Made by a program: the position numbers and the translations under genes | Notes under the pieces: model-generated | What the model saw: only the letters and a program-made list of their open reading frames with translations | Databases searched by the model: none | Told to the model about the DNA's origin: nothing | Shown here: one piece after another, positions 1 to 64,000 of the stretch | Numbering within the stretch: position 1 is the stretch's first letter | Layout of the letters: each line of letters begins with the position of its first letter | Origin: an uncultured Verrucomicrobiae bacterium | GTDB taxonomy: Bacteria; Verrucomicrobiota; Verrucomicrobiia; Limisphaerales; Palsa-1400 | Length of the DNA stretch: 64,000 nucleotides | Reading direction: 5' to 3' | Assembly (NCBI GenBank): GCA_963764165.1 | Contig: CAVXRD010000002.1 | Coordinates: 832,001-896,000, forward strand

Positions 1-445
1 CCAGTTTCACTTCTGGAACATTCCAATTGCACAAACCCGTTTCGTAAGGCTCCTTGAGCGGTTTGCCATTCACTTGCGGATGCCCGCCGACGAAGGAAAT
101 AGTTTCGCCAGGCAAAGCGAGAATGCGTTTGAAGAACATAATGTGCGGCGCCTCGATCCCGCTCGGCGGGGTCAACCGCACACCGACCACATCGCCGCGT
201 TTTGGTTCGTGCAGGAAGTAGGGCACGCGATTGATGAAATTCACCGAGCGATCCGCGTAAGTCGGCTCCATGCTGATGCCGACGACCCGTGTCGGCAGCA
301 GAATCCATTTGAAAGTGACGATGCAAACGACAGCGAGAATGGCGGCCCTGAGCACCGTCTTTCTCGGATTTCGACCCACCGCGATAATTCGAAGCCCCCG
401 GCCGAGGCGCGCCATTCCGCCCGACCCTCTTTGCTCATCTGTCAT
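1..445 (-). CDS. lepB: Signal peptidase I (partial; runs off the window start)
   Basis: Not in the ORF track. My translation from ATG at 445 gives an N-terminal TM segment, then VVGISMEPT (catalytic Ser box), KRGDVV and FKRILALPGE (catalytic Lys box). Confidence 0.9.
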   Translation of the reverse strand, partial: MTDEQRGSGGMARLGRGLRIIAVGRNPRKTVLRAAILAVVCIVTFKWILLPTRVVGISMEPTYADRSVNFINRVPYFLHEPKRGDVVGVRLTPPSGIEAPHIMFFKRILALPGETISFVGGHPQVNGKPLKEPYETGLCNWNVPEVKL

Positions 446-504
446 CCTTCCCCAATGTCCACGCTCCGCCTGAAAATGGCAAGAGCCACGGAGCGAAAAC
501 GAAT

Positions 505-651
505 AGCCACAGGTGGACACAGATCAACACAGATAAAATCCATGAAAAGGGAGTGAGCTAATAATTTGGTAACGGGCGACTGCTTTGGCCATGCGCGTGT
601 CAACTGAAAGATCTTCAGAAAATCTGTGTTGATCTGTGTCAATCTGTGGCT
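505..651. repeat. Intergenic inverted pair of REP-like repeats
   Basis: agccacaggtggacacagatcaacacagat (505-534) matches the reverse complement of 622-651 at 28/30. Confidence 0.85.
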
Positions 652-683
652 CAACGCCTTGCCGCCAAAAGACGCACGGATTT

Positions 684-2279
684 CTATTTTGCGGCAGCGG
701 GATGTTTGCTCTGAGGTTTCCAACTCAACACCTGTTTTGCCGCGACAAGTCGGCGGTGCAATTCGTCGTAAGGGATTTTTTGAATCGCTGTTGCGTGCTC
801 CAAGGCGATTCCCGCAGCGATGGCGGACGACTGGCCCAAAACCATGAAGACAGGCTCCATTCGAATCGAGCCATAAGCAATGTGGCTGGCCGACAAACAA
901 ACTGGCACCAGCAAATTATCGCACTCCTTTTCTTTCGGCACGATCGCGCGGTAACTGATCGGATACGGCGGGAATCCGCCAACCTGCGTATCGCCTTCGT
1001 TCTCGACGCGGCCATTGCGAACAATGCGGCGGCAGTTGTGCGAATCCATCGTGTAAGCCGCGAGTCCGACCGGGTCTGGCAAATCCAACGATTCGCGGCA
1101 GTTGCGTTCCGTCATGACGTAATCCGAAATCATGCGGCGCGCCTCGCGAACATAAAGCTGGTGCGGCCATCCTCCGGTGTCGATGAATTCGTCCTTGGCC
1201 AATCCCCACGATTGCATTTCCTCGCGGAGGTAATCCGGCACGCGCGGGCTGCTGGCGAGGAAATGGAAAAACCCGCGCGTGTAATCTTCGTGCGCCTTCC
1301 AAATGCGTTCGCGCTCGGCATACGTTCCGTCGGCGTAACCCTCGTTGCCACCTATAAAATCCGTGGAAAATCCACCGTTGTTATTGATGTCGGTTTTTCC
1401 ATTCGGCATCGGCTGGATGTTCATGAATTGCTCCAGGACCAGATGTTTGTTCGTGACCGCCAGCGCCTCGATGTAACGCGCCAAAAGCTCGTAACGCGCC
1501 GGGTCGTAATTTGATGGAGGGTTGATGGGCAATTTGTTCGTCGTTTTTTGCGTCAGACAGAACCGGAAGTTGAAGGCTTGCACGGAGTGATCGCCCGCGC
1601 CCGGTTCGCCGAACGGTTGCGCCATCACGCACGGAATCAAACCGCTCGAAGGATCGCCAGGCCGCACATAAGGATCGACTGGCGCGAAGAATTGATGTTT
1701 CGGCGTGGCCCCGCGAATGCCGTCCAAAGATTCGCCGTAGACACTGTTGGCTTCGCGCCCGACAAAATAGGAAACGCCCGCCCTGGCCATCAGGTCGCCT
1801 TCGTAACTGGTGTCGATGAATTCGCGGGCCTGGAAAACCGTGCCGTTTTCCATCGTGATGCTTTCGAGGTGGCCGTGATTCTTTCGCACCGAAGCCAGCC
1901 GCTGATCGTAATAAACGGAAACGCCCGCTTCGTTGAGCATGTCGCGGAAAACGCCTTCGGCCACGCTCGGTTCCAATCGCCACACTTCATTTGTGTGATA
2001 GTGACGGCCCATCCGCTGGTAAAATTCCCGGGACAACCCGCCAATCGCCGCCTTGTTCCCAATATCCGTCTGGCTCAGTCCGCCGGAGGTCATGCCGCCG
2101 ATGTATTTGCCAAATTCTGTCAATACGACTTTATGGCCTTCCCGCGCCGCTTCAACCGCCGCCGCGATGCCGCCGGACGTCGCGCCAAAAACGCAGATGT
2201 CGGCGTGGATTACTTCGGCCGCATGGGAAGAATGGGAAGCAATAAGAGCGATGGCTGCGAAGACCAGCGGATGTTTCAT
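684..2279 (-). CDS. Secreted FAD-dependent oxidoreductase (FAD_oxidored-like)
   Basis: Signal peptide MKHPLVFAAIALIASHSSHA; dinucleotide-binding VFGATSGGIAAAV; GGMTSGGL, FIDTSYEGDL, LYVREARRM and SASHIAYGSIRMEP motifs. Confidence 0.85.
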   Translation of the reverse strand: MKHPLVFAAIALIASHSSHAAEVIHADICVFGATSGGIAAAVEAAREGHKVVLTEFGKYIGGMTSGGLSQTDIGNKAAIGGLSREFYQRMGRHYHTNEVWRLEPSVAEGVFRDMLNEAGVSVYYDQRLASVRKNHGHLESITMENGTVFQAREFIDTSYEGDLMARAGVSYFVGREANSVYGESLDGIRGATPKHQFFAPVDPYVRPGDPSSGLIPCVMAQPFGEPGAGDHSVQAFNFRFCLTQKTTNKLPINPPSNYDPARYELLARYIEALAVTNKHLVLEQFMNIQPMPNGKTDINNNGGFSTDFIGGNEGYADGTYAERERIWKAHEDYTRGFFHFLASSPRVPDYLREEMQSWGLAKDEFIDTGGWPHQLYVREARRMISDYVMTERNCRESLDLPDPVGLAAYTMDSHNCRRIVRNGRVENEGDTQVGGFPPYPISYRAIVPKEKECDNLLVPVCLSASHIAYGSIRMEPVFMVLGQSSAIAAGIALEHATAIQKIPYDELHRRLVAAKQVLSWKPQSKHPAAAK

Positions 2280-2284
2280 CCCGG

Positions 2285-2758
2285 CTACTTTTGAAGTGCA
2301 GGCGCCTTTTTCATCTCGCGAAAATTTCCCTTTTCGCAGCATTGCACGAATTCCTCCGTGACGGTCTTCAGGCTTTCCCAGCGGGCGCGGATGGATTTGG
2401 CTTCAGTGGCGGTGATTTGGTTATCCGCGGCGGCGGCGGCCATGAGCGACAGGAGATCGGCGAATTCCTGCACGACACTATTCATGGCCGGAACCAGATT
2501 TTGCGTTTGTTTGTCGCCGCCTTGCGGATTGTGGACGAAGAATCCGCCAGCCTTGTTGCAAATCCATTGGGCGACACTCGGATCGTTGACGCAGCGCATG
2601 AGGACGGCGACGCGATCCAAAGGATTCGCCGCGCCGCTGTTGCCGGTGGGTGGCTCGGCCCATTTGTAGACCATGGAGAGGGAGAGGCCCATCTCGGCGG
2701 CGGCCTGCTTTGGACTCACTTTTTGAAAGACTTCACGCAAAAGCTCGTGGGATTCCAT
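2285..2758 (-). CDS. Phage CII-like (CP76-type) DNA-binding regulatory protein
   Basis: N-terminal HTH-like PKQAAAEMGLSLSMVYKW, NPLDRV, and C-terminal AAADNQITATEA typical of CII-like proteins. Confidence 0.6.
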   Translation of the reverse strand: MESHELLREVFQKVSPKQAAAEMGLSLSMVYKWAEPPTGNSGAANPLDRVAVLMRCVNDPSVAQWICNKAGGFFVHNPQGGDKQTQNLVPAMNSVVQEFADLLSLMAAAAADNQITATEAKSIRARWESLKTVTEEFVQCCEKGNFREMKKAPALQK

Positions 2759-2823
2759 CGCCAAAAAGTATTAAGGAAATCTTAAAATTTGGCAACCAGG
2801 AACGCGGATTAATTCGGATTAAT

Positions 2824-2982
2824 TGAATCAGGAACGCCCGAACTCAGGAACGGAGGATAGCGTTTCAAAAGCGGGGGCGATTCATTCCGAGTGACCCGCA
2901 TGCGCTACGGCGGTTTAATGGGACAAAACGTGTCAATTTGACGCTTCCGTCTCCGTTCCTGAGTTCGGGCGTTCCTGATTCA
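2824..2982. repeat. Perfect 32-bp inverted repeat pair (REP/REPIN-like)
   Basis: tgaatcaggaacgcccgaactcaggaacggag (2824-2855) is the reverse complement of 2951-2982. Confidence 0.9.
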
Positions 2983-2992
2983 TCATGTCTTT

Positions 2993-4669
2993 TTACCATC
3001 CGCCAGCCGTACCACCGGCGCGCGGGTCGGCAGCCCCCACAAAATTAGTGCCGCCCGGCCCTCGCGCCACAATTTGCGAAACTGCAATCGCGTTCAGCTC
3101 ACGGATCTTGTGGCCGCGGGCAGCCAGCGCGTTCTTCAAGTTTCCCGGGAGGCTTTTTTCCACGTCTAATTGATCAGGCGACCATTGATGGTGAATACGT
3201 GGCGTGGCCAGCGCTTCCTCCGGCGTTTTTCCTAGATCTAGAATGTCAATCAGCTCCTGAAAGACCGCGCTGATAATCGTCGGCCCGCCAGCGGCGCCTA
3301 ACGCAATGATCGGCTTGCCATCCTTCAGCACAATAGTCGGGCTCATGCTGGAAAGCGGACGCTTTCCTGGCGCGACCGCATTGGCCTCGCCGCCCACCAA
3401 CCCGAACGCATTCGGCACGCCCGGCTGCACTGAGAAGTCGTCCATTTGATTGTTCATCACAACGCCCGTGCCGGGAATCACGACCTTGGAGCCAAACGTT
3501 GTATTGATGGTGGCGGTGCAGGCTACCCAGTTGCCTTCCTCGTCGGCCACCGAGAAGTGCGTCGTGTGCTTTTTGAAAATGTCCGTTTGCGCATCCGGCG
3601 GCTCGCCGTGCGCCGCGACCTTGATCGTATGATTGACATCAATTTTCCGCGCCAGTTCCGCCGCGTAACTCTTGGCAATCAGCCCGCGCGGCACTGGCGC
3701 AAAAGCCGGATCGCCCAGCCAAAACGCGCGATCCGCAAACGCGAGTTTCATTGCTTCAGCAATAACGTGGAGCCGGGTCGTCTCATCCATCTTCGCGAGA
3801 TCAAAATTTTCCAGGATGTTCAAAATCTCCAGCACATGAACGCCGCCCGAGCTTGGCGGCGGAAAGGAGAGAACTTTGTATTGACGGTAAGTGGATTCCA
3901 CCGGCTCGCGAATTTCGGCGTGGTAACGGGCTAGATCGTCCGCGGTCATCACACCGCCGTTGGCCTGCATCCACTTTTGCAGGGCCTGCGCAAAGGGACC
4001 GCGATAAAACCAGCCAATTCCCTGCGCGGCGATGACGCGATAGGTGGCGGCAAGATCCGCTTCGCGCAATGTGCCGCCCATCTTTCGCGGCGCGCCGTTT
4101 GTAAAATAAACATCGGTTGACGATTTGAACTTCGCCATGTCGCGCGCCTCCGATTGCAGCGCCGAAGCGTAATTTTTTGTCAGAGGAAAGCCGCGATCCG
4201 CCAACGCGGCGGCGGGAAGAATCAAATCCGCGAGCTTCTTTTTGCCAAAGTGCTGGACGGCGTAATCGAATGCCGCCAGTTCGCCGGGAACTCCGCTGGC
4301 CAGCGCGCCCGTTTGGCTGAGTTCAATGTCGCCCTTGCCATTGCGGACGAACATATCGCGCGTGGCCGCGGCCGGGGCAGTCTCGCGCCCATCGACGCAG
4401 ATGTTCGAGCCGTTCGCCAGATGGATCAGCAGGAAGCAGCCGCCGCCGATGCCGGAATTGCGCGTGTCAACAACTCCAAGCGTCAAGCCCACCGCCACCG
4501 CCGCGTCAATCGCATTGCCGCCATTCTTGAGAACTTTCACGCCCGCCTCGGTCGCCACTGGATTGACAGACGCCACCATGCCGTGCGCGCCAGTCGCCGC
4601 TGAAATCGTATTGACGCTGCACAGCGCGAAAGCAAGCGCAACTGTGAAAGTTCGAATTAACGTTGTCAT
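2993..4669 (-). CDS. ggt: Gamma-glutamyltransferase
   Basis: GGNAIDAAVA, SGIGGG, DGRETAP, PPPSSGG, autocleavage HTTHFSV, NNQMDDFS, PGKRPLSSMSP; signal peptide. Confidence 0.95.
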   Translation of the reverse strand: MTTLIRTFTVALAFALCSVNTISAATGAHGMVASVNPVATEAGVKVLKNGGNAIDAAVAVGLTLGVVDTRNSGIGGGCFLLIHLANGSNICVDGRETAPAAATRDMFVRNGKGDIELSQTGALASGVPGELAAFDYAVQHFGKKKLADLILPAAALADRGFPLTKNYASALQSEARDMAKFKSSTDVYFTNGAPRKMGGTLREADLAATYRVIAAQGIGWFYRGPFAQALQKWMQANGGVMTADDLARYHAEIREPVESTYRQYKVLSFPPPSSGGVHVLEILNILENFDLAKMDETTRLHVIAEAMKLAFADRAFWLGDPAFAPVPRGLIAKSYAAELARKIDVNHTIKVAAHGEPPDAQTDIFKKHTTHFSVADEEGNWVACTATINTTFGSKVVIPGTGVVMNNQMDDFSVQPGVPNAFGLVGGEANAVAPGKRPLSSMSPTIVLKDGKPIIALGAAGGPTIISAVFQELIDILDLGKTPEEALATPRIHHQWSPDQLDVEKSLPGNLKNALAARGHKIRELNAIAVSQIVARGPGGTNFVGAADPRAGGTAGGW

Positions 4670-5880
4670 GTTTGTAATTCACCTTCCCAGCGGGCGACGA
4701 CTGCCGCCGCCAGGCAATTGCCAATAAGATTGATACAGGTCCGCGCCATGTCCAGAAATGCGTCGACTCCCAAAATCAAGGCGACGCCCTCCAGCGGCAG
4801 GCCAAACGTGGTGAGCGTGCCGGACAAAACCACCATGGCCGCGCGCGGCACGCCAGCCACGCCTTTGCTGGTAAGCATCAGCGTCAGCATCATGGGCAGC
4901 TCCTCCGCGAGCGCAAGGTGATGCCCTGCCGCCTGCGCCACAAAAACAGATGTCAGCGCGAGGTAAAGAGTAGAGCCATCCAGATTGAACGAGTATCCGG
5001 CGGGCATCACAAACGCGACGACACGCCGCGAAGCGCCAAATGCCTCCATGATTCGCAGCGCATCCGGCAAGGCCGCTTCCGAGCTTGCCGTGGAAAACGC
5101 CAGCAAGGCGGGCTCGCGAATGGCGCGGAAAAATTTCAGCACCGGAATCCGGGCCATCAGCATCACCGGCACGAGGACGAATAAAATAAACGCGGCCAGC
5201 GCGCCGTAAAGCGTCAACACGAGCTTTCCCAACTGAACGAGAACATGGGAGCCATTCTGCGCGAGCGTCGCGGCAATGGCGGCGCCCACCCCAATTGGCG
5301 CAAAATACATGACCAGAGCGGTGAATCGGAACATCACTTGCGAAACCGCCTCGAAGAAATCGACCACGATTTGCTTTTGCTTTGCCTGGATGCCGCTGAG
5401 CGCCAGGCCGAAAAAAACCGCGAACACCACCACTTGCAAAACATCATTGCGGGCGGCGGCATCGAAAAGGCTTTGCGGAGCGAGATGTTCGAGAATGAAA
5501 GCCCCGTTCACATGCGTGGCGGCAAATTGCTTCCCGGAATCGGCGGAAGCCGACAAATGAATTCCATTGCCCGGCTGGGCCAGATTTACCGCCGCCAATC
5601 CGACAGCCAAGGCCAGACAGGTGACAGCCTCAAAATAAATCAGCGCCTTGAGCGCCATGCGTCCGATGACTTTCATATCGGACGTATGCCCCGCGATGCC
5701 AACAACCAGCGTGCTGAAAATAAGCGGGACCACGACGCACTTGATGAGGTGGAGAAAAAGCGTCGAGAGCACCTGAAGTTGCTTCGCCTGTTCCGGGAAA
5801 AGCTCCCCCACAGCAACGCCCACCACCATCGCGATCATAATCCAATGGGTCAGCGTCATTCGTTTGACAAACGTCGGCAT
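4666..5880 (-). CDS. Dicarboxylate/amino acid:cation symporter (GltP/DctA family)
   Basis: Multi-TM protein with FSTASSEAALP, GYSFNLDGS, SKGVAGVPRA and DMARTCINLIGN motifs. Confidence 0.92.
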   Translation of the reverse strand: MPTFVKRMTLTHWIMIAMVVGVAVGELFPEQAKQLQVLSTLFLHLIKCVVVPLIFSTLVVGIAGHTSDMKVIGRMALKALIYFEAVTCLALAVGLAAVNLAQPGNGIHLSASADSGKQFAATHVNGAFILEHLAPQSLFDAAARNDVLQVVVFAVFFGLALSGIQAKQKQIVVDFFEAVSQVMFRFTALVMYFAPIGVGAAIAATLAQNGSHVLVQLGKLVLTLYGALAAFILFVLVPVMLMARIPVLKFFRAIREPALLAFSTASSEAALPDALRIMEAFGASRRVVAFVMPAGYSFNLDGSTLYLALTSVFVAQAAGHHLALAEELPMMLTLMLTSKGVAGVPRAAMVVLSGTLTTFGLPLEGVALILGVDAFLDMARTCINLIGNCLAAAVVARWEGELQT

Positions 5881-5990
5881 TGCGCGGGCAGACTACTGTT
5901 TCGAGCCGCGGGTGCGCGACAGAATTCTTCACAAGGCATACCCTTCTCCTCGATCGCCGGCGCCATGGCCTTTTCCCCTTCGTGCCCTTT

Positions 5991-7697
5991 GCAGTGCTAT
6001 TTCGGAAAACTCTTCATTTTTGGCAAAGTTTTAGGCGGCGAGTTTGGTCAATTTGTCCACGTCCGCTTTGCGGGCGGTCAAGAGCGCAGTAATGGTGGTG
6101 CGCCCTTTCTCGGTGACAACATAGCGGTGGGTGCCGCTGACTTTGGCGATCAAGCCATGCGCTCGCAGGAGCCGCAGTCGGCGTCCAATCCAGCCCATTC
6201 TGCGTTTGAGTTCGCGGTCATCGCACCGGCTGGGAAAATAGGCCTGCCGAATGTCTCGACTGCGAAAGCCGTTGAGGGCGTACTCTCCCTGGCTGACCAT
6301 TTCCAAAAGGCGTCCGTCCTCCGGGGCCCAAGGATTGAGGGCGCGGTAGCGCCGCCCCGCCTGCCGCAGGGGCTTGCAGCATTTTTCAACCCATTGGAAC
6401 AGCGGCACCGTTCCGCTGACGGATCCCAACGCCTGCAAATAACGTTCATTGGCCCGGTGAGAGATTTCTTTGCGCCGTTTCAGGTCGGCCAGCCCCCGGC
6501 GCAATGTCAGCCAGCGTTTGGCCTCCTTGGGCCGGCCTTCCGGTTTGCGATAAACTTTAAATTCCTCCGGGTGCGTCACCGTCGTTTCGATCCGCAAAAC
6601 CGAGCCCTGCTTGTCGTAAAATTTGATCGAGTTGCCGTTAAGACTGTGCTTGACCCGCACGCCCTCCGGCCGCCGTTTGGTGTCGCTGGTGATTTCGCCC
6701 TCAAACTGGCCGTACACCCTGCCCGTGCTGATGGGAACGTATCGGCCCAAAAACCTCATCACGTCCGCGCTGGAAAAGGAACTGATGGCATGGTGAACCA
6801 GGCTGGGATAAAGCCGGGCCAGGCTCTCGGGCTCCTTGAAAATGACATCGGTGGCATATTCGGTGTCCGAAGCGCTCCAATAGTATTTGAGGTTCAGCGG
6901 CTGGCAAATCGACCGGTGCAGGGGATGAACCTCATTGAGCAGCCGGCCCAGCTCCTTGGGCCAGTCAGTTTGCAGTTGCTGGTCCAGCAGGCCTTGAGCG
7001 CGCCCCATATCGGCCACCCGCAAAAAGGTGTTCTCCTTCTTTTGATAGGCAATGCCTGCCTGATCCAACTGCTTTCCCAGCCAATGCCGGCCATTGAGGC
7101 AGATATTAATCTGGAAGGGAAACCAGGTTTGCAGGCGCAGGTGCATGAAGCCAAACTTGGAATGCTCGAAATAGAAATAAAGATGGCTGCACTTGCGCTG
7201 CTGAACCTTCACCTCAATGTGTTTGGTTTGGGGGTTTCCGACGACTTGAAAGGACATGCAGGGTTCCGTGCAATTGAGAATGGCGATCAGTCCCTCGGTG
7301 ATTTTATCGCGGGCGGCAATCTTGCGCGCCACCTCCTCCTTGCTGGTTTGGCTGGAGGGGACGAAAAGAAAAGGCCGCCCGGCTGTTTGTGCCAGGGCCC
7401 TGGCTTTGTCTTTGACCGCTTTGGTGGTCCGTTCGACCAACTGGCTGAAATCCTTGATCAGAATGTGGCAGGCGTTCAAGTAGGCCTCCATCACCTGGGG
7501 GCCGTACAACTGGCGCAGCGTCCCGCGCAATCGCAGGCGATCAAAGCCCGAAAGAACTCCTAGAATTGAGGAAGCATGTTTGTGTACAAAAGAGTTGGAA
7601 GCGCCGTCATGGGTAAGCGGTTTGTTTTGCATACATCCAATCTTACCCAGACCGGACGGCGCTTTCCTCTTATTTTTGGTTGCGGCTTTGCCGCGCT
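5991..7697 (-). mobile_element. Insertion element copy 1 (about 1.7 kb, no TIR/TSD), single putative transposase gene
   Basis: 5989-7700 is repeated almost exactly at 9659-11371 with different flanks. Boundaries are ambiguous by a few bp because both flanks read TT|GTG. Confidence 0.85.
6031..7632 (-). CDS. Putative transposase (533 aa) with Rep_trans/CRI-like motifs and C-terminal winged HTH
   Basis: Only ORF of a duplicated element. Motifs EYATD (about 258-262) and IKFYDKQGSVLRIE (Y339); C-terminal LRLLRAHGLIAKVSGTHRYVVT wHTH. Confidence 0.75.
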   Translation of the reverse strand: MQNKPLTHDGASNSFVHKHASSILGVLSGFDRLRLRGTLRQLYGPQVMEAYLNACHILIKDFSQLVERTTKAVKDKARALAQTAGRPFLFVPSSQTSKEEVARKIAARDKITEGLIAILNCTEPCMSFQVVGNPQTKHIEVKVQQRKCSHLYFYFEHSKFGFMHLRLQTWFPFQINICLNGRHWLGKQLDQAGIAYQKKENTFLRVADMGRAQGLLDQQLQTDWPKELGRLLNEVHPLHRSICQPLNLKYYWSASDTEYATDVIFKEPESLARLYPSLVHHAISSFSSADVMRFLGRYVPISTGRVYGQFEGEITSDTKRRPEGVRVKHSLNGNSIKFYDKQGSVLRIETTVTHPEEFKVYRKPEGRPKEAKRWLTLRRGLADLKRRKEISHRANERYLQALGSVSGTVPLFQWVEKCCKPLRQAGRRYRALNPWAPEDGRLLEMVSQGEYALNGFRSRDIRQAYFPSRCDDRELKRRMGWIGRRLRLLRAHGLIAKVSGTHRYVVTEKGRTTITALLTARKADVDKLTKLAA

Positions 7698-8049
7698 GTG
7701 TCCTTGTTGTTCAATTCCCTTGCCGGTCCCGGCTGGCCCCGGGCAAGGACCCCGGGCGCCGCGCCGCCGGCGAATTCAAACCAGACTTTTTAAAACAAGG
7801 GCGCAAAGGACACGAAGAGGAGAAGGCGTTAAAGCCTGCTATCTGGGCCTCGCTGCGTTCTCCGAGCGCGATTGCGTTGAAGCCACGATGAAGCCAGCGT
7901 GATCAGGCATAAGGTCCATCCCGCTCATCCTGTGCATCCCGTCAAAATTTTGCCCAAAATGCGGACTTTTTCGAGATGGCACCGCAAAGCATTTGCCGAT
8001 TCTTTTACATGCCTGCCGCACCCCCAAAATAAAAAATCGACAGCGGCCG

Positions 8050-8430
8050 TTACGGATTGCTGCTCTCAATATCCTGGCCAAACACGATTGCCACGTTGTT
8101 GACATCGCGCACGCTAAATTCTCGAATCCCGTAGGGCTGATCTGTTGGCTCCGTTGCCGCTTCCCCGCCGCGACTGACTATTTCCCGGTGGCAGGCATCG
8201 ACGTCCTTCACCCACTGAAACAAGTGGACGCCGCTCGGGTTTCCGGCACTCTTGACGAAGTGAATGGCGGAATTGTCGCGCCAAACCACCGCGTATGTCT
8301 CGTCGCCGAAATCCCACGTAAAACCAAGGACATCACGATAGAAGGCGGCCGTTGCCTTGACGTCCGCGACATGCAGCACCGGGGCGCCTTGGATGAATTG
8401 AACAGGATTGGATGATGGCAATGATGGCAT
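8050..8430 (-). CDS. VOC/glyoxalase-bleomycin resistance family protein
   Basis: PVLHVADVKATAAFYRDVLGF...PTDQPYGIREFSVRDVNN pattern. Confidence 0.85.
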   Translation of the reverse strand: MPSLPSSNPVQFIQGAPVLHVADVKATAAFYRDVLGFTWDFGDETYAVVWRDNSAIHFVKSAGNPSGVHLFQWVKDVDACHREIVSRGGEAATEPTDQPYGIREFSVRDVNNVAIVFGQDIESSNP

Positions 8431-9187
8431 TTTTCCTATATGGTCATGACCACCATCGGGAGCCTGTGCGCCAGATTAATGGATTTAACACGATTCAACA
8501 GTATCATCGGCTTGGGATAGTTATCGAGGCCGACTCCTCAGACAACGATAATATTTCCCTCATCGACAGCAGGACGGTCCTGGGGCCGATCCGCGTCGGG
8601 CAAAAGCGATTCTCTTTGCGGCCTCGTCTCCTTGTTGTTTTCTTGAGGTCCTCGGCGGCCTGGCGCGCATCGCTTTGGCGGGGCCAACCGGAAACAGCAA
8701 ATGGATTGGACAGAAGCACACGAAGGCCACGAAGTGGAAAAGGCGTTGACGCCAGCTATCTAGGCCAAACCCTGCGTCCTCCGCGCGATGGCGCTTAAAG
8801 CAACGATGAAACCAAATGCCGGACGGAAAAACTTTCGCGCAGAGAAGATGAGTGCGCAGAGGAACTCAAAGACAAATCCGCACTCATCTGAAAACAGCGC
8901 GGATCACGTTTTTTGGATGCGGCTCTGCCGCACCGTGCCCTTGCGCCCTCCCGTTTAAATCCCCCCTCCCTCGGATTCAAAAGCGGACGCCAAGGCCCAA
9001 GGGCGTAAAGACTTTGCCGATTCACATTTATGCCTCTTCCGGGACCTGCAGGAAAACATGTGATTATGTTGGTCTGACCTTGCGGGCGCAATTTTGAGGA
9101 CAATAGGTCGGCGACTATTCGCTAGTCGGGGGCTAACTGCCTCTGATCCGTCAGCGTCGGGTGATTCAAGCGCGCTGAATGGTCAAC

Positions 9188-9331
9188 TCACATAGAGCCA
9201 AAGCCCGCCTTGCCCTCCAACACCATCAGGAAAAAAACAATTGCAACCGGAATTCCGACAATCAGAATCGCGCCGATAACGAGCAACAAAACCGCCCGCG
9301 TTAGGCGATATGGCTTTTCCTCACACCTCAT
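9188..9331 (-). CDS. Possible 47-aa single-TM small protein
   Basis: My translation MRCEEKPYRLTRAVLLLVIGAILIVGIPVAIVFFLMVLEGKAGFGSM; one long hydrophobic helix; no homology evidence. Confidence 0.35.
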   Translation of the reverse strand: MRCEEKPYRLTRAVLLLVIGAILIVGIPVAIVFFLMVLEGKAGFGSM

Positions 9332-9660
9332 AAAACGCAAGCATGCCTGAGATGTTTGCCGCAGTCAAAGAGATCGAAGATCATCAATACGGTTGCTCGG
9401 GCAGAAGCGTGGCAATTCTTTCATCTAAGTCACGGGCGCATCCCGGTTTTTGACAAGCTTGGAAACGAAGTACGCCAGGCATGCCGACAGTGATCGCTCT
9501 CGCCCCGTCCCGCCGCGGCGGGAGGAGAGAGAAGGAGAGAGGGCCCTTTGCAATCCACACTGCGGCCTCACCTCAATTTGGCAGGGCGGACCTGCGTGTC
9601 CGCCCAAACCTTCATCCCAAATCTCACCCGCATTCACACACCTGCCGCGCCCTCATCCTT

Positions 9661-11368
9661 GCAGTGCTATTTCGGAAAACTCTTCATTTTTGGCAAAGTT
9701 TTAGGCGGCGAGTTTGGTCAATTTGTCCACGTCCGCTTTGCGGGCGGTCAAGAGCGCAGTAATGGTGGTGCGCCCTTTCTCGGTGACAACATAGCGGTGG
9801 GTGCCGCTGACTTTGGCGATCAAGCCATGCGCTCGCAGGAGCCGCAGTCGGCGTCCAATCCAGCCCATTCTGCGTTTGAGTTCGCGGTCATCGCACCGGC
9901 TGGGAAAATAGGCCTGCCGAATGTCTCGACTGCGAAAGCCGTTGAGGGCGTACTCTCCCTGGCTGACCATTTCCAAAAGGCGTCCGTCCTCCGGGGCCCA
10001 AGGATTGAGGGCGCGGTAGCGCCGCCCCGCCTGCCGCAGGGGCTTGCAGCATTTTTCAACCCATTGGAACAGCGGCACCGTTCCGCTGACGGATCCCAAC
10101 GCCTGCAAATAACGTTCATTGGCCCGGTGAGAGATTTCTTTGCGCCGTTTCAGGTCGGCCAGCCCCCGGCGCAATGTCAGCCAGCGTTTGGCCTCCTTGG
10201 GCCGGCCTTCCGGTTTGCGATAAACTTTAAATTCCTCCGGGTGCGTCACCGTCGTTTCGATCCGCAAAACCGAGCCCTGCTTGTCGTAAAATTTGATCGA
10301 GTTGCCGTTAAGACTGTGCTTGACCCGCACGCCCTCCGGCCGCCGTTTGGTGTCGCTGGTGATTTCGCCCTCAAACTGGCCTGTACACCCTGCCCGTGCT
10401 GATGGGAACGTATCGGCCCAAAAACCTCATCACGTCCGCGCTGGAAAAGGAACTGATGGCATGGTGAACCAGGCTGGGATAAAGCCGGGCCAGGCTCTCG
10501 GGCTCCTTGAAAATGACATCGGTGGCATATTCGGTGTCCGAAGCGCTCCAATAGTATTTGAGGTTCAGCGGCTGGCAAATCGACCGGTGCAGGGGATGAA
10601 CCTCATTGAGCAGCCGGCCCAGCTCCTTGGGCCAGTCAGTTTGCAGTTGCTGGTCCAGCAGGCCTTGAGCGCGCCCCATATCGGCCACCCGCAAAAAGGT
10701 GTTCTCCTTCTTTTGATAGGCAATGCCTGCCTGATCCAACTGCTTTCCCAGCCAATGCCGGCCATTGAGGCAGATATTAATCTGGAAGGGAAACCAGGTT
10801 TGCAGGCGCAGGTGCATGAAGCCAAACTTGGAATGCTCGAAATAGAAATAAAGATGGCTGCACTTGCGCTGCTGAACCTTCACCTCAATGTGTTTGGTTT
10901 GGGGGTTTCCGACGACTTGAAAGGACATGCAGGGTTCCGTGCAATTGAGAATGGCGATCAGTCCCTCGGTGATTTTATCGCGGGCGGCAATCTTGCGCGC
11001 CACCTCCTCCTTGCTGGTTTGGCTGGAGGGGACGAAAAGAAAAGGCCGCCCGGCTGTTTGTGCCAGGGCCCTGGCTTTGTCTTTGACCGCTTTGGTGGTC
11101 CGTTCGACCAACTGGCTGAAATCCTTGATCAGAATGTGGCAGGCGTTCAAGTAGGCCTCCATCACCTGGGGGCCGTACAACTGGCGCAGCGTCCCGCGCA
11201 ATCGCAGGCGATCAAAGCCCGAAAGAACTCCTAGAATTGAGGAAGCATGTTTGTGTACAAAAGAGTTGGAAGCGCCGTCATGGGTAAGCGGTTTGTTTTG
11301 CATACATCCAATCTTACCCAGACCGGACGGCGCTTTCCTCTTATTTTTGGTTGCGGCTTTGCCGCGCT
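9661..11368 (-). mobile_element. Insertion element copy 2
   Basis: Near-identical to 5991-7697; the one difference I noticed is an extra T near 10382. Confidence 0.85.
9701..11303 (-). pseudogene. Frameshifted copy of the 533-aa transposase
   Basis: aactggcctgtacacc versus aactggccgtacacc in copy 1 splits the gene into 310-aa and 209-aa ORFs. Could be an assembly error. Confidence 0.8.
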
Positions 11369-11509
11369 GTGGCCTTGCGCCCTTGCGTTAAATATTCCCT
11401 CTCCCTCGAACTCAGAGGGGAATTTAACGCCAAGACGCCGAGGCCCCAGGGCGCAAAGATTTCGCCGAGTGCAGGAGTATTTTGAGGTCAAATCCGTCAA
11501 ATGAATAAC

Positions 11510-11979
11510 ATGAAAATCATCCGCCCGCTCGTGCTTGCAACGGCTTTCGTTCTCGGCTTCGCCTACATCGTCGGGGCGCGCGCCGTTCGCATCTGGCCGT
11601 ATCAAGAGCTTCTTGAAAAGTCTGACTTAGTGGTCCTTGCCACTCCCACAGCCACCAACGATACAACGGAGCACATCGACCTGCCTGGCTTCGCTGGCGA
11701 GCACGTCATCGGCTTCGAAACTAGATTTACCGTTTCAGCAGGTACTCAAGGGTGATAAGTCGCGAAAGGATTTTGTGTTTCACCACTACCGAACCACCGA
11801 CGGTTCAAATATTCCCCACATTGCTAACGGCCCGACTTTTGTCTCCTTCAAACTTGCCACGAACCCGACAGTTGCTCCGAGTGACATTTATTCTCTTCCT
11901 CATACGCGAACCGGATGGGCGCTTCGGGCCCGTAGTTGGTCAAACAGACCCCCGGGGAGCCGTTAGAGAACTTAGATAA
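11510..11979 (+). pseudogene. Secreted hypothetical protein broken by two frameshifts
   Basis: Signal peptide plus ELLEKSDLVVLATP continues across three frames (...FTVSA / VLKGDKS... / VTFILFLIREPDGRF). Confidence 0.55.
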
Positions 11980-12118
11980 ATCAGCAGATCCGCTTTCGCA
12001 TATTTGGCCGCTCGGCATCCTTTCGTTGCGCGGATCGAAAAGGCCACGTTCCGCAAACCCGCGGTAGAAAAAAGCGTTATGGATTGGCACTGCCGCTGGT
12101 TCGGATTATCCTCCGCTC

Positions 12119-12982
12119 ATGCTTTCGCGACTCAGAAACAGATTGGTTCATGCAGACCGGCGGAACTTCGTCGCGTTTCTTGGATGGAGCTTTTGCGCCG
12201 TCTTTGGCTGTTTCGCGGGGCCTGAAGTTTCGAGTTCACCCGATTCCGACTCCGCAGTCCTGACGATTAAGTTTATTTCACAAGACGGTAAGGCGATGCG
12301 AAAGGTGGAAATCCCCGCGCGGCCCGGCGTTCCGTTCGCGGTGAAAACCAATGATGCGGCTGGCAATCATTTTCAGGTGACCGGCAAGCTGCTGCAGAAG
12401 GCCGGACACAAGGTAGGGTTTGAGCAAGTTCGCGTGGCATTTCAGGCGGCGGATGGCGCAGACGGTTTTTCCGGCGTGGGGCCGTCCGAGCTGGAACTCG
12501 GGCGGGAATGGAGCGTGTATATGGTGGCTGGGCTTACGCTCTATGGATACAGCGTCAGCTATGCGGACAAGAACAGTCCTCTGATCAAGGCCGTTCCGGG
12601 CGCAGGCGGGCTTGCGGTGACTTTTTTGGGAATTCGCGGCACCAATACGATAGGCGGCGCGCCCATTCCGGAGGGAACGCCGGTTTTCGAACAGTGTGGA
12701 ACCAATCCGCCCCAGCGAATAAATGTGAAAGTCGGTGCGGGCAACACTTACGAAGAGCCGGTTGGGTTTTTCATGCCAATCGTCCCCTCTTCTTCCGCAG
12801 ACGACGCGCAATCCCCGCAAAACATGCCTGCGATGAAAGCGCCGGACGACCGCATCTCGTTTACGAACAAGGGGTACATCTATATTAACGGGTCAAATGT
12901 TGGGACGCTTTCGCGCATCGTCACCTTGTCAAATCCGTCACCGGGGAGTTCGGCGGGTATAGTAACAGTCAAGTCGAATTAG
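12119..12982 (+). CDS. Hypothetical exported protein
   Basis: 287-aa ORF with an N-terminal hydrophobic segment; no family recognised. Confidence 0.55.
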   Translation: MLSRLRNRLVHADRRNFVAFLGWSFCAVFGCFAGPEVSSSPDSDSAVLTIKFISQDGKAMRKVEIPARPGVPFAVKTNDAAGNHFQVTGKLLQKAGHKVGFEQVRVAFQAADGADGFSGVGPSELELGREWSVYMVAGLTLYGYSVSYADKNSPLIKAVPGAGGLAVTFLGIRGTNTIGGAPIPEGTPVFEQCGTNPPQRINVKVGAGNTYEEPVGFFMPIVPSSSADDAQSPQNMPAMKAPDDRISFTNKGYIYINGSNVGTLSRIVTLSNPSPGSSAGIVTVKSN

Positions 12983-13012
12983 CCCAACGACGGGAGCGGT
13001 GGGCAATCGAAC

Positions 13013-14524
13013 TTGTTGTATACTATACGTCACTGGGTTAGATACCCCATAACCCATTGCGGGGTGTCCAGATACAACTGTTTCGTGATTCCTCAGGATC
13101 TTACGGGGTCGAGCGGGCTTCCGACAGAGGGGGATGGGAATCGAGTTTCTGAGGGTGTCAAATCAACTGGCGAAGCGCATCCCCCGTTTGTCCCCGGCCA
13201 TGAAACGCAAATAAGACGCGCTGAAATGCGAACGGCTCAAGCGGAAGCGCGAACCGAAGAAGCCCGCACCCGAACTGAACAGGCAGAAACCCGGACGGAA
13301 CAAGCCGAGACGCGCACCGAGCAGGCCAGAACGCGCACGGAAAAAGCCGAGGCCCGGACCGAAGAAGCGGAAACGCGCAGCGAGCAAGTAATCCGCGACT
13401 CTGAAATCCGGTATCGCCGCTTATTTGAAGCCACCAAGGATGGCATCTTGATTCTGGAAGCGGACACGGGGCGGATAAGCGACGCCAATCCGTTCCTTAT
13501 GGAAATGCTCGGCTTTTCTCACGACGAACTGGTCGGGAAACCCATTTGGGAGCTGGGCCCTTTCAAAGATGTCGTTTCCAACAAAGCCAATTTTGAGAAA
13601 TTGCATCGGCAAGGGTATGTGCTCGCAAAAAACCTGCCGATGGAAACGAGAGACGGCCGCAAGATCGCCGTTGAATTTGTCACCAACGTGTATCATTCGG
13701 GCGACCGCAACGCAATTCAATGCAACGTCCGCGACATCACGGAGCGCTGCCAGGCCGAGGAGCAAATCCAAGCCATTCATGCGCAACTGGAAAGACGCGT
13801 CGCCGAATGCACAGCGCAACTGGAATCCGTCAATGCGGAGTTGAAATCCGCCAATTTCGAGCTGGATGCCTTCAGTTATTCTGTCTCCCACGACTTGGTC
13901 GCGCCTGTGCGCCAAGTCATCGGCTTTGTCGAACTGCTTCAGAAAGACCCGGCCCTGTCGCTGTCTGAAAAAAATCTGGGCCGCATGGCGATGATTCTCG
14001 ATGCCTCAAAACGCATGGAGGCCATGATAAAGGACCTGCTGGCCTTCTCGCGCGTTGGAAAATTCGAGATGCAGATGGCGACCGTCAACCTCAGCGAATT
14101 GGTTCGAGGGACCTTGGGCTATTTCGCAAAAGAGACGGAAAGCAGGAATATCGCTTGGGAAATCCACCCTCTGCCGCCCGTGCGCGGAAGCCTGGCCTTG
14201 CTGCGAATGGTGCTGGTCAATCTGATGTCCAACGCAGTCAAATTTACCGGAGCGTGCGACGAGGCAAAAATCGAAATCGGCTGCTTTCCCGGCCTCGAAA
14301 GCGAGACGACGATATTTGTTCGCGACAATGGCGCTGGATTCGATCCGGCATGCGTCGGAAAGCTTTTTGGGGTGTTTCAGCGCCTGCATACGGAGGCCCA
14401 GTTCGAAGGCACCGGAATAGGTTTGGCCAATGTTCACCGGATCATACAGCGCCACAGCGGCAGGGTTTGGGCCGAGGGCGTGGTGGACGGCGGCGCGACA
14501 TTTTATTTTTCGATTCCCAAATAG
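13013..14524 (+). CDS. PAS-domain sensor histidine kinase with N-terminal heptad repeats (start uncertain)
   Basis: PAS (YRRLFE..DGILILE..ANP), H-box FSYSVSHDL, NLMSNAVKF, DNGAGFD, GTGIGLA; (RTEQAET)-type repeats. Confidence 0.9.
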   Translation: MLYTIRHWVRYPITHCGVSRYNCFVIPQDLTGSSGLPTEGDGNRVSEGVKSTGEAHPPFVPGHETQIRRAEMRTAQAEARTEEARTRTEQAETRTEQAETRTEQARTRTEKAEARTEEAETRSEQVIRDSEIRYRRLFEATKDGILILEADTGRISDANPFLMEMLGFSHDELVGKPIWELGPFKDVVSNKANFEKLHRQGYVLAKNLPMETRDGRKIAVEFVTNVYHSGDRNAIQCNVRDITERCQAEEQIQAIHAQLERRVAECTAQLESVNAELKSANFELDAFSYSVSHDLVAPVRQVIGFVELLQKDPALSLSEKNLGRMAMILDASKRMEAMIKDLLAFSRVGKFEMQMATVNLSELVRGTLGYFAKETESRNIAWEIHPLPPVRGSLALLRMVLVNLMSNAVKFTGACDEAKIEIGCFPGLESETTIFVRDNGAGFDPACVGKLFGVFQRLHTEAQFEGTGIGLANVHRIIQRHSGRVWAEGVVDGGATFYFSIPK

Positions 14525-14604
14525 AACGGCATCAATATGGCGACTACACGCACCAAAATAATCGCTCCATCAACGACGGCCGCCGGGGCGAGGCCGGCCA
14601 ATAA

Positions 14605-16158
14605 ATGAAATCACCTCTCCGCATCCTCCATTTGGAGGACGATCCGCGGGACGCCGCGCTTGTGCATGCCGCCTTGGAAGACCAAAGCATTAAGTGTGAA
14701 TCCATTCTCGTGCAAAACCGCAATGATTTTGTGGCGGAGCTTGAGCGCGGCGGAATTGACTTGATCCTTTCGGATTTCTCGCTGCCGACGTTTGATGGTT
14801 TGGCCGCGGCCCAAATCGTGCGACAGCGCTGGCCGGCCATACCGTTGATACTCGTGTCTGGAACGCTTGGCGAAGACTTGTGCATTGATTCGTTCAAAAA
14901 CGGCGCGACAGATTATGTGTTGAAAGAGCGTCTATCCCGGCTCGCTCCGGCGGTGCGCCGCGCCATGGAGGAATCCGAACGGCGCGCTGAACAAAAAAAA
15001 TTGGAAGCCAACCTGATCGAGGCGCAGAAAATGGACGTGCTTGGACAGCTCGCCGGCGGCGTGGCGCACGATTTCAATAACATTCTGGCGGTGATCATGG
15101 GATACACCGACCTGACGATTCGAAAACTGGCCTCCAACAATGAAGCGCTCTCAAATTTGGAGACAATCCGGTCAGCAGCCGAACGCGCGGTCGGATTGAC
15201 TCGGCAACTGCTGATTTTCAGCCGCAAACAAACCGTGCAGCCGACGGTGCTGAACCTCAACGATGTGGTGAGCGACCTGGATAAAATGCTGCGCCGGCTT
15301 ATTGATGAAAACATCGAAATAAAGATCATCCCAGGCCTTCACCTCGGGCGGATCAATGCGGACTCGGGGTATCTTGGCCAGGTGGTGATGAATCTTGTCG
15401 TAAACGCCCGGGACGCCATGCCCGACGGCGGAGTCATCACCATCGCCGCCAGCAATGAAGCGCTGGATGAAAACTTCGCGCGCGCGCACGCGGGTGTCAA
15501 ACCTGGCAGCTATGTGATGCTCAGTGTCAGCGACACGGGAACCGGCATGACGGAGGAAGTCAAATCGCATCTGTTTGAGGCTTTTTTTACGACGAAGCCC
15601 AAGGGCAAGGGGACTGGCCTGGGTTTGACCACCTGCCAGACGATCGTCCATCAATCCTGCGGACATATCGTTGTCGACAGCAAGGTCAGCCACGGCACAA
15701 CCTTCCGCGTCTATTTTCCACGAGTTGACCAGCCACTGGATGTTTCCGCGAAGGCCAGCCAAAATGGGCCGCTGCCGCGGGGGACCGAGACGCTGCTGCT
15801 GGTGGAGGATGAACCGGCCGTGCGCAATGTGACATGCAGAATACTCGAGACCCAAGGCTATCGCGTGCTGCGGGCGAGCAACGGCAAGGAAGGGTTGCAG
15901 GTGGCGCGCGAATTCCATGAGCATCCAATTAGTCTCGTCATCACCGACATCATCATGCCCCTTATGAGTGGGAAAGTAATGGCGGAATGGCTGAAGACCG
16001 CTAATCCTGAGTTAAAAATCCTCTTCACCTCCGGTTACAACGATGAAGCCATTGTAAATCAAGGAGTCTTTGAAAAAGGGGTTGATTTTCTGGCCAAACC
16101 ATTCTCTCCTGCGACGCTGTCCCACAAAATCCGTCAAATGCTGGACGGCCCCTGCTAA
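14605..16158 (+). CDS. Hybrid REC-HisKA-HATPase-REC kinase
   Basis: LRILHLEDD; GGVAHDFNNIL; NLVVNARDAMP; GTGLGL; C-terminal LLVEDE receiver. Confidence 0.92.
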   Translation: MKSPLRILHLEDDPRDAALVHAALEDQSIKCESILVQNRNDFVAELERGGIDLILSDFSLPTFDGLAAAQIVRQRWPAIPLILVSGTLGEDLCIDSFKNGATDYVLKERLSRLAPAVRRAMEESERRAEQKKLEANLIEAQKMDVLGQLAGGVAHDFNNILAVIMGYTDLTIRKLASNNEALSNLETIRSAAERAVGLTRQLLIFSRKQTVQPTVLNLNDVVSDLDKMLRRLIDENIEIKIIPGLHLGRINADSGYLGQVVMNLVVNARDAMPDGGVITIAASNEALDENFARAHAGVKPGSYVMLSVSDTGTGMTEEVKSHLFEAFFTTKPKGKGTGLGLTTCQTIVHQSCGHIVVDSKVSHGTTFRVYFPRVDQPLDVSAKASQNGPLPRGTETLLLVEDEPAVRNVTCRILETQGYRVLRASNGKEGLQVAREFHEHPISLVITDIIMPLMSGKVMAEWLKTANPELKILFTSGYNDEAIVNQGVFEKGVDFLAKPFSPATLSHKIRQMLDGPC

Positions 16159-16381
16159 AAGAGTCGCGACGAAAGGGCGTCATCGCGCTTCTCGTCGGAC
16201 GTACGGGAGGAATAGGACGAATAGGTCATAGGGGGCTTATTTTGCGCTTTAGCAATTCGGGCGAAAGTTCAAGGCGGAAAATGACATGCGTCAACGAAAG
16301 AGTTTGCAAACTTTCAGAAAATTCCCAACAATGCCGAAAAAATGAGACGAAGAGGCACGCAAATGACGCATTCATTTCATT

Positions 16382-18370
16382 TTGAAAACTTTAAGCAGCC
16401 CCAATAGTTCCGCGCGAATTCTATCCGGAATGGCATTCCTTTGCCTTCTGGGACTCGTTTCCATCCCCGCCAACGCCCATTTCTCGGACGGCGATGACGA
16501 TGATCTTTTCAACAAGCCTCTCCAGGACTTAATGCAGATGCAGGTGACCATCGCCAAGGGAACCCCGGAAAGCCTGGCCGATACCTCCGCCGCCGTCTCA
16601 GTCATCACTCAGGATGACATCCAGCGCTCGGGGGCGACCTCCATTGCCGAAGCGCTGCGCACGGTCCCGGGCATGGACGTGGCCCGGCTGGATAGCCACA
16701 CTTGGGCGGTGAGCGCTCGCGGGTTCAACGATGTTTTCGCGGACAAGCTTCTGGTTCTTATTGACGGGCGGACGGTTTACACGCCGCTGTTCTCGGGCGT
16801 GTTCTGGGATGTGCAGGATACCTTGCTGGAGGACATCGACCATATCGAGGTTGTCCGTGGGCCGGGCGCGACGCTTTGGGGCGCCAACGCCGTCAATGGT
16901 GTCATCAATATCATCACCAAGTCCGCCGCCAATACGGAGGGGGTGCTGGTTTCGGGCGGCGGCGGAACGCAGGAAGGCGATTTCGCAAACGTGCGCTACG
17001 GAGCTTCCCTGGCCCCGGGGATTTTCCTTCGCGGCTACGCCCGGTATTTCGACCGTGACGATTCGAACCTCCCAAAAGGCAGCCCCGCCGACGACGCGTG
17101 GTCGATGTTCCGCGGCGGATTTCGTTTTGACATCGACCGCACCAACCAAAACACGCTGACCATCCAGGGTGACGGCTACACAGGAAACGAGCATGAGATT
17201 TACATGGTCGCGCCCGCGCCCCTCGCATCGGTGGACAATGTTTCCGGCGAGAATCTTTCGGGCCGGTGGCAGCACGCCTTTTCCGAAGACTCGAATTTGA
17301 AGGTGCAGCTTGACATGGATCGAACAGTGCGCGACGCGGTGGTCTTTGGCGAGGAGCGGAACACGTTTGACCTCAATGCCCAGCATAATTTCGACATCGG
17401 CGAGCGCAACGAGGTCGTGTGGGGACTGGAATACCGCTTTTCGGATGCCGTCCTGCGAAACACTCCTTACCTCACATTCACTGATCCGTATCGGAGCCTG
17501 AATTGGTACACGGCGTTCCTTCAGGACGACGTCGCGCTTGTCCACACAAATCTCCATTTGATCGTCGGCTCCAAATTTGAGGACAACGATTTTACGGGTT
17601 TCGAAGTGCAACCCAGCGCGCGGCTGCTTTGGACGCCGGGCGGACGGCAGACTGTGTGGGGTTCGGTGTCACGGGCGGTGCGAACTCCGTCAGAGGCGGA
17701 AACCGAAGTTGTTCTCAACACGGCTGGAATTCCGGCAGTCGGAAATCCGCGCATGCTGTCTGAAGAACTTCTAGCTTACGAATTGGGATACCGGATTCAA
17801 CCGCTTGACCGCCTGTCGCTGGAAGCCACGGCTTACTACAATCACTACGACCGTTTGCGCAGCGAGAATTTGATGATCACCGGAACCGGCCCCGAGCTTG
17901 AGGCCGGCAACACCATTGGCGCGCACGGTTACGGCGGCGAGCTTTCCGGCTCCTGGCAAGTTTCCCACCCGTGGCGATTGCAGACGGGATTGAGCTACAG
18001 CGAGATTAACACAACTGGCTCCGATCAAATTCACACCGAGGATTTGCTGGCGTGGTCGAATCCGCGCTATCAGGCGTTCCTGCGCTCGTCGCTGGACATC
18101 CTGACGAATGTTTCGCTGGACGGCACTCTGCGGTATGTCGATACGATCTCGTTTCCGGCTTCGGGATTGCCGGGCGTCGATACGCGGATTCCGTCCTATG
18201 TGACCTTCGACGCCAGATTGTCATGGCGCGTGACGAAAAATGTGGAAGTCTCGATTGTCGGCCAGAACCTCGCGCAATCGCAGCATTTGGAATTTGCCCC
18301 GACCACCATCCCCACCGAACAAACGGCAGTATTGCGAAGCGTTTACGGCAAGGTAACGCTGCGCTTCTGA
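16382..18370 (+). CDS. TonB-dependent outer-membrane receptor
   Basis: Plug motifs LLVLIDGR and IEVVRGPGATLWGANAVNGVINIITK; C-terminal barrel strand ending in F. Confidence 0.92.
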   Translation: MKTLSSPNSSARILSGMAFLCLLGLVSIPANAHFSDGDDDDLFNKPLQDLMQMQVTIAKGTPESLADTSAAVSVITQDDIQRSGATSIAEALRTVPGMDVARLDSHTWAVSARGFNDVFADKLLVLIDGRTVYTPLFSGVFWDVQDTLLEDIDHIEVVRGPGATLWGANAVNGVINIITKSAANTEGVLVSGGGGTQEGDFANVRYGASLAPGIFLRGYARYFDRDDSNLPKGSPADDAWSMFRGGFRFDIDRTNQNTLTIQGDGYTGNEHEIYMVAPAPLASVDNVSGENLSGRWQHAFSEDSNLKVQLDMDRTVRDAVVFGEERNTFDLNAQHNFDIGERNEVVWGLEYRFSDAVLRNTPYLTFTDPYRSLNWYTAFLQDDVALVHTNLHLIVGSKFEDNDFTGFEVQPSARLLWTPGGRQTVWGSVSRAVRTPSEAETEVVLNTAGIPAVGNPRMLSEELLAYELGYRIQPLDRLSLEATAYYNHYDRLRSENLMITGTGPELEAGNTIGAHGYGGELSGSWQVSHPWRLQTGLSYSEINTTGSDQIHTEDLLAWSNPRYQAFLRSSLDILTNVSLDGTLRYVDTISFPASGLPGVDTRIPSYVTFDARLSWRVTKNVEVSIVGQNLAQSQHLEFAPTTIPTEQTAVLRSVYGKVTLRF

Positions 18371-18388
18371 CCAGGGCTAATAAAAACA

Positions 18389-18979
18389 ATGCTGTTTGAT
18401 TCCTTCATTTCGGGAATGCGCGGGAAGCTATTGGCGGTGACGGCCTTGATTTTCGTTTTGACGTTCACAGTGACAACCGCGGCCACGGACTCCACGCCGT
18501 CCGAATACGAGCTCAAAGCGGCGTTCATTTACAAATTCGCCAAGTTCGTCGATTGGCCCCCGGACGCTTTTTCGGCGCCGGATACTCCTCTCGTTCTCGC
18601 GGTTCTTGGCGACGATAATTCCAGCAAGGACATGGATGCGATCAACGGCCGCACGGTTGGAGCGCACCCCATTAAAATCCAGCGCGTGCGAACCGGCACA
18701 AACCTTCCGCCCTGCCAAATCCTGGTCATCTTGCGTTCCGCCCGCCAAGGCGCGCCCGCCATGCTGGAGGCGGCACGGTCACGAAACATTCTGACGGTGG
18801 GCGACGGCTTGAAGGAATTTGCCGAATCCGGCGCGATCATCAACCTCGTCAATTCGCCCGACGGAAAAATCCGCTTCGAAATTAACGTGGACGCGGCCAG
18901 GAGAGCCAATTTGAAAATTGAGTCAACGCTGCTGAACCTCGCCAAGATCATTCGCGACAACCATTCCGCAAGTCCATAA
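18389..18979 (+). CDS. YfiR/DUF4154 family periplasmic protein
   Basis: EYELKAAFIYKFAKFVDWP...KIRFEINVDAARRANLKIESTLLNLA. Confidence 0.88.
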   Translation: MLFDSFISGMRGKLLAVTALIFVLTFTVTTAATDSTPSEYELKAAFIYKFAKFVDWPPDAFSAPDTPLVLAVLGDDNSSKDMDAINGRTVGAHPIKIQRVRTGTNLPPCQILVILRSARQGAPAMLEAARSRNILTVGDGLKEFAESGAIINLVNSPDGKIRFEINVDAARRANLKIESTLLNLAKIIRDNHSASP

Positions 18980-21570
18980 TGCAAGCGAATCTCTTTGCCA
19001 GGCTTTCCATCAAAAGCAAACAAATCGCGCTCCTCGTTCTGACGAGTTCGGTTGCGTTCCTGCTGGCGGCCACGGGTTTTGGCCTTTACGAATTGTTCAC
19101 GATGGAAGCCGATATGGAGTCGGAGCTGGCTGATCTTGCCCTCGACATCGGGCGCGCCAATTCCGGGCCGCTCCTCTTCAGCGATCCTGAGAAGGCGGAG
19201 GCCAATTTGCATCGTTATTTGCGCGACCACCGCGCCGTCGTGACGGCCTGCATTTATGATTCTCGGGAGCAAAAGCCTTTTGCAACCTATCCGGCGACGA
19301 ATTCCGTTCCCCCGCAATTCCCAGCCAGCTTGACCGCAAACGCCGGCCCCCGGAGTTCCTTTCAATTCTTTGCCGACAAACTGGAAGTTTTCAGCCTTGT
19401 GGTTGCGGGGGCCGACAACGGCGGGGAAGCCACCGTCGTCCCCATTTACCTCTGCTCGAGTCTCGATCCGCTTTACGCGCGCCTCGAGCATTACTGCGAA
19501 ATTGTGGTGCTGGTCTTTGCCGGTTCGATGGCGGTGGTGCTGTTGATTTCGTCGCGCTTGCAGCGGCTCGTGTCGGGACCGATTTTACATTTGCTTGACA
19601 CGACGAAGTCCTTCGGCGCCACCAAGGATTACGCCATCCGCGCCACCAAGAGCAGCAACGATGAATTGGGCGCTCTTATTGACAGCTTCAACGCGATGCT
19701 TGACCTGGTGCAGGAGCGCGATGTCGCGCTGCAAAAGGCGCGCGATGAATTGGAAAAACGCGTCGAGGAGCGGACGCTGGCGCTGAGGCAGGAAATTGGC
19801 GCCCGCATGGAAAGCGAGAAGGCGCTTCAGCAGCAATTGACGCGCATCAGCCTGCTCAACCACATCACCCACGCCATCTCCGAACGGCAGAATTTGCAGA
19901 GCGTGAATTACATCGTCCTCGATCAGTTGGAAAACCATTTGCCGGTCGATTTCGGGGCGGTGCTGCTCTTTGACGCGCGGGAGGACCGTCTGACTTGCGC
20001 GGCGGCGCGAACGCGGACCGATGGCGGCGTCAATTTTCCAAATGATCTCGTTCCGGGATCCACCTTCAATCCCGACGAACTGGGGCTGCGCGACTGCGTG
20101 CGCGGGCGGACGGTCTATCTTGGCAGTCAACCGGGCGAAACGGCGATGCGGCCGATTGCCCAGGCTGGATTTCGCTTTGCGGTGGCCAGCCCGCTGGTCG
20201 AGCAAAGCAACGCGCTCGGCATCCTCGTCTGCGCCCGCGCGAATCAGGAATTCAGCGCGGGTGAATGCGAATTTCTAAGAATGCTCAGCGAGCAAGTTGC
20301 GCTCGCCGCGCATCAAGCCGCGCTCTACACCCAGTTGCAGAAGGCTTACAACGACCTCCGCCAAACCCAGCAAAGCGTCATCGAGCAGGAACGCCTTCGC
20401 GCGCTTGGCTCCATGGCCAGCGGCATCGCGCACGACATCAACAACGCCCTTTCTCCAGTGGTCGTTTACTCGGAAATGCTCCTGCGGGATGACCACGGCC
20501 AATCCCCGGAAAATGTGAAGCGGTTCCTGCAAAATATTAAAACGTCCGGCGAAGACATCGCGCACATTGTCTCGCGAATGCGCGAATTCTACCGCCGCCG
20601 CGAGCAGGACGAAATGGTCTTCGCCTGCAACTTGAATGACCTGGCGATCCAGGTCGCTGATTTGACGCGGCCGCGCTGGCGCGACATTCCCCTCGCCCAC
20701 GGCTCTGTGGTGGAAGTCAAAACCGAACTCGAACCTTCGCTGCCGGACATCGCGGGCAACGCCAGCGAATTGCGCGAAGCCATCACGAATCTTGTCCTCA
20801 ATTCCGTCGATGCCATGCCATCGGGCGGAAGGATCCTTCTGCGCACGGCGACAGTTCTCCGCGAACCCTTCAAGGGCGAATCGGGCGCGCCGAGCCAGTT
20901 GATGATCGAAGTGCGCGACACCGGCATCGGGATGGACGAGGAAACGCGCCGGCGCTGCCTGGAGCCGTTTTTCACCACCAAAGGCAAGCGCGGAACCGGA
21001 TTGGGCCTGGCCATGGTTTACGGCGTGGCGGAACGTCACGAAGCGCGCATTGAAATTGAGAGCGCTCCCGGCAAAGGGACTTCGGTAAAGATGTTTTTCC
21101 CGGTGGCGCGCATCGCTCCCGCCCGGCCGGGCGTTCCCGGCCCGCTGCGCATCCAGGCCAGGCGGCTGCGCATTCTATGCGTCGACGATGAGCCGATGCT
21201 GCGGATGATGCTGAAGGAACTTCTGGAACTGGAAGGGCACGATGTCGAATTGGCTGATAACGGTGAAACTGGCGCCGCTGCATTCATGGAAGCCCGCGCT
21301 AAAAGCCCTTTTGACGTTGTCATCACCGATCTCGGCATGCCGCACATTGATGGCCGCCAGCTTGCCATCATCCTTAAGAAAGCCGCGCCCGAAACTCCGG
21401 TCATCATGCTGACGGGATGGGGCACCATGATGAAATCCGACGGTGATTTGCCCGCCCAGGTCGATTGGGTCTTGAGCAAACCGCCGCTCATTGACGAACT
21501 GCGCGAGGCGCTGCGACAGGTCATGCAGCGCGCGGTGTCAACATCACAGGGAGACAGAAAACCATCCTGA
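18979..21570 (+). CDS. Membrane hybrid histidine kinase (periplasmic sensor-HAMP-GAF-HisKA-HATPase-REC)
   Basis: Two TMs; HAMP DELGALIDSFNAML; GIAHDINNAL; FFTTKGKRGTGLGL; ILCVDDE receiver. Confidence 0.9.
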   Translation: MQANLFARLSIKSKQIALLVLTSSVAFLLAATGFGLYELFTMEADMESELADLALDIGRANSGPLLFSDPEKAEANLHRYLRDHRAVVTACIYDSREQKPFATYPATNSVPPQFPASLTANAGPRSSFQFFADKLEVFSLVVAGADNGGEATVVPIYLCSSLDPLYARLEHYCEIVVLVFAGSMAVVLLISSRLQRLVSGPILHLLDTTKSFGATKDYAIRATKSSNDELGALIDSFNAMLDLVQERDVALQKARDELEKRVEERTLALRQEIGARMESEKALQQQLTRISLLNHITHAISERQNLQSVNYIVLDQLENHLPVDFGAVLLFDAREDRLTCAAARTRTDGGVNFPNDLVPGSTFNPDELGLRDCVRGRTVYLGSQPGETAMRPIAQAGFRFAVASPLVEQSNALGILVCARANQEFSAGECEFLRMLSEQVALAAHQAALYTQLQKAYNDLRQTQQSVIEQERLRALGSMASGIAHDINNALSPVVVYSEMLLRDDHGQSPENVKRFLQNIKTSGEDIAHIVSRMREFYRRREQDEMVFACNLNDLAIQVADLTRPRWRDIPLAHGSVVEVKTELEPSLPDIAGNASELREAITNLVLNSVDAMPSGGRILLRTATVLREPFKGESGAPSQLMIEVRDTGIGMDEETRRRCLEPFFTTKGKRGTGLGLAMVYGVAERHEARIEIESAPGKGTSVKMFFPVARIAPARPGVPGPLRIQARRLRILCVDDEPMLRMMLKELLELEGHDVELADNGETGAAAFMEARAKSPFDVVITDLGMPHIDGRQLAIILKKAAPETPVIMLTGWGTMMKSDGDLPAQVDWVLSKPPLIDELREALRQVMQRAVSTSQGDRKPS

Positions 21571-21601
21571 TAATTGCAATCCACCTAGCCCGCCTCTTAA
21601 A

Positions 21602-21700
21602 GGTAGCAACGCCTCGCCGAGGCGTCCGGGGACTTTCACAAATCCGAACGTGTTCGAAAAACGCCATAGCCTCGGACGCCTCGGCGGGGCGGCCCTGCCT
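21602..21700. repeat. GTAG-type REP pair (REPIN-like)
   Basis: ggtagcaacgcctcgccgaggcgtcc facing ggacgcctcggcggggcggccctgcc; the same palindrome family recurs at 49209-49231. Confidence 0.65.
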
Positions 21701-21725
21701 TGAAATCTAGGCGCGCTGCCTCTCG

Positions 21726-24572
21726 TTATGGCAAGCCAAGCCGGAAAAAGACGGCGGGCTGGGCCTGGATATTCGTCTCGATAAAGATGCCGGTGCCGAC
21801 GGAAGTCGCCGCGTTGGTGGCGATGGTTTGCCAAATCACGGGCGGGCTCAGGTTTGTCGTGGATTGCAGCACGTAGTTTGTCCCCGGCCCTCCGGTGAAT
21901 TGGACGATGAGGGTGTTCGTGTTAAATAGTGTCAGGGTCAGCGGCGCGAGCGGCGGCGGCGGTGGGGGCGGCGGCATCAGGACCGTTACGTCGATCACCG
22001 CGCTGGTCACACTCCCAAACGGCCCTGTCACCACTAAATCGTAGGCTCCCGCTTCGTTGGTTGTCAGTGGCGCGAGTGGCAGACTTGGGCCGAAGGCCGG
22101 GATTTCACGGATGCGGCTGTCGCCTGTGTCCGCAATGTAAAGGCTGCCGAACATGTCCGCCGCAACGCCGTAAACGTTGCGCAATCGCGAATTCGTCGCG
22201 GGACCGCCGTCGCCCGAGTACCCGAAACCCGCATTGCCCGCCACGGTTGAAATGATTCCGCTTGGCGTCACTTCGCGGACGTGCTCCGTGCCGTCAGCGA
22301 TATACAAATTGCCTAGGCCGTCGGCGGAAATCGACTGTGGCGCTTCGAAGAAGGCGTTCGTCGCCGCTGCTCCATCCCCGTAATAACCGGCCGCGCCATG
22401 GCCAGCCACCGTCAGAACGACACCGTCGGGTGAAATTCGGCGGACGCGGATGTTTCCGGCATCCGCGACAAAAAGATTTCCCAGCACATCCAAAGCGACG
22501 TCCGACGGATGCGAAAAGCTGGCGGCCAGCGCCGGTCCGCCATCGCCGAAGTAGCCGTTGGTGCCTGTGCCGGCAATGGTGGTAATGATTCCGTTCGTGC
22601 CGACTTTGCGAATCCGGTTGTTGCCCATGTCGGCGATGAAGACGTTGCCAGATTGATCAATCGCCAAGCCACTCGGGTCGGCGAGATCCGCGTTTGTCGC
22701 AGCGCCACCGTCGCCGAAAAAGCCGTTTGTTCCGTCACCTGCGAATGTTGAGATGACACCGTTGGTGCTGACCACGCGGACGCGGTCGTTGGCCTCATCC
22801 GCAATATAAATATTGCCAGCGGGATCGATCGCCACAGCAGCGGGATTGAAAAGGCTGGCATTCGTGGCGGGGCCGCCGTCGCCGGAAAATCCACCGTCGC
22901 CGTTGCCCGCAATCGTCGTGATTATTCCTGCGGAGTCCACTTTCCGAATCCGGTTATTGGCGGAATCGGCGATGTAGAAATTTCCCATTTGATCGACGGC
23001 AACGGAACCGGCGTAAATCTCCGCGTTGGTGGCGAGGCCGCCGTCGCCTGATTCGCCATTGGTTCCATTCCCTGCCACGGTAATAATTGGAACTGGGATG
23101 TTGCTGCCATTCAGTTGCCATTGAAATTGCAGCGGCCCCATGTTGCTGATCGAGACGCTCAATAGCACGTTGCTGCCCGCAAAATTGGTCACGCTTTCCG
23201 ATTCTCCAAGAAGCACCGGCGGTGTTCCAAGCAGCAAAAATGCATCCGCGCTGGTCACTTTGCCATACGGGCTGGTCACGACCACATCATAGGCGCCGAC
23301 ATTGGATGGCGAGGCATTCGAGATTGAAAATGCCGGGCCTTGCGCCACCACTTCGCGGACACGCGAATTGCCAGCGTCCGCGATGAAAATATCACCGCGG
23401 GAATCAACCGCGGCGTCCATGGGCGCGCTTAATTCCGCCAGCGCGGCGGGTCCGCCGTCGCCAAAATCGCCATTCGTTCCAACACCCACCGCCGTTGTCA
23501 GCAAGCCGGTCGGCGAAAGTTTCAAAACGCATTCGTTTGAGGCATCAGCGATGTAAAGACGGCCGACCGCATCCAGAGCCAGCCCTTCCGGCAAACCGAG
23601 AGCCGCGTTTGTGGCGGCGATTCCATTGGTAATCGGCCCGTTTGTTCCGGTTCCGGCAATTGTCGAAATGACTCCATTCGTGCCGACTTTTCGGACGCGA
23701 TAGTTCTGTGTGTCCGAAATGTAAAGATTGCCAACTGAATCCACGGCCAGCCCGCCCGGGTGCGATAGGTTCGCATTGGTCGCCGGGCCGCCATCGCCGA
23801 AAAAGCCGTTTGTTCCCGTGCCCGCCACCGTTGAAATGATGCCGTTGGTGCCAATTTTGCGAATGCGGTTGTTGAACGAATCCGCCACGTAAAGGGCGTT
23901 CGACGGGCCGATCACGACTGCCGTCGGATAGTAGAGCGCAGCGTTGGTCGCTTTGCCGCCGTCGCCGGAAAATCCGCTCGTGTTTGTTCCCGCGACTGTT
24001 GAAATGATGCCGTTTACCGCCACTTTCCGAATGCGGGAGTTTGTGTAATCCGCGATGAAAAGATTTCCCGACGAGTCAACCGTTACGAAGGCGGGATTTA
24101 CAGCCGTGTTCGTCGCCTGGACGCCGTCGCCGCTGTAATTCGTTTTGCCATTGCCGGCCACGGTGGTGATGATGCCGTTTGTGCCGACCTTGCGGACGAC
24201 TTCGTCGGCAAAATCGGCGATGAACAAATTATTCGAGGCGTCCACCGCAACGCCCCGGGGAAAGCTGAGCGCCGCGTTCGTTGCGGGGGAGCCGTTGCCT
24301 GAATAGCCGTTGGAGCCGTTTCCGGCCCCAGTGAAAATCAATGCCGGAATATTGGAGCCATTGAATTGCCATTGATAGTAAAACGGCCCGATTCCAGCGG
24401 CGGCGACCGTAAAAGTGCCGTTGGAGCCCGGCAGCAACGCCAGATCGGCGGGCTGCTGAATGATGGTGACCGGCGTTTGAGCGAGCACAACGGCGGGGAA
24501 AAGGGGAGCCATGGCCGCGAGAGCGGCCGTAAATAGAAGAGAATTCCTCCTGCAGTATCGTTTCGTTTCCAT
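21726..24572 (-). CDS. Secreted NHL-repeat protein with Ig-like domains
   Basis: Signal peptide; many IIT/STxAGxGxxGFxGDGGPATNAxL..P..VAVD..GNL(F/Y)IAD repeats; YQWQFNG Ig segments. Confidence 0.9.
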   Translation of the reverse strand: METKRYCRRNSLLFTAALAAMAPLFPAVVLAQTPVTIIQQPADLALLPGSNGTFTVAAAGIGPFYYQWQFNGSNIPALIFTGAGNGSNGYSGNGSPATNAALSFPRGVAVDASNNLFIADFADEVVRKVGTNGIITTVAGNGKTNYSGDGVQATNTAVNPAFVTVDSSGNLFIADYTNSRIRKVAVNGIISTVAGTNTSGFSGDGGKATNAALYYPTAVVIGPSNALYVADSFNNRIRKIGTNGIISTVAGTGTNGFFGDGGPATNANLSHPGGLAVDSVGNLYISDTQNYRVRKVGTNGVISTIAGTGTNGPITNGIAATNAALGLPEGLALDAVGRLYIADASNECVLKLSPTGLLTTAVGVGTNGDFGDGGPAALAELSAPMDAAVDSRGDIFIADAGNSRVREVVAQGPAFSISNASPSNVGAYDVVVTSPYGKVTSADAFLLLGTPPVLLGESESVTNFAGSNVLLSVSISNMGPLQFQWQLNGSNIPVPIITVAGNGTNGESGDGGLATNAEIYAGSVAVDQMGNFYIADSANNRIRKVDSAGIITTIAGNGDGGFSGDGGPATNASLFNPAAVAIDPAGNIYIADEANDRVRVVSTNGVISTFAGDGTNGFFGDGGAATNADLADPSGLAIDQSGNVFIADMGNNRIRKVGTNGIITTIAGTGTNGYFGDGGPALAASFSHPSDVALDVLGNLFVADAGNIRVRRISPDGVVLTVAGHGAAGYYGDGAAATNAFFEAPQSISADGLGNLYIADGTEHVREVTPSGIISTVAGNAGFGYSGDGGPATNSRLRNVYGVAADMFGSLYIADTGDSRIREIPAFGPSLPLAPLTTNEAGAYDLVVTGPFGSVTSAVIDVTVLMPPPPPPPPLAPLTLTLFNTNTLIVQFTGGPGTNYVLQSTTNLSPPVIWQTIATNAATSVGTGIFIETNIQAQPAVFFRLGLP

Positions 24573-24823
24573 AACTTTTTGACGTCACTTCGCCCTTTTT
24601 CCTGAAAGCGCGACCATACCTCCTGCTTTTAAAGCGCAAATTTAGACGATGGGAATGTTGTAACAGACCCCGTAAAATTGTCAACCGGGCAGCGAGAATG
24701 GAAAGCTGGCAGGGCGAGACCGCAAAAAAGGGTTTTGGCCGGCTCCGACTTTCGTCGAAACCGGCCAATCGCAAAACCCGCATCGATTTACAATCGATAC
24801 AAAACTGACTTCAGACGCTCCAG

Positions 24824-27800
24824 TTAAGGCTGGAGTCGATAGAACGTGCTCGGGCTTCCCGGTGGCACTGTATACAGATTCATGCCACTCGAATTGGTGG
24901 TAATAGACGGTGTGGGTACAATGTTCCAGACCGTTGCCGCCAAGTTCGTTGTAGATTGCAACTCAGCCCCACCGACCCCTGCTGGCCAAGTAATCTGCGT
25001 GACGCCGTTGCTTTTGGCGATCGAGAGGGTTACGATCGGCGTGTAGGAGAAGTCGCTCACGGTGAACAGGTCACCTGCTGGATAGTAATAGAATCCGGCG
25101 GGTTCAAGGAATATGCTTGTTCCGCAAGTGAAGCCCATATAGGCCGTCGTCTTGCCACCGACTGCGCTCTGCACGAAGTCCGGACCGACATTTGTTTCAT
25201 AAGTGGCAGTGATGCCAGTCACTTCGTTGCTATACGAAATGGTCATATTGGTTCCGTAATATGTGATCCAGATGTCCTGCGGATCCCCGCCGCTTCCCAT
25301 GTCACCCAAGGCGAACTGGGGAGAAGCGTTCGTGTCGTCCGTCGGTCCGATTCCGGTGGGTGAAGCAGGAGCCGCGAGGCCATTGGTCTGAATACCAGCC
25401 ATGTCACTGCCCATATCGAGTTCGAACTCGAAGCTGTTGGTGATCTGAACCAAGCTGGTCCAGTAGTTCACGCCCAAGGCTTCTCCGCAATCACCGCAAG
25501 CGTTCACTCCCAATGCATCGTTTTGGAACACGAAGGAGACGCCACCGACGTTATTGTTGATGTCCTCAAACACGTAGTGGACCTGGAAGCCTCCGACATA
25601 ATACTTTTGATTGAACCAGTAAGCGGTCGCCTCAATTTCGTTCGCGGTCGACAGTTGCAACACATTGTTGGAAATGGTCGGTGTAAAATACACGCCGCCA
25701 AATGGTGTCGATATAGCGCGAGCATTGCCGACGCCTGTATCCCCGGTGCTCGAATCCCGGAACTGAGGTTCGGTATCCACCACAACCGATCCAGACTCAC
25801 TGGAGACCCCGAACGAGTTGCTGGCATAATACGTGTAAGTGCCAGCGCTTTGCACTTGAACATTGGAAATGGTCAATGTAGCCGTCGATGAGCCACTGAT
25901 GACCGCGCCGCTGGAAAGGGCGCCGTCGGTCAGTTTGACACCGTTTGCATACCACGCGTTCGTGATCGGCGTCGGGCCGACTACGCCCACTGCCATTGTA
26001 AGCGTGGTTCCAACGTAGACGTAGACCGGGTTGGGCAACGGATTGTTGAGCACCGGTTTGTCGGTCGCCGTGAAGACGGTAGGCGTGCTCGTCACCACTC
26101 CATAGGAGTTGGAAACAACAAGCACATAAGTGGCCGAATCTCCCGCCGTTGGGCTGGTGATCGTCAATGTGCTGGTGGTTGTGCCGGAGAACTCGGAACC
26201 GCTCAACGGTGTTGCACCGCCGTTGGTGGACCAGTAGTAGGAGAGGGTCGGGCTCCCTTTGACCGTGGCCGAGATGTTCGTGGTCGAGCCCAGCGGAACG
26301 ATCTCGGTGGACGGCGGTTCGGTCACGAAGTAAGGCTTGACGCCCGCTGCGTAGTAGAGCGACTGCACTTGCGCCGCCGAGAGGCCATAGTTGAAAATAG
26401 CGACTTCCGCGATGTTGCCATCGAAGGCGCGATTCGTATAGTCCGGTGCTTCACCGATGGTGAAGTCCGAGAAGTTGACACCAGCGGCGACCCCGGAGTT
26501 GGCCTGGCTGTTGTTCTCGGCGCCGTCAATGTAAAGGGTTTCCTTAGATCCGTCGTAAGTTCCGACGACGAAGTGCCATTTGCCGTCGTTCAAGTCACCG
26601 GCAGGCGGCACGCCATCAAGATCATTGCCGCTGCCCGCGAGATCGTCGCCAAAATGCACCAAGTCAGAAGCAGTGCCATCGACGTCGATTCTGTACGATT
26701 CATCGCCACGCCCAGCAACCGTTTCAAAGCGGCCATCGCTCGGCTTGGCCTGAAGCCACAACGCCAGGGTGACGGGCCCAACGTCATTGAGCAAGTTATT
26801 CGGATCCGGGACATCAACGAAACCAGCCAGACCAACGCCGCCATTGCCATCCGCAACATAATTGGTGGAATTGAACGCCGTCGCCTTCGAAGAAGGGAAG
26901 CCGGGGAAGCTTGGGCCAGCCACCGCGCCAGGATGAGTGCCGGGCAAATAGTATCCATTGTCGCTGAAACCCGCCGAACCGTAATTCGTCGCGACTGGAT
27001 CGTTGGTTTCGGGCAAATTATAGTTTGTGCCCGGTGTATTCGTTTCGTTCAGCGGCCAGTAGCCAATTGGCCCGAGAGCCGTGACAGCCGCGAAGTAGGT
27101 GCCGGGGAGGGAAGGAACGACATCGAGCGTGGCCGTGGCGCTGGTTGTCTGCTGTGGCGTTGCTTCGCTATCGGTCACTACCACATAGTAGCCACCGTCG
27201 GAATTTGTCGTGACATCGGTCAGGGTCAGCGTGGGGCCAGTGCTCAGCGCCCCATTTGGCCCGTACCATTGGTAGCTCAACGTTCCGTAACCCTGAGCCG
27301 CCACTGAGAAGGTCACCGTCTCACCATTGGTTGCATTGAGGCTGACAGGCTGCGTGGTGATGATCGGGGCCACTCCCGTTACTCCTGAAGCGAAGTAAAG
27401 GTTGATGATCTGATTCTGGCTCAGCGAGTTGGTGAAAAGCGCCACTTGGCAGAGGCTGCCGCCATCAAAATTGCGACCGACATAATCGGGTGCCGCGCCG
27501 AGGTCGAGGACGTTGGTATTAAACGTATTGGCGGTGTTGCCGCTGGATTGGGCCACAACGGCACCGTCAATGTAGAAGCTTACCACATTAGAGCCATCCC
27601 AAGTGCCGACCCAGTAGTGCCAGCCGCCGTCGCTTAGAGCATTAGGATCGGTGAGGTCACCGAAGCCACCCGGATTCCAGTGAGGATTCTCGGTCGTGTC
27701 AACGTCAAAACGATACGACGAATCACCTTTGCCCAATACTGTTGAGAAAGCTGTCGGGGTGTAGGGAACCAAAACCCATGCTGAAACCGTAAGAGGAGTA

Positions 27801-28906
27801 TTGGCCGTCATTCCAATCGGCAGAGACGCCGCGCCAGGATCGAGAACAGTGGCGCCGTTCAAGCTCGCTGTCCCGCCCGGGAACTGCACAGCATAGCTGC
27901 TGGCACCGAAGCCGGCAAAAGCAGGACCCGCCGTTCCAGGCGTGGTTCCAGGTTGATACGATGCATTGGCGACTGATCCCGCAGTGCCGTAGTTGGTGGC
28001 AACCGGGAGAACGCCATCATCCAGCTTGAAATAAAGCTGGGGCGCATCCGCAGTCACGAGGGAGGAATAAGCTCCAGCGGCGCCACTGATGGCGGCCGCA
28101 TACTTATTGGAGATATCCGTCGCGGACAGAACCGTCGGATACAGAGCGACTTCGTCGAACGATCCAGGGTAGAAGAAAAACGAGCTGTCGCTGCGGCCAC
28201 CGATCCACAACGGGCCAGCCGTGCTGGGCGCGTATTCTGGATGCGATGCGTTTCTCGTGGAACTTGCATTGCCGGAAACCGCCACACCGTTCACGTAACC
28301 TTGCGCGGTTGCGGTGGTGCCGTTGTCCGAGAAGGTCAGCACAACATAATACCAAGTGTTGGCAAGAATGTGCCCGCCAGGAACAGGAATGTTGTAATTT
28401 ATCGCCGTGGCGGTGCCATTGCCATTGTAGGTGCGGAAATTAAAGCTGCCCACTTCGTTGCCGTCTGTATAAAAAAGCCAGCCGTGGCGGGGGCTTGCGG
28501 GATCGACGCAGTTAATAATGCAATCTTCTCCCGGATCCTGGTTCAACGAGTTGAACCAGAACTCGACCGTGAAATTGGTGTTGCCTGCGTATGCTGTGTC
28601 ATACGGGACCGTGATCGTGGCTTCGTCAACCGCAATGTAGGCCGCCTTGTCGCCTCCCGTGATCGCGCCCGGAGCTCCAGGATAGGCGCCTTGGTTGTAA
28701 GTGCCGTCGTCGGCAGAGCCCAAGGTCCCCAAATTATTTGCGGTCAATGAACCCGGCGGTTGAGCGGTTTCGTTCAACGGCAGGTAAAGAACCGGGTGAA
28801 GATTGGTGACGGCGGAATAATAAGCACCCGTTTGGGCTTGCATCGCCGTCGTGCCCGCAAGGGCAGCGAGGGCGGTGATTGAAGTTACAAGTAGATTTTT
28901 GCGCAT
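24824..28906 (-). CDS. Large secreted protein with multiple LamG-like jelly-roll and Ig domains
   Basis: Start MRKNLLVTS with signal peptide; repeated LamG cores (WHFVVGTYDG..LYIDG; FDGNIAEVAIFN); Ig YQWY motifs. Confidence 0.88.
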   Translation of the reverse strand: MRKNLLVTSITALAALAGTTAMQAQTGAYYSAVTNLHPVLYLPLNETAQPPGSLTANNLGTLGSADDGTYNQGAYPGAPGAITGGDKAAYIAVDEATITVPYDTAYAGNTNFTVEFWFNSLNQDPGEDCIINCVDPASPRHGWLFYTDGNEVGSFNFRTYNGNGTATAINYNIPVPGGHILANTWYYVVLTFSDNGTTATAQGYVNGVAVSGNASSTRNASHPEYAPSTAGPLWIGGRSDSSFFFYPGSFDEVALYPTVLSATDISNKYAAAISGAAGAYSSLVTADAPQLYFKLDDGVLPVATNYGTAGSVANASYQPGTTPGTAGPAFAGFGASSYAVQFPGGTASLNGATVLDPGAASLPIGMTANTPLTVSAWVLVPYTPTAFSTVLGKGDSSYRFDVDTTENPHWNPGGFGDLTDPNALSDGGWHYWVGTWDGSNVVSFYIDGAVVAQSSGNTANTFNTNVLDLGAAPDYVGRNFDGGSLCQVALFTNSLSQNQIINLYFASGVTGVAPIITTQPVSLNATNGETVTFSVAAQGYGTLSYQWYGPNGALSTGPTLTLTDVTTNSDGGYYVVVTDSEATPQQTTSATATLDVVPSLPGTYFAAVTALGPIGYWPLNETNTPGTNYNLPETNDPVATNYGSAGFSDNGYYLPGTHPGAVAGPSFPGFPSSKATAFNSTNYVADGNGGVGLAGFVDVPDPNNLLNDVGPVTLALWLQAKPSDGRFETVAGRGDESYRIDVDGTASDLVHFGDDLAGSGNDLDGVPPAGDLNDGKWHFVVGTYDGSKETLYIDGAENNSQANSGVAAGVNFSDFTIGEAPDYTNRAFDGNIAEVAIFNYGLSAAQVQSLYYAAGVKPYFVTEPPSTEIVPLGSTTNISATVKGSPTLSYYWSTNGGATPLSGSEFSGTTTSTLTITSPTAGDSATYVLVVSNSYGVVTSTPTVFTATDKPVLNNPLPNPVYVYVGTTLTMAVGVVGPTPITNAWYANGVKLTDGALSSGAVISGSSTATLTISNVQVQSAGTYTYYASNSFGVSSESGSVVVDTEPQFRDSSTGDTGVGNARAISTPFGGVYFTPTISNNVLQLSTANEIEATAYWFNQKYYVGGFQVHYVFEDINNNVGGVSFVFQNDALGVNACGDCGEALGVNYWTSLVQITNSFEFELDMGSDMAGIQTNGLAAPASPTGIGPTDDTNASPQFALGDMGSGGDPQDIWITYYGTNMTISYSNEVTGITATYETNVGPDFVQSAVGGKTTAYMGFTCGTSIFLEPAGFYYYPAGDLFTVSDFSYTPIVTLSIAKSNGVTQITWPAGVGGAELQSTTNLAATVWNIVPTPSITTNSSGMNLYTVPPGSPSTFYRLQP

Positions 28907-29509
28907 AGGTTTATTAACAATTCTGTGCGCGCTGTTTGTGGAATTTATCCAACCCTGCAGCCGGCTTAAAATGGGTTGTATCCACCCATCTTTAATGAAC
29001 AACAATTCCGCCAACACAACGCGCCCAACTTGACCAGCATTTCAAATTGGCAGCGGAATGCAAGATTAATTGCACTAGTTCGATGACAAAACAAGTGCGG
29101 CGAAGGAGGATAAAATTCGCAACACTCTAATATGGAACAATATACGCATATATCAGTTGCGCCACGGATTGTCACCTTTTTGTAATCCGCCCGCGACGTG
29201 CCGGAGGCGCTTTGGCGCCTAAATCATGGTGTTTCAGCCATCCGGAACGCTTTCTCTCAAGCTCCCATGGGTCGCCGCGTTGCGCCGCTTCCGGCCGTGT
29301 TCTCACCTACCCAAACGCCATAGTTGAAACACGGACACGGGGATTTTGTTGCACGGGAATTTGCTGAATTTTCCCAAATCGGCCCCGGGCAGCGAGAATG
29401 CCGCCGACGGCGCCCGATGCAGCGAGGAGCACCATCCCAAAATTGCCGGTTCCTTTTCACGCTTGGAAATTTCTCTTTTCCCGCGCCGGGATTCATTTAA
29501 TGTTACAGT

Positions 29510-30580
29510 GTGATTGATTCGGGCGCCAAAATGGCTGAATTCCTGCCGGAGCTCCGAGCCGCTGATTGGGTGGCCTTGGACACGGAGGCCGACAGCCTGC
29601 ACGCGTATCCCGAAAAACTTTGCCTCATTCAGATCACCACCGCCGCCGGCGACCGGCTCATCGACCCCCTCGCGAATCTCGATCTGCAGCCCCTGTGGCC
29701 GGAGTTGAAGAAACACCGGCTGATCATGCATGGGGCGGATTACGATCTCCGCCTCCTGAGAAAAAATCACGCCTTCGTGCCGAATCGAATCTTCGATACG
29801 ATGCTGGCCAGCCGCTTGCTGGGCATACGCGAGTTCGGCCTCTCGAATTTGCTTCAAAAAAATCTGGGCATCGTTCTTGAGAAAGGCTCGCAAAAGGCCG
29901 ATTGGTCCCGCCGCCCGTTGACGCCGCGCATGGAGGAATACGCCCGCAACGACACCCATTACCTCAAGCCGCTGTCGGATTTGCTGGCAGAGCAATTACG
30001 CTTAAAAAACCGCCTGGCATGGCTTGAGCAGTCGTGCGACCGCCTCATCGCCGAATGCGCGGTGGCCAGCCCCGCATCGCCCGACCTTGTCTGGCGGATT
30101 CGCGGCAGCAACAAACTGGAGCGCGCCAGCCTGGCGGTGCTTAGGGAAATCTGGCATTGGCGCGAGCAGGAAGCCATTGCGGGAAACCGCCCGCCGTTTT
30201 TCGTACTAAGCCACGAGACGCTTATAGAAATTGCCGCCGCCGCGACGACGCACGGGCAGGTGGAGAATCTTTTGCCGCGCAATTTCTCCGCGCGCCGCAA
30301 AGATGGGTTGCAGGAGGCCATCCAGCGCGGCTTGCAACTGGAGCCGGAAGAGCTGCCGCATCCGCTCCGTTTTCATTCGCACCGCCAAACTGAAGCCGAA
30401 CGCCGCCGTTTTCTGGAACTGGAAACCCAGCGCAACCAGGCAGCGGCCGAACTCGGCCTTGATCAAACCCTCATCGCCAGCCGCGCCACCCTGCTCGCCC
30501 TGGCCAGCGATTGGGCCCACCACAAATTGGAGTTAATGGATTGGCAGCGGGAACTCCTCACCACCATCCCCCACGAATGA
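29510..30580 (+). CDS. rnd: Ribonuclease D (3'-5' exonuclease plus HRDC)
   Basis: [45 protein letters not shown]. Confidence 0.9.
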
Positions 30581-31449
30581 AAATGGACATCGGCAAATTC
30601 ACCGTCAGCGAAGGCAAAAACGTCAACTTGAGCCATTGGCCCACCCGCGTGAAGCCATTCTACGAATCGGAGGAGGAATACCACGAGCTGCTCAACGAGC
30701 ACGTTCACAGATTGAGCGCGCTGCAGGACTTGCTTTACGCGAATAATCGCTACGCGGTGCTGTTGATTTTCCAGGCGATGGACGCCGCGGGGAAAGACAG
30801 CGCCATCAAGCACGTGATGTCGGGCGTCAACCCGCAAGGCTGCGAGGTTTTCAGCTTCAAAAAGCCCAGCACGGAGGAGTTGGAGCACGATTTTCTTTGG
30901 CGCACCTATTGCAAATTGCCGCAGCGCGGGCACATCGGCATTTTCAATCGTTCGTATTACGAGGAAGTTTTGGTGGCGCGTGTTCATCCGGAAATTCTCC
31001 GGGCACAAATGCTGCCGGAAGAAATCCTGGACGACAAAAAAATCTGGAAGCACCGATTTCAATCGATGGTGCATTTTGAGAAGCACCTGCATCTCAACGG
31101 CACGCGGGTGGTGAAGTTCTATTTGCACATTTCCAAGGGAGAGCAAAAAAAGCGGTTCCTGCGCCGCATCGACGAGCCGGAAAAGAACTGGAAATTCAGC
31201 ATGTACGACATGCTCGAGCGGAAGCATTGGAACGAATACATGAAGGCTTACGAGGAATGCCTTTCCAGCACGAGCACGGACGAATCGCCGTGGCACATCA
31301 TACCGAGCGATGACAAGCCCAACGCGCGCCTGATGATTTCGGAAATCGTGGTGCGCACGATCAAGGATTTGAATCTGAAGACGCTGAAGCCGGACGAATC
31401 CCGCCGCCGCGAATTGCTCAAGATACGCAAATTGCTGGTGAAGGGGTAG
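30577..31449 (+). CDS. ppk2: Polyphosphate kinase 2 family (polyP:nucleotide phosphotransferase)
   Basis: [11 protein letters not shown]alker [28 protein letters not shown] overlap with rnd. Confidence 0.9.
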
Positions 31450-31462
31450 CTGGGCGGCATCA

Positions 31463-31490
31463 AGCGGGTGAAGGGAATCGAACCCTCGTC
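31463..31490 (-). other. 3' fragment of tRNA-Gly (T-arm plus acceptor strand); att site of the island
   Basis: Reverse complement GACGAGGGTTCGATTCCCTTCACCCGCT contains the GTTCGA T-loop; the 5' tRNA half is absent; an integrase starts 100 bp away. Confidence 0.85.
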
Positions 31491-31558
31491 TCGATTCACC
31501 ATTTTTAATACATTGACGCGCAGGTGTTTGCGATTTTTAGAAACATATTTCTTGAACT

Positions 31559-31582
31559 TTTTATTCTCACTTTTATTCTCAC
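31559..31582 (+). repeat. Tandem 12-bp direct repeat; candidate integrase arm-type sites
   Basis: TTTTATTCTCAC twice between the att core and the integrase start. Confidence 0.6.
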
Positions 31583-31588
31583 TTCTGT

Positions 31589-34342
31589 ATGGCGAACATT
31601 CTCAAAAGAAACGAATCTCCGTTTTGGGTGGCCTGTTACACCGACCGCAATGGAAGGCAAATGAAGAAGTCAACCAAGACGACAGATCGCGGCCAGGCGA
31701 TGCAGATCGCTTTGGAATTGGAAGGAGTCGAGTGCAAGGCTCGCGCTGGGTCTTTAATCATCACGCAAGTGCGGAAGGTTTTGAGCGACGTTTCGGAAAA
31801 GGTTACCGGCAACAGCCTTATCACGCCAACGGTCGAAGATTATCTCAACGATTGGCTCAAAGGGATTGAGGCCAGGAATTCAAAAGCGACACTGGAGCGA
31901 TACGGCAACACCGTGCGGCTTTTCCTTGCGAACTCAAATGGCAAGGCAAAGCGGCCAGTGTCATCAATTTTGCCAAAGGACGTGGAGGATTTTCTAACTT
32001 GGCGGCTGAACGCGGGCGCGGCACCTAAGACCGCAATCGTAGATTTAAAAACACTCAATACCGCGTTTCGTCGGGCAGAGGCTTTCGGAACCATCCTAAA
32101 AAATCCGGTCGCCGCGATCCGTCCTCCAAAAGACGAAAGTTCCGAGCGGGATGTATTCACACATGAAGAGGTTCAAAAGCTCATCGCGGCTGCGCCGTCG
32201 CTGGATTGGGAGACATTGATTCTCCTGGGGTATTTCGTCGGCGCGCGGCTGCGAGATTGCGTCCAGATGAAATGGGATAATGTGTTCCCTGAGCAAGGTG
32301 TGATCATCTACAACCAGCAAAAGACGGGTAAAAAAGTGATTGTGCCGATGCACCACGAAATCATCAGGCATATCGAATACAAGATCCAATTCGGGACAAC
32401 TGGTTACCTGTGTCCGAAATTGGCGGAGAAAGGGCCTGGAGGTAAACACGGATTGTCCGAGGGGTTTAAGCGTATAGTGGTTAAGGCGGGCCTGGACCTA
32501 ATGGTCATCCAAGGAAAGGGCTCGCGGAAATTTTGCCGACGGACATTTCACTCGCTCCGTCACAGTTTCAATTCAATATTGGCCAACGCTGGGGTTTCGG
32601 ATGAAGTCCGGATGAAATTGACCGGGCACAAGTCAAAGGAAATGAATATCCGAACGCACCAGAGGTTAATGGAGTCTACGCGCCTCAATTTTACGGTTTT
32701 CTTGGAAGGAAAGCCAATTGACGAAGATGCGGTAGCTCTTTTTGACCAGCGCCGTATCGAGAGCGGAGAACGAATCCCATTGGGAAGGCACACGGTCACC
32801 ATTCGGCACCCGAAAGCGGATGCCTTTTCTACGAATTTAGTTGTCTGGTATGGAGCGCAGAACTTGGGCGCTGTCAGTTTGAAACGAAGCATGGGAGCCC
32901 TCGCCATCACTGCAAATCCACGGGCCGGATTGATCACGATTCAGGGACCGGAGTTTTCAACCAAACTCACTAATTCCGCCGGGATGACGCTAAATGTCCC
33001 CACAGACCATTACACGGTCGAGGCGTCCTATGCCCACTGGCAACAAGCGGAAGAAACCACTGTTGAACCCGCGCATACGGGTGCCTGCGCATTTGCTCCG
33101 CGCCTTGGAGCGATGCAACTGGCGTGTGGTCAGCCAGAGGCGTCATTCCAATTATTCAAGGCCGACGGGCAGTTGCTGGAAGCTGGGAATTTGCCTGCGC
33201 TGCTCGTCGAAGTCCCGGAAGGCAACTACCAACTTATCAGTTGGCATCACAAGCATAAGAAAGATCAGACAGTGGCCGTGACGGCAGCGACAACCAATAG
33301 CATGGAGATCGAATTCGTGTATGGGGCCGCCCGATTGGAAACGACCCCATCGGGCGCAACCGTCCTCACTGATGGTCACCAATGGGGCGTAACGCCAATG
33401 CTTTTTTCAGAGCTGACCACCGGGCGGTGGCATTTTGAACTGCAATTGTCCGGCTATTCGCCGGTGGATGCCGTGGTGGACGTCGCCGCTCGGGAAACGA
33501 ACACATTCGTGACAAATCTGGTGAGCATCAATTACGTCCCGGCCATGAATGCTGCCCGGCAATATCTTTCGGCGGGCGATTATGACAAAGCCTTCAGGGC
33601 TGCGGCCGAAGCCTTGGAAGTGAAACCGAACGACCCCGAAGCGATGACGCTCCAAAAAGAGGCGACTGGCAGACGCCATATCCGGCAGGCTGAAGCATTG
33701 GGCAAACGCGGCGATTACATCGGCGCGGATAAGGAATTGGAAGCGGCGCTCGAATCATTGCCGGACAACGATGAGGTGAAACAGCTACTGGCGGATTTCA
33801 AGACGCGGGAACGTGGACAACTGGAACAGTTACAACAGGAACGGCGCGAACGCGGTCAAAAATTGTTCGACACTATTTTGTCTCGATTCAAGGATGCAGA
33901 ATTATTTGACAGTCATGAAATCAAGACCACAAGGCCGCTCAACGAAGTGCAAACGGCAATTCTCAGTGCGCTGAAAATCCGCCCGGAGTTTCGTGTTTTG
34001 AAGTCAAGGTCGAGCGTTGCTGAGACATTCGAAATCAGTGCCGTCCAAGAACTGACCGGAGCGCTCGCCACGAGCGCCGGGCGCCGGCAATGCGTAATTG
34101 TGATGGCTCAAACGCGAGATGATGAAACGCAAATCCTTTTCAAAGTTCTGGAATTCAAAGCTCATCACAGCGTTGGGACCAAAGGGCTGTTGAATTTGAC
34201 CGATAATGTCACGTTCATTCCTGTCCATCCGTCGCGGATTCCTGATTTCACCGACAAGCTGAAATCGCAACTCGAGGAGGGAACGAAAATGGTGACGGAT
34301 CGGATTCAACAAGCAATCGGGGGTGGTTCGGAGAAGAAATAG
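31589..34342 (+). CDS. Tyrosine integrase (aa 1-about 353, no catalytic Tyr) fused in frame to a PEGA/TPR-domain protein
   Basis: GARLRD, KTGK, FHSLRH and LTGH, then MNIRTHQ instead of a Tyr-containing end; LETTPSGATV..WGVTP (PEGA) and helical TPR-like segments follow. Confidence 0.8.
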   Translation: MANILKRNESPFWVACYTDRNGRQMKKSTKTTDRGQAMQIALELEGVECKARAGSLIITQVRKVLSDVSEKVTGNSLITPTVEDYLNDWLKGIEARNSKATLERYGNTVRLFLANSNGKAKRPVSSILPKDVEDFLTWRLNAGAAPKTAIVDLKTLNTAFRRAEAFGTILKNPVAAIRPPKDESSERDVFTHEEVQKLIAAAPSLDWETLILLGYFVGARLRDCVQMKWDNVFPEQGVIIYNQQKTGKKVIVPMHHEIIRHIEYKIQFGTTGYLCPKLAEKGPGGKHGLSEGFKRIVVKAGLDLMVIQGKGSRKFCRRTFHSLRHSFNSILANAGVSDEVRMKLTGHKSKEMNIRTHQRLMESTRLNFTVFLEGKPIDEDAVALFDQRRIESGERIPLGRHTVTIRHPKADAFSTNLVVWYGAQNLGAVSLKRSMGALAITANPRAGLITIQGPEFSTKLTNSAGMTLNVPTDHYTVEASYAHWQQAEETTVEPAHTGACAFAPRLGAMQLACGQPEASFQLFKADGQLLEAGNLPALLVEVPEGNYQLISWHHKHKKDQTVAVTAATTNSMEIEFVYGAARLETTPSGATVLTDGHQWGVTPMLFSELTTGRWHFELQLSGYSPVDAVVDVAARETNTFVTNLVSINYVPAMNAARQYLSAGDYDKAFRAAAEALEVKPNDPEAMTLQKEATGRRHIRQAEALGKRGDYIGADKELEAALESLPDNDEVKQLLADFKTRERGQLEQLQQERRERGQKLFDTILSRFKDAELFDSHEIKTTRPLNEVQTAILSALKIRPEFRVLKSRSSVAETFEISAVQELTGALATSAGRRQCVIVMAQTRDDETQILFKVLEFKAHHSVGTKGLLNLTDNVTFIPVHPSRIPDFTDKLKSQLEEGTKMVTDRIQQAIGGGSEKK

Positions 34343-34353
34343 AGCGACGGCCC

Positions 34354-34463
34354 TTGCAAATCCGGGGGCCTGTGGCATACTTAGAACGTTGGGTGCTGCT
34401 GGTCGGCTTGATATGGTTAGCCCAGCCCAACATTAAACCTCGCCTCGGGCGGGGTTTTGCTTT
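34354..34463 (+). ncRNA. Candidate small RNA convergent on the DUF3800 gene (promoter-hairpin-terminator)
   Basis: TTGCAA-16nt-(TG)gCATACT promoter-like element; nested GTTGGG/CCCAAC hairpin; terminator-like aaacctcgcc..gggcggggtttt. Confidence 0.5.
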
Positions 34464-35299
34464 TGGAACTCATCCCACCCCTCCCGCGCAAAGGAGACAA
34501 GTTCAGAATCTTCTGGAAACACCTTCAGACCATCGAGCTTCTGTCCGCCTTGGCGCTTATAAAAATAGGGAAGCAATTCCTGGAAATAAGGAAAGGCAAA
34601 ATCTTTCACTTTGAAAGCGCGATAGACGTTGTAAGCGCACAAATCCGCGAGTTGGACGCCGTTGGACAATTTGCTGTCTGTGAAAAATGGGTATTCCACA
34701 ATGTGGTTGAATCGAACGTTTTGATTGCCCTCCCGCTGGAAAAATGCGTGTTTCAGGGACACCGCCCGATTAAGCGCCCTGTCGGTGTCATCCATGACAA
34801 TAAGCGCATGGTGTTTCGGATGGAATTCCGCCATGAAATGTTCGATGCGTTCTAAAGTTAATTCATAAGCCTTTTTATGGAGCGTCTCCGGCGTCATATG
34901 CTCGCGAAGTTTCCGTTTGTCCATAACCACCGAGAAGAGCGTCATGCGCTGCGCTGGAATCTGCTGAAAATAGCGCGCCACTAGGCGTTCGCGTTCATCG
35001 GATGACAGGGCAGTGAGGAAGGGACTTTTATCCGCGCGTTCCTTGGGGTTGCGAATCCAGTTGGATTTCATCTCGCAGTCCGCGAGGTCGAATTGGAGTC
35101 TGTGTGTGCGATTCAACTGGTCGGTGAATTGCAGTTTGAGGTTTGCAATTTCCCGTTCAAATTCCCGCCAACGTCCTTCCCAGAGTCCAACTGCTGTCAG
35201 CGAATAGATGTGGTCTTTGGCCTGCACCGAGCCGTCGAGCTTTGTCTCAAAGGCTTTGGGGTCGCGCGAGCCAGATTCATCAAAATAAAAGAAATACAT
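34433..35299 (-). CDS. DUF3800 domain protein
   Basis: N-terminal YFDESG and C-terminal GVQLADLCAY (QxAD) signature. Confidence 0.85.
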   Translation of the reverse strand: MYFFYFDESGSRDPKAFETKLDGSVQAKDHIYSLTAVGLWEGRWREFEREIANLKLQFTDQLNRTHRLQFDLADCEMKSNWIRNPKERADKSPFLTALSSDERERLVARYFQQIPAQRMTLFSVVMDKRKLREHMTPETLHKKAYELTLERIEHFMAEFHPKHHALIVMDDTDRALNRAVSLKHAFFQREGNQNVRFNHIVEYPFFTDSKLSNGVQLADLCAYNVYRAFKVKDFAFPYFQELLPYFYKRQGGQKLDGLKVFPEDSELVSFAREGWDEFQKQNPARGEV

Positions 35300-35401
35300 G
35301 TTGCCGATTCGTCAGCCGGATTAAGCGGGAAATCCCCGCTGATGGCGATTAAAAAACCAGCGAGAAGCTGGAGAAATCGAACGCCGCTCATAAACGAGCA
35401 A

Positions 35402-35430
35402 GAAAAAGGGCGGAACCAGTGGTTCCGCCC
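35402..35430 (-). terminator. Intrinsic terminator after ardC
   Basis: GGGCGGAACC-ACT-GGTTCCGCCC followed by TTTTT on the minus strand. Confidence 0.75.
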
Positions 35431-35491
35431 GTGGCGAGTCGTCATCCATCTCAAGCTATGCCCCCTAGAGCCTGCTCTGAACGGGCTGAGA

Positions 35492-36343
35492 CTACTCGGC
35501 TTCGTCAAATGTCCTGCCAAGAACGAAGTCCGCCGCCCGCTGGGCCTGCGCAGCCGCCTGGACGATCAGTTTCTTGTCTTCTTTGAGGCGTTTCAGCCAT
35601 TCAGCGACATACGCCGCCGAATTGTGGATGGTGCGCTCACCGATCTCCGCTTCTCCGCAGAGAAACGCCGCCCCAATTTCGGCGATCAGTTCCTCCCGGC
35701 AATACGGGTCAGAGCCAAATCCGCCTTTCTCAGTCAAGGTTGACCGATTAAGCCGGTTTTGGTGACCGCTTGCATGGACAAGTTCATGGAAGAGCACCGC
35801 ATAATACTGCGCCGCGCCCTCGAACCGATCCATTCCCGGCATTCCAACGTAATCCTCGGCAGGCGAATAGAATGCCTTGGTGAAGCCATCCTTGATGGTG
35901 GGCTTCTGTGGCATGTTAGCAACAATTTCCTCCGGCTTGCGCGGGAGTTCATTTGCGCCGTTCGCTGCTGGATGACTATTTTTCAATCCCTCGCATTGAG
36001 CGACGTTGAATACGAAGTAATTACGAAGCAGCGGTATGCGCTTCTTTTCCTCGGACTCTTTGTCATCGACGGCGAGTCTCTTCCAAAAGACGACAGGACA
36101 CGCCTTTTCGCCTTTCTTGACTTTGCCGCCAAGCGCGTTGGCTTGGCGAAAGGTGAGCCAATACGGCGATTCGTAGCTCCTACCGAAAAGCAGAAGCACA
36201 TTGATTCCGCGATACGGCTTTTTGTTAATGAGATTCCGGGGCATGGTCGTGGATGCTTTCCACGTCTTGTGCCAGGGAACGGTCCCTTGCTCAAGCAGAG
36301 CGATGATCTGTTCCGTGATGCGGTCATACGCGTTCGCGCTCAT
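35492..36343 (-). CDS. ardC: ArdC-like ssDNA-binding antirestriction protein (zincin-like domain)
   Basis: VPWHKTW, YRGIN, WLTFRQA, VFNVAQ, HELVH, REELIAEIGAAFL. Confidence 0.88.
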   Translation of the reverse strand: MSANAYDRITEQIIALLEQGTVPWHKTWKASTTMPRNLINKKPYRGINVLLLFGRSYESPYWLTFRQANALGGKVKKGEKACPVVFWKRLAVDDKESEEKKRIPLLRNYFVFNVAQCEGLKNSHPAANGANELPRKPEEIVANMPQKPTIKDGFTKAFYSPAEDYVGMPGMDRFEGAAQYYAVLFHELVHASGHQNRLNRSTLTEKGGFGSDPYCREELIAEIGAAFLCGEAEIGERTIHNSAAYVAEWLKRLKEDKKLIVQAAAQAQRAADFVLGRTFDEAE

Positions 36344-36648
36344 TTGAAGCTCCTTTCCTTCCGGTTCAGGATTTCAACATCCGAGTTGGACCAAATCCGC
36401 ACCAAGGCTGGTGGTCGTTCGAATCGGACGGGCCTGTCAAAACGAGTCTTGAACTGGCGCGCTGGCTGTCTCATTAGGAGCACCGCCGCGCATTCGTTCA
36501 CCCTAATCACCCGGCAGAGCCGCTTGTCTAAACGGACGACATCGCCGACACGGAGTCGGAATTGATACTGCTTAGGCCGCCAAACCAGTCCGACTAATTC
36601 AGGCTGGTTTGGGTCGCGCCAATTGCGTTTCTTGAGTTTCGGTTTCAT
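36340..36648 (-). CDS. Hypothetical basic protein
   Basis: Tightly packed between radC and ardC with an overlapping stop/start. Confidence 0.55.
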   Translation of the reverse strand: MKPKLKKRNWRDPNQPELVGLVWRPKQYQFRLRVGDVVRLDKRLCRVIRVNECAAVLLMRQPARQFKTRFDRPVRFERPPALVRIWSNSDVEILNRKERSFK

Positions 36649-36652
36649 CGGA

Positions 36653-37153
36653 TTAATCCTGGATGTAGCCGAGTCCTCGCAACGAGCAGTGCGTGGGATT
36701 CCCAACGACTATATGGTCAAGCACCTCAATCTTGAGGAGTTGCCCGGCCCGGACGAGGTCCCGCGTCGCTCGAATGTCTGCATCTGAGGGCTGCGGTTCA
36801 CCGGATGGGTGGTTGTGCATGAGCACGACGGCGGATGCGCCAGCAATCACCGCGCACCTGAATGTCTCCCTGGCTGACACCAGGATGCAATCCAATGTGC
36901 CAATGGACACGAGTTGGTGTCCTTTCGCTTTGCGCCGAGTATTGAGGAGGATAACCACAAAGCATTCGCACTCGGGATTGAATTGAGGCGAAGTAGCGAT
37001 GTGAAGCCTCCAATACTCAACTGCTTTTTCCGGCGTGTCGCAGATTTGCAATCTGTCCGGCGTGGGACATTCGCGCAGGGCGACAACTTTCCATTCCTTG
37101 GGCTGATACTTTGGTTTCTCTTTTTCGGGCTTGAACAAGGGTATCTGTTCCAT
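36653..37153 (-). CDS. radC: RadC-like JAB domain protein
   Basis: SIGTLD; HNHPSGEPQPSDAD; VLDHIVVG. Confidence 0.9.
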   Translation of the reverse strand: MEQIPLFKPEKEKPKYQPKEWKVVALRECPTPDRLQICDTPEKAVEYWRLHIATSPQFNPECECFVVILLNTRRKAKGHQLVSIGTLDCILVSARETFRCAVIAGASAVVLMHNHPSGEPQPSDADIRATRDLVRAGQLLKIEVLDHIVVGNPTHCSLRGLGYIQD

Positions 37154-37272
37154 CGTATTCTCTTTCTTGCCGTCCACCCGTTGACGCGGGTTGCTTCTGG
37201 TTTTGAGTATTCTCGCTGGAAGCGCGGACGGCGCTTTGTTGAGCAGCAAGATCTTTTGGTGGATGCGTTCAA

Positions 37273-37560
37273 TTACTCGAACGCGAAATCCTGCTGTCCG
37301 AGTGAAGCCTTGATCGCAACGACTTCAGCCTTTTTCGGCGGTTGCCCCTGCTCCAACGCGTCTGGCGACCATAGGCGCAGAGCCAACGGCAGCCACGGCG
37401 TGATGAAGTGGATATTCGACCAAGCGGCCCAAAACTCCAACGATAGAGAATTGCCGTGGATGACCCGCGTAGGAATGCCCCAAAGGGTCGTATTGATGAA
37501 CGCCATATCGCACGCGGTGCGATTGACATCAACTGCTGTGACGCGCAAGCGCGAGCGGGT
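37273..37560 (-). pseudogene. C-terminal remnant of an N6-adenine-methylase-like gene
   Basis: RVTAVDVNRTACDMAFIN..IHGNSLS; upstream SAM-binding motif missing. Confidence 0.6.
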
Positions 37561-38052
37561 TTCGTAAAAACGCCTGAGGCAATCGACTACTGTGGGCATC
37601 AGCTAATTCGTTGGAATTCTCAGGACGAAGTCTATCTACTTAAAAAGAGTCAGATGAAAGGAGCGCATGCCGAATTGTTCAGTTATTGTCTTTATCAGAA
37701 GGTGCTCCAGCCCCTTTCTAGTCAGGGTCAGCTGGTGCCATTAATGCTCCTAGAATACCAATCTGTTAGCGGCACGGATTCTGAGCCTCATATTTTACTC
37801 GTCTTTTATAAACAAGATTACGATTTGAGGATTAAGGTCGTGTTTAAGAATCGGAGTTTTTTTGTTATTGTTGACTCAAGTTCATTCCAGGATCGGCCCG
37901 ATATTATTACCATTTTCTGTGATTCGCTCGGCTTCGCGCAAATTGAAACTCACCTTTCAAAAGTGATAACTCCACAAGCTATCGAAAGCTCGCTCCTGGA
38001 AATTGCTCAAACTCTGGCTAAGGCGTCCCAAAATGATTCGAGTGAAGCCTGA
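37561..38052 (+). pseudogene. Low-GC C-terminal gene remnant (resembles tails of DUF262/GmrSD-like proteins; tentative)
   Basis: LIRWNSQDEVYLLKKSQMKGAHAELFSYCLY; AT-rich; no own start before the junction. Confidence 0.4.
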
Positions 38053-38430
38053 ACAAATCCAAGCCGGATACTGGAGGAAATCTGAGGCCATCCTCCGCTT
38101 ACATCTGTAGAGTTTTTGTCTTCGTTAACAGAATTCTGCATGGAAACGACAGCCGTGTTGGGGCAAGTCATTTGAAGAGGCACATTAGTGGTTGGATGGG
38201 TTCGCGGCCAAACCGCCTTTCGGGATGCGGCGCCGCAATCGGCGCCATCATCTTGACGGCATCGAGCAGGTGCGCAAACTTTGGGGTGAGCATGCGGCGG
38301 CGGCGCGGCTGCACATTATGGCGGATTTGAAAAAGGAAAGGTGGACGTTTGTTCTAAACTGGCTTTATGCACGTCACACAGGATTTAATATCTCAAATTA
38401 AAAACCTCCCCGTTGGGGGGAGGCGTGATT

Positions 38431-38718
38431 TCAATAGTCTTTGGGAAGCAAGACACAGGTGGAGGATCAGTCGGCTTCGGTGATGATCCAGAATTTGTCT
38501 CCTGCCGTGGAACAATACGCCGACAGAAGGCGAAAGCCCTGTTGCAGGGAGAATTCGTTCTCCTGACGGTCTTCCTCCAGCACGTCGCCCCAATCACCGG
38601 CCTGATGCCGCTGAATGGCTGCCAGAATATCGCGTTGGGCAGCCCTTGCCAGCACGTTCGGGGTAGCAACGATACGGCCAAGCGGAAATTTCGCAGTGGA
38701 TGGGTTTGGTGCGCTCAT
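38431..38718 (-). pseudogene. Plasmid/ICE conserved small protein with a premature stop
   Basis: FPLGRIVATP..RHQAGDWGD..WIITEAD* then SSTCVLLPKDY*; the expected Arg codon reads TGA. Confidence 0.7.
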
Positions 38719-39043
38719 AGCCCAAAATCCTCCATCGCGGCGGCGATGCTGTCTTCGTCGTCGCCCAGAACCTCCACCAAGCCAGCTTTCAGCGCTGCTT
38801 TGTCGGAATTTGGCTTGGCGTCCTTCGGACAAACATGGCAACGCATCACGTCGAGAATCGAAGCGCCGAATTCCAATCGGGCGGCTCTGAACTTCTCCCG
38901 ATAACGAGGGCCGAGCCGCAGACCGGGTGACAGTTCGCGCCAGACTTTGGCTTCTCATGGCTGAGGTCTGTCTCAAAAACGGCGTCGTGCCGGAGATGAT
39001 AAACATCCCACGGTTCGCCACACGTCGAACAGTGAACATCCAT
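38715..39043 (-). pseudogene. Cys-containing hypothetical protein, frameshifted
   Basis: MDVHCSTCGEPWD continues in another frame to ..RCHVCP..LGDDEDSIAAAMEDFGL*. Confidence 0.55.
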
Positions 39044-39055
39044 AGTGAACCTCCC

Positions 39056-39358
39056 TTATTCGTTCTCGAACGCGTCGATGGTTTCCCGAATCTCCAGTTC
39101 CGTGAGTGTCCAGCCTGCGCGTGGCAATGCGGCCACAACGGCGGACTTGAAATCTTCATGCCAGCCTATGGCGTCTGCCTCGTTGTCGAGACAATCTGCC
39201 AAGAGTGCCAGCGCCAATTGCGCCGAGCCGCTGCCGACATCGCCCCACTCAAACCCGGTCGGACTGTGATTCCACAAGTCCAGTCGGGAATTGAGTGGTT
39301 GGCCGCCAACGGTGACCACTACGCCCTGCTTCGTTCGTCGTCCTTCGTATCGCTTCAC
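39056..39358 (-). CDS. DUF6166-like small protein
   Basis: NHSPTGFEWG..GSGSAQLALALLAD motif. Confidence 0.65.
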   Translation of the reverse strand: MKRYEGRRTKQGVVVTVGGQPLNSRLDLWNHSPTGFEWGDVGSGSAQLALALLADCLDNEADAIGWHEDFKSAVVAALPRAGWTLTELEIRETIDAFENE

Positions 39359-40401
39359 GCGGCACCCCCAAACAATTGGGACACCTCGTCTGCGGACAGG
39401 TGCTCGGGCTGGGTGCCGGGTTTCTCGAACTGATGCACCTTGACGAAACAGAATTTGGCGAGGCGGGCGGCGATGTCATCGCGCCCGGCCCGGCCAGCAT
39501 CGTCTTCGTCGAGCATGACAATGACCTGGCTTTGTCCATCGGTATGCTTGCGGATCAATTCTTCCTGGCCAGCGGACATGGTGCTGCCCATGAGGGCAAC
39601 GACCTTGCGGCAACCGTTCTGGTGAAGTTTGATGGCGTCAAAGAAGCCCTCGACGATCACCAGCGGTTTTTCGGGTGGTTCTTGGATGGCCCGGTTGAGG
39701 TTGAACAATTCCAGCCCCTTCCTGAAACCGGTGGGCAACTTGTATTTTGGCGTGCCGTCTGGCGGATTGCCCGGCCATCGCCCGGCATACGCCACGAGTT
39801 CACCTTTGACGTTGTTTATTGGGATGGCGATGCGCCCCACCATCAAACCTTTGTCGCCGGTGAAATAACCGAGTCCAAAGTCACCTATGGTCTGCTCGTT
39901 TATACTGCGTTCCGCAAAATGCGGATGCGCCCGATCCAGCTTGTCCAGCCGGAATCGAAGTGGCGGATTTGGCGTCGTGCTCTCCGGTGCCAGGACTGGC
40001 GCCGGTTTGGGGTGCCTCGCGACATTTGCTTCCGGCGGTTGGTCTGCTGCGGCCTCTGGCTCATCCTTTGAGCCGTTGGTCTTGACGTCATCAATGGGGA
40101 CACTGAACCACTCGCACGCTCTGAGTGCGGCGTCGTGAATCGAGATGTCCTCCTTTTTGGCGATGAAGTCCAGGGCGTTGCCGCCGTGTTTGCACTCACT
40201 GAAACAATTCCAGAGATTCTTCTCGGTATCGACGCGAAACTGCGTGGGATTGCTGCCGTGGTGGATGGGGCATGGGCCGCTGAGACGGCTGCCGCTGCGT
40301 TTGAATGTGCCAAGAACACCATAGTGTTCCAGCACCCGTTCCATTGTGACACGGGCGCGAATGGCCCGAAAATCGACAAATGGCTTTCTGCTCGTGGACA
40401 T
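39355..40401 (-). CDS. CHC2 zinc finger plus TOPRIM DNA primase (DnaG-like, mobile-element type)
   Basis: CPIH...WNCFSEC; IVEGFFD; VALMGS; MLDEDDAGR. Confidence 0.9.
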   Translation of the reverse strand: MSTSRKPFVDFRAIRARVTMERVLEHYGVLGTFKRSGSRLSGPCPIHHGSNPTQFRVDTEKNLWNCFSECKHGGNALDFIAKKEDISIHDAALRACEWFSVPIDDVKTNGSKDEPEAAADQPPEANVARHPKPAPVLAPESTTPNPPLRFRLDKLDRAHPHFAERSINEQTIGDFGLGYFTGDKGLMVGRIAIPINNVKGELVAYAGRWPGNPPDGTPKYKLPTGFRKGLELFNLNRAIQEPPEKPLVIVEGFFDAIKLHQNGCRKVVALMGSTMSAGQEELIRKHTDGQSQVIVMLDEDDAGRAGRDDIAARLAKFCFVKVHQFEKPGTQPEHLSADEVSQLFGGAA

Positions 40402-40521
40402 GGGAAATCCTTTCTGTTGAACAAGTTGGGATTGACGATTTGAAGAACCCTAGCCGGAAAAGCCGACTTTCCACCGGGCATCGTATCACAGAATCAAAAC
40501 GCAGCCAAATATGTGACAGAA

Positions 40522-41436
40522 TTACAAGAGAGTTTCTTTATTGGCGCGTCCAGACAGCCAAGGCAAGGTCAGGACATTCTCGGCAGATGAAAGCGAAGCG
40601 AAATCTGCGAAAAGAAACAGACCGTGTCCTTGTTCAAGTTGAGCACATGCCTCCACCATGTGCTGTCGCCGTTCGGCGGCGGTGGTCACTGTCAAAACAC
40701 GAAAGCGGTCAAAATCAAATAGGGAACGATGAAGGCCCTGGCGCCACGTCGCTTCGTAGGCGAGGAGTTTTCTGTAGAAACTGCTTTGATCCAAACCGTC
40801 TCGCGTGACCGGCATTGTGCCGCGATCCGCTTCAAGGAAAAACCAAGAGAGAATTTGGCGTCCGCTTTTATCAGTAATCTCCAATCCGAAAACCCTGTCA
40901 GGAATGACACCGCATTTGATGCCGCTGGCGACGTTCACTTTCCACTGGAATGGCTCACGCTGGCGTGCCGCGGCAATCGGGATCGCCGCGTCATCCGGCC
41001 TGATCAATTTTACACCCGCCTGATTTCGGCATGCGACTTCAAACGCAACCATTACGTCGGAAATCAACAAGGCATGATCGAGGAAAATTCGGCCAACGCG
41101 ACTCTTCTGCCCCCATTCGAGGCGGTGATAGGGAAATCCCAGTTCGCGTTTCAAAACCGCAGCACCTTTATTTCCGATCCCGTAAACCATCGGACGAGAA
41201 CCGTTCTGATAATAGTCGATTTGACACCGTGGCCGTTCCAGAAATCCATGGTGATAAAGCAGTTGAAGCCGCCGAAGAATCTGCTGCTTGCTGCCGGGAA
41301 GAAGCGCGCAAAGGTGGCCGGATCGTAAAAATCTGTGGCTGCTGACATGTTTGAGAATTTTCAAGTCGCGTTCGGTCAACCGAAAGCGGGAAATATTCTC
41401 TGATCTATTGAAACGGGGAAGTCGGACAGAACACAT
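40522..41436 (-). CDS. Replication-relaxation (Replic_Relax) family protein
   Basis: LTERDLKIL..HRFL wHTH, FLDHALLI, IPDRVF, FFLEADRGT, RKLLAY, FRVLTVT. Confidence 0.85.
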   Translation of the reverse strand: MCSVRLPRFNRSENISRFRLTERDLKILKHVSSHRFLRSGHLCALLPGSKQQILRRLQLLYHHGFLERPRCQIDYYQNGSRPMVYGIGNKGAAVLKRELGFPYHRLEWGQKSRVGRIFLDHALLISDVMVAFEVACRNQAGVKLIRPDDAAIPIAAARQREPFQWKVNVASGIKCGVIPDRVFGLEITDKSGRQILSWFFLEADRGTMPVTRDGLDQSSFYRKLLAYEATWRQGLHRSLFDFDRFRVLTVTTAAERRQHMVEACAQLEQGHGLFLFADFASLSSAENVLTLPWLSGRANKETLL

Positions 41437-41571
41437 GCCCTAATTTTAACATGAAATGGAGACATTGCTTGCGCTGGTTTGAAATGCAGGTGAATGAGGC
41501 GGATGCCGCTCGGAGGGGCTGGATTTTTGTGTTTAAAAAATGTCTGACGGCTGTATACACTTTCCGAATAT

Positions 41572-41934
41572 ATGAGCACCAAACAATTCTTTCCCATCAC
41601 CTTGACAAACGAGGAGCGCGACGCAGGATTTCGCCTCGTTCATTCGAATATTCCATTGGAATCTTCGAAGTTCGTCGTTGCTGTTCTGATGCTTAGTCCG
41701 AGCGCACGCCTGATCAAGATCGCTGGCGGCTATCATCTCCAATATTACTACGCCGATAAGCATCCGTTCATGAAGAACGTTCCACAAACCGCTGCTTGGA
41801 ACTCGGTCGGGACAGGACCATCGAGCACCATCGAGCACGCTAAACACCGGTTTCACACAGAAAAGCTCGACCCGCATTTCACGCTTGCCATCGCCCCAGA
41901 AGATCCAACGGTTGCTCTGCCTGATCCCCAATGA
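41572..41934 (+). CDS. Hypothetical protein (gene-cassette ORF)
   Basis: 120-aa ORF directly followed by an attC-like site. Confidence 0.6.
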   Translation: MSTKQFFPITLTNEERDAGFRLVHSNIPLESSKFVVAVLMLSPSARLIKIAGGYHLQYYYADKHPFMKNVPQTAAWNSVGTGPSSTIEHAKHRFHTEKLDPHFTLAIAPEDPTVALPDPQ

Positions 41935-41944
41935 ACCCGGAATC

Positions 41945-42043
41945 GCCTAAAACGTCTTCGGAACAAACCGCCGTTGGCCTTGGCCGTTCCGATGTTGCGG
42001 TTCGCGTCACGGGCCGGCGGTGGCTCATCTCACCTTGTTAGGC
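41945..42043 (+). other. Integron attC-like recombination site
   Basis: GCCTAAA (degenerate R'') ... GTTAGGC (R'), inner ACCGCCG/CGGCGGT pairing, 99 bp, located just after a stop codon. Confidence 0.65.
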
Positions 42044-42089
42044 GCACAGAACCTGTGAGGAAAAAATAAAGTAACAAAAAAGCATATAT

Positions 42090-42242
42090 ATGGTGTGGCA
42101 CTTAAGAAAGAAACCGTCCGGTATAAAAGCAATCCGCAAGATTCAGCCAATAAAGCCCATCAAGCCGATCAAACCCATTAAACCAATTCGACCGATTAAG
42201 CCGATAGCACCGATTGGGAAAGAGTATTATTGGAGAGATTAA
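42090..42242 (+). CDS. 50-aa cationic proline-rich peptide with PIK repeats
   Basis: MVWHLRKKPSGIKAIRKIQPIKPIKPIKPIKPIRPIKPIAPIGKEYYWRD; repeats vary mostly at synonymous codon positions. Confidence 0.7.
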   Translation: MVWHLRKKPSGIKAIRKIQPIKPIKPIKPIKPIRPIKPIAPIGKEYYWRD

Positions 42243-42253
42243 GCCGCCGACGG

Positions 42254-42502
42254 CTATTCCCGCGCCTCGCGCTTCGCCTGTTTCAGCACGGCCTCAAAAT
42301 CAATGCCAATGGCATCGCAAATCCGCAACACGGTGTCCAGCGTCGGATTTCGTGTTTCCGTCTCAACATAACTGACCATTTGGCGCGACAATCCCGCCGC
42401 TGTCGCCACGGCTAATAGCGACAACCCGCGCTTGTTACGCTCTTCGCGCAAAATGCGCGCGACAGCGGCGCAGATCGCGCGACGAGCTTTTTCAGTTGCC
42501 AC
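42254..42502 (-). CDS. XRE-family HTH transcriptional regulator
   Basis: LREERNKRGLSLLAVATAAGLSRQMVSYVETETRNPTLDTVLRICDAIG. Confidence 0.88.
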   Translation of the reverse strand: MATEKARRAICAAVARILREERNKRGLSLLAVATAAGLSRQMVSYVETETRNPTLDTVLRICDAIGIDFEAVLKQAKREARE

Positions 42503-42527
42503 TCCACATACCTAGCAGAAAAAAGGT

Positions 42528-42556
42528 TGACAGTGGAGGCCACTATAGTTACCTTT
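42528..42556 (+). promoter_or_regulatory. Sigma70-like promoter with internal palindrome (candidate XRE operator)
   Basis: TTGACA-17nt-TACCTT; spacer contains AGTGG-AGG-CCACT; lies between divergent genes. Confidence 0.55.
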
Positions 42557-42561
42557 CTGGC

Positions 42562-42801
42562 ATGTTTATGAAGCGAATTGGCCCGGACCCGCATGCGGAC
42601 GGCGCACGAACGTTTGCCTGTAACGGTTGCCCCGACATTCGGGAGCTCGAAGGTGGCGATTTCGCCATCATCGGAACCGACATCTGTGATTTGGCAGATC
42701 GGCTGCCGTCCTCTGCCAATTGCGGGCCCGACGAACGGATTATTCGAATCCCGCGCAAGACTCTTGTTCTGGCCAAGCCTGACATTCCGGACAGCTTGTA
42801 G
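42562..42801 (+). CDS. Small hypothetical protein (CxxCP motif)
   Basis: MFMKRIGPDPH..CNGCPDIRELEGGDFAIIG; divergent from the XRE gene. Confidence 0.65.
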   Translation: MFMKRIGPDPHADGARTFACNGCPDIRELEGGDFAIIGTDICDLADRLPSSANCGPDERIIRIPRKTLVLAKPDIPDSL

Positions 42802-42841
42802 GTTTGGACCATTCGCGTCGGTGCGGTATAATCACCGGTAA

Positions 42842-43294
42842 ATGGGCATTCACGAGTGGTTTGGACAACATTGGTTCGATTTGTTTCAAACGGTGGCTGT
42901 TGTGGGCACTGTGATTTTCACGGGCCTTGCCCTACGAGACCAAACACGCGCCCAACGTCTGACGAACCTTCTCATCCTGACTGACAGCCATAGGGAAATC
43001 TGGAGCAACTTGTTCACATTTCCCGATTTGGCACGGATTCTTGAGCCGTCGCCTGACCTGGATAAAAATCCGACGAACGTAAGCGAACAGCGTTTTGTGG
43101 TGCTGGTAATTCAGCACGTCCATTCCACCTACCAATCGGTCAAGGAGGGCTTGGTGGTAAAGCCGGAATCGCTATATCGGGACGTGGCCTCGTTTTTCAA
43201 ACTTCCCATTCCAAATTTGGTTTGGAATCAATTCAAGCATTTGCAGGACGACGATTTTGTCGCTTTCGTGGATTCTTGCTTAGAATCGGAGTAA
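42842..43294 (+). CDS. Membrane-anchored hypothetical protein (DUF6082/DUF4760-like; tentative)
   Basis: N-terminal TM helix followed by a helical soluble domain. Confidence 0.6.
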   Translation: MGIHEWFGQHWFDLFQTVAVVGTVIFTGLALRDQTRAQRLTNLLILTDSHREIWSNLFTFPDLARILEPSPDLDKNPTNVSEQRFVVLVIQHVHSTYQSVKEGLVVKPESLYRDVASFFKLPIPNLVWNQFKHLQDDDFVAFVDSCLESE

Positions 43295-44570
43295 CGGACG
43301 GGGTCTCCATCCAGCGCCTTAGCCGCTGCTCGACCAATATCCTCGGGGTGGCAAACCTCTCTCGCGAACGGAGAACGTGGCGCTGGGGGTGGCGGCCATG
43401 ATTTGCCAACGGCTGCGACGTGGTTCCTCTGAAAGGCACCTTATCCTGACCGTCCTCCATAAGCTTCGCCAGCACCTCGTAGCGGTTCAGGTCAACGAAC
43501 TGCTTTGCAACAAACTCGTTCCCAAATTCTTTTTCCAAAACCGCCGCATCCGTCTGGCCAATCCGAAATGCAATCGTGCTGCCAACATTTCCAAAGACGG
43601 CCTGGCGGACAGGGAGGGTAAGCTGATCGACATACTGATGCGACAGAGTCAGGCAAAGACGATATTTCCTGGCTTCAGCCAGCAAAGAAGCGAACGCATC
43701 GGTGGTGAAGTTTTGAAATTCGTCGATGAAAAGAAAAAAATCGCGGCGTTCTGTTTCGGGTTGACTGGCGCGGGCCATTGCCGCGAGTTGGAATTGCGTA
43801 ACCAGAAGCGAACCAAGCAGATTGGATTTATCATGGCCCAACTTGCCTTTGGAGAGATTGGCGATGAACAAGCGCCTGTTGTCGGTGATGAATTGGAAAC
43901 TTACCTTGCGCTGCACCTGTCCCAAAATGTTGCGGATGACTGGACTCAAAAGAAGCTGGCCGAGTTTGTTTTGGATTGGCGCAATCGCTTCTCGCTGAAA
44001 CCGGGCATCGTAACCAGCATATTCCTTTTCCCAAAATTCGCGGATGAACGGGTCTTTAATTTGGCGGATTACCCATGCGCGGTAAGGGTCATCGGTGAGC
44101 AACCGATTGACGCCAAGCAGGGAAGTGTTTGGGCATTCCAAAAGCGCGGCAATCGAATTGTAAAGAATATACTCCATCCTTGGGCCCCATGAATCCCGCC
44201 AGATGCTTTTTAGAGCTCCAACAATGCCTGATGCAACCAGATGTCGTTCATCAGTCGGAACATTCGCCAATAGATTCAGTCCAATCGGAAAATCCAAGTC
44301 AGCGGGATTGAAATAAACCAGATGGTCCGAACGCGCAGCGGGGATGTGATTTAACAGTTCCTCTGCCATGTCGCCGTGGGGATCGATAAAACCAACACCA
44401 TGCCCGAGGGAAATGAGTTGAATAATCCAGTTCCGAAGCAGGGTCGTTTTGCCGGAACCTGTTTTTCCGACCACATAGACATGGTGCCGCAATTCGGGGA
44501 TTTGGATTCCGAATGGTATTGGCTGGCCCCAGCCGTCGCGGGAGCCGATGTTGATAGTGTTGTCATTCAT
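43233..44570 (-). CDS. Type IV coupling protein / TraD-VirD4-like P-loop ATPase
   Basis: HVYVVGKTGSGKT, IDPHGD, FIDEFQNF, EARKYRL, SHQY, FGNVGS. Confidence 0.88.
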   Translation of the reverse strand: MNDNTINIGSRDGWGQPIPFGIQIPELRHHVYVVGKTGSGKTTLLRNWIIQLISLGHGVGFIDPHGDMAEELLNHIPAARSDHLVYFNPADLDFPIGLNLLANVPTDERHLVASGIVGALKSIWRDSWGPRMEYILYNSIAALLECPNTSLLGVNRLLTDDPYRAWVIRQIKDPFIREFWEKEYAGYDARFQREAIAPIQNKLGQLLLSPVIRNILGQVQRKVSFQFITDNRRLFIANLSKGKLGHDKSNLLGSLLVTQFQLAAMARASQPETERRDFFLFIDEFQNFTTDAFASLLAEARKYRLCLTLSHQYVDQLTLPVRQAVFGNVGSTIAFRIGQTDAAVLEKEFGNEFVAKQFVDLNRYEVLAKLMEDGQDKVPFRGTTSQPLANHGRHPQRHVLRSRERFATPRILVEQRLRRWMETPSVTPILSKNPRKRQNRRPANA

Positions 44571-45393
44571 GATCGCAGACTCAGCCGTCACTCCCGGCCA
44601 TATCGAAAATTCCCCGTGTCAGTTGAACTTTCGACAAAGAAACGCCGCACCGGTGTCAGGCGTTTGAATGGCTGTTCCCGGACGGGAACCATTGGCAAAC
44701 GCTGTTGGGTGCGAGCCAACGGGGTAATGGCGGCTGAGTCTGAAACCCGAAGATACTCATTTTAGCACGGGAAGTTGGCGCGCTGTGCGCGGCTGCTGTG
44801 GATTGGCCGCGTGGCGGCGACACGGGTCAAAATCGGCGGGGCGCTTTTTCCAGGATGCAAAAGCGGAGGTTCGTTCCGCAGGAAACCGTCGTCTCGTGCT
44901 CCGCGTACTCACACGGAGTCGTTGGGCGAATTCGCCCGCGCTCGTGTGTCCGATAGGACTCTCTATGAACCCGTCCCCCCAACGTGTCGGCGGTTAAAGG
45001 ACGATAGGACTGGCGCGGCCGACTTCGCGCTTTTTGGTGAGAGACGACGGTTAGGAGGAACGAATCCCGATAGCCACCTGGAAAAAGCGCGAAGTCGGGC
45101 GTTAGCCGACGACACGTTGGGGAAGTCGTAAGGCCCCGTTGAGCCGTAAAACTCTCGTCGGCGCGATCCGCGCCCCTACATACCATGTATGTAGCCCCTC
45201 GTTCCCGGCACTCATCAAGGACAATACCGCATCGGCGCGATTGGTCATGGTGTAAACTAAATGGGCAGACCGCCGATGCCGGAATGTCAAGCAAAAGGAG
45301 TATTGATTGGAGCCATGTTCGCGCCCAGCGAACCGAAATAGGTGGAGCAAGCCGCGCGACGTGCGCAGCAAGTAACATCCGAATGGGTTAAAA

Positions 45394-46191
45394 CTACCCT
45401 GATTTCGGCTGCAACGGCAGCCTAACCGCAAACTTCTCGTCTCGACTCTGGCTTGCGAGGCGAGGTGCCATTTCGCGAAATACCGTTATGTCGCGGATTC
45501 TCTTTTGCCAAGGGTCGCGGTGTCGGAAAAGAACCTCATCCAATGACCCTCCTATCATCCCAACACGAGTTTTAGTGTGTTCGTATGAGCCTTTTCTGAC
45601 GCGGTATGCGATTAAGTCAGCCGCCTGAAGCGGGGTGCAGTCTTTGTCGTCAACAAAGGCCACTGATGAAAACCGAGGATGTTTGATTTTTTGTTTGTTA
45701 AAAACTTCTTTAAAGGACTTAATCCAGTCTGACTTGTTACTATCGCAAAAAAAAGACACCCCATCTGTGTTGCGGGGCCAGTGCAAACTGATTGTTTTTC
45801 CAACACTTTCAAAGAACGCCTCAAACAAAACCGGAAAAGGGTCATCCGGGTCGCCAGTTGCGACATAATCCTTTAAATTGAACATTGAACCGACCGGCAC
45901 TTGTTGCCCCGCTACGGCGGCAAGCTCAAATAGAAAAGTGTCGCGGCGCATTTCCCCCCAGTTGTAATAAGGGCTTTCTGGATCATGTTCGGAATCTCTA
46001 AGTGAGAAAAATTCCCGACAGTGAAAGTGGGAAACGCCATATTTTTTTAACACCGACTCCCAATGCCAACGAAATTTTACCCATTCTTCTACATCGCCGA
46101 TGTATCCTCCGAAAGTCGGAGCTTCCGAGCCACGGAGTCTTCCCGACCGATCATGCGTCCCGGATTCGTCTGCATAAACAACAAGGTTCAC
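45394..46191 (-). CDS. Second, divergent DUF3800 domain protein (low GC)
   Basis: VYADESGTH...PLQAADLIAY. Confidence 0.8.
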   Translation of the reverse strand: MNLVVYADESGTHDRSGRLRGSEAPTFGGYIGDVEEWVKFRWHWESVLKKYGVSHFHCREFFSLRDSEHDPESPYYNWGEMRRDTFLFELAAVAGQQVPVGSMFNLKDYVATGDPDDPFPVLFEAFFESVGKTISLHWPRNTDGVSFFCDSNKSDWIKSFKEVFNKQKIKHPRFSSVAFVDDKDCTPLQAADLIAYRVRKGSYEHTKTRVGMIGGSLDEVLFRHRDPWQKRIRDITVFREMAPRLASQSRDEKFAVRLPLQPKSG

Positions 46192-46365
46192 AAAAATCTT
46201 TCCCGAAAACAAAGAAACCCACTCAGCAAATCCTTTTGCCGTTTGAAGCGGCGTTTTTGTTGCGCTTTTTGCCTCTAAAGATTAAGCCCTTTGGCCACCG
46301 GAAAGCAACGGCGATATCTTGTTAGACATAAACCTAATCACGGGGTATTTTTGGCTTCGGTCTGC

Positions 46366-46725
46366 ATGAATCCGGTAAAAATCCATTCGGTCACGCTTAA
46401 AAATTTCACGGCAGAGGAGTTGAACGGCCAACGCCTGGCTCATTTGGTTTGCGGCCACATTCATTGTGGTGACGTGGAGATGCACGTTTCAGAATCTTTT
46501 GAGGAGCTAGGAAAACACGTCGTTTCCATGACATTGGTAGTTGTCTCAGAAGCCAAGCATGGCGCAGAGCTTGGACAAATCCGCACAAACAAAGTAACAC
46601 TGGATCAAGCCACCGTTGATAAAATTGAAGTCGCAAATGATACGACCGAATACGGGCGATATGCCAAAATGGGGGGATGTCCCTTTGTTGTCCTAGTTGA
46701 GCTTTTTTCTCCAATGAGTCAATAA
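46366..46725 (+). CDS. Hypothetical protein (start uncertain)
   Basis: Open frame in a low-GC patch; no family recognised. Confidence 0.4.
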   Translation: MNPVKIHSVTLKNFTAEELNGQRLAHLVCGHIHCGDVEMHVSESFEELGKHVVSMTLVVVSEAKHGAELGQIRTNKVTLDQATVDKIEVANDTTEYGRYAKMGGCPFVVLVELFSPMSQ

Positions 46726-46860
46726 TCCATTGACTGGCAGTCGCGGTCGGACGATTAAGCAACAATTGCTGGCAGCGGGTTACAAGTTTTGTTTCCGCAC
46801 ACTTGCTGCCAGCACTGGATTTCATACCACGGATGATCAAGGGAGAATGGCTCAACAGGG

Positions 46861-46971
46861 CCATCCAACGATGTTTGGATTGCTGCCTTGGCGAGGCAGC
46901 ACAATTTATCAGTCTTGAGCGCCGATTCTCATTTCGATAGCGTTCCTGGCGTCCGCCGGATTAGCTGGTGA
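46861..46971 (+). pseudogene. PIN/VapC toxin C-terminal remnant
   Basis: PSNDVWIAALARQHNLSVLSADSHFDSVPGVRRISW*; in-frame stop at 46834 upstream. Confidence 0.7.
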
Positions 46972-47113
46972 CTTGGAGCAAATGAATTTCGCTGGGTTTG
47001 ATTCCCATCATCTGCCCCATTGATTGCCGTTATGGTTCGGCGTCAAGCCGCCGTCGCAGCTCCAGTTCGTCCAAACTACTAGGAACACCTTTCAATTTAA
47101 CGCCCGGATGACT

Positions 47114-47374
47114 TCAATCACGACCTTTGGCCTTCATAAACCAGCGTTGTTGCTCGACCAGTCCCGAGGTTGGTTTGGGCGCGCGCGGTGGCACGCGATA
47201 GTCCGCCGGTCCGCACAAGAGCACCAAGGTCCGTTCGGAGTTGGACCCGCGCAATTCCCGCCGCCGGACTGCCTCCAACGCCGGAGTCGCGTCATGCCAC
47301 GTCTGCACTCAACGCTGGCCGCTTGCGATTTGCTCGGGGGTCCAGTTCGAAATAGCGGACTTTTTCGAGTTCAC
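47114..47374 (-). pseudogene. Small hypothetical gene with an internal TGA
   Basis: VNSKKSAISNWTPEQIASGQR*VQTW...PTSGLVEQQRWFMK; same frame on both sides of the stop at 47309-47311. Confidence 0.5.
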
Positions 47375-47731
47375 CGTCAGAATCTAACAGTACAACCCAT
47401 TCACAGCAAAGTCATTTGAGCCGGAGAACTGCGGCAGCTACCGCAGCGACTGAGCGGACACTTGAAGGGCGGGAGCGAAATGTTACCGATTGGCTGCCAT
47501 ATTGTTACCGTTTTTGCAGCCCGCTTAAATGCCTGACTATCAATAATGTAGCCGATGTTACCGTTTTTTAGAGATTGGAGACGTATTCGCACGGTAACGA
47601 CGGCTTGATTCCATTCACAGGCTCCAACTTTCGGATGGACATAGGACGGCGGTCAGGTTCAAGTTGGATGTGCTGATTCCACGAATCGGCAATAGTGAAA
47701 GTAGAGCCTGTCAAACAACATTCCGCGGTGG

Positions 47732-49126
47732 ATGCGAGGCGATCTCGCCGCCAGCCGTGCTGAGCCTTCCGAAACTCCGCCAGTGAACGTGCCTTCCATT
47801 TTGCATTCGATCCAAGCTCATTGGCTGGCCGTTGCCGTCGCCGCGCTGGCCTTGTGGGTTGGTTACAAGTTTATTCAGAATGAGGATTTCGCCGAACACC
47901 TGTCTGTCTTGAAATTTGGGCTTGTCCTGTTGGCGGCCACTTTCCTTGTCGGCATGTCCATCGGCAAATTTTCCGGCTCGCCGCTGGCCGGGGCCTGCGC
48001 TGGCGTGGTCCTTGCGATTCCCGCGCTTCTTTTCCTCTTCAAAGTGTTTGATCGGGCTTTTAACGATTCGCTGGGTGGCTTTGTGTTCGATCTGCTTTTT
48101 AATGAAGGGCCTTTCGCCGAGAAGATTCGGACTGCCAGGAAAAAAAGGCCGAACCTGACCCTGCTGCGCCATTGGCGCGATACCGGACAGGTCCGCAAAG
48201 CCAACCGCGCGGCGAGCGGGGCTCTGGCCAACGATCGCCAGTGCTTCGGCCATTGGCTGTTTGCCATCGAAACGGCGCTGCTCTATGAACGGTCGCCCTA
48301 CAAGGCCAGACGTCTGGCCCGCAGGCTCATTCGGTTGAAGGAGATCAGCGAAGAGCAAAAACTTTATGCGGTCAAACAGCTCGAGACCTGGAGTGATTTA
48401 ACCGGAAAAAGAATCAGCCTGAATCTGCCCACACGAGTTGTCCGGCGAAAACCATTTGAGGAAGCCATCGCACTGCGTGACCATGGGTTCTTCGAGGAAG
48501 CGGAGACCAGGCTGCGGCACGTCCTAACGCGCGATCACCATGATTTCGCCGCCTTGCAACTGCTGATTCGCCTTTACGCGCAGGATTTGAAAAGGCCCGA
48601 TTTGGCTGAAAAGACGTTTGAGACTCTGAAGGACGCCCCGCATGTTCCGAGTTCATTGGTCGATTTCGTCGATAAGAGTATTTCCGATTGGAACGCCGCG
48701 CCGCCCTGCGCCGAGCGGAAAAAAAGATCGTTTTGGGAGCGTCTGTCCTTTCGTTCGCCGAAAGTTCCGATTTCCGGTTCGCTGTCGCCGGACTCGGGAG
48801 TGGCAGTCGAGCTGCCGACGGCTGAATCTCCGGGGTTCGGGCCCGACCCGTCCATGTCGGTCGCGGATCTCTTGAAAGACGGATATATGGGAACAGCCTT
48901 GGAACGGGCCCAAACGGAAGCCGAGGCGGCCCCAACCGACTTCGCCCTCCAACGCCAGTTGCTGGACGCTTATTGTCACGGTTTCATCTCCATCAAAAAT
49001 GCTGAGAAACTGCTGGCGAAGATCGAGAAGGAGCCGAAATTCAACGAGCAACAAAAACAGGAAGCCCAGCGGATCGTCAATGACGCGAAGAGCGCGGAGC
49101 GCGAACTCGCCCGTCGAATATATTAG
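47732..49126 (+). CDS. Membrane protein with TPR-like cytoplasmic region
   Basis: Three N-terminal TMs; FAALQLLIRLYAQDLKRPDLAEK helical repeats. Confidence 0.65.
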   Translation: MRGDLAASRAEPSETPPVNVPSILHSIQAHWLAVAVAALALWVGYKFIQNEDFAEHLSVLKFGLVLLAATFLVGMSIGKFSGSPLAGACAGVVLAIPALLFLFKVFDRAFNDSLGGFVFDLLFNEGPFAEKIRTARKKRPNLTLLRHWRDTGQVRKANRAASGALANDRQCFGHWLFAIETALLYERSPYKARRLARRLIRLKEISEEQKLYAVKQLETWSDLTGKRISLNLPTRVVRRKPFEEAIALRDHGFFEEAETRLRHVLTRDHHDFAALQLLIRLYAQDLKRPDLAEKTFETLKDAPHVPSSLVDFVDKSISDWNAAPPCAERKKRSFWERLSFRSPKVPISGSLSPDSGVAVELPTAESPGFGPDPSMSVADLLKDGYMGTALERAQTEAEAAPTDFALQRQLLDAYCHGFISIKNAEKLLAKIEKEPKFNEQQKQEAQRIVNDAKSAERELARRIY

Positions 49127-49140
49127 GCTCGGCCCACTTC

Positions 49141-49259
49141 CAGGGCAGACGCATCTTAATTATTGTAATTCTTTAAAAATCAACGAGCGCCAAGCTCGTT
49201 GACAGGCAGGGACGCCTCGGCGAGGCGTCCCCACCTTTTAATAAGATGCGTCTGCCCTG
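49141..49259. mobile_element. 119-bp MITE with 18-bp TIRs and a 10-bp TSD
   Basis: CAGGGCAGACGCATCTTA...TAAGATGCGTCTGCCCTG, flanked by ggcccacttc / ggctcacttc. Confidence 0.8.
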
Positions 49260-49402
49260 GGCTCACTTCAAATTCAGGTTGCAAAGCGGCGTAACTCTGT
49301 CAACTTGCAGAGCGCTGGCATGCAACCCTGCGTGAGCAGCAGAGCCTTCCCCCAAGCTGGCGCTTTTTCGGCAACCATGGAATTCCCCCAAATTCACGAG
49401 AA

Positions 49403-50722
49403 GTGTTTATGCGAACATCGACATTTGAATTGAGAGCGTTCTTGGTGATCTTGTCACTTGCCCCGTCAGCCATGCATGGCGCGGGCGCCTGGCTTAGCAT
49501 GGGGTCGGGCTTGAATGGCCACGTGAGCGCCCTTGCCGTGTCGGGAGACATCCTGTATGTGGGCGGGTCGTTTACGACGGCGGGTGGCAACGCAGCCAAT
49601 CATATCGCGCAATGGAATGGGACCAATTGGGCGCCGCTGGGATCCGGTGTGAGCGGGGGCAGCTTTGGCACGCATGTGGACGCGATTGCGATCTCGGGAG
49701 GCACCCTTTATGCAGGCGGCTCATTTACGACCGCGGGCGGCAATGCGGCCAATTACATTGCGCAATGGAACGGAACCAATTGGTTGCCGCTGGCGTCCGG
49801 CATGAGTGACCGCGTGGAGGCGATCGCGGTTTCGGGCCAGACGCTCTACGCCGGAGGAGTGTTCCATTCGGCGGGCGGCAAAGTGGCTTACTACATTGCG
49901 CAATGGAACGGCAGCACATGGTTTCCGCTGGGCTCGGGCTCCGATTTGAACAACGAAGTCAACGCGCTGGGGGCGTCAGACAGCACGCTTTATGTCGGCG
50001 GCTATTTCACGATGGCAGGCACGAACGCGCCCGGCAGCATCGTGCAATGGGATGGGACGTCATGGCTGGCCCTCGGCTCGGGAGTAAATGGCTCCGTCAG
50101 CGCGCTGGCGATGGCGGGCAGCACTCTTTACGCAGCGGGAGATTTCACGACTGCGGGCGGCAATCCGGCCAATTGCATCGCGCAATGGAACGGCAACAGT
50201 TGGGCAGCTCTGGGATCGGGTGTCAACGGTCCAGTGAGCGCGCTGGCGGTATCCGGCAACACAGTCTACGCGGGTGGCTCATTCACCAATGCCGGCGGGA
50301 ATGCTGCCAATTACATAGCGAAATGGGACGGAACCAATTGGTCGCCGTTGGGGGCGGGCATGGGTGGTGGCTCTTCCACTGAGGTGAATGCGCTGGCGGT
50401 TTCGGGAGGAACCCTTTTTGCGGGCGGCAATTTCCTGACCGCAGGGACAAACGCGGCCGACTACGCGGCTGAATTCGATATCACGGCCTCCCCTCTTGCC
50501 ATCATTGCCACGAACATCGCATTCGGGTTTAGCAACGGGTTTTTTGGTTTTAATGTCTCCGGGCCTCCCGGTTCCAACGTCGTCATTCAGGCGTCCACAG
50601 ATTTGAATCTGGCGAACTGGGTCGCGCTGCAAACCAACCTGCTGGATGGAAACGGGCTGGCCTATTTTTCGGATTCCAACTCCGCCACTCCACAAAAATA
50701 CTACCGCGCCGTGATGCCGTGA
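49403..50722 (+). CDS. Secreted beta-propeller repeat protein
   Basis: About seven VxALAVSGxxLYAGGxFTTAGGxxANxIAQWNGxxW repeats; signal peptide. Confidence 0.85.
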   Translation: MFMRTSTFELRAFLVILSLAPSAMHGAGAWLSMGSGLNGHVSALAVSGDILYVGGSFTTAGGNAANHIAQWNGTNWAPLGSGVSGGSFGTHVDAIAISGGTLYAGGSFTTAGGNAANYIAQWNGTNWLPLASGMSDRVEAIAVSGQTLYAGGVFHSAGGKVAYYIAQWNGSTWFPLGSGSDLNNEVNALGASDSTLYVGGYFTMAGTNAPGSIVQWDGTSWLALGSGVNGSVSALAMAGSTLYAAGDFTTAGGNPANCIAQWNGNSWAALGSGVNGPVSALAVSGNTVYAGGSFTNAGGNAANYIAKWDGTNWSPLGAGMGGGSSTEVNALAVSGGTLFAGGNFLTAGTNAADYAAEFDITASPLAIIATNIAFGFSNGFFGFNVSGPPGSNVVIQASTDLNLANWVALQTNLLDGNGLAYFSDSNSATPQKYYRAVMP

Positions 50723-50859
50723 CCGCACTGCGATGACGGGCCAGCAAGGTTTCGGAATCCGCTGCAAGAACCGGAAGGAGTTCTCCTCACGAGCCACACC
50801 GCTCGTTTTGCATTGCCAAACCGGGCCCGGCCATTAGACAGTTTGAAGAAGAGAATAAA

Positions 50860-52305
50860 ATGACGACGAGCCCCAAAAACCAATTCCTTTCGATGATGAT
50901 TTTAATGGCCGCGCCAGCCATGCTATCGCTGGCCGCCAGTGCGGAGATCGAGACATGGCCGCAGTTTCACGGGGCCAACGGCTCCGGCGTCGCAAGCGCC
51001 GCGAAGCCTCCGGTGAACTTTGGGCCGACTAATGGCGTGCTTTGGGGCGTGGATGTCCCGTGGTCTCCCTCCTCACCTTGCGTTTGGGACAACAAGATTT
51101 TTCTCACGACATTTAATAATGGCGAGCTTGAAACCCGCTGCCACGACGCTAAAGACGGCAAGCTTCTTTGGGCTCACGGAGTAAAACCCGCCGCCATCGA
51201 AGACTACCACAATACAGACGGCAGTCCTGCCGCTTCAACACCCGCTTGCGACGGACAGCACGTCGTGAGTTATTTTGGTTCGTTCGGCGTCATTTGCCAC
51301 GACACCAACGGCAAGGAACTTTGGCGCCATCCGCTTCCGGTGGCGCTGAGCGCCGGCCAATACGGCACGGGAACCTCGCCGATTATTGCCGATGGCCGCG
51401 CCATCATCAGCCGCGACCAATTTCGGGATTCGTCGATCCTGGCTCTCGACTTGAAAACCGGAGACAAACTTTGGGACGCTCCGCGGCCGGATTCCCGCGG
51501 GAGCTTCGGAACTCCGACATTATGGAACAACAACGGCGTGGATGAAATCGTCCTCGCCTCGGGCGGACACATCAAGGGCTACGATTTGAAAACCGGCGCG
51601 GAACGCTGGGTCATTGACGGCGTGACGGGCTTCGTTTGCACGACGTCCGTGGTTGCCGACGGCATGCTTTACTTCGCGGCGTGGTCCAACGGGACAGTGG
51701 ATTCCCAAATGCCGACATGGGAGGAATTTCGCAAAGCCTTCGACAAAAATGGCGACGGCGTTGTCACGTTCGATGAGATCGATCCCAAACTTCTGCAATA
51801 CATGCGCGGCATGGACGCGAATCGCGACGGCAAATTCACGAAGGAAGATTTCGATTTGATGAAGGCGGGGTCCGCGCATTGTGAAAATTTGGTGGTCGCG
51901 GTAAGGCCCGGCGGCACAGGCAATATCACGGCCTCACACGTCGCCTGGAAATTCACCAAGGGCCTTCCCTATGTCCCCTCTCCAATCTGTTATGATGGCC
52001 GCGTTTATTTCGTCAAAGACGGTGGCATGCTGACATCGCTGAACGCAAAAACGGGCGAACCGTTTTACACGCAAGAACGGCTTCTTGAAGCGGCGGGAGC
52101 CTACTACTCCTCGCCCGTCGCGGCAGACGGCCGCATTTATCTCGCATCGCTGAAAGGCACGCTGACAGTGGTCAAAGCCGGTGGCGAGAAACCGGAAATT
52201 CTGCACCAGGTGGATTTGGGCGACCGCATTCTTGCCACACCCGCTTTGGTCGGAGACAAAATATACGTTCGGACGACTGGAAAGTTGTGGGCTTTCGGGA
52301 AATAA
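50860..52305 (+). CDS. PQQ-like beta-propeller protein with EF-hand insertion
   Basis: WPQFHG..G, repeated G..LW motifs, DKNGDGVVTFDE and DANRDGKFTKED. Confidence 0.85.
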   Translation: MTTSPKNQFLSMMILMAAPAMLSLAASAEIETWPQFHGANGSGVASAAKPPVNFGPTNGVLWGVDVPWSPSSPCVWDNKIFLTTFNNGELETRCHDAKDGKLLWAHGVKPAAIEDYHNTDGSPAASTPACDGQHVVSYFGSFGVICHDTNGKELWRHPLPVALSAGQYGTGTSPIIADGRAIISRDQFRDSSILALDLKTGDKLWDAPRPDSRGSFGTPTLWNNNGVDEIVLASGGHIKGYDLKTGAERWVIDGVTGFVCTTSVVADGMLYFAAWSNGTVDSQMPTWEEFRKAFDKNGDGVVTFDEIDPKLLQYMRGMDANRDGKFTKEDFDLMKAGSAHCENLVVAVRPGGTGNITASHVAWKFTKGLPYVPSPICYDGRVYFVKDGGMLTSLNAKTGEPFYTQERLLEAAGAYYSSPVAADGRIYLASLKGTLTVVKAGGEKPEILHQVDLGDRILATPALVGDKIYVRTTGKLWAFGK

Positions 52306-52327
52306 CCTTTCGAGCCGCCCTTGAGTT

Positions 52328-52975
52328 TTAAGGACGCGCTTGCTTGGCGCCCTGCCTGGTCTGTTCGAGCACGCGATCCAGCTCGGCCTCAGCCTCGGTC
52401 ACTTTGCCCGCTTCAATGAGAGGCTTGAACTTCTCTTCCATCGCCTTGCCGATGGCCGACGGATCGCGCCCGCTGGCGGCCCATTCTTGCATGGCCTCCT
52501 TCACGCGCTGGACTTTTTCCGTGAGACGCTGGCGGGTCGCTTCCACGAACGGCGCGCTGCCGCCTTTCGTGATTTCTTTCAGTTTTGCCTGCTGCTCCGG
52601 CGTCAGGAAATTCTTGGTCCAGGCAAGCAGACCAATATGCAGGTGCTTCAAATCGCGTTCCGCATCGAGGACTTTGTCGAGCTGCGCAGTGAGGGCTGCC
52701 TCGTCCACCCGCTCTTGTCTGGCGAGGGAAGAGAGCGCGGCGGTTTCGCGGGTTAGCCGCTCCGCGAGTTCCTTGGATCGCGGCTGGATCTTCTCAACGT
52801 GGGCGCGAAATTCCTCCCGCTGGTCCTTCGTCAGGCCGATTTGCTCGCCAGCCATCATGACAGCTTCGGGCGGAAAAAAAGCTCCCGCCAGCGGATCGGT
52901 TTCAGCGGCGGGCTTGTCTTCCGCGGCCAGGCGGCAAGCAATGAACAGGACAGCGATAAGGTTTCTAATTTTCAT
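52328..52975 (-). CDS. Periplasmic helical protein (Spy/CpxP/heavy-metal-sensor-like)
   Basis: Signal peptide; IGLTKDQ and LTPEQQAKL motifs. Confidence 0.65.
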   Translation of the reverse strand: MKIRNLIAVLFIACRLAAEDKPAAETDPLAGAFFPPEAVMMAGEQIGLTKDQREEFRAHVEKIQPRSKELAERLTRETAALSSLARQERVDEAALTAQLDKVLDAERDLKHLHIGLLAWTKNFLTPEQQAKLKEITKGGSAPFVEATRQRLTEKVQRVKEAMQEWAASGRDPSAIGKAMEEKFKPLIEAGKVTEAEAELDRVLEQTRQGAKQARP

Positions 52976-53030
52976 GGTGGATGATTCGAGTATGTTTGTT
53001 TTTGAGATTTGTTGCAGGATTGAGCCCTCA

Positions 53031-53489
53031 TCATTGCGGAACTGTCGGAGCTTCGAGCAGCGAGGCCGTCGGTGACATCCACGCTGGAAGCACGGAACTG
53101 GTGTCGAACGCGAGGCGCGCAACCGCGTCCTGGGAGGAAGCAATGGCGGCGGCTACGTCCGGTGTGCCGCGCAGGGGTTTGGTAGCTCTCGGCAGCGCTG
53201 CGAATACGACCAAAGCCGCAATGGCTGCCGCCGCCGCGGCCCAGCGCCGATGGCGCGGCCCTGCCCCGGCACGGGATTCGTGCAGCGAGGTCATCTGGTT
53301 GGATCCGGTTTCCTCAGCGGCGAACGCATCCGCCATGGCGCCCAAAGCCATGTCGAGATTCATGTAATCGAGATACAAGTCGCGCAGATCGGCGTCTTGG
53401 TTGAGGGCATTGAGCAAAGCGCCCGTCTCTTCCACGCTCAACTGTCCGTCAACATACTGCTGAATTCTTTCGTGCCAATGCGATTTCAT
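53031..53489 (-). CDS. Putative anti-sigma factor
   Basis: IQQYVDGQLS..L...L N-terminus plus one TM; overlaps the ECF stop. Confidence 0.65.
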   Translation of the reverse strand: MKSHWHERIQQYVDGQLSVEETGALLNALNQDADLRDLYLDYMNLDMALGAMADAFAAEETGSNQMTSLHESRAGAGPRHRRWAAAAAAIAALVVFAALPRATKPLRGTPDVAAAIASSQDAVARLAFDTSSVLPAWMSPTASLLEAPTVPQ

Positions 53490-54019
53490 TGCAGGCCTTC
53501 CCTCGAGAGTTGACGACGCGCGCACTCCAGCAGCGCCTGCCGAATCCGGTGCAGCGCCTTGTAAAGCGACATCGCTGTCTGGCCGCGCTTGGCCGCAAGT
53601 TCATCCATGCGCGTGCCCTTGGCGTAGGCACAGAGGACAAGTTCGCGCTGCGCCGGCTTTAGCTTTTGCAAACACGCCTCGAGAGCCTCGCGTTGCGCAT
53701 CATGCCGCGGCTCAGCCGCCGCCGCCTCGGCAGCGAGCCGATTGACAAGCGCCTCGTCAAACACATGGCGGTCGCGCGCCAAATCGCGCAGGCATGCCAG
53801 CGCTTCATAACGGGCGACGCCAAAAGCCCACTTCCGAAAGTCCCGCGAACCGTCAAATTCCCCGAACTTCTGCCAAAGCACGACCGCAACATCCTGCATG
53901 ACTGCCGAGGCGTCGCCACGCGAAGGCAGCAGCGAACGAATGTAAGTGCGCAGGGCAGGTTCGTGTTCGGCGAAAAGCCGAAGGAACAGTGTATGATGCT
54001 GGTCGTTCAAGTTGCGCAT
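53486..54019 (-). CDS. ECF sigma-70 factor
   Basis: VMQDVAVVLWQKF..DFRKWAFGVAR; ALEACLQKL; LYKALHRIRQALLEC. Confidence 0.9.
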   Translation of the reverse strand: MRNLNDQHHTLFLRLFAEHEPALRTYIRSLLPSRGDASAVMQDVAVVLWQKFGEFDGSRDFRKWAFGVARYEALACLRDLARDRHVFDEALVNRLAAEAAAAEPRHDAQREALEACLQKLKPAQRELVLCAYAKGTRMDELAAKRGQTAMSLYKALHRIRQALLECARRQLSREGLQ

Positions 54020-54362
54020 AGGGCCGCCATGCCAAGTGTCTCCAAAACAGCGCTCCATTTGCCGAAAAATCTTCAGACAATTTTCGTGAGCATGCCATGT
54101 TCGATCTGATCTGGCATTATTAACCAGACAGAGAATAGCACGTGGGTCCGATTTCGTTCATCCTCCAGTCCGGCGCGATTCTTCATGCTTGTCACTCACG
54201 TTCCACAGGAATAAAAAGTTGAAATCGTGATTAAGTTCCCAGACAGCATTGCGCATGTGCCAGCAGCATCGGGCTCTGTGAATTTCGCGGCCGCGGATTG
54301 CATTGCGGGCCGGGTTGGCTCAATTGCGGCATGGAGTTCCGAGCGCATCCAGTGAGGAAGCA

Positions 54363-55145
54363 ATGAGCATCCCGTATTATCAAGTCGATGCATTCACAAA
54401 CACCCTTTTTTCCGGCAACCCGGCGGGGGTTTGTTTATTGACAGAATGGCTGCCAGACGCCGTCCTACAATCGATTGCCGCAGAAAACAATCTCGCGGAG
54501 ACTGCCTTTGTCGTGCAGAGGGACTCCCACTTCGACCTCCGCTGGTTCGCGCCCACCTTGGAAATGGACTTGTGCGGCCACGCGACGCTCGCTCCCGCTC
54601 ATGTCATCTTTCGGCACCTTGGCTGGCGTGGCTCCCTGGTGCGGTTTCAGACGCCATCCGGCTTGCTGACGGTGACTCGCGAGAATGATCTTCTGTCGCT
54701 TGACTTTCCATCCCGCCCTGCCGCTGACTGTTCCGCGCCGGCAGATCTGATTGAGGGTCTCGGCTGCACGCCAAGCGCCACCGCCAGGGCGCGCGATTAC
54801 ATGGCCGTTTTTGACTCGGAGCAGGCCATCCGCAGTCTTAAGCCTGGCATGACCGCACTCATGCGCCTCGATTGCTTGGGAATTATTGTCACGGCGCCAG
54901 GCGAGCGATGCGACTTCGTCTCGCGCTTTTTTGCCCCGCGCGCCGGTGTTCCCGAGGATCCCGCCACGGGCTCCTCGCACTGCACATTAATTCCATATTG
55001 GGCGCAGCGTCTCGGGCGCCAAACGTTTCACGCGTTGCAACTCTCCAAGCGCGGCGGGGAATTTTATTGTGAGGACCGCGGCGGACGCGTCGGCATCGCT
55101 GGGAGGGCTGTGACCTATTCAACGGGCTTCCTGCATGTGGGGTGA
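54363..55145 (+). CDS. PhzF family isomerase/epimerase
   Basis: QVDAFT..GNPAGV, ENNLAETAF, EMDLCGHATLA, EDPATGSSHC. Confidence 0.92.
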   Translation: MSIPYYQVDAFTNTLFSGNPAGVCLLTEWLPDAVLQSIAAENNLAETAFVVQRDSHFDLRWFAPTLEMDLCGHATLAPAHVIFRHLGWRGSLVRFQTPSGLLTVTRENDLLSLDFPSRPAADCSAPADLIEGLGCTPSATARARDYMAVFDSEQAIRSLKPGMTALMRLDCLGIIVTAPGERCDFVSRFFAPRAGVPEDPATGSSHCTLIPYWAQRLGRQTFHALQLSKRGGEFYCEDRGGRVGIAGRAVTYSTGFLHVG

Positions 55146-55240
55146 GCCGCGTTCAAGTGAGGCGCCCGGCTGATGCCTCAAAAAACGCTGCGCCTTTTTG
55201 GGCTGGTTTTCGCTTTAAGATATAGAATGTTGCACTCTTG

Positions 55241-58200
55241 ATGAAAAGCCAACGCGAGCGCGAAGCGGCGATTTTTAGCGAGGCCCGGCGGCTGTCCCCA
55301 CCATTGCGGGCGGAGCACCTCAGCCGTGCCTGCGCGGGTGATGCCTCTCTTCGAAAACGGGTGGAAGAGTTGCTGCGGCATTTTGAGGCGGCGGAAGGGT
55401 TTATGGACGAACCGGCGATTCTTGCGGCAAGACCCGGCCCGCAACCTGCGGATTCAGCCGCCTCCGAGAAGCCTGGTGGCCGCATCGGGCGATATAAACT
55501 CCTGCAGCAAATTGGCGAAGGCGGCTGCGGAGTCGTCTACATGGCGGAGCAGGAAGAACCGGTCCGCCGCCTGGTCGCGCTCAAAGTCATCAAACTGGGG
55601 ATGGACACCAAACAGGTGATCGCGCGGTTCGAAGCCGAACGCCAGGCGCTGGCGATGATGGATCATCCAAATATCGCCAAAGTTCTGGATGCGGGCGCCA
55701 CGGAGTCCGGGCGGCCATATTTTGTCATGGAGTTGGTGCGCGGCATCAGGATCACCGCGTATTGCGATGAAAAAAGGTTTTCGACGGAGGATCGGCTCCT
55801 CCTGTTTATTCAAGTCTGCCATGCCATTCAACACGCCCATCAAAAAGGCATTATCCACCGCGACATCAAGCCATCAAATGTGCTGGTGACATCGCGGGAC
55901 GAAATTTCGGTGCCCAAGGTGATTGATTTTGGGATAGCCAAGGCCACCACCGACCAACGGCTCACGGACAAAACGCTTTTTACCGCGTTTGAACAATTCA
56001 TGGGGACGCCGGCCTATATGAGCCCCGAGCAGGCGGCGATGAACGAGATGGGAATTGACACGCGCAGCGATATTTATTCGCTCGGCATTCTGCTTTATGA
56101 ACTATTGACTGGCGCCACCCCGTTTGACACCGCCGAACTGATGGCGGGAGGATTGGATGCGCTTCGGCAAACGATTCGATTGAGGGAGCCGGTCCGGCCA
56201 TCCACGCGCTTAAGCACGATGGTCTCCGCCCAGTTGACAAGCCTGGCGGGGCAGCGGCAGACTGACGCTCCCAGATTGATCCATTTGATTCGGGGCGACC
56301 TGGATTGGATTGTGATGAAGGCGCTGGAAAAAGATCGCGCCCGGCGTTATGAGACGGCCAACGGCCTGGCACTGGACGTCCAGCGGTTCTTGGACAACGA
56401 ACCAGTCCTGGCGCGCCCTCCGAGCAATTTTTACCTTCTGCAAAAGCTTGTAAACCGCAACAAGCTCGCCTTTGCAGCCGCCGCCGCGGTGGTCGCGGCG
56501 CTGATGGCCGGTCTGGGACTTTCGACTTATCTGCTCGTGAGGGAAAAGGCGGCCAGCCGGCGGGCCATCAAGGCGGAAACCTCATCCAGGATGGCGGCCG
56601 CGCAGAGCGAGCAGATTGCGAAGTTTCTGGAACGGATGATCGAGGCCGCCGGACCGGAGGCCGCGCTCGGGCGCGATACGCAAATGATGCGGGAAATACT
56701 TGACAAAACGGAGAAGGAAATGGGCACGGAACTCAAAGGGCAGCCGGAAGTGCAAGCGCGGCTGACGATGACCATTGCCGGAGTCTACGATCAATTGAAC
56801 GACTTCTCGAAGACAGAGGCGCTTTGCCGGCACGCCATTGATTTGCGCCGGGGCGCCGTCGGAGATGAAGATGCGACGATCGGGCAGTGGCTCGATCATT
56901 TGGGCTCGGTGCAGATGCAGCGCGGCGATTTTGCCGGCGCGGAGGTGTCGCTTCGCCAGGCATTGGAACTGGAAAGGAAACTTTTCCCGGGCGGCGGGTT
57001 TCCAGTTGCAAACGTTTTGACTGACCTCGGAAGCTTGCAAGCGAAATGGGGCAATCCGGTCGAGGCGGCATCGACACTTCGTGCGGCTCTCGAGCCATTG
57101 AAAACACTCCCTGCCTCCGAAGACAAGTCGGCCTTGGAGGGCCATGTGCTGAATGAGCTGGGGCTGGTGCTTTGGAGGCAGGGCAATCTGGAGGAGGCGG
57201 AAGAGTCATTTCATAGAGCGATCTCTTTGGGGAAGCTCGCAGGAACTCAAAATACTCCTGAATCCCTGACTTCGCTGGGCAACCTTGGTTTATTGCTCTG
57301 GGAACGTGGCAAGCTGGAGGAAGCCGAAGAGGATCAACGCCAGACCCTGGCCATGAAAATCAAAGTCCTTGGAACGGAAACCAACACCCAGATTGCCGGC
57401 ACTCTGCACAATCTGGCGCTGGTTCTTCGGGATGAAGGCAAGCTGGCCGAGGCCGAGGGGTGCTCGCGCCGCGCACTGGTAATTGAAACGCGGCTGGTGG
57501 GAGAGAATCACCCTGACGTGGCGACCGCGCGAAAAGCCCTTGCGACGATCTTGCGTCGGCGCGGCGAGTCCGAGAATAACCCCGGGCTGCTCGAGGAGGC
57601 GCTGGCGCTGAACCCCGCCGATTTCCGAACGGCGGACGCGTTAACCGTCATGTTAGGGCGGAAGGCTGTGGCGTCCTCCGACGCACAACAAACCTCGTGG
57701 CGCTATAGCATTGCCGATCCCGGGCCCGAATGGGCGTCGCCAGAATTTGCCGACCACGCCTGGCTGGTTGATCCGCCCGCGCGGGGAACGCCAAATTGCC
57801 TGCCGCGTTCGGAACATGCGGTGACGCCTACGACCAACATCTGGCTGCGGCGTTCCTTCGACCTGAAAACTCTTCCAGCCAGCCCTGTTGTTTTTTTGGT
57901 GAGCGGCGATCATGACGCTCAGATTTTCATCAACGGCGCCAAGGCGGCCAACGTCGGCTGGTCGGATGCCGGCCAGTATGCGCCGTGCTTTGCGGCAGCC
58001 CAGTCAAAGCTAAGGGTGGGACGCAATGTGCTGGCTATGAAATGCAGCGATGCGGACAACAACGCGCGCATCGCAGCCGATATGATGTCTGATGAGGGCC
58101 AGGCCGATGGCCAGCGCCAAGTGATGGAATTATACGACGGCTGGCTGGCCAAAAACCCCCAGCGCGCCGAACTGCATGTGGGAAGGGCCGATGCATTGGC

Positions 58201-58873
58201 GAGGCGCGGGCGATGGCGCGAAGCGGCGGCCGATGTCAAGGAAGCGCTCAAGCTGGATTCGTCCGACTCGATTCAATGGTTTCGCTTGACACTATTGCTG
58301 GTTGAAACGGAGCCAGACGAAATCTACGCGCAGCAACGAGAATCGGCCTTGGAGCGTTTTTCTGATTCGAGTGATCCGACGGCGGCGGCCCGAATTTCCA
58401 TCGCAGCGCTGCTTAAGCCCGCCAGCGGAGCGGTGCTGGAAAAGGCCGGCAACCTGGCCGATGCCGCGGCAAAAGGGGAATACCGCGATTCCACATTGCC
58501 GCTGCGGCAACTGGCCAAGGCCCTGGCGGATCTTCGCCGCGGACGCTTTGCCGAGTCACAACAATGGGCGCGCAAAGCCATGGCGAATGCGGCGTCTCGC
58601 GCGGTTCCTGCATGGACGTGCGAAAGAGAAGACGATCTCGGCGCGCTGGCTCGTTCCGTTGAAGCCATGGCGCTTTGCAATTCAAACGCATTTGCCGAGG
58701 CCGCCGCGGCTCTCAATGCCGGAGGCGTATCCGAACTTTCCGAGGAAGACCGCAAGCGCTTGGGATCTGATTGGGCCGAGCGAATCATCGGAGATATTTT
58801 GTTCCGCCAGGCAAAGGCGCTTTGCCTGCCCGAAAATTCGGCCCGCCCTTCAGAAAAGCAATCCCTCCGTTAA
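55241..58873 (+). CDS. Hanks-type Ser/Thr kinase with TPRs and an inserted jelly-roll (sugar-binding-like) domain
   Basis: IGEGGCGVVY, VALKVIK, HRDIKPSN, DFG, GTPAYMSPEQ; TPRs; WRYS..W...IWLRRSF..AQIFING segment. Confidence 0.92.
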   Translation: MKSQREREAAIFSEARRLSPPLRAEHLSRACAGDASLRKRVEELLRHFEAAEGFMDEPAILAARPGPQPADSAASEKPGGRIGRYKLLQQIGEGGCGVVYMAEQEEPVRRLVALKVIKLGMDTKQVIARFEAERQALAMMDHPNIAKVLDAGATESGRPYFVMELVRGIRITAYCDEKRFSTEDRLLLFIQVCHAIQHAHQKGIIHRDIKPSNVLVTSRDEISVPKVIDFGIAKATTDQRLTDKTLFTAFEQFMGTPAYMSPEQAAMNEMGIDTRSDIYSLGILLYELLTGATPFDTAELMAGGLDALRQTIRLREPVRPSTRLSTMVSAQLTSLAGQRQTDAPRLIHLIRGDLDWIVMKALEKDRARRYETANGLALDVQRFLDNEPVLARPPSNFYLLQKLVNRNKLAFAAAAAVVAALMAGLGLSTYLLVREKAASRRAIKAETSSRMAAAQSEQIAKFLERMIEAAGPEAALGRDTQMMREILDKTEKEMGTELKGQPEVQARLTMTIAGVYDQLNDFSKTEALCRHAIDLRRGAVGDEDATIGQWLDHLGSVQMQRGDFAGAEVSLRQALELERKLFPGGGFPVANVLTDLGSLQAKWGNPVEAASTLRAALEPLKTLPASEDKSALEGHVLNELGLVLWRQGNLEEAEESFHRAISLGKLAGTQNTPESLTSLGNLGLLLWERGKLEEAEEDQRQTLAMKIKVLGTETNTQIAGTLHNLALVLRDEGKLAEAEGCSRRALVIETRLVGENHPDVATARKALATILRRRGESENNPGLLEEALALNPADFRTADALTVMLGRKAVASSDAQQTSWRYSIADPGPEWASPEFADHAWLVDPPARGTPNCLPRSEHAVTPTTNIWLRRSFDLKTLPASPVVFLVSGDHDAQIFINGAKAANVGWSDAGQYAPCFAAAQSKLRVGRNVLAMKCSDADNNARIAADMMSDEGQADGQRQVMELYDGWLAKNPQRAELHVGRADALARRGRWREAAADVKEALKLDSSDSIQWFRLTLLLVETEPDEIYAQQRESALERFSDSSDPTAAARISIAALLKPASGAVLEKAGNLADAAAKGEYRDSTLPLRQLAKALADLRRGRFAESQQWARKAMANAASRAVPAWTCEREDDLGALARSVEAMALCNSNAFAEAAAALNAGGVSELSEEDRKRLGSDWAERIIGDILFRQAKALCLPENSARPSEKQSLR

Positions 58874-59004
58874 CACCGCAAGCGCCGCGCTGGCGGCCCA
58901 TTGCGCCTTTCCCCCAGAAATCTCGCTTAAGACCAATGACGGGCAAACGAATTTTGTCCGCGTTGTCGCAGCGGGCATGACGCCCGCGTTTGATCCCAAA
59001 TGTT

Positions 59005-61179
59005 ATGAAACACAAATTGCTTAAGCTACATGGAAACTTCGTCGTTGCCGCACTCTTGCTGTGGGCACTCGCCTTTCAAACCGCCTCCGGGCAGGTCCTG
59101 CCGCCCTCAACGCAGCCTTACGGATTCAGCTACTCCGATTGGGCGGCGCGATGGTGGCAATGGACGCTGGAACAGTCCACTAACCACATGAATCTAGTCA
59201 GCGAACCCGTGTCCGGGCCAGTCCGGTTTCTGGCCGGGGCGGCGGGCACCGAAACGGTGACCAATAGCGTGACTGTTCCGGCCGGCACGTCCCTGTTTTT
59301 CCCGATCCTCAGCATCTGGGTCGATAACTCGGGCTGCCCGGATTTTTCGAGCAACACCCTTGCGGAATTGCAGGCGCAAGCGGATGGCGAATGGAGTTCC
59401 GTGACCGTTACGACCTGCATTATCGATGGCGTTCCTGTCAGCGGCCTCGACGACCCGCAGACCAGCGATTACTTCGTCCAAGCCACCCCGTTCAGTTACA
59501 CCACGGCCGCGACTAACAGCGTTGTCAACAGCATCTACGGCGAACCATGCTTGCCCGCGGGAACGACCATTGATCCCGCGGTGGCCGACGGTGTGTTTCT
59601 AATGCTATCGCCATTGGGGCAAGGGACGCACACTGTTGAGTTCATCGGCGCCGCCGGGCCGACCAATGCGCCGTTCGTGGCCCTTGACCTGACTTATGAA
59701 ATCACCGTGCCGTCCCCCGCCGGAGTTTTTCCTCCAGGCGGCACGCCATTTGGCAAAAGCTATGCGGATTGGGCGGCGGCTTGGTGGGAGTGGACCCTTT
59801 CGCAATCCACCAACCAGATTCAATCGGTGAGCACCCCTGTGGCGGGCGTTGCATTTCTCGCCGGCGCCGCCAATAGCGACACCGAGACACGCAACATCAC
59901 CGTCTCCTCCGGCGACGCGTTATTCTTTCCGATTCTAAGCGCATGGGTCGACAACTCCGGCTGCCCCACCTTCACGACGAACTCCCTGGAGGAATTGCAG
60001 GCGGAAGCGGATGGAGATTGGAGCGCCGTGACGGTGACCACTTGCACGGTTGACGGCGTGCCCGTCAGCGGATTGGGTGACCCCCAAACGAGCGGTTACT
60101 TCACCCAAGCTGCTCCGTTCACGTATACGACGGCATTGAGCAACAGCGTGGTGAATGACATTTACGGCGAACCTTGCATTCCCGGCGGCACGACGATCGG
60201 GCCTGCGGTAGCCGACGGCGTTTTTATGATGCTGGCGCCGCTGGCGCCCGGACAGCACACGATTGAATTCGTGGGGATCGTCGGCCCGACGAATGCGCCT
60301 TATCTTCTCGAAGATCTAACATACCAGATCACGGTGGTGCCGGACACAGGCGTGTATTCGGCGCGATCCTTGCCCGCCGGCAAGAGCTACGCGGATTGGT
60401 CCGCGGCCTGGTGGCAATGGACCCTTTCCCAGTCCACCAACCAGACAGCATGGGTGAGCAGTCCCATGGCAGGTTCTGTTGCGTTTCTGGCCGGCGCGGC
60501 TGGCACCGACACTGAAACTCGCGACGTCACCATTCCTGCCGGCGTCTCGTTGTTCTTCCCCATCTTGAGCATTTGGGTTGATAATTCCGGCTGTCCCGAT
60601 TTCACCACCAACACACTGGATCAACTGGAGGCGGAAGCCCAGGAGGACTGGAGCGGCGTAACCGAGACTGCCTGCACGATTGATGGAGTGCCCGTTCCAG
60701 GCTTGGAGAATCCTCAATATTCGCCTTACCTGACGCAGTCCCTGCCCTTCAGTTACACGACCGCCCTCACGAACAGCGTGCTCGGCCCCGTGTATGGAGA
60801 GCCTTGCATTCCCGGCAGCACGACCATCGGCCCGGCAGTGGCGGAAGGCGTCTATCTCATGGTGCCACCCATGACAGCGGGCAATCATACAATTAACTTC
60901 ACCGGCATCGTCGGCCCCGCCACCGCTCCTTACCTTGCCGTAAATCTAACTTATAACATCGCTGCGCAGCCACCCGCATTGAGCATTTCAACGCTAGGTT
61001 CTGGCGTCGAGCTTTCGTGGCCGCAGTCGCAGAGCAGCTACATTGTTGAAACGGCGACGAATCTAGCTTCACCGGCCTGGTCGCCCTTTGGCGCGCCTGT
61101 CCTGGCATCGAACGGGGTCCTGCAAGTGACTGTTCCCACCGGCAGCGGAAGCCAATACTTTCGTCTGCGTGGGCAATAA
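59005..61179 (+). CDS. Secreted protein with three tandem about 205-aa uncharacterised domains
   Basis: Three copies of SYxDWxAxWWxWTLxQSTN..FLAG..LFFPILSxWVDNSGCP; signal peptide. Confidence 0.8.
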   Translation: MKHKLLKLHGNFVVAALLLWALAFQTASGQVLPPSTQPYGFSYSDWAARWWQWTLEQSTNHMNLVSEPVSGPVRFLAGAAGTETVTNSVTVPAGTSLFFPILSIWVDNSGCPDFSSNTLAELQAQADGEWSSVTVTTCIIDGVPVSGLDDPQTSDYFVQATPFSYTTAATNSVVNSIYGEPCLPAGTTIDPAVADGVFLMLSPLGQGTHTVEFIGAAGPTNAPFVALDLTYEITVPSPAGVFPPGGTPFGKSYADWAAAWWEWTLSQSTNQIQSVSTPVAGVAFLAGAANSDTETRNITVSSGDALFFPILSAWVDNSGCPTFTTNSLEELQAEADGDWSAVTVTTCTVDGVPVSGLGDPQTSGYFTQAAPFTYTTALSNSVVNDIYGEPCIPGGTTIGPAVADGVFMMLAPLAPGQHTIEFVGIVGPTNAPYLLEDLTYQITVVPDTGVYSARSLPAGKSYADWSAAWWQWTLSQSTNQTAWVSSPMAGSVAFLAGAAGTDTETRDVTIPAGVSLFFPILSIWVDNSGCPDFTTNTLDQLEAEAQEDWSGVTETACTIDGVPVPGLENPQYSPYLTQSLPFSYTTALTNSVLGPVYGEPCIPGSTTIGPAVAEGVYLMVPPMTAGNHTINFTGIVGPATAPYLAVNLTYNIAAQPPALSISTLGSGVELSWPQSQSSYIVETATNLASPAWSPFGAPVLASNGVLQVTVPTGSGSQYFRLRGQ

Positions 61180-61353
61180 TGAAAATCCAATGGCACCTCG
61201 GGCAACCGGGGTGCCTCTTCTGCTCGAACGGCGGCGGTTGCCCGATTTATGCGCCAGAAGGGATGGCTTCCGCCGCGCTGCGTGCCGGATGACATCGAAA
61301 TGGCGAGCAGATTTGCCTAGCCCATTGGCGATTTTTTTCATAGTTTTGCCGCC

Positions 61354-61914
61354 TTGAGCGACGTTACACGAATCCTCGAATCCATCGAGGGCGGCAACCT
61401 CCATGCGGCGGACGAACTGTTGCCGGTGGTCTATGAAGAGTTGCGCCAGCTGGCGGCGAAAAAAATGGCTCGAGAATCTCCCTGCCAAACCTTGCAAGCC
61501 ACGGCGCTGGTTCATGAGGCATGGCTGCGCTTGACAGGCGACAGGGCGCCGAAATTTTCCAACCGGACTCATTTTTTTGCGGCGGCCGCTGAAGCCATGC
61601 GCCGAATTCTCATTGATAAAGCCAGGAGCAAACGCGCCGTCCGCCATGGCGGGGGCCAGGTTCGCACTGCGTTTGATGAAAAGCAGCTGGCCGCAGAGGA
61701 AAGCGCCGAGGACGAAATGTTTGCCGTCCATGAGGCGCTGGACCGATTGACTGCGGAGAACCCGCGCGAAGCCGAATTGGTAAAGCTGCGTTATTTCGTC
61801 GGCATGACGCTGGGGGAAGCTGCGGAGGCGCTCGGAATTTCCGAGCGCACAGCGGACAATGATTGGGCTCACGCTCGCGCATGGCTCCATTGCGAAATCA
61901 AGGGCAGCCGATGA
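61354..61914 (+). CDS. ECF sigma factor of the kinase-associated type
   Basis: LLPVVYEELRQLA, TLQATALVHEAWLRL, HFFAAAAEAMRRILID, W..ARAWL. Confidence 0.92.
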   Translation: MSDVTRILESIEGGNLHAADELLPVVYEELRQLAAKKMARESPCQTLQATALVHEAWLRLTGDRAPKFSNRTHFFAAAAEAMRRILIDKARSKRAVRHGGGQVRTAFDEKQLAAEESAEDEMFAVHEALDRLTAENPREAELVKLRYFVGMTLGEAAEALGISERTADNDWAHARAWLHCEIKGSR

Positions 61915-62017
61915 CTTCTTGCGCCCTTCGTTAAAATGGCTGGCGGCACACCGGAGATGCACCGCCCCCGCATGAACATGTTATTTATTTGGCGCGGGCG
62001 CTTGGTATAATTGCGTA

Positions 62018-64000
62018 ATGCCTCGTCGCGTTTTCTCGTTATCTTTGGGCTTTGTGCTGGCTCTGTTCGGCTGCCAGATCGCCCGGGCGGATGCGATGCT
62101 GGAGGTGTTCCAACTGACTTGGAACCAGATTTCGCAGAAGATGCCGGAGATCGCCGAGGCGGGTTACGACAGCCTTTGGGTGCCTAATCCGGCCAAGGGC
62201 AACAGCGGCGCATCTTCCGTTGGCTACGATGTGTTCGACCCGTTCGACCTGGGCAGCGTCAACCAGCAAGGCACCATCGCGACGATGTACGGCACGGAGG
62301 CCGAATTGCTTCAAATGGTGCAGACGGCCCATCGTTTCGGCATTCGCGTTTACTTCGATAATGTGATGAATCATCGGGCGTTCACCGTGCCCGGTTATCC
62401 TGGCTCGGGCACGCCGACCAACTATTACCCCGGGCTCGTCCCGGCGGATTTTCATTTTCAAACCGTTTCCGGCGGATACGAAAATTGGCCGGCGGTCAGC
62501 GAGTGGTGCAATGTGCAAAACGTCGAGAATCAGCCGTTGCTCGGGCTCTGCGACCTGGCCAACGAGCCCGGTTCAATGAATTGGAATTTCGGCCCCAACC
62601 TCGGCGATACGACGAACAAGCCCGTGTTCATTCGCTTCCCGGGACGGCCGGATTTATATATGGACACGAACGGGCCGTTTCTCGGCACCGGATGGTCGGC
62701 GGCGGGGTGGCGTCCTTTTGACGGCAACGGGCAGCCGGTGGCGGAGGATGTTTCGCTGTATCTTTGCCGCGCGGTCGCGTGGACGCTTTACACGACGAAA
62801 TGCGATGGCTTTCGTCTTGACGCAGTGAAACACGTCCCGGTCGATTTTTTCGGCGGCGAGACCGGCCAGACGGATGACCCGCAATTTCTCGGTTACACTG
62901 GCGCAATTCAGGCGATGTTCGATTACGTCCACGGTTACGGCAGCAACGTCACCGGCAACGGCTACGTCGAGACGGATGGCAATCGCAACAGCCTGTTCAA
63001 CACCGAAGCGCCGCGCAACGACGCCATGATCTTCGGCGAATACGAGCCGTCCGCCCTCGCGGCGGGCGAGGACTTCAACGACTATCTGCAATCGGGCATG
63101 CGGCTGCTAAACTTCCCACTTTACAGTCAAATGAACAGCGTTTTCGGCGGTTCCTCAATGTCCGGCATGGACGGGCGCGATTTCACGCCGCCGGGCGGAA
63201 ACTGCGACGCGAACGGGAACTTCAGCGCGGCGCAGGCGGTGAATCTGCCGCAATGCCAGGACAGCGGCAGTTGCTGCCCTGCTAATCAGCCGTTGGAGGA
63301 TGCCTACTTTTTCATGCACGAGGGCATGCCGATGGTTTACACGGATGGCTTTAATCACAACACGAACGGCGGCACGCCGATTGTGTCGTATGCGAATTTC
63401 CTCGGCGAATTTGGCGACAACACGATTCCCGATACGATGCATGTCCACAATCAGCTTTCCTGCGGCGGCACATGGTCGCGCTGGAGCGACCAGAATATTG
63501 TGCTGTTCGAGCGTTACGATTATCGCGAGGGCAACTCGAGCCAGCCGCAAACCCAGGACGTCGCGCTCTTTGGCATGAATGACAAGACGAATTATCCCGG
63601 CGATATTTCGTTTGACGACGGCATCAATCGTCCGACCGACGGCTTCTATCAAAATCCATCCAACACCACTTCCACCGCAGTTTCAAATTCGCGCGGTTTG
63701 GGGATCGTGGTGGGTTTTCCTCCGGGCACGATTCTGGCGCAGCTTGCCAGCGCATCGCCAACGGGAGGCCGCGCGTATCAGAAACTGCTCGTGCACGGGG
63801 CGACCACGAATTATCAGACCGCATTAAATTCTGCCAGCGTGGCGAATCCTGCCCAGCGCTTAATCTATATTGGGGGCCAAACACCCGCTCCGGGAGGCGG
63901 CGCAATTGAACTCACAATACCGAGCGATTCGTGGGTCATGTATGGCTTGCAATGGCCGGAGCCAAGCCGCGCAGCGCTGACGGACGCAATCGAGTTTCGC
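62018..64000 (+). CDS. Secreted alpha-amylase-family (GH13-like) protein, partial
   Basis: Not in the ORF track. My translation: signal peptide, IAEAGYDSLWVP, VGYDVFDPFDLG, YFDNVMNH, DGFRLDAVKH, IFGEY. Confidence 0.88.
   Translation, partial: MPRRVFSLSLGFVLALFGCQIARADAMLEVFQLTWNQISQKMPEIAEAGYDSLWVPNPAKGNSGASSVGYDVFDPFDLGSVNQQGTIATMYGTEAELLQMVQTAHRFGIRVYFDNVMNHRAFTVPGYPGSGTPTNYYPGLVPADFHFQTVSGGYENWPAVSEWCNVQNVENQPLLGLCDLANEPGSMNWNFGPNLGDTTNKPVFIRFPGRPDLYMDTNGPFLGTGWSAAGWRPFDGNGQPVAEDVSLYLCRAVAWTLYTTKCDGFRLDAVKHVPVDFFGGETGQTDDPQFLGYTGAIQAMFDYVHGYGSNVTGNGYVETDGNRNSLFNTEAPRNDAMIFGEYEPSALAAGEDFNDYLQSGMRLLNFPLYSQMNSVFGGSSMSGMDGRDFTPPGGNCDANGNFSAAQAVNLPQCQDSGSCCPANQPLEDAYFFMHEGMPMVYTDGFNHNTNGGTPIVSYANFLGEFGDNTIPDTMHVHNQLSCGGTWSRWSDQNIVLFERYDYREGNSSQPQTQDVALFGMNDKTNYPGDISFDDGINRPTDGFYQNPSNTTSTAVSNSRGLGIVVGFPPGTILAQLASASPTGGRAYQKLLVHGATTNYQTALNSASVANPAQRLIYIGGQTPAPGGGAIELTIPSDSWVMYGLQWPEPSRAALTDAIEFR

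Follow-up and report, generated by a model that had tools for sequence, protein, structure and literature searches.

The window, a stretch of 64,000 nucleotides, contains two near-identical copies of a 1.7-kb element whose only gene has no assigned family. The question raised by this locus is which kind of enzyme moves such an element, and by which route. An earlier note on this DNA had proposed a non-HUH tyrosine nickase related to Rep_trans initiators.

Copies and boundaries of the element

The element is a multicopy insertion sequence of 1707 bp with a single gene. Eight copies were found on four of the five contigs of the genome (G000), with 99.8–100% identity to one another and one private SNP among them. 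All eight left flanks and all eight right flanks are distinct. Its multicopy mobility confirms that the G000 element is a real mobile insertion sequence. The two copies in the window are as follows.

5993..7699, minus strand: copy 1, intact, 1707 bp; ends set by comparison with the exact empty site of genome G199 and with homologue junctions
9663..11370, minus strand: copy 2, 1708 bp, frameshifted by one extra base at 10382

As first reported, the two copies have different flanks. The sole difference between them inside the element is the inserted base at 10382, which splits the ORF of copy 2 after codon 307. The same insertion is present in three of the eight G000 copies. The earlier note had recorded two copies within 5989..11371 and had not mentioned the frameshift; both copies and the element itself are real, but the ends are now placed as listed above and the genome total is eight. 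Terminal inverted repeats were looked for and none was found, and there is no target duplication, which agrees with the earlier description.

Target sites and insertion junctions

The collection of empty sites gave an exact reference in G199. A relative with approximately 40% identity is inserted there within another IS, which has 22 empty copies. The two flanks abut in these 22 places, one of which was checked base by base, and the insertion is precise at C^AC without duplication or loss. In G000 the junction, read in the orientation of the gene, is C^RC, and it lies within the tandem units of REP-like repeats. The TT^GTG junction given earlier is therefore 2 nt out of register, based on the precise empty site of the G199 relative. 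An in-silico register test discriminated weakly, with 4.61 at shift 0 and 3.22–4.45 at the other shifts. Two paralogues of the target of copy 1 have AC where the assigned register expects GC.

At the G199 junctions, the TC of the element was kept in all four intact left junctions and the AC of the target in all five right junctions. At the G000 junctions, AC was found on the left in 8/8 and GC on the right in 6/8. The same enzyme might instead recombine both strands site-specifically at a 2-bp core, in the manner of IS110 or a serine recombinase, through a double-stranded circle. The target consensus does span both sides of the cut, and G122 and a Burkholderia clade share one dinucleotide or trinucleotide at both junctions. 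However, a staggered two-strand exchange should mix the junction dinucleotides, and these never mix: left TC and right AC stay separate over the nine G199 junctions, and the GC of the target occurs at no G000 left junction. This counts against such an exchange, and we regard it as unlikely.

Conserved residues and predicted fold of the protein

The gene of copy 1 was examined for conserved residues.

6031..7632, minus strand: 533-aa putative transposase ORF

The ORF contains EYATD at 258, IKFYDK at 336 (with Y339), and VLRIE at 345. In 154 aligned homologues, E258, Y339, R347, and E349 were present without exception, D31 in 149, and K341 in 146, while D262 was replaced by T or N in 32. Y152, Y154, and Y250 were conserved at 95–99%. 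Even at 21% identity the active-site-like residues do not vary, and the candidate nucleophile Y339 is conserved throughout the aligned homologues.

D31, E258, Y339, R347, and E349 are collinear with D46/D142/Y191/R212/E214 of RepC. The conserved residues D31, E258, R347, and E349 lie on predicted beta-strands, and the second acidic residue is E, not D. Y339 is on the beta-strand 334–341 and shows the YxK pattern; the closing E of the motif III YxKxxE is missing. Of the RxDxAxD...YxK...RxE arrangement suggested earlier, YxK and RxE were recovered, but the R of RxD is missing (position 256 is Q, E, or D) and the metal-position D is E258. The RxD arginine is strictly conserved in Rep_trans (PMC4797284).

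Pfam, NCBIfam, and PHROGs gave no informative match except weak winged-helix ones, and no DEDD/Tnp_20 (IS110) domain was found by Pfam or NCBIfam. There was no Y1_Tnp or Y2_Tnp match, and the only HUH-like motif is an unconserved HxH (17–19). The earlier note had likewise seen no DDE, HUH, or recombinase motifs in the ORF. The HMMs of Rep_trans (PF02486) and Phage_CRI (PF05144) matched neither the query nor 29 homologues, and a six-frame search of G000 with PF02486 gave 0 matches. A PDB sequence search returned nothing for the protein and two weak winged-helix matches for its profile. ESM Atlas returned unnamed clusters only, with no usable named match for residues 140–405. One homologue carries the database label 'ArsR family transcriptional regulator'.

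The AlphaFold model (pLDDT 92.5) predicts a TBP-like, putatively catalytic domain at about residues 10–406 and a MarR-like winged helix at about 409–533, the latter as the earlier note had proposed for the C-terminus. In an unbiased wide search, TBP (1mp9) matched with Z 8.0 (181/189 aligned, rmsd 4.7), slightly outscoring RepSTK1 (Z 6.8, 189/268 aligned, rmsd 4.4). Residues 10–406 were covered by 32 of the top 50 rows, which were 31 TBP-type chains and RepSTK1. PDB Foldseek gave no match at E ≤ 0.001, and RepSTK1 had the top Foldseek probability among the matches listed (0.92, E 0.021). In BFVD, A0A345MNV4 matched with E 6.9e-4 and probability 0.97; PMC13107129 names it as an inovirus Rep_trans protein. 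One HUH relaxase, TraI (8a1c), was a weak Foldseek match (E 0.06, probability 0.30). RNase H, tyrosine-recombinase, and serine-recombinase folds were absent from the matches listed for the two-domain model. Among the matches listed, the predicted fold resembles TBP, RepSTK1, and the inovirus Rep_trans protein, not an RNase H or HUH transposase, and the Z scores make this resemblance a moderate one.

Against Rep_trans motif profiles without the catalytic residue, D31 ranked 1/524, Y339 1/525, E349 1/525, and E258 8/522; the windows were picked after the alignment had been viewed, and the background rank-1 rate was 5/340 D/E/Y windows, one of which was the true RepC Y191. Whole-protein profile comparison with the CRI-like alignment, Rep-Arvir, RepC, and L168 gave nothing. 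The core-only comparison scored 19.9 compared to 12.6 ± 2.9 for shuffles, with a shuffle maximum of 22. Rep-Arvir DUF7845 (PF25227) gave no Pfam match and an hhalign probability of 0.2 against a shallow 5-sequence alignment. The earlier assignment to a Rep_trans/CRI-like initiator is supported by predicted fold and residue order, but not by the Rep_trans and Phage_CRI HMMs.

The acidic triad is conserved as strongly as Y339, and the further tyrosines Y152, Y154, and Y250 are conserved too. A TBP-fold transposase could accordingly be imagined in which D31/E258/E349 hydrolyse DNA in a DDE-like way and transesterify it directly, with a structural role for Y339. This is about as improbable as the two-strand exchange. 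Unlike DDE transposases, the element has neither terminal inverted repeats nor target duplications; among the conserved tyrosines, only Y339 is fully invariant, lies in the YxK strand, and ranks first against Rep motif III. Moreover, Rep_trans enzymes pair such a D/D/E triad with a tyrosine nucleophile, according to PMC4797284 and PMC5714925.

Element ends and gene-less derivatives

The ends of copy 1 and the neighboring derivatives are listed below.

7678..7699, minus strand: left (upstream) end, with five bases, a GCGGC-loop-GCCGC hairpin, and AACC (motif and fold)
5993..6032, minus strand: right (downstream) end, with an imperfect AT-rich stem followed by TAGCACT; the cut precedes the target RC (alignment A6)
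7700..7989, plus strand: decayed gene-less derivative in opposite orientation, with a right-end-like motif near 7941–7983 at its end
8575..8936, minus strand: gene-less derivative with a left end (hairpin near 8915–8931) and REP-like filler (similarity to the derivative on contig C3)

The left-end motif was present in 65/74 metagenomic loci having enough upstream DNA. The GCGGC/GCCGC hairpin lies just inside the gene-upstream end, as described before, and is foldable on both strands (z −2.1 and −2.2; 8 and 5 of 200 shuffles as good). The left end is probably a binding site or an origin end. In the alignment, the right-end stem was 76.8% paired, with two-sided changes at 7/7 pairs and 0/500 shuffles as high, in a register taken from the query fold and a slid control and hence partly fitted; as a single sequence it is weak (z +0.6). 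Rfam gave 0 matches, and a search around the left end for a sigma-70 promoter was negative. The two ends are dissimilar and conserved, with one gene between them in 51 metagenomic loci.

Copy 1 is inserted inside the 7700..7989 repeat. The 8575..8936 derivative has 75% identity over 368 nt to a complete derivative of approximately 420 bp on contig C3, and a search for its right end found none. Gene-less derivatives retaining both ends do exist, and one of 176 bp has 43 matches in G122. Nested solo left ends and one right-end/left-end fusion were also seen; they are no more than suggestive of one-ended transposition or a single-stranded circular intermediate. A head-to-tail array in G122 was considered as a rolling-circle multimer and was rejected, since its internal junctions are unlike its left end.

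The hairpin ends, the REP-like targets, the gene-less derivatives, the ArsR label of one homologue, and 10 PF01797 matches in G000 would also suit a passenger ORF, a regulator or accessory nuclease like TnpB, in an element that a HUH (Y1/RAYT) transposase of the host mobilizes in trans. However, the 51 end-to-end loci measure 1695–1869 bp and leave no space for anything else, the G122 derivatives have the end types of the autonomous copy in their own genome, and the active-site-like residues are invariant. We consider this reading very unlikely.

Comparison with known systems

IS200/IS605 (Y1 HUH) and REP/RAYT systems carry a subterminal hairpin at each end and are cut a few bases beyond it. 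They insert precisely, have derivatives that lack the gene, and are associated with REP-like repeats; their Y1 HUH protein is roughly 150 aa. The present element is like them in hairpin ends, outside cut, precise insertion, derivatives, and repeats, but it encodes a 533-aa protein of predicted TBP fold without a PF01797 match to the ORF. With IS91/ISCR and Helitron, as described in PMC5714925, it shares one gene, the absence of terminal inverted repeats and target duplications, dissimilar ends, and a short target. Unlike here, these are HUH enzymes with a helix-borne Tyr.

The Rep_trans/MOB_T set comprises pT181 RepC, pC221 RepD, RepSTK1 (PDB 4cij), inovirus Reps, Phage_CRI (M13 gpII), and ICEBs1 NicK. 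The shared features are the predicted TBP-like fold, the N-terminal D, strand YxK, and RxE in the same order, a putative acidic triad, and a hairpin adjoining the cut. The element protein differs in the lack of HMM or whole-profile matches, xxE in place of RxD, a fused winged helix, a long insert between the first two acidic residues (227 aa compared to 96 aa), and its home, which is a chromosomal IS and not a replicon or an ICE. The junction is 5 nt 5' of the hairpin, not in the hairpin loop as in pT181.

According to PMC13107129, Rep-Arvir (DUF7845/PF25227) also combines a TBP-fold domain with a MarR-like winged helix, has the same BFVD matches (A0A345MNV4 and A0A2N9QVX7), and has homologues mis-annotated as transcriptional regulators. 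It differs in belonging to archaeal viruses, plasmids, and ICEs, where it serves replication, and in an origin hairpin downstream of the gene. The Rep-like fold with a hairpin, as in Rep-Arvir, could suggest an integrated rolling-circle plasmid or inovirus replicon. This is slightly less likely than the passenger reading, as the element is a solo gene at 8 chromosomal sites without integrase or second gene, no match occurred in 50,697 phage records or in an IMG/VR scan, and each of the 17 matching plasmid records is at least 140 kb long.

Although the one-base insertion shared by 3/8 copies could be a systematic read error, an assembly artefact, including a duplication of the copies, is already refuted for the element itself by 16 distinct flanks marking independent insertions, the private SNP, and an architecture that recurs across dozens of independent assemblies.

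Proposed mechanism of transposition

The reading that we prefer, and hold to be likely, is a single-gene IS that moves as a single strand by a TBP-fold tyrosine transesterase related to Rep_trans initiators. The earlier proposal of a non-HUH tyrosine-nickase transposon is supported by the TBP-fold and RepSTK1 matches, the invariant Y339, and the independent insertions.

In this mechanism, D31, E258, and E349 would coordinate a divalent metal, and Y339 would nick the DNA and retain the 5' phosphate. On the gene-sense strand, the enzyme would be positioned immediately 3' of the nick by its winged helix and the left hairpin, and host replication would then displace this strand. Nicking at the right end as well (T^RC) would free the displaced strand, and this strand would be joined into a target nicked at C^RC. 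The nick site of pT181 and M13 is on the rep gene sense strand, at or before the gene start. RepD binds a site whose centre is 23 bp 3' of the nick (PMC4797284).

Within this model, replicative rolling-circle transposition with the left end as origin is mildly favored over IS608-style peel-and-paste from existing ssDNA. Four contig-only runs, all of low similarity, contained no circle joint, a negative that carries no weight either way, and no case of one-ended capture of flanking DNA emerged. The sequencing-run search had no RNA run among those listed and DNA runs with a small share only.

Family distribution and meaning

The family comprises 6,879 clusters at 50% identity and ranges from Verrucomicrobiota-type genomes to Burkholderia, Rhodococcus, and Mycobacterium plasmids; a contig scan with one protein found a single locus. 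No prior description of the family was found among the openly accessible papers searched. In the available sections of PMC5714925 and PMC13107129, the rolling-circle or single-strand transposons described all rely on HUH enzymes, and the only roles given for Rep_trans enzymes are in replicating or transferring plasmids, phages, and ICEs.

In predicted shape the element protein resembles rolling-circle plasmid initiators, unlike known transposases, and the element may represent a new bacterial transposon class. On balance, we favor an unrecognised class of transposase chemistry, in which a non-HUH TBP-fold tyrosine nickase derived from Rep_trans/Rep-Arvir initiators drives rolling-circle transposition. 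It would lie behind IS lineages that number in the thousands and lack annotation, and behind abundant hairpin elements without a gene, with REP-like targets and scarless insertion. With two short ends and one gene, the element lends itself to direct testing, and an enzyme that inserts DNA at a target sequence without leaving a scar could serve as a tool.

If true, the rolling-circle/single-strand lifestyle would have been invented independently with a TBP-fold tyrosine transposase. Because members are annotated as 'hypothetical' or 'ArsR regulator', IS counts overlook the family, which is also a possible source of some abundant intergenic repeats.

Copies of the element in the genome

A ~1.7-kb insertion sequence that encodes a 533-aa putative transposase (6031-7632, (-) strand, in copy 1) occurs twice in the window. 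The sole internal difference between the two copies is a one-base insertion at 10382, which causes a frameshift in the copy 2 ORF.

Copies in the window, ends placed in the junction register of a relative in genome G199
5993-7699, (-) strand, copy 1
9663-11370, (-) strand, copy 2

The source genome (G000) contains eight near-full copies of 99.8-100% identity on four of its five contigs. All flanks are distinct, so an assembly duplication is ruled out, and the earlier description of near-identical copies with different flanks and no terminal inverted repeats was confirmed. The ORF is intact in five copies; the other three carry the identical insertion, one of them with an extra SNP.

Copies with the ORF broken by the same one-base insertion
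Window, insertion at 10382
G000:C2:2224337-2226044
G000:C3:154721-156428

This common insertion is either a systematic read error or the mark of a defective sub-lineage mobilised in trans.

On either side of copy 1 are a membrane-transporter-like ORF (4666-5880; by eye, a putative dicarboxylate symporter) and a glyoxalase-family gene (8050-8430), both undisrupted. The window also contains further intergenic inverted-repeat elements with arms of 28-35 nt (505-651, 2824-2982, 21597-21704 and 44977-45122) and coding-type tandem repeats, probably repeat proteins, at 22179-24302 (period ~168 nt), 49528-50415 (138-153 nt) and 59122-60783 (627-630 nt).

Junctions, targets and ends

The junction register was ambiguous in the source genome because the element begins with AC. 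It was resolved by a 40%-identical relative in G199, of which one copy is inserted in a DDE-transposase element and the flanks of that insertion abut at 22 other places in G199. The empty site, read directly at one of them, is gctC^ACtg, with no base duplicated and none lost. The G199 left junctions were C^TC in all four intact cases, with one additional left end shortened by 9 nt, and the right junctions were T^AC in 5/5. In the source genome, left junctions were C^ACAGC in 8/8 copies, and right junctions were CACT^GC in six and CACT^AC in two. The TT^GTG junction proposed earlier was therefore near the site, with its register shifted by 2 nt. In a matching repeat context, 15 of 22 sites genome-wide have GC and two have AC, which favours the new register. 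Counted against it were AC at this spot in two paralogues of the copy 1 target and a weak in-silico test, in which shift 0 scored 4.61 and other shifts 3.22-4.45.

Targets were mostly tandem units of REP-like repeats of the CGCAAAG or CACGGAT type, and a target pattern occurred 28 times in the source genome versus 6 and 3 times in two simulations. The G199 insertion shows that such repeats are not required. Just downstream of the right end, three loci of 56-75% identity to the query (L097, L104, L118) share a structured flank, a T-tract/A-tract stem with another stem after it. This flank is apparently a further conserved non-coding target.

The ends were surveyed in 80 metagenomic loci. The left hairpin motif was present in 65 of the 74 with sufficient upstream DNA; the preceding base was C in 59/61 distinct flanks, with the upstream consensus CGCAAAGRC. 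The right-end pattern was found in 56 of 68 scanned loci, where the T^RC columns are not independent evidence because the search pattern itself imposes them. Both ends occurred in 51 loci, spaced 1695-1869 bp and enclosing this gene. The right end forms an AT-rich stem backed by covariation and weak in single-sequence folding. Junctions in a distant Burkholderia-type clade are based on CTA. Across L085-L164, left-start CCAGA pairs with right-end (T/C)AGTGG(T/C), mostly at CACGGAT targets, and left-starts ACAGC, TTAGC or ATAGC pair with TAGCACT. Guide-like pairing could explain this correlation, as could shared descent alone.

Conserved residues and predicted fold

The protein motifs lay at the positions reported earlier. 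Among 154 aligned sequences, down to 21% identity, P172, E258, Y339, R347 and E349 were invariant, including the tyrosine whose loss in homologues would have spoken against a nickase; D31 (149/154) and K341 (146/154) were nearly so, and D262 was found in 122. The alignment contained no conserved HUH motif, as had been noted for the single ORF. According to PMC4797284 and PMC13107129, RepDE has metal ligands D46, D142 and E214 and nucleophile Y191. Motif profiles from RepC, M13 gpII, L168 and a CRI-like alignment, with windows picked after the alignment was seen, ranked D31, Y339 and E349 first and E258 third; omitting the catalytic residue gave ranks of 1, 1, 1 and 8 (background 5/340). Whole-profile comparisons with Rep families gave no match, and the RxD arginine is absent from the protein family. 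Rep_trans/CRI-like proteins are also encoded on chromosomes of the same phylum (L169:763-2112 and L168:859-2202), and the L169 family (62 homologues) retains the complete RxDxxxD, YxK and RxE set.

An AlphaFold2 model built on a 122-sequence alignment (pLDDT 92.5, pTM 0.77) placed D31, E258, Y339 and E349 on beta-strands. A wide structure search covered 48,161 chains. The C-terminal winged helix accounted for 48 of the best 50 rows; the other two were TBP, aligned almost throughout residues 2-408 with Z 8.0 and 7.7. Upon re-search of Foldseek's top 1000, 32 of the best 50 rows covered the N-terminal domain: 31 TBP-type chains, some assigned by title and length only, and RepSTK1 (Z 6.8, 189 aligned, rmsd 4.4). 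The Z values of both searches are within the range flagged by the tool as possibly just a common arrangement. Foldseek against PDB gave no match at E <= 0.001; RepSTK1 ranked 10th, yet had the highest probability among the matches listed (0.92). In BFVD, A0A345MNV4 was matched at E 6.9e-4; PMC13107129 describes it as an inovirus Rep_trans protein and used it to position Rep-Arvir. The fold matches carry weight because they are consistent and agree with the motif order. The enzyme is very probably a TBP-fold, Rep-related transposase. The predicted fold and the motif order agree with the earlier assignment to Rep_trans/CRI-like initiators; the Rep_trans HMM gave no match and the RxD arginine was missing.

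Proposed movement

Since insertion is precise and junction dinucleotides are unmixed, we infer that the element would be transferred as a single strand, and single-strand tyrosine chemistry is likely. By analogy, the moving strand may be the gene-sense strand, with its origin at the left end. In pT181 the nick site falls within repC, at its 5' end, and in M13 it precedes gene II by ~230 nt, each time on the sense strand. The RepD binding site is 3' of its nick (PMC4797284). As for replicative rolling-circle movement, no circle joint was seen in four contig-only sequencing runs of low similarity. A hairpin at each end, with the cut placed beyond the hairpin loop, would suit IS608-type peel-and-paste equally well.

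In its mode of working the element resembles IS91 and IS200/IS605, but the protein lacks the HUH motif that defines them. The enzyme itself is similar in appearance to Rep_trans and Rep-Arvir, but matches neither their HMMs nor their roles. The element was therefore placed in none of the four. Full-text literature searches, with subscription journals and ISfinder outside their scope, found no paper describing such a transposon; ISfinder possibly holds a deposited yet unclassified member.

Gene-less derivatives and insertions at older ends

Several gene-less elements retain both ends.

Gene-less elements
~420 bp, source genome, contig C3
141 and 174 bp, genome G034
~132 bp, genome G021
176 bp, 43 matches, genome G122, ends resembling those of its own autonomous copy

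Several solo left ends whose 3' truncations are nested also occur in the source genome (one at ~8936 of the window), together with a few solo right ends (one at ~7983). Insertions at or beside older left junctions occurred at L113, L115 and L211. We infer that the protein works in trans, with the two short ends sufficient in cis. The 176-bp derivative also forms a head-to-tail array at G122:C1:1-432 (L230); its copies, at least three and near-identical, continue off the contig end, and its internal junctions are unlike the array's own left end.

Family size and distribution

The family comprised 7,801 of 8,000 scored candidates and, in a separate count, 6,879 clusters at 50% identity; a second clade comprised 8,000/8,000 candidates. 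Its distribution among relatives was patchy, at 8/61 and 11/401 genomes with the source genome included in both counts. It was absent from 50,697 phage records and from viral contigs in an IMG/VR scan, and plasmid occurrences were confined to large plasmids. On a Mycobacterium riyadhense plasmid (L053:2239-5659), two divergent members are arranged head to tail with 142 bp between them, adjoining IS4 copies and a PE-family gene. No Pfam, NCBIfam or PHROGs family names the 533-aa protein (searched with the query and, for Pfam and NCBIfam, also with homologues). The element is a real, recently active insertion sequence in a large unclassified family.
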